Part shown: one piece after another, positions 1-11,335 of the stretch
How positions within the stretch are numbered: the first letter of the stretch is position 1
Layout: each line of letters opens with the position of its first letter
Assembly: GCA_039024555.1 (NCBI GenBank)
Contig: JBCCQQ010000106.1
Span: 1 to 11,335 of the forward strand
Direction of reading: 5' to 3'
Source of the DNA: Cyanobacteria bacterium P01_D01_bin.156
GTDB lineage: Bacteria; Cyanobacteriota; Cyanobacteriia; Phormidesmidales; Phormidesmidaceae
Length of the DNA: 11,335 nt
Notes under the pieces: model-generated
What the model saw: the letters and a program-made list of their open reading frames with translations, nothing else
Databases searched by the model: none
What the model was told of the DNA's origin: nothing
Translations under genes and position numbers: made by a program

Positions 1-279
1 CATATTCGATTATCCGATGGAAATTCGACGAGTTATCTACACCACCAATGCCATTGAGTCGCTCAACCGCTCACTGCGAAAAGTGATCAAAACTAAGGCT
101 GTTTTCCCAAGTGAGGAGGCTGTTTTCAGGCTCATGTATCTAGCCATGAACAATATTGCGAGAGAATGGAACCGACCCATTAAAAATTGGCGTGCAGCCC
201 TGTCGCATTTTGCTATTCTGTTCCCAGAACGCTTTTCCGCGCAAGAAACAAGCGCTTACACAAAAATCATTCCACTCTC
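1..279 (+). mobile_element. IS256-family insertion sequence, right end (partial; runs off the left edge)
   Basis: Encodes the IS256/Mutator transposase C-terminus. It ends in TTACACAAAAATCATTCCACTCTC (256-279; GAGAGTGGAATGATTTTTGTGTAA on the other strand), resembling IS256-family terminal inverted repeats. The left IR and target-site duplication are not visible. Confidence 0.85.
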
Positions 280-415
280 CAATTGTGTTTTAGAGTACGT
301 GCGACCCACCAGCACCACATGCAGTCTCAAATCACCTCTCAGTGACCTAACGTTTAAATCAGCGACCGTGCAGTGGCTCACTGCATTTGCTAGTTATGAT
401 AATCATCATACTTAA
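2..415 (+). CDS. IS256-family transposase, C-terminal part (5'-truncated by the window; the frame reads through the terminal IR)
   Basis: The frame is open from base 2: IFDYPMEIRRVIYTTNAIESLNRSLRKVIKTKAVFPSEEAVFRLMYLA...W...NW..AL..FAILFPERF. TTNxIEsxN is the family signature containing the catalytic Glu. Family-like sequence ends at about 241; residues after that look like read-through. Confidence 0.9.
   Translation: MFDYPMEIRRVIYTTNAIESLNRSLRKVIKTKAVFPSEEAVFRLMYLAMNNIAREWNRPIKNWRAALSHFAILFPERFSAQETSAYTKIIPLSNCVLEYVRPTSTTCSLKSPLSDLTFKSATVQWLTAFASYDNHHT
345..399 (-). other. Integron attC-like recombination site (55 bp)
   Basis: Minus strand reads TCATAAC-TAGCAA-AT[G]CAGTGA[G]CC-ACTGCAC-GGTCGCTGAT-TTAAAC-GTTAGGT. 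It has an R'' (..AAC) box at the end of the ORF, L''/L' arms that pair with one mismatch and two unpaired extra bases, and an R' box matching GTTRRRY. Confidence 0.8.
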
Positions 416-1247
416 CGGTATAATTGATTACTCTCTTCTCTGCATCTGAGCGAGACTTTATTGTGAAACCGTCACCTTCATATTCTTCATCTAACTTTGG
501 CACGTTTTGATAGAAAACAGATTTCCAATGAAACGTTTTATTCCTACACTTTAATTTTAACGATGCCTCATTCCTTGGCATTACGGGCTCTGTGTGAGAT
601 TCAATATTTGTCCTACTAGGTTTTTCATACAACAAACAGGAATCTAGTTGATTTGCCCACCTCGCATTTTGTAGTAGATATTGTTGTAGCTCTTTTGTAT
701 GCCTGCTCAATTCATCTTGTGTTACTTTGGCGCAAAAATCACAATGATTAACCACCTTTTCTATCCATTCTGTGTCTTCAGTGTACCAAACTGAGGAACT
801 GTGGCATTGAAACTGTATGGGTAGGTATATCGCATCATGCTTAGTGGCCAAAGGCTTGGGGCTTGTCATACATGTTAACAAGATACACATTGATTGCGGC
901 TCCAGCTTTTCATCACTGTGAGCTACGCATGTATGGCGAAGTTCCATTATTTCATCATGTGTTTTTTGATCGAATTTCTCATTCCTTGTAAGGTACTTAT
1001 CAGAAAATCCAACTCTAGATTGCCCTGACCTCGTTTCAGTGAAAACTTTTGCGTACTCAAGTACCATTGCGCGCCAAAAGGCAGACAAAGCATACTCATG
1101 TCCCTGCTCTTTGTGAAACTTTTGCAGGAGCTCTGCCTGTGCATGTGCCGAAGTAAACAAATCAAGTGCCCAAACAATTTTTTCGCAGGCACTGATTTTC
1201 CGGCATGCATCCCTTTTGAACCATACTTGATCATTGAATGTGCTCAT
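390..1247 (-). CDS. Hypothetical protein in an apparent gene cassette; candidate HEPN-domain (AbiU2-like) RNase
   Basis: Long ORF (ATG at 1247, or TTG at 1259), visibly more AT-rich than its neighbours. Contains VLEYAKVF...HDEIMELRHTCVAHSD; R-x5-H at 918-938 fits the HEPN Rx4-6H consensus. Flanked by GTTGGGG at the 5' end and the attC-like site at the 3' end. The function is inferred. Confidence 0.65.
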   Translation of the reverse strand: MSTFNDQVWFKRDACRKISACEKIVWALDLFTSAHAQAELLQKFHKEQGHEYALSAFWRAMVLEYAKVFTETRSGQSRVGFSDKYLTRNEKFDQKTHDEIMELRHTCVAHSDEKLEPQSMCILLTCMTSPKPLATKHDAIYLPIQFQCHSSSVWYTEDTEWIEKVVNHCDFCAKVTQDELSRHTKELQQYLLQNARWANQLDSCLLYEKPSRTNIESHTEPVMPRNEASLKLKCRNKTFHWKSVFYQNVPKLDEEYEGDGFTIKSRSDAEKRVINYTVKYDDYHN

Positions 1248-1253
1248 GGAGAC

Positions 1254-1272
1254 CCCCAACTCATTATTAGAG
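1254..1272 (-). other. Putative attI-like site / cassette 5' boundary
   Basis: Minus strand CTCTAAT-AATGA-GTTGGGG has the same 7-5-7 geometry as the attI1 simple site (CCCTAAA-ACAAA-GTTRRRY). It holds the only minus-strand GTT between the tal stop and the cassette ATG. Confidence 0.45.
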
Positions 1273-1412
1273 AGAAAATTTCTACCTATTTCTTTTACAA
1301 GACAGATTAAATTGAAATATTTCTGCCTAAGATCCCTATTTGACTAGTTACGTAAAAATATTTCTCTAATCACCCACACTTTTAATGGCATTTCTGCGCG
1401 TTGTTATTCGCC

Positions 1413-2591
1413 TTAAACTTTAGCTAAGCGAAAGGCTGCACCGAGACCAGCGCCCATCTCTTCGGGAGTAATCTTCCCATCATGGTCAATATCGAGAGCA
1501 TCAAATACCGCATCGGCTCCCATCCATTCTTCACGGGTAATAAAGCCATCTCCATCTAAATCATAGGCACGGAAAATATCTTCGGCAGCATGACTCACAA
1601 CAGCATTCCCCTCTAGCTGAGCTAGCCTATCTGCGAGTAGAGACTCCAACGATTCAAGGGCTTTTGTAAATCCTTGAATGCCTTCTAACAACTTTTCGGA
1701 TGCCATACGATTAGCGACATGCATTTCATCAAACGTGGCTTTATCCACCGAGATTTTCTCAATCTCTAGGGTTTTAGCGGTCTCAGCTGATAGCTTTTGA
1801 GGTAATTCTTCCGTTACTGCATCCAGTTGAGCTAGCAGTTTTGGCGAAATGGTCAACAGATCACAGCCTGCTAATTCTTTCAATTCGTCTGTATTACGAA
1901 AGCTGGCTCCCATCACTTCCGTAGAGTAGCCAAACTTTTTGTAATAGTTATAAATCTCAGTGACCGACAATACTCCTGGATCTTCAGCAGGGGCATAGCT
2001 GTCTTTGCCAGTCTCTTTTTTATACCAGTCAAGAATGCGACCTACAAAAGGGGAAATAAGCGTGATTCCGGATTCTGCACAGGCAATGGCCTGATGTAAG
2101 CCAAATAACAGAGTTAGGTTACAGTGGATGCCTTCTTTTTCTAACGTTTCAGCGGCTTTGATGCCTTCCCAGGTGGAGGCAATTTTAATCAATACACGCT
2201 CTCGGGAAATGCCAGCAGCTTCATACTGGGCGATCAAATCCCTCGCTGTGGCTAGGGTTGCTTCGGTATCGTAGGACAAGCGAGCGTCTACTTCTGTAGA
2301 TACACGACCGGGGATAATTTCTAGAATCTTGCGACCAAAGGCAACGGCTAAACGCTTAAAGGCAAGATTGACAATTTCTTGAGTACTGGCACTAGCTCCA
2401 GCATCTGCTTTTGCAGCCTGCAGCGTGTCATCGACAATGCTCTGATATTGAGGCATCTGGGCCGCTGCCGTAATTAAAGATGGATTAGTGGTAGCATCGC
2501 GCGGCTTAAACTGCTCAATTGCTTGAATATCACCAGTGTCGGCAACGACGATTGTCATTTCACGCAATTGATCCAGAAGAGTCTGTGGCAT
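1413..2591 (-). CDS. tal: Transaldolase with C-terminal EF-hand pair
   Basis: Motifs [39 protein letters not shown] (Schiff-base Lys), [24 protein letters not shown]-terminal loops [12 protein letters not shown] and [12 protein letters not shown]. Start probably [10 protein letters not shown] at 2591; alternative ATG at 2615. Confidence 0.97.
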
Positions 2592-2705
2592 GGGTGGGCT
2601 ATATGTGGAGGTCATATTTGAATTGTAGTCAGCCCACCATGCTAAGGATTAGCAGTATCAAAATCTAAACCTTTTTTAAGCAAACGCTTATTTACGATGC
2701 TTTTT

Positions 2706-2723
2706 TACTCAGGTGGTACTCAG
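2706..2723. promoter_or_regulatory. Direct repeat TACTCAG-N4-TACTCAG, candidate transcription-factor site
   Basis: Perfect 7-mer repeated with an 11-bp period in the divergent intergenic region between tal and the PCAA-repeat gene. Confidence 0.4.
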
Positions 2724-2803
2724 ATTGGGCCTGTTTACTAAGCCTGTCACACCACAATTTTCAGGCAGCTCGAATTTCTGCCGACTTATATTCGATAAAC
2801 ATC

Positions 2804-3154
2804 ATGAAACTTACTTATTTTGCAGCTCTAGCCATTGCTTCTGTGCTCACTGTTGGTACTGCTGCAGTTAGTGTACAGCCAGCTTTTGCAGGTCCCTGTG
2901 CAGCAGCATCGGTTAATCCTTGTGCAGCCAACCCCTGTGCAGCCAACCCCTGCGCCGCTGCAGTAAATCCCTGTGCAGCGAATCCCTGCGCCGCTGATCC
3001 TTGTGCAGCAGCAGCGAATCCCTGTGCGGCTAACCCCTGTGCAGCTGATCCTTGTGCAGCAGCAGCGAATCCCTGTGCAGCTGATCCTTGTGCAGCAGCA
3101 GCGAATCCTTGCGCGGCTAACCCCTGTGCAGCTAATCCTTGTGCAGCAAAGTAA
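2804..3154 (+). CDS. Small exported Cys-rich low-complexity protein with 15 (N/D/G)PCAA repeats
   Basis: Sec-type signal peptide (MK, hydrophobic stretch, QPAFA cleavage motif, 29 aa), then 87 aa with 15 PCAA units. Repeat units differ mostly at synonymous positions (cct/ccc, tgt/tgc, gca/gcc/gcg/gct). A terminator follows. Confidence 0.9.
   Translation: MKLTYFAALAIASVLTVGTAAVSVQPAFAGPCAAASVNPCAANPCAANPCAAAVNPCAANPCAADPCAAAANPCAANPCAADPCAAAANPCAADPCAAAANPCAANPCAANPCAAK
2891..3151 (+). repeat. Coding tandem repeat, units mostly 15 or 21 nt (consensus aatccYtgtgcagcN)
   Basis: Directly visible; encodes the PCAA array. Confidence 0.95.
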
Positions 3155-3203
3155 ACATCTGCTTAAACAGAATTTCCAAAGTGTTGTCTAGTCAACTCCA
3201 ATC

Positions 3204-3237
3204 GGTTGTCTTCTCCTCTAGGAAGGCAACCTTTTTT
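3204..3237 (+). terminator. Rho-independent terminator
   Basis: GGTTGTCTTC / GAAGGCAACC 10-bp stem (one G-U) followed by TTTTTT, about 50 nt after the stop of the PCAA gene. Confidence 0.85.
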
Positions 3238-3363
3238 ATGGAACGGGTTTCGATTCATTCCGTAAAACAGCAAGGACATGGCTGAAAGCGTTAGAAAGCC
3301 TCCGCCATGGATAATAAGGACATGCCTGCCTAGGTCTTGTGTCCTTTTTTTAGATTTTGCTTG

Positions 3364-4242
3364 ATGACGACGACGACATTACCCGCTGATGCTCAGCAGT
3401 TAACGGAAGATACATCGGTGGCGTTGGCCCGCCAGATTCAGTTTGTTGATGTTTCTACTAGTTTGATAGATCTGCCAATTAGCACCAGCTATGTGTGCGC
3501 TGGTACTGGCAAACCAATTTTATTAATCCACGGGTTCGATAGCTCGATTTTTGAATTTCGTCGTCTGGTTCCTCAGCTAACGGACAATGCCCAGGTATGG
3601 ACGATGGATTTGCTGGGGTTTGGGTTTACGGATCGTACCTCTGGGGCGCCCATAACCCCAGCTGCTATCAAGCAGCACATGTATAGTTTCTGGCAACAGC
3701 AGATTGGTCAACCGATGATTTTGGCAGGAGCCTCCATGGGAGGAGCTGCAGCGATTGACTTTACGTTGGATTTTCCAGAGGCGGTGGATAAACTTGTGCT
3801 TTTGGACAGTGCTGGGTTTGCGGCGGGACCAGCTATGGGTAAGTTTATGGTGCCACCCTTGGATAGCTGGGCCACGTCATTTCTAAAAAATCCTGGAGTC
3901 CGACGTCGGATTAGTCAGCAGGCTTATTGCGATCGCAACCTAGTTACCCCAGATGCTGAGCTATGTGCTGGGTTACATTTGCAAATGCCCGATTGGAAAG
4001 AAGCACTGATCGCATTTACCAAAAGTGGTGGCTATAATTTCCTGAGCAATGTTATCCAGAAGATTCAGCCTCCCACATTAATTATCTGGGGCGAGCAAGA
4101 CAAAATTCTGGGCACTAAAGATGCCAAACGATTTGAAAAAACGATTCCCCATAATCAACTGGTTTGGATTCCAGACTGTGGTCACGTTCCCCATCTGGAA
4201 AAGCCCAGGAACACTGCCCAGGCAATAATGTCTTTTTGTTAA
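3364..4242 (+). CDS. Alpha/beta-fold hydrolase
   Basis: LLIHGFDSS oxyanion motif, DLLGFG, GASMGG nucleophile elbow, IIWGEQD acid, CGHVPHLE catalytic His. ATG at 3364 is preferred over TTG at 3337. Confidence 0.93.
   Translation: MTTTTLPADAQQLTEDTSVALARQIQFVDVSTSLIDLPISTSYVCAGTGKPILLIHGFDSSIFEFRRLVPQLTDNAQVWTMDLLGFGFTDRTSGAPITPAAIKQHMYSFWQQQIGQPMILAGASMGGAAAIDFTLDFPEAVDKLVLLDSAGFAAGPAMGKFMVPPLDSWATSFLKNPGVRRRISQQAYCDRNLVTPDAELCAGLHLQMPDWKEALIAFTKSGGYNFLSNVIQKIQPPTLIIWGEQDKILGTKDAKRFEKTIPHNQLVWIPDCGHVPHLEKPRNTAQAIMSFC
3929..3936. repeat. HIP1 octamer GCGATCGC
   Basis: Exact match to the cyanobacterial highly iterated palindrome. Confidence 0.8.
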
Positions 4243-4341
4243 GTGAGGGCTCTTACAGACATGGTTTAGTCGCTATGGTTGCTAACTGCCCAATATTGGC
4301 TTCTCTATTGTCCTTGGACATCCCATCTGCTGCCACCACCC

Positions 4342-5193
4342 ATGGAACATGAGACAATCTTAAATGTCTGTCCCCAGGACCTCAGCGTTACTCAGTGGAC
4401 TCGATTTACCCGCTTTTTGCTATACGGCTTCTATCAATTAACCGGGGAGCCGATGCGTCTGTTTTTGCTGGGCGGGCTATTTGTGATTAGTTTTCTAATT
4501 ATTAGTGGTCTGCTGATGCGGGGATTGATTTTATTGGAGCGGGGACGACGGATTAAAAAGCTATGGCTGTGGGGGTTTCCCATTGCTCTTTTTCTCAGTC
4601 TATCTCCCTTACTGATTGGGGAACCCCTACTGACCACATTTGTCCCTACCTATGAAGGGCAAACGGCTGATGCTGTGGTGGTTCTCGGTCGAGGCAGCTG
4701 GCTCTATAATGACCGGTTGATGAAGGCTGCAGACCTGATCCAAAGCGAGGCTGCACCTCGGGTATTTGTCAGCGGTAGTAATGACGCACCGATGATGGCC
4801 ATGCTGCTGGCTAAGCTCGGGGTGGAAGCGACCAAAATCTCTGGAGAAAATTGTTCTAAGACCACGGAAGAAAATGCCGAATATACGGCTGAACAGCTTA
4901 TACCTACAGGGGTAAGGTCTATTATCTTAATTAGCGATCCGGCCCACATGTTGCGATCGCAGCTAGTCTTTCAAAGCTTTGGTTTTCAAGTTATTCCCTA
5001 TTCCAGTCCGTTACCCCATGGCCTAGGTCTTCGCTACCGCCGATTGATTACCATGCGAGAATCCCTTGGTCTGGTCAGCTACGGTCTTATGGGGCGCTAC
5101 TGGCCCCGTTCCATCATTTCGACAGAGACCACGGCTGCCCAGAAAGCACCGTTGCGGAAACTACCGATGAATCACATTCGCCCAGTAAACTAA
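4342..5193 (+). CDS. YdcF/ElyC-family (DUF218) membrane protein
   Basis: N-terminal hydrophobic segments, then ADAVVVLGRG, VFVSG, ENCSKTTEENA, ILISDPAHMLRS and RESLGL, all characteristic of DUF218. The start is uncertain (ATG 4342; alternatives 4279 and 4453). Confidence 0.9.
   Translation: MEHETILNVCPQDLSVTQWTRFTRFLLYGFYQLTGEPMRLFLLGGLFVISFLIISGLLMRGLILLERGRRIKKLWLWGFPIALFLSLSPLLIGEPLLTTFVPTYEGQTADAVVVLGRGSWLYNDRLMKAADLIQSEAAPRVFVSGSNDAPMMAMLLAKLGVEATKISGENCSKTTEENAEYTAEQLIPTGVRSIILISDPAHMLRSQLVFQSFGFQVIPYSSPLPHGLGLRYRRLITMRESLGLVSYGLMGRYWPRSIISTETTAAQKAPLRKLPMNHIRPVN
4953..4960. repeat. HIP1 octamer GCGATCGC
   Basis: Exact match. Confidence 0.8.
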
Positions 5194-5232
5194 GGCAGAA
5201 ATGCATCCATTTTTGCCGGAGGTTGCCATTCC

Positions 5233-6891
5233 ATGGCTTCAGTTTCATCGTCATCTGCCCGCTGGGTGACCATCACCGTGGTGATGGTTACCCTATTTAT
5301 CGCGTTTTTCTGGCAGCTGGACCACATTGGTTTAGTGGATGAAACTGAGCCCCTATTTGCCGAAGCGGCTCGCCAGATGTATGCCACTGGCGATTGGATT
5401 ACCCCCTACTTCAATGGAGTCACTCGGTTTGATAAACCTCCCCTGGTGTACTGGGCCATGGCCCTGGGGTTTCATATTTTTGGCGTTGGTGAACTAGGGG
5501 TGCGTTTGCCTTCGGCTTTAGCCGCAGCTGGCCTTACTGGATTTTGCTTCTGTACGCTTCAACGTTATGCCTGCAAAGACCGAGGGGGCCAGGCATTTGG
5601 GTTAGCTGCCTTAGTGGGTGCTGTTGCCATGGCCCTCCACCCTGAAACCATTGTCTGGGGGCGTATTGGAGTTTCAGATATGCTGCTCACAGGCTGTATT
5701 GGTGCAGCCTTGCTTTGCTTTTTTTGGGGCTATGCAGAGGGTGGTAAGGCACGTTGGTACTATGCCTTTTACACCTTTATTGGTTTGGGCGTCCTGGATA
5801 AGGGACCTGTGGGAGCCGTCCTGCCGGGTCTGGTAGTGTTTACTTTTGCCCTTTATTTGGGTCAAATTCCCACGCTTCTCAAAGAAGTAAAACTGTTGCG
5901 CGGCAGTTTACTGGTACTCCTACTTACCGTTCCATGGTTTGTGGCCGTCACTGCCATCCATGGTCAAACCTACATCGATAGCTTTTTTGGCTATCACAAC
6001 TATGAGCGCTTTACCGATGTCGTTAATGGCCATGCCGCCCCTTGGTACTTTTACTTTGCAGTTGTCGCCATTGGATTTCTCCCCTGGTCTCCGGCCTTAC
6101 CCTTCGCTATGGCGCGACTGCGTCCGTGGGCGATGGATTACTGGCGACGACAGCCTCGAGAAAATCACCTGGGGCTATTTGCCCTGATTTGGTTTCTGGC
6201 CATTTTTTGCTTTTTCACAGCAGCGGTCACCAAACTGCCTAGCTATGTTCTGCCATTGATGCCTGCAGCGGCGATTATGATAGGGCTAATGTGGGCTGGG
6301 CCAATTCGTAAAGGAACCTGGCTCAGTGCTATTCTCAGTCTTGTATTTTTTGCCATCCTGGCAGTGGCGTCCTACCTAACTCCCAACTGGATTGGTGGAG
6401 ATCCGGTCATGCCAGATTTCCCTGAGTTAGTGCGAGACTCCCAGGCGATGGTCTACGGTGCCATTGTTTGGGGTTTAGCTACCCTAGTCGGATTAGGGCT
6501 GCTGATCATGCGACGAGTGCGATGGGTATGGACCGTCAGTTTTATAGCCTTTTCTGCCTTTACTATTACCTCAATCTTGCCTGTAGCGGCTATTGCCGAC
6601 AGTCAGCGCCAGCTGCCTCTACGCCAACTAGCCGCAACCGTAAAAGCAGAACAACAGCCCGATGAAACCCTCGCCATGGTGGGCTTTATGAAGCCTAGCC
6701 TAGTGTTTTACACCCAGCGTCCTGTGCTGTACGTTTATAATCCTGACTCAGAAACACTCCAACAAACAGGGCAGGCACTCGTTGTAGGGCATCCTGAAGA
6801 AATTGCAACCGCCATCACCACCAGTCAATCAGGAGAGATTTTGCAAACAGCTGGCACCTATCAGCTAGCACGCCTGACATTTACTCCGTAG
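5233..6891 (+). CDS. ArnT-like glycosyltransferase (GT-C fold, family 39/83-type), polytopic membrane protein
   Basis: LVDETEPLFAEAARQM..GDWITPYFNG..RFDKPPLVYW, RLPSAL, KGPVG, PWF, H..PWYFY, TKLPSYVLPLMPAAA, plus many transmembrane segments. Confidence 0.93.
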   Translation: MASVSSSSARWVTITVVMVTLFIAFFWQLDHIGLVDETEPLFAEAARQMYATGDWITPYFNGVTRFDKPPLVYWAMALGFHIFGVGELGVRLPSALAAAGLTGFCFCTLQRYACKDRGGQAFGLAALVGAVAMALHPETIVWGRIGVSDMLLTGCIGAALLCFFWGYAEGGKARWYYAFYTFIGLGVLDKGPVGAVLPGLVVFTFALYLGQIPTLLKEVKLLRGSLLVLLLTVPWFVAVTAIHGQTYIDSFFGYHNYERFTDVVNGHAAPWYFYFAVVAIGFLPWSPALPFAMARLRPWAMDYWRRQPRENHLGLFALIWFLAIFCFFTAAVTKLPSYVLPLMPAAAIMIGLMWAGPIRKGTWLSAILSLVFFAILAVASYLTPNWIGGDPVMPDFPELVRDSQAMVYGAIVWGLATLVGLGLLIMRRVRWVWTVSFIAFSAFTITSILPVAAIADSQRQLPLRQLAATVKAEQQPDETLAMVGFMKPSLVFYTQRPVLYVYNPDSETLQQTGQALVVGHPEEIATAITTSQSGEILQTAGTYQLARLTFTP

Positions 6892-6921
6892 AGATGAACT
6901 ATCTTTAAGCGCTAACGGTGT

Positions 6922-9900
6922 TTAATGACAGAAAGAGTCATGGAAAGACTCAGCAGTGGTTCCTGAGGTAACGAGATTAACCCTTCCGTCAGTAACGAGG
7001 ATCTCTTGAGCCTCAACCACTGACAGCTCACTGGTAGCAGGATTAAAGGTTTCGGCAGAGGGAGCGCTCTCTAACTCTTTGTTGTTTTCTGGTTCAGAAG
7101 GCTGTTGCCTTAAATCTGTCCATATATTTGTTCCCTGCAGTGGTTGTGCTGGATCAGCGCCTACACCACCCCGTCCAGAGGTTACCAGTGAATTAGTTAC
7201 AGAGGATGCTGCGCACGATTTAGCAACGGCACCATCGCCTTCAAAGTCTGCAGTCAATACAGATAAACCCTGAGCTAGATCCACTTCCAGAGTATTTAAC
7301 TCAACATTTCCCTGCAAATCAGGCCCTAATTCTGAACTGGCGGTGATATCGCTTTCAGGTGTTAGCTGCAGTCGATAGTCTGTACCAAGCAAGCTGAGAG
7401 CATTCACAACAATTTGACCACCAAAACTTTCCTCAGCATTAGCCGTAATATCACTATTTTCTAAGGCAATTAGAAAATCTGTATCGATTAAAATATTGCC
7501 ACCAACAGCAGTTCCCCGAGCATCGGTTGCAAACAGGCTACCGTCACGTAACAAAATGACGGGGGACGTAAAGTTCAGGTTACCCTGCCCTCCAGAAGCC
7601 GTAATCTCACTGTCGTTTAGGTATAGAATCTCAGGAGCGCTAACCACAATATTTCCCGCATCACCTGAACCAATTGCATTAGCCACAAACTGACTGTCGT
7701 TTAGTAAACGAAGACTATCAGCTGTAATCTTTAAATTACCGCCGCTGCCGTCACCGGCTGCACTACTACTAATTTGGCTGGCATCGTCTAAAGTTAACGT
7801 ATCTGCTAAGACGACAATATTTCCCTCCTGACCGCTTAGGGTATCCGCATTGAGGGTAGCCATATTCAATACCTGAATACTATCGGCCTCAAGATTAATA
7901 TTTCCAGCAGGTCCAGTACCCGATGGAGCACCACTTAGGCGATCAAAGTTACTGACATCTATGGTTGCCGTATCTTGGATCAAAATTTGGGGGGCCGTGA
8001 GAGAAATATCGCCCCCTGAACCATCCCCGACCACAGCTCGGCTATAAATTCCACTGATTAACGTTTCATCGGTACCCGTACCAGCCAATTCAATCGTATC
8101 TCGTGCAGTCACAATCACATCACCGCCAGCACCATCACCAAAGGTACTGTTGGAGATATAGGCACCATTACTCACTTTTAGCTCATCCGTATCAATACGA
8201 ATGGCACCTGCATTGCCAGTACCTGGATCGCTTACCTCAGCGGAAATAAAACTAGGTGTTTCTCGGATAGCAAACTCTAATGGAGAAAAACTAATGACTC
8301 CACCAAACCCATCTCCTGTTCCATCTACTTCAACAGTATCAGCTGTAATATTAATATCACCGCCATCTCCCGTACCACTGTTGGATGAGCTTAGTTGGCT
8401 ACCATTTAATACCTGTAGGTTAGGAGTATCGATATTGATATCTCCAGCATTGCCAGTGGGTGGGGATGAGCCACCAAATATATCTAAAATAGGAGCAGCC
8501 GCTGTCACCAATGATGTCAATGCAGGAAAGAAGGCAAACTCTGGAAGTTGGCTGTCAATAATGACAGATTCTGTTGCAGTAATATTGAGAACGCCCGCAT
8601 CACCACTCCCACGGGTCTGTACCCCTGTAATACTGCCATCAATTAACGATAAGCGTTCTGTTGTAATGTTAATGTCGCCACCATTGCCAGCAGCATTCAC
8701 ACCAACATAGGAGCCAAAAACACTAAGATTCGATGTCAGATCCAGCTCTCCGATAGAAATATCTTTAGCATTAATAGTGACATTTCCAGCATCTCCATCC
8801 CCATTAGTTTCAGTTAATAAAATTCCTCCTCCTGAAATAGTAAAGTTATCAGTATTAATGGCAACATCAGCACCATCTCCCGTACTGCCTGCGGGTGCTA
8901 CAGTTGTCCAGGTACTGGTAACAAATGGACTATAGTTCTCAGCAGCGGAGGTGGGAGGATTAGGGGGAAACGGTGCACCGGTATATTCCAAGCCTTGAAT
9001 TGTAATACTCCCAGGAGCAATCGCTTGTAAGGAACCACCGTCTGCACTCCCCAAGGTCTCCAGAAGAATAACAGAGCCACTACTAAAATCGATGTTGTTA
9101 GCTAACATATTGACGTTGCCGGATGGATCTCCGCTAGCGTCAATGGAACCTGCTCCGGTGACTACCAAGTCACCTAATTCGGTGCCAGATGGTAAATCGA
9201 TACTGGGAACACCTGCATCTGATTGAAACGATAGAAACTCCTCTGTAGTACTACTCAAGGGTAAATAGCCAGTTGAGATCGCAGCTAGTTCAACAGTTCC
9301 TCCAGTACTGGTTAGGTTACCACCATTGACTATGATATTTCCTCCCAATAATGCGAGAGAGTGCCCTGCAGGGATTATTAATCCATCTTGGCGAAATCTG
9401 GTGTCCAGCAACTCTGTATTAAGGTCCACCACTATTTGGCTACCTGAACCCTCCACTCGGATTTCACCAGGATCTGCACCATATTGTAAACCCAGGGGAG
9501 TACTTACAGTCAACAAGGGAACTGTTGAAGGATTTACAGCGCTAAAGCTATCTCCATTACCAAAATCAATGGACTCGGCTGTTGTTACCACCAATGAACC
9601 GTCAATATCTAGCTGAGCAGTTTCACCAAAAATCACACCGTTAGAATTGAGCAAAAATAGATCAGCAGTTCCGTCAACGCCCAAAGTCCCCAAAATATTA
9701 GAAGCATTGTTGCCCGTAACACGGGTAAATATAGTTTCGATGCCTGCCGGATCGGCAAAGTAAACCCGTTCTCCCACTTGCACGTTAAAGTCTTGAAAGC
9801 TATGAAATAGACTGTCACTGCGGGTAGCTCCGCCTTCGATCAAAATAGCTGAGCTACCACCTACAGTTGCCGACGTATTAACGCTAGAGTTCTGATCGCT

Positions 9901-10059
9901 GAGCTGGCTAGAAGGAGCCAATGTAGTGTCAGGAATAATCTGAGCCACTGCTCCAGACATCATACTAACCATGTGCATTCCCCACATGAGGTGAGCACCA
10001 AGTAAAGGCCACCCCCAACGCATTAGTCGAGGCTGCTGCTTAGATTGAGGAGTAATCAT
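6922..10059 (-). CDS. Filamentous haemagglutinin N-terminal-domain exoprotein (TpsA-like, two-partner secretion)
   Basis: Signal-like N-terminus ending AVA-QIIPD. Secretion domain motifs LFHSFQDFNV, IFTRVTG, SNILGTL, LFLLNSNGVIFG. Many GxGxAG(N/D)IxI beta-helix repeats. Cyanobacterial-type C-terminus DITASS...C...GRGG...C. Confidence 0.93.
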   Translation of the reverse strand: MITPQSKQQPRLMRWGWPLLGAHLMWGMHMVSMMSGAVAQIIPDTTLAPSSQLSDQNSSVNTSATVGGSSAILIEGGATRSDSLFHSFQDFNVQVGERVYFADPAGIETIFTRVTGNNASNILGTLGVDGTADLFLLNSNGVIFGETAQLDIDGSLVVTTAESIDFGNGDSFSAVNPSTVPLLTVSTPLGLQYGADPGEIRVEGSGSQIVVDLNTELLDTRFRQDGLIIPAGHSLALLGGNIIVNGGNLTSTGGTVELAAISTGYLPLSSTTEEFLSFQSDAGVPSIDLPSGTELGDLVVTGAGSIDASGDPSGNVNMLANNIDFSSGSVILLETLGSADGGSLQAIAPGSITIQGLEYTGAPFPPNPPTSAAENYSPFVTSTWTTVAPAGSTGDGADVAINTDNFTISGGGILLTETNGDGDAGNVTINAKDISIGELDLTSNLSVFGSYVGVNAAGNGGDINITTERLSLIDGSITGVQTRGSGDAGVLNITATESVIIDSQLPEFAFFPALTSLVTAAAPILDIFGGSSPPTGNAGDINIDTPNLQVLNGSQLSSSNSGTGDGGDINITADTVEVDGTGDGFGGVISFSPLEFAIRETPSFISAEVSDPGTGNAGAIRIDTDELKVSNGAYISNSTFGDGAGGDVIVTARDTIELAGTGTDETLISGIYSRAVVGDGSGGDISLTAPQILIQDTATIDVSNFDRLSGAPSGTGPAGNINLEADSIQVLNMATLNADTLSGQEGNIVVLADTLTLDDASQISSSAAGDGSGGNLKITADSLRLLNDSQFVANAIGSGDAGNIVVSAPEILYLNDSEITASGGQGNLNFTSPVILLRDGSLFATDARGTAVGGNILIDTDFLIALENSDITANAEESFGGQIVVNALSLLGTDYRLQLTPESDITASSELGPDLQGNVELNTLEVDLAQGLSVLTADFEGDGAVAKSCAASSVTNSLVTSGRGGVGADPAQPLQGTNIWTDLRQQPSEPENNKELESAPSAETFNPATSELSVVEAQEILVTDGRVNLVTSGTTAESFHDSFCH

Positions 10060-10238
10060 GGTGGTAGACGCTTTTCAGTAGGGGAATTCAAGGCATGAGT
10101 GAATCCCCCTGATTATTCCCATCCTCTGGAAGGGATCACTAACTCTAGTTGATACTAAACTGGGCTTGTTACGGTAAATACGTAGAATACGGATTCCAAA
10201 GAGCAGTGCATATCTAGTATTTACAATCAAATTAACTT

Positions 10239-10292
10239 ATTGAGCTGAAGTTAAAAAAGTCTCAGATTGAGCTGAATGTAGCAAAGTCTTAG
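10239..10292. repeat. Two tandem 27-bp imperfect direct repeats
   Basis: ATTGAGCTGAAGTTAAAAAAGTCTCAG and ATTGAGCTGAATGTAGCAAAGTCTTAG, 22/27 identical. Confidence 0.75.
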
Positions 10293-10416
10293 GCCAAATT
10301 CAGTACATATACGATTACTTTTGAAATGTATCAAGGAGAATCTAATTATTATTGGAGATATAGGCAAATGTACTAAATCCCATAACTGTTCTTTCGACTT
10401 ATTAAGTGTAAATACC

Positions 10417-10569
10417 ATGTCAGAGCAAACTCAAACTACTCAGCCTCTTTTATGGAAACCTCTTGCTGATAAGAATGCAGAAATCGTAAAGGGAGGTGGA
10501 AAAGTTACTTATACTGATTGGTGCCCTCGAACAGGTAAGCATGTAACAAAGACCATTTGGGTTCCATAA
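10417..10569 (+). CDS. Double-glycine-leader peptide precursor, copy 1 (50 aa)
   Basis: MSEQTQTTQPLLWKPLADKNAEIVKGG|GKVTYTDWCPRTGKHVTKTIWVP. LxDxxAExVxGG is a double-Gly-type leader end. The paralog at 11021 differs mostly at synonymous sites in the core. Confidence 0.85.
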   Translation: MSEQTQTTQPLLWKPLADKNAEIVKGGGKVTYTDWCPRTGKHVTKTIWVP

Positions 10570-10652
10570 CATTTTTACTAAGTTCCGATCGTGTTTTTAG
10601 AAGCGTCTTAATACGACACTTCTTTAACGTTATTGCAATATGAGAGATTTTA

Positions 10653-10694
10653 AGAAGAGCTGAGCTATCTATTCTATGGAAGCTCAGCTCTTCT
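10653..10694. terminator. Strong stem-loop downstream of peptide copy 1 (terminator or RNA stabiliser)
   Basis: Perfect 14-bp inverted repeat AGAAGAGCTGAGCT / AGCTCAGCTCTTCT with a 14-nt loop, followed by ATATTGTTTT. Confidence 0.65.
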
Positions 10695-11020
10695 ATATTG
10701 TTTTACAAGAAAATTTTGAGGCACCAAATGCCTCTTTACAAAGGGCTTATGTCAAGCCTAAACACATTAAAGCTATTACTAATCGATATTAATGCTGAAG
10801 TGGCTAATTAGCCAGAGCAATGGTGGCTGTTAGCCAATAGAAAATCACAAGGCTTTATACTCGAAACACTTTATTTATTTTAAGTTCATACATTCTTAAA
10901 CTGAAACTCAGCAGTCGTACCATTACTTTTGACATTTGTACATGAGAACATAGACGTAGAGAAATGTGCAAATGCACTAAATCTCATACCTGTTCTTTCA
11001 ATTTACAAGGTGTACGTAAC

Positions 11021-11170
11021 ATGTCTAAGCTTACTCAAACAACCAAAACTATTTTATGGCAACCCCTTTCTGATAAAAATTCAGCAGCTCTAAAGGGTGG
11101 TGGAAAGGTTACTTATACTGATTGGTGTAACCGAACAGGTAAGCACGTAACAAAGACTATATGGGTCTAA
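11021..11170 (+). CDS. Double-glycine-leader peptide precursor, copy 2 (49 aa)
   Basis: MSKLTQTTKTILWQPLSDKNSAALKGG|GKVTYTDWCNRTGKHVTKTIWV, with AAGGTG upstream as a possible RBS. 37/49 identical to copy 1. Confidence 0.85.
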   Translation: MSKLTQTTKTILWQPLSDKNSAALKGGGKVTYTDWCNRTGKHVTKTIWV

Positions 11171-11205
11171 TCATAATTGTCATTGAGCTCTGATCGGGTA
11201 CCAAC

Positions 11206-11334
11206 TTAAGCCGCAAAACCATTTGCGTATGAGGGATTCATCTTTTGTGCTTTAGATGACTTCCGGGGCATCGGTAAATCACCAATATGCTCGAGCATCC
11301 ATTCGAATACATCTGGAAAAGGGTGGTCAAAAAG
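11206..11334 (-). CDS. C-terminal 42 aa of an unidentified gene entering from the right edge
   Basis: Open frame from the window edge: LFDHPFPDVFEWMLEHIGDLPMPRKSSKAQKMNPSYANGFAA*, stopping 35 nt from the peptide copy 2 stop. Too short to assign a family. Confidence 0.5.
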   Translation of the reverse strand, partial: LFDHPFPDVFEWMLEHIGDLPMPRKSSKAQKMNPSYANGFAA

Positions 11335-11335
11335 C

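Follow-up and report, generated by a model that had tools for sequence, protein, structure and literature searches.

Tandem double-glycine-leader peptide genes, pepA and pepB, and their unnamed family in marine cyanobacteria

Close to the end of a cyanobacterial contig of 11,335 nt, the whole of which we call the window, two short open reading frames repeat nearly the same C-terminal segment behind leaders ending in Gly-Gly. The locus raises the question of whether these frames, here pepA and pepB, are genes at all and, if so, what kind of peptide they release, by which route it leaves the cell and whether an enzyme alters it on the way. A first-pass annotation had read them as a new family of secreted peptides, with lanthipeptide, radical-SAM cyclophane or P450 chemistry as candidate modifications. 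Below, G000 denotes the genome containing the window (99% complete) and G013 that of a second species carrying the family (75% complete).

Results

The pair consists of real tandem paralogous genes for precursor peptides of ~50 residues. pepA (10417-10569, forward strand) encodes 50 amino acids and pepB (11021-11170, forward strand) 49; their start codons are 604 bp apart, and the precursors are 76% identical over their whole length. Residues 1-27 form the leader in both (10417-10497 in pepA, ending in KGG, and 11021-11101 in pepB), with Gly-Gly at residues 26-27, and the two leaders agree at 16 of 27 positions and share the ending L-x-D-K-N-x-x-x-[V/L]-K-G-G. The predicted mature cores, 23 amino acids in pepA (10498-10566, forward strand) and 22 in pepB (11102-11167, forward strand), run directly into the stop codon and are identical at 21 of 22 positions, pepA having one Pro more at its C-terminus. 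Our recount of the core composition gives 5 Thr, 1 Cys, 2 Trp, Tyr and His with a net charge of +3, in agreement with the cationic core described before, and the spacing, the leader and core identities and the codon counts of the first-pass annotation were likewise reproduced exactly. The core codons show six synonymous differences and one replacement, Pro37 in pepA and Asn37 in pepB, where all three codon positions have changed. By the Nei-Gojobori method, the cores differ with dS 0.73 and dN 0.04 (dN/dS about 0.055) and the leaders with dS 0.71 and dN 0.23 (dN/dS 0.33), and the contrast of synonymous and nonsynonymous differences in the core is significant (Fisher p = 0.0002); the purifying selection claimed for the core is thus borne out and exceeds chance. 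Orthologous copies are present in a second species.

The duplicated unit takes in ~100 nt upstream of each start codon. Ahead of pepA (10321-10416, forward strand), a promoter-like site, TTGAAA-17-AATTAT at 10321-10349 (a 9/12 promoter match, judged by consensus only), is followed by a conserved 5' UTR of ~65 nt; within it, the motif CTGTTCTTTC occupies 10386-10395, 31 nt ahead of the start codon. This region is duplicated ahead of pepB (10925-11020, forward strand), with TTGACA at 10927-10932 and CTGTTCTTTC at 10990-10999, and is recognisable ahead of other paralogues; six of the 24 family genes carry the motif at -29 to -35, and it has 219 matches genome-wide on both strands. A Shine-Dalgarno-like AAGGTG precedes pepB. 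Behind pepA, a terminator-like element (10652-10704, forward strand) consists of a long perfect-stem hairpin at 10652-10694 and a T-rich stretch, ATATTGTTTT; a simple terminator scan did not report the hairpin, since both loop and stem go beyond what that scan allows, and the segment 10570-10710 folds with a minimum free energy of -41.1 kcal/mol (z = -5.04), none of 200 shuffles being equally stable. The 5' UTRs of the pair fold no more stably than shuffled sequences, and an Rfam scan of 10060-11335 gave sub-threshold chance matches only. Longer in-frame reading frames of 82 and 68 aa, reaching upstream of the pepA and pepB starts, were rejected, as other paralogues have stops in the equivalent conserved upstream stretch. 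The 11.3-kb contig itself is short and has transposase-related fragments at its flanks.

That last feature is what one would expect if the reading frames had no peptide product and their conservation were that of a repeated noncoding or mobile element. Against this stand the six synonymous differences to one replacement at a core dS of 0.73, the amino-acid motifs kept across paralogues and species despite diverged DNA, and the presence of a start codon, the Shine-Dalgarno-like sequence of pepB and the terminator-like hairpin, and we regard the noncoding explanation as scarcely credible.

pepA and pepB belong to an unnamed double-glycine-leader peptide family of marine cyanobacteria. G000 holds ~24 paralogues, the pair among them, with a common leader, LWxP[LI]SxxQAExxKGG: an iterated HMM search on six-frame ORFs returned 23 ORFs at E <= 0.01, and a broader profile gave 24 matches. 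In an alignment of 21 sequences, Leu-Trp, Gly-Gly, Cys and Thr are invariant. Gly-Gly closes the conserved leader block in 33 of 33 distinct family peptides. The core motif of the family is aromatic-C-x-x-[T/S/A]-[K/G/R]-[K/R]-x-[M/V/L]; its C-x-x-[T/S/A] element is present in 32 of the 33 peptides (with Thr in 30 of those), an aromatic residue precedes the motif Cys in 30 of 32, exactly one Cys occurs in 28 of 33 cores, and the net charge is positive in 32 of 33. The cores are hypervariable except for the Cys and, three residues further on, the Thr, both of them invariant.

The family is small. Among 1.84 billion representative proteins we found 26 family matches, the named ones belonging only to Leptothoe and unclassified marine cyanobacteria and being annotated as 'hypothetical protein'; one is in the record of the cultured Leptothoe kymatousa TAU-MAC 1615. 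A scan of genome contigs yielded one true family locus, a second match of 10 residues in an alphaproteobacterial MAG being regarded as chance, and a scan of metagenome contigs with the four closest peptides gave 140 pattern matches and no confirmed case. A 676-aa repeat protein that matched the core motif 11 times (P0028) was set aside, as it was not found in G000. Pfam and NCBIfam contain no family matching pepA or pepB, so the claim that the family is unannotated holds. The Nif11 and NHLP leader models of NCBIfam had no match among 21 paralogues at E <= 10, and pepA and pepB had none at the same threshold to NF038167, the CTB family of bacteriocins; the best paralogue reached 16.3 bits against the latter model, in the leader only, with the curated cut-off being 32 bits.

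The beta-hairpin around CxRTG that had been proposed for the core reappears, with the same turn, in an AlphaFold2 model built with a family alignment of 21 related sequences. Residues 28-36 and 41-49 of pepA form strands (pLDDT 91-95), and the C-x-R-T-G motif sits at the turn of the confidently modelled hairpin; the mature cationic peptide of 22-23 residues is thus predicted to fold as a beta-hairpin. As C-x-x-T falls on the beta-turn in the model, the conservation of the motif can be explained structurally, and, with a single Cys in 28 of 33 cores, that residue could only remain a free thiol or bond to a second molecule. An invariant Cys and Thr in hypervariable cores also resemble a modification site, which counts against the reading that we prefer below.

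Enzymes for such a modification were sought in both family-bearing genomes. A LanC-like domain (PF05147; lanthipeptide classes I-IV) has no match in G000 or G013, while it occurs in five other genomes among the 22 searched in the genus; YcaO (PF02624) and MNIO (PF05114) likewise gave no match in the two genomes, and control genomes were positive for both. The enzymes known to make radical-SAM cyclophanes are also SPASM enzymes, and G000 has one SPASM radical-SAM gene and G013 none. The G000 gene lies 1.3 kb upstream of a peptide pair on contig C55 and was considered as a maturase; it was rejected because 19 of the 21 further genomes in the genus have it at 86-92% identity, almost all of these being without the peptide family, and G013 yielded no copy. 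No maturase model matched it above the cut-off, and the gene is a housekeeping one. With no LanC-like gene and the SPASM gene being housekeeping, the lanthipeptide and radical-SAM thioether routes are left without a candidate enzyme, and neither the lanthipeptide nor the cyclophane suggestion of the first-pass annotation finds support in the 99%-complete genome. The P450 suggestion fares in between: four P450 matches exist in G000 (contigs C65, C44, C47 and C1), but none is on a contig region with a family member. A PqqD-like recognition element occurs singly and in G000 only, and around 16 peptide loci neither an immunity-like gene nor any other ORF besides the peptides recurs as a neighbour.

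These results weaken the reading of pepA and pepB as RiPP precursors. In its broader form, that reading has an enzyme encoded elsewhere, of an untried or undescribed class, modify the invariant Cys and/or Thr before export through a C39 transporter (PCAT), for example by a Cys-Thr thioether, a heterocycle, glycosylation or prenylation, with one promiscuous enzyme serving many scattered precursors as for the prochlorosins. The invariant C-x-x-T amid hypervariable cores, the many dispersed precursors with one leader, the P450 genes in both G000 and G013 and, only as a lead, a type-A lantibiotic cluster at 0.88 among the ESM-Atlas feature neighbours would all fit. However, the three enzyme classes above gave no match in either genome, the sole SPASM gene and the single PqqD-like element do not follow the distribution of the family, no enzyme gene recurs beside any examined locus, and the modelled beta-turn offers a structural explanation for the motif; modification of this kind appears unlikely, if still worth weighing.

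The leader points to a specific exporter. Counting back from the cleavage site, family leaders have Gly-Gly at -2/-1, Val, Ile or Leu at -4 and Leu, Ile or Val at -12; pepA and pepB have Val/Leu at -4, Leu at -12 and Ala/Ser at -7, and a subgroup linked to TPS-domain genes has Gln at -7. In the portion of the published account used here, the LahT protease-leader complex has Val-4 and Leu-7, together with Leu-12, as pocket residues (PMC6363468). Two of these three positions, -4 and -12, are matched by the family leader, whereas -7 is not Leu, and the invariant Leu-Trp of the family at -16/-15 is without counterpart in that portion of the LahT description (PMC6363468). The Ala at -7 (Gln in the TPS-linked subgroup) in place of Leu is a further observation that counts against the reading preferred below.

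G000 has five matches to the C39 domain (PF03412). The PCAT orthologue, at C49:25531-27672 with a HlyD gene adjoining, is 74-78% identical to the PCATs of relatives, and its protein combines C39, ABC membrane and ATPase domains and has conserved Gln8, Cys14, His90 and Asp106. These are the positions conserved in an active C39 domain, the roles of the residues being those in ComA and LahT. Among the PCATs of G000, that on C77 belongs to the NHLP-export equivalog type, and the family leader is unrelated to NHLP. In relatives, arrays with this leader adjoin a specific PCAT (G016, G018, G020, G021 and, from another family, G044), and on G000:C46 leader-type peptides lie within 4 kb of transporter genes. 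Of the 22 genomes in the genus, 6 match the leader profile. Four of these have a PCAT of full length at >=74% identity and a fifth has a contig-end fragment of 77% identity; the PCAT clade thus occurs in 5 of the 6 leader-bearing genomes and in 0 of the 16 others (none of the 16 above 59% identity), the counts coming from 22 genomes of one genus, which are not independent samples. In G013, 75% complete, no close PCAT was found, the best match having 31% identity. The leader type and one PCAT clade thus adjoin and co-occur in relatives. A neighbourhood search for C39 and HlyD genes, as earlier proposed, succeeds in relatives with the same leader and fails on the 11.3-kb window contig, which has no PCAT; the gene neighbourhoods and the co-occurrence back the claimed C39-dependent export, and we infer that the pepA and pepB peptides are likely cleaved and exported in this way.

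The leader type and the PCAT link would equally suit secreted pheromones of the ComC/BlpC type, exported by a PCAT and sensed by a histidine kinase. A ComC cluster at 0.86 in the ESM-Atlas neighbour list (a lead only) and the promoter-like region of each gene with its shared 5' motif, which makes common regulation possible, are in line with such a role. On the other hand, neither a histidine kinase nor a response regulator is a repeated neighbour of the loci, ~24 different cores per genome are far above known pheromone systems, and the cores are cationic, amphipathic and similar to antimicrobial peptides, all of which makes signalling improbable.

Divergent from the pair, the window carries a gene for a TPS-domain exoprotein (TpsA-like, with a filamentous-haemagglutinin N-terminal domain) of 1045 aa (6922-10059, reverse strand). 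Its product matches Pfam PF05860 (E 2.5e-51) and TIGR01901 and, weakly, the HxuA chain 4i84_A. In G013, an orthologue with 74% amino-acid identity is again divergent to a four-gene array of the same peptide family, the outer flanks being different. Leader-type arrays have a TPS gene as neighbour at 11 loci, spread over seven genomes (the window, G000:C33, G000:C46, G013:C12, G013:C4, G016:C9, G018:C544, G020:C131, two in G021, and G044), and 3 of the 16 peptide loci of G000 have a TPS gene no more than 1 kb away, where 0.30 would be expected (P = 0.003). The TPS neighbours on the same strand, seven in number, group in a single exclusive clade with full support, apart from the TPS of the window, and in G044 the peptides and HlyD have the TPS gene between them, its end overlapping the HlyD start by 4 nt (longest-ORF calls). 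A rule that this TPS subfamily always has double-glycine peptides upstream was rejected because none of the 20 loci sampled from other genera had such peptides.

The association could mean that the peptides serve the adjoining exoproteins as partners or cargo, binding or extending a beta-helix at the cell surface in an adhesive, matrix or contact-dependent role instead of acting as free bacteriocins. Besides the recurrent loci, their enrichment in G000, the exclusive clade and the arrangement in G044, hairpin peptides would be suited to beta-strand addition. Yet among the C-x-x-T subgroup in G000 only 1 of 12 loci, that of the window, adjoins a TPS gene; TPS genes are numerous (24 matches in G000); the 20 loci of the same subfamily in other genera (33 genes, with ~3-4 kb covered on either side) have neither such peptides nor PCAT/HlyD; and G230, the closest relative of the window TPS outside the genus, has no such peptides. 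As an account of pepA and pepB, partnership with the exoprotein is improbable. A more general idea, on which we are doubtful but somewhat less so, is a cyanobacterial export module of a kind not yet described. A PCAT-HlyD pair dedicated to it would act together with arrays of hypervariable double-glycine peptides and with a TpsA-like exoprotein, and the secreted beta-helix protein would receive the small hairpin, Gly/Pro-rich or Tyr-rich peptides or be the site of their assembly. Such a module, if real, would join peptide export of a type-I-like kind with two-partner secretion on the cell surface.

Discussion

The reading that we favour, and hold to be somewhat probable as a whole, is that pepA and pepB encode double-glycine-leader precursors that a PCAT and HlyD pair cleaves and exports as an essentially unmodified cationic hairpin peptide. 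A PCAT working with a HlyD-type adaptor encoded elsewhere would likely recognise the 27-residue leader and cleave it behind Gly-Gly, the predicted transporter being the PCAT-HlyD pair on contig C49. Cleavage and export would release a cationic peptide of 22-23 residues, predicted to form a beta-hairpin and probably left as it is or, at most, linked into a disulfide dimer through its single Cys. That the released peptide acts outside the cell as a bacteriocin-like agent of competition is a tentative proposal, to which we give rather less than even weight; for a self-targeting bacteriocin, it would be unusual that no immunity-like gene recurs at the 16 loci.

Cyanobacteria are rich in double-glycine peptides, and the function is known for almost none. 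The present family is a compact and testable case, with a product of 22-23 residues that can be synthesised, a cultured carrier in L. kymatousa TAU-MAC 1615 and a specific predicted exporter, and the chemistry of the fixed Cys-x-x-Thr turn can be resolved by mass spectrometry. The pairing with TpsA-like proteins, if functional, would link two secretion routes normally treated separately. A published survey of Leptothoe reportedly used antiSMASH. As far as the part of it consulted goes, no bacteriocin cluster is reported in L. kymatousa TAU-MAC 1615 (PMC8225149). Standard genome mining misses such genes: the record of that strain carries a family member despite the negative survey.

Comparison with known systems places the family within a familiar kind of peptide. 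The prochlorosins, ProcA precursors modified by ProcM in a marine cyanobacterium, are encoded by scattered genes with one leader and hypervariable cores and are cleaved after GG by a PCAT. Many scattered precursors, a single leader and hypervariable cores are found here too, but G000 lacks LanM and LanC-like genes, the family leader falls outside the Nif11 type (no match in NCBIfam), and the family has one fixed Cys and one fixed Thr in place of the variable Ser/Thr/Cys patterns of prochlorosins. Tachyplesin, protegrin and thanatin are cationic beta-hairpin antimicrobial peptides stapled by one or two intramolecular disulfides. The pepA and pepB cores resemble them in size (17-40 residues), net positive charge and a predicted two-stranded antiparallel hairpin, whereas 28 of 33 family cores have a single Cys.

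NF038167 (CTB family bacteriocin, cyan_ocin_like) also comprises cyanobacterial double-glycine peptides, and the excerpts available describe transcription of its members in Nodularia, with induction when phosphate is limiting (PMC9846622). Only 3 of 21 paralogues match that model, weakly and in the leader alone (positions 1-24 of the 72 in the profile), with scores of 13-16 bits where the cut-off is 32, and the core region is without a match. There is also a likeness to the substrates of PCAT/AMS systems, that is, class II bacteriocins, ComC-type pheromones and LahT/ProcA, which, in the portion of the source used, also have a short leader ending in Gly-Gly with hydrophobic -4 and -12 (PMC6363468); as in those systems, PCAT and HlyD genes adjoin relatives of the peptides. 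A survey of cyanobacteria, in its excerpted text, lists 290 precursors with tandem or multiple genes and little core conservation, as in the pepA/pepB family (PMC3140520). The family differs from PCAT/AMS substrates in having its own leader, with Leu-Trp at -16/-15, Ala or Gln at -7 and no curated model, in the fixed Cys-x-x-Thr turn of its cores and in the position of most of its genes far from any transporter. Double-glycine peptides exported by PCATs are thus a kind already known, and what is new here is the pepA/pepB family and its recurrent association with TPS-domain exoproteins.

Gene pair and surroundings

The peptides encoded by pepA and pepB are best read as members of a new, narrowly distributed double-glycine-leader family, likely processed and exported by a C39-peptidase ABC transporter (PCAT) and its HlyD adaptor as cationic peptides that are predicted to form beta-hairpins with a Cys-x-x-Thr turn. 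The two ORFs, pepA (10417-10569, +) and pepB (11021-11170, +), lie exactly where the first-pass annotation had placed them, with starts 604 bp apart, and its counts were reproduced in a codon-by-codon comparison: the leaders agree at 16 of 27 residues and the cores at 21 of 22, the core differences being six synonymous changes and one replacement (Pro/Asn, residue 37), while pepA has an extra C-terminal Pro. The purifying selection that it had proposed for the core is borne out by Nei-Gojobori estimates (dS 0.73 and dN 0.04, vs 0.71 and 0.23 in the leader) and by a significant synonymous excess (Fisher p 0.0002). Judged by these codons, the genes are old duplicates with a core under strong purifying selection rather than recent copies.

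The duplication reaches about 100 nt 5' of both starts and includes a promoter-like TTGAAA/TTGACA box, and downstream of pepA a hairpin of very high stability leads into a T-rich tail (10652-10704; z = -5.0); because of these signals, each gene looks like a separate transcription unit. A pyrimidine-rich motif, YTGTTSTTYC, was seen 29-35 nt 5' of the start codon in 6 of 24 family genes with unrelated cores (window 10386-10395 and 10990-10999; C2:156396, C2:156997, C8:103606 and C46:24062 elsewhere in the genome); it has only 219 matches genome-wide, both strands counted, and may act as a common element in regulation or translation.

The genome (G000; 6.6 Mb, 99% complete) is in 149 contigs, of which the window is one entire contig (C106, 11,335 bp). 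At its left edge it carries the C-terminal part of an IS256/Mutator-type transposase (2-415, +), and it terminates inside a DUF6399 fragment (11206-11334, -). Since the assembly is broken at repeats, the array may extend past the contig end; in G013, the second species with the family, the related array has four genes. The window also encodes a transaldolase that carries two EF-hand calcium-binding motifs at its C-terminus (1413-2615, -; NF008965, 726 bits). Three consecutive genes with envelope-related products (3337-6891, +), namely an alpha/beta hydrolase, a DUF218 (ElyC-like) protein and an ArnT/PMT_2-type glycosyltransferase, adjoin the TPS-domain gene and show no synteny with the G013 locus.

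The peptide family

A pepA search followed by an iterated HMM on all six-frame short ORFs gave 23 ORFs in G000 at E <= 0.01, and a broader profile 24 family matches; the genes are spread over 16 loci, several of them arrays of two or three. The common leader reads ..K..LW(Q/K)P(L/I)S(D/N)(K/Q)QAE(V/I)VKGG, and Leu12, Trp13, Gly26, Gly27, Cys36 and Thr39 are invariant in a 21-sequence alignment. Among 33 distinct peptides pooled from G000, the second species and metagenomes, 32 have C-x-x-[T/S/A], with Thr in 30 of these and Trp, Tyr or Phe directly before the Cys likewise in 30; the second and third positions past the Thr region are mostly basic, Met, Val, Leu or Ile stands seven residues after the Cys, and both flanks of the motif are hypervariable. 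The cores are 17-40 residues long, with a net positive charge in 32 of the 33 and exactly one Cys in 28. A minority of the 24 G000 copies carry unrelated cores, with Arg/Gly-rich ends or of Phe-Gly-Phe-Pro-Gly-Phe-Pro types.

Downstream of 21995 (-) on contig C51, a decayed extra copy keeps the conserved 5' region (..CAGTTCTTTCTAATTTATCGGG-ATG), its ORF stopping after 7 codons. Separately, a 676-aa protein that was not found in G000 (P0028) contains 11 near-identical repeats, each with K-W-C-L-Q-T-G-Q-R-L-Y fitting the core motif; it may represent a precursor with several cores, or the likeness may be due to chance.

Neither pepA nor pepB matched a Pfam or NCBIfam model, and NF038167 ('CTB family bacteriocin') gave leader-only matches of 13-16 bits for 3 of 21 paralogues at E <= 10, its cut-off being 32 bits. 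Nine proteins were recovered by a word-indexed search of 5.8 billion clusters, and 26 (E <= 0.001) when 1.84 billion representatives were searched exhaustively with the profile; every source name is 'hypothetical protein', and the named sources are Leptothoe species or marine cyanobacterial MAGs without classification. A scan of metagenome contigs confirmed no match. In collections with one genome per species, Leptothoe kymatousa TAU-MAC 1615 is the only carrier of the WCNRTGK-type core. Within the genus the leader profile matches 6 of 22 genomes, and across the class 6 of 301 sampled.

Fold and modification

AlphaFold2 with the family alignment models a hairpin with strands 28-36 and 41-49 (pLDDT 91-95) and Pro/Asn-Arg-Thr-Gly as its turn; the turn falls at the conserved motif, which therefore has a plain structural explanation. 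We favour release of the peptide in essentially unmodified form. The idea of a RiPP modified by a distal or new-type enzyme is weakened but not dead: LanC-like, YcaO and MNIO domains are absent from both G000 and G013, and the surroundings of the 16 peptide loci have no enzyme gene or other ORF in common. Three chemistries had been suggested in the first-pass annotation. For lanthipeptides, LanC-like domains are present in five other genomes of the genus; for P450 crosslinking, the four P450 genes of G000 are all distant from family members. For radical-SAM cyclophanes, the single SPASM gene of G000, which lies 1.3 kb away from the peptide pair on C55, was rejected as maturase, since 19 of the 21 other genomes of the genus share it at 86-92% identity; it was not found in G013, and no maturase model matched above cut-off. 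One PqqD-like element was found, in G000 only.

Association with TPS-domain exoproteins

Divergent from pepA lies a gene for a 1045-aa TPS-domain (TpsA-like) exoprotein (6922-10059, -). Its G013 orthologue (73.5% nt and 74% aa identity) likewise stands in divergent orientation to a four-gene array of the family, with outer flanks unrelated to the window's. Elsewhere, same-leader arrays with other cores immediately precede same-strand TPS-domain genes of ~900 aa (G000:C33, G013:C4, G016:C9, G018:C544, G020:C131 and two sites in G021), and one adjoins a TPS-CHAT protein (G000:C46). In G044, from a different cyanobacterial family, peptides, TPS and HlyD follow in order on one strand, the TPS gene end overlapping the HlyD start by 4 nt (longest-ORF rule), and the PCAT is divergent from the two peptides. 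At G000:C49, a TPS gene just upstream of PCAT-HlyD is split into 688- and 111-aa ORFs (L121:10954-13544), the second of which contains the TGRGG motif region of the C-terminus; either the gene is frameshifted or the assembly is wrong here. A cluster of PCAT, HlyD, one to four double-glycine peptides and a ~900-1000-aa TPS-domain exoprotein recurs (L080, L082, L083, L076 and L123 in G021, G020, G018, G016 and G044, respectively; L121:7122-13544 at G000:C49).

There is evidence for a real association: 3 of the 16 G000 peptide loci lie within 1 kb of one of 24 TPS hits vs 0.30 expected (P 0.003), and in a FastTree of 47 TPS proteins the seven same-strand neighbours group, with full local support, in a clade of their own, the window TPS and its G013 orthologue forming another, with a sister from G230 without peptides. 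There is also evidence against a general link: the C-terminal domain of this TPS subfamily is widespread (155 of 301 genomes); at 20 loci sampled in other genera, with 33 genes, neither such peptides nor PCAT/HlyD were present in the ~3-4 kb fetched on each side of the gene; and only 1 of 12 C-x-x-T loci in G000 is TPS-linked. Three genomes of another genus (G238, G304, G312) encode a conserved protein of 73-74 aa that has a Sec-type signal peptide and ends in a Cys...Cys-(Gly)-Trp-Trp tail (L126:7448-7675, L127:7548-7799, L128:1859-2086), ~2 kb upstream of same-subfamily TPS genes, a candidate for a different small secreted partner.

The recurrent coupling is a pairing of which we found no description in literature on double-glycine peptides, two-partner secretion, hemagglutination domains and cyanobacteria. 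Titles and abstract beginnings on filamentous hemagglutinin with C39 and double-glycine terms yielded nothing on cyanobacteria, and hemagglutinin or two-partner terms are absent from the main text of a cyanobacterial survey (PMC3140520).

Predicted export

G000 has five PCATs. In related genomes, same-leader arrays directly adjoin one particular PCAT, often with HlyD: at G021:C32, HlyD-PCAT is divergent from four peptides, and arrays stand beside it at G020:C131, G018:C544 and G016:C9, as do the two peptides of G044. Its G000 orthologue (C49:25531-27672) is 74-78% identical, with HlyD adjoining, and its C39 domain retains the conserved Gln, Cys, His and Asp positions, whose roles we take to be those in ComA and LahT. 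The clade is present in five of the six leader-bearing genomes of the genus, full-length at 74% identity or more in four and as a contig-end fragment (77%) in G018; the carrier without it, G013, is only 75% complete. None of the 16 genomes without the leader has a PCAT above 59% identity. Because the genomes are kin, the co-occurrence is suggestive and no statistical proof.

The family peptides are predicted to be processed and exported by this dedicated PCAT/HlyD pair, which would yield a cationic beta-hairpin with the conserved Cys-x-x-Thr turn; a role in inter-microbial competition is a tentative reading that falls somewhat short of probable. In the structure of the protease LahT with its leader, three pocket positions are defined, -4, -7 and -12 (PMC6363468); the family leader is alike in being hydrophobic at two of them, -4 and -12, but differs at the third, -7, where it has Ala.
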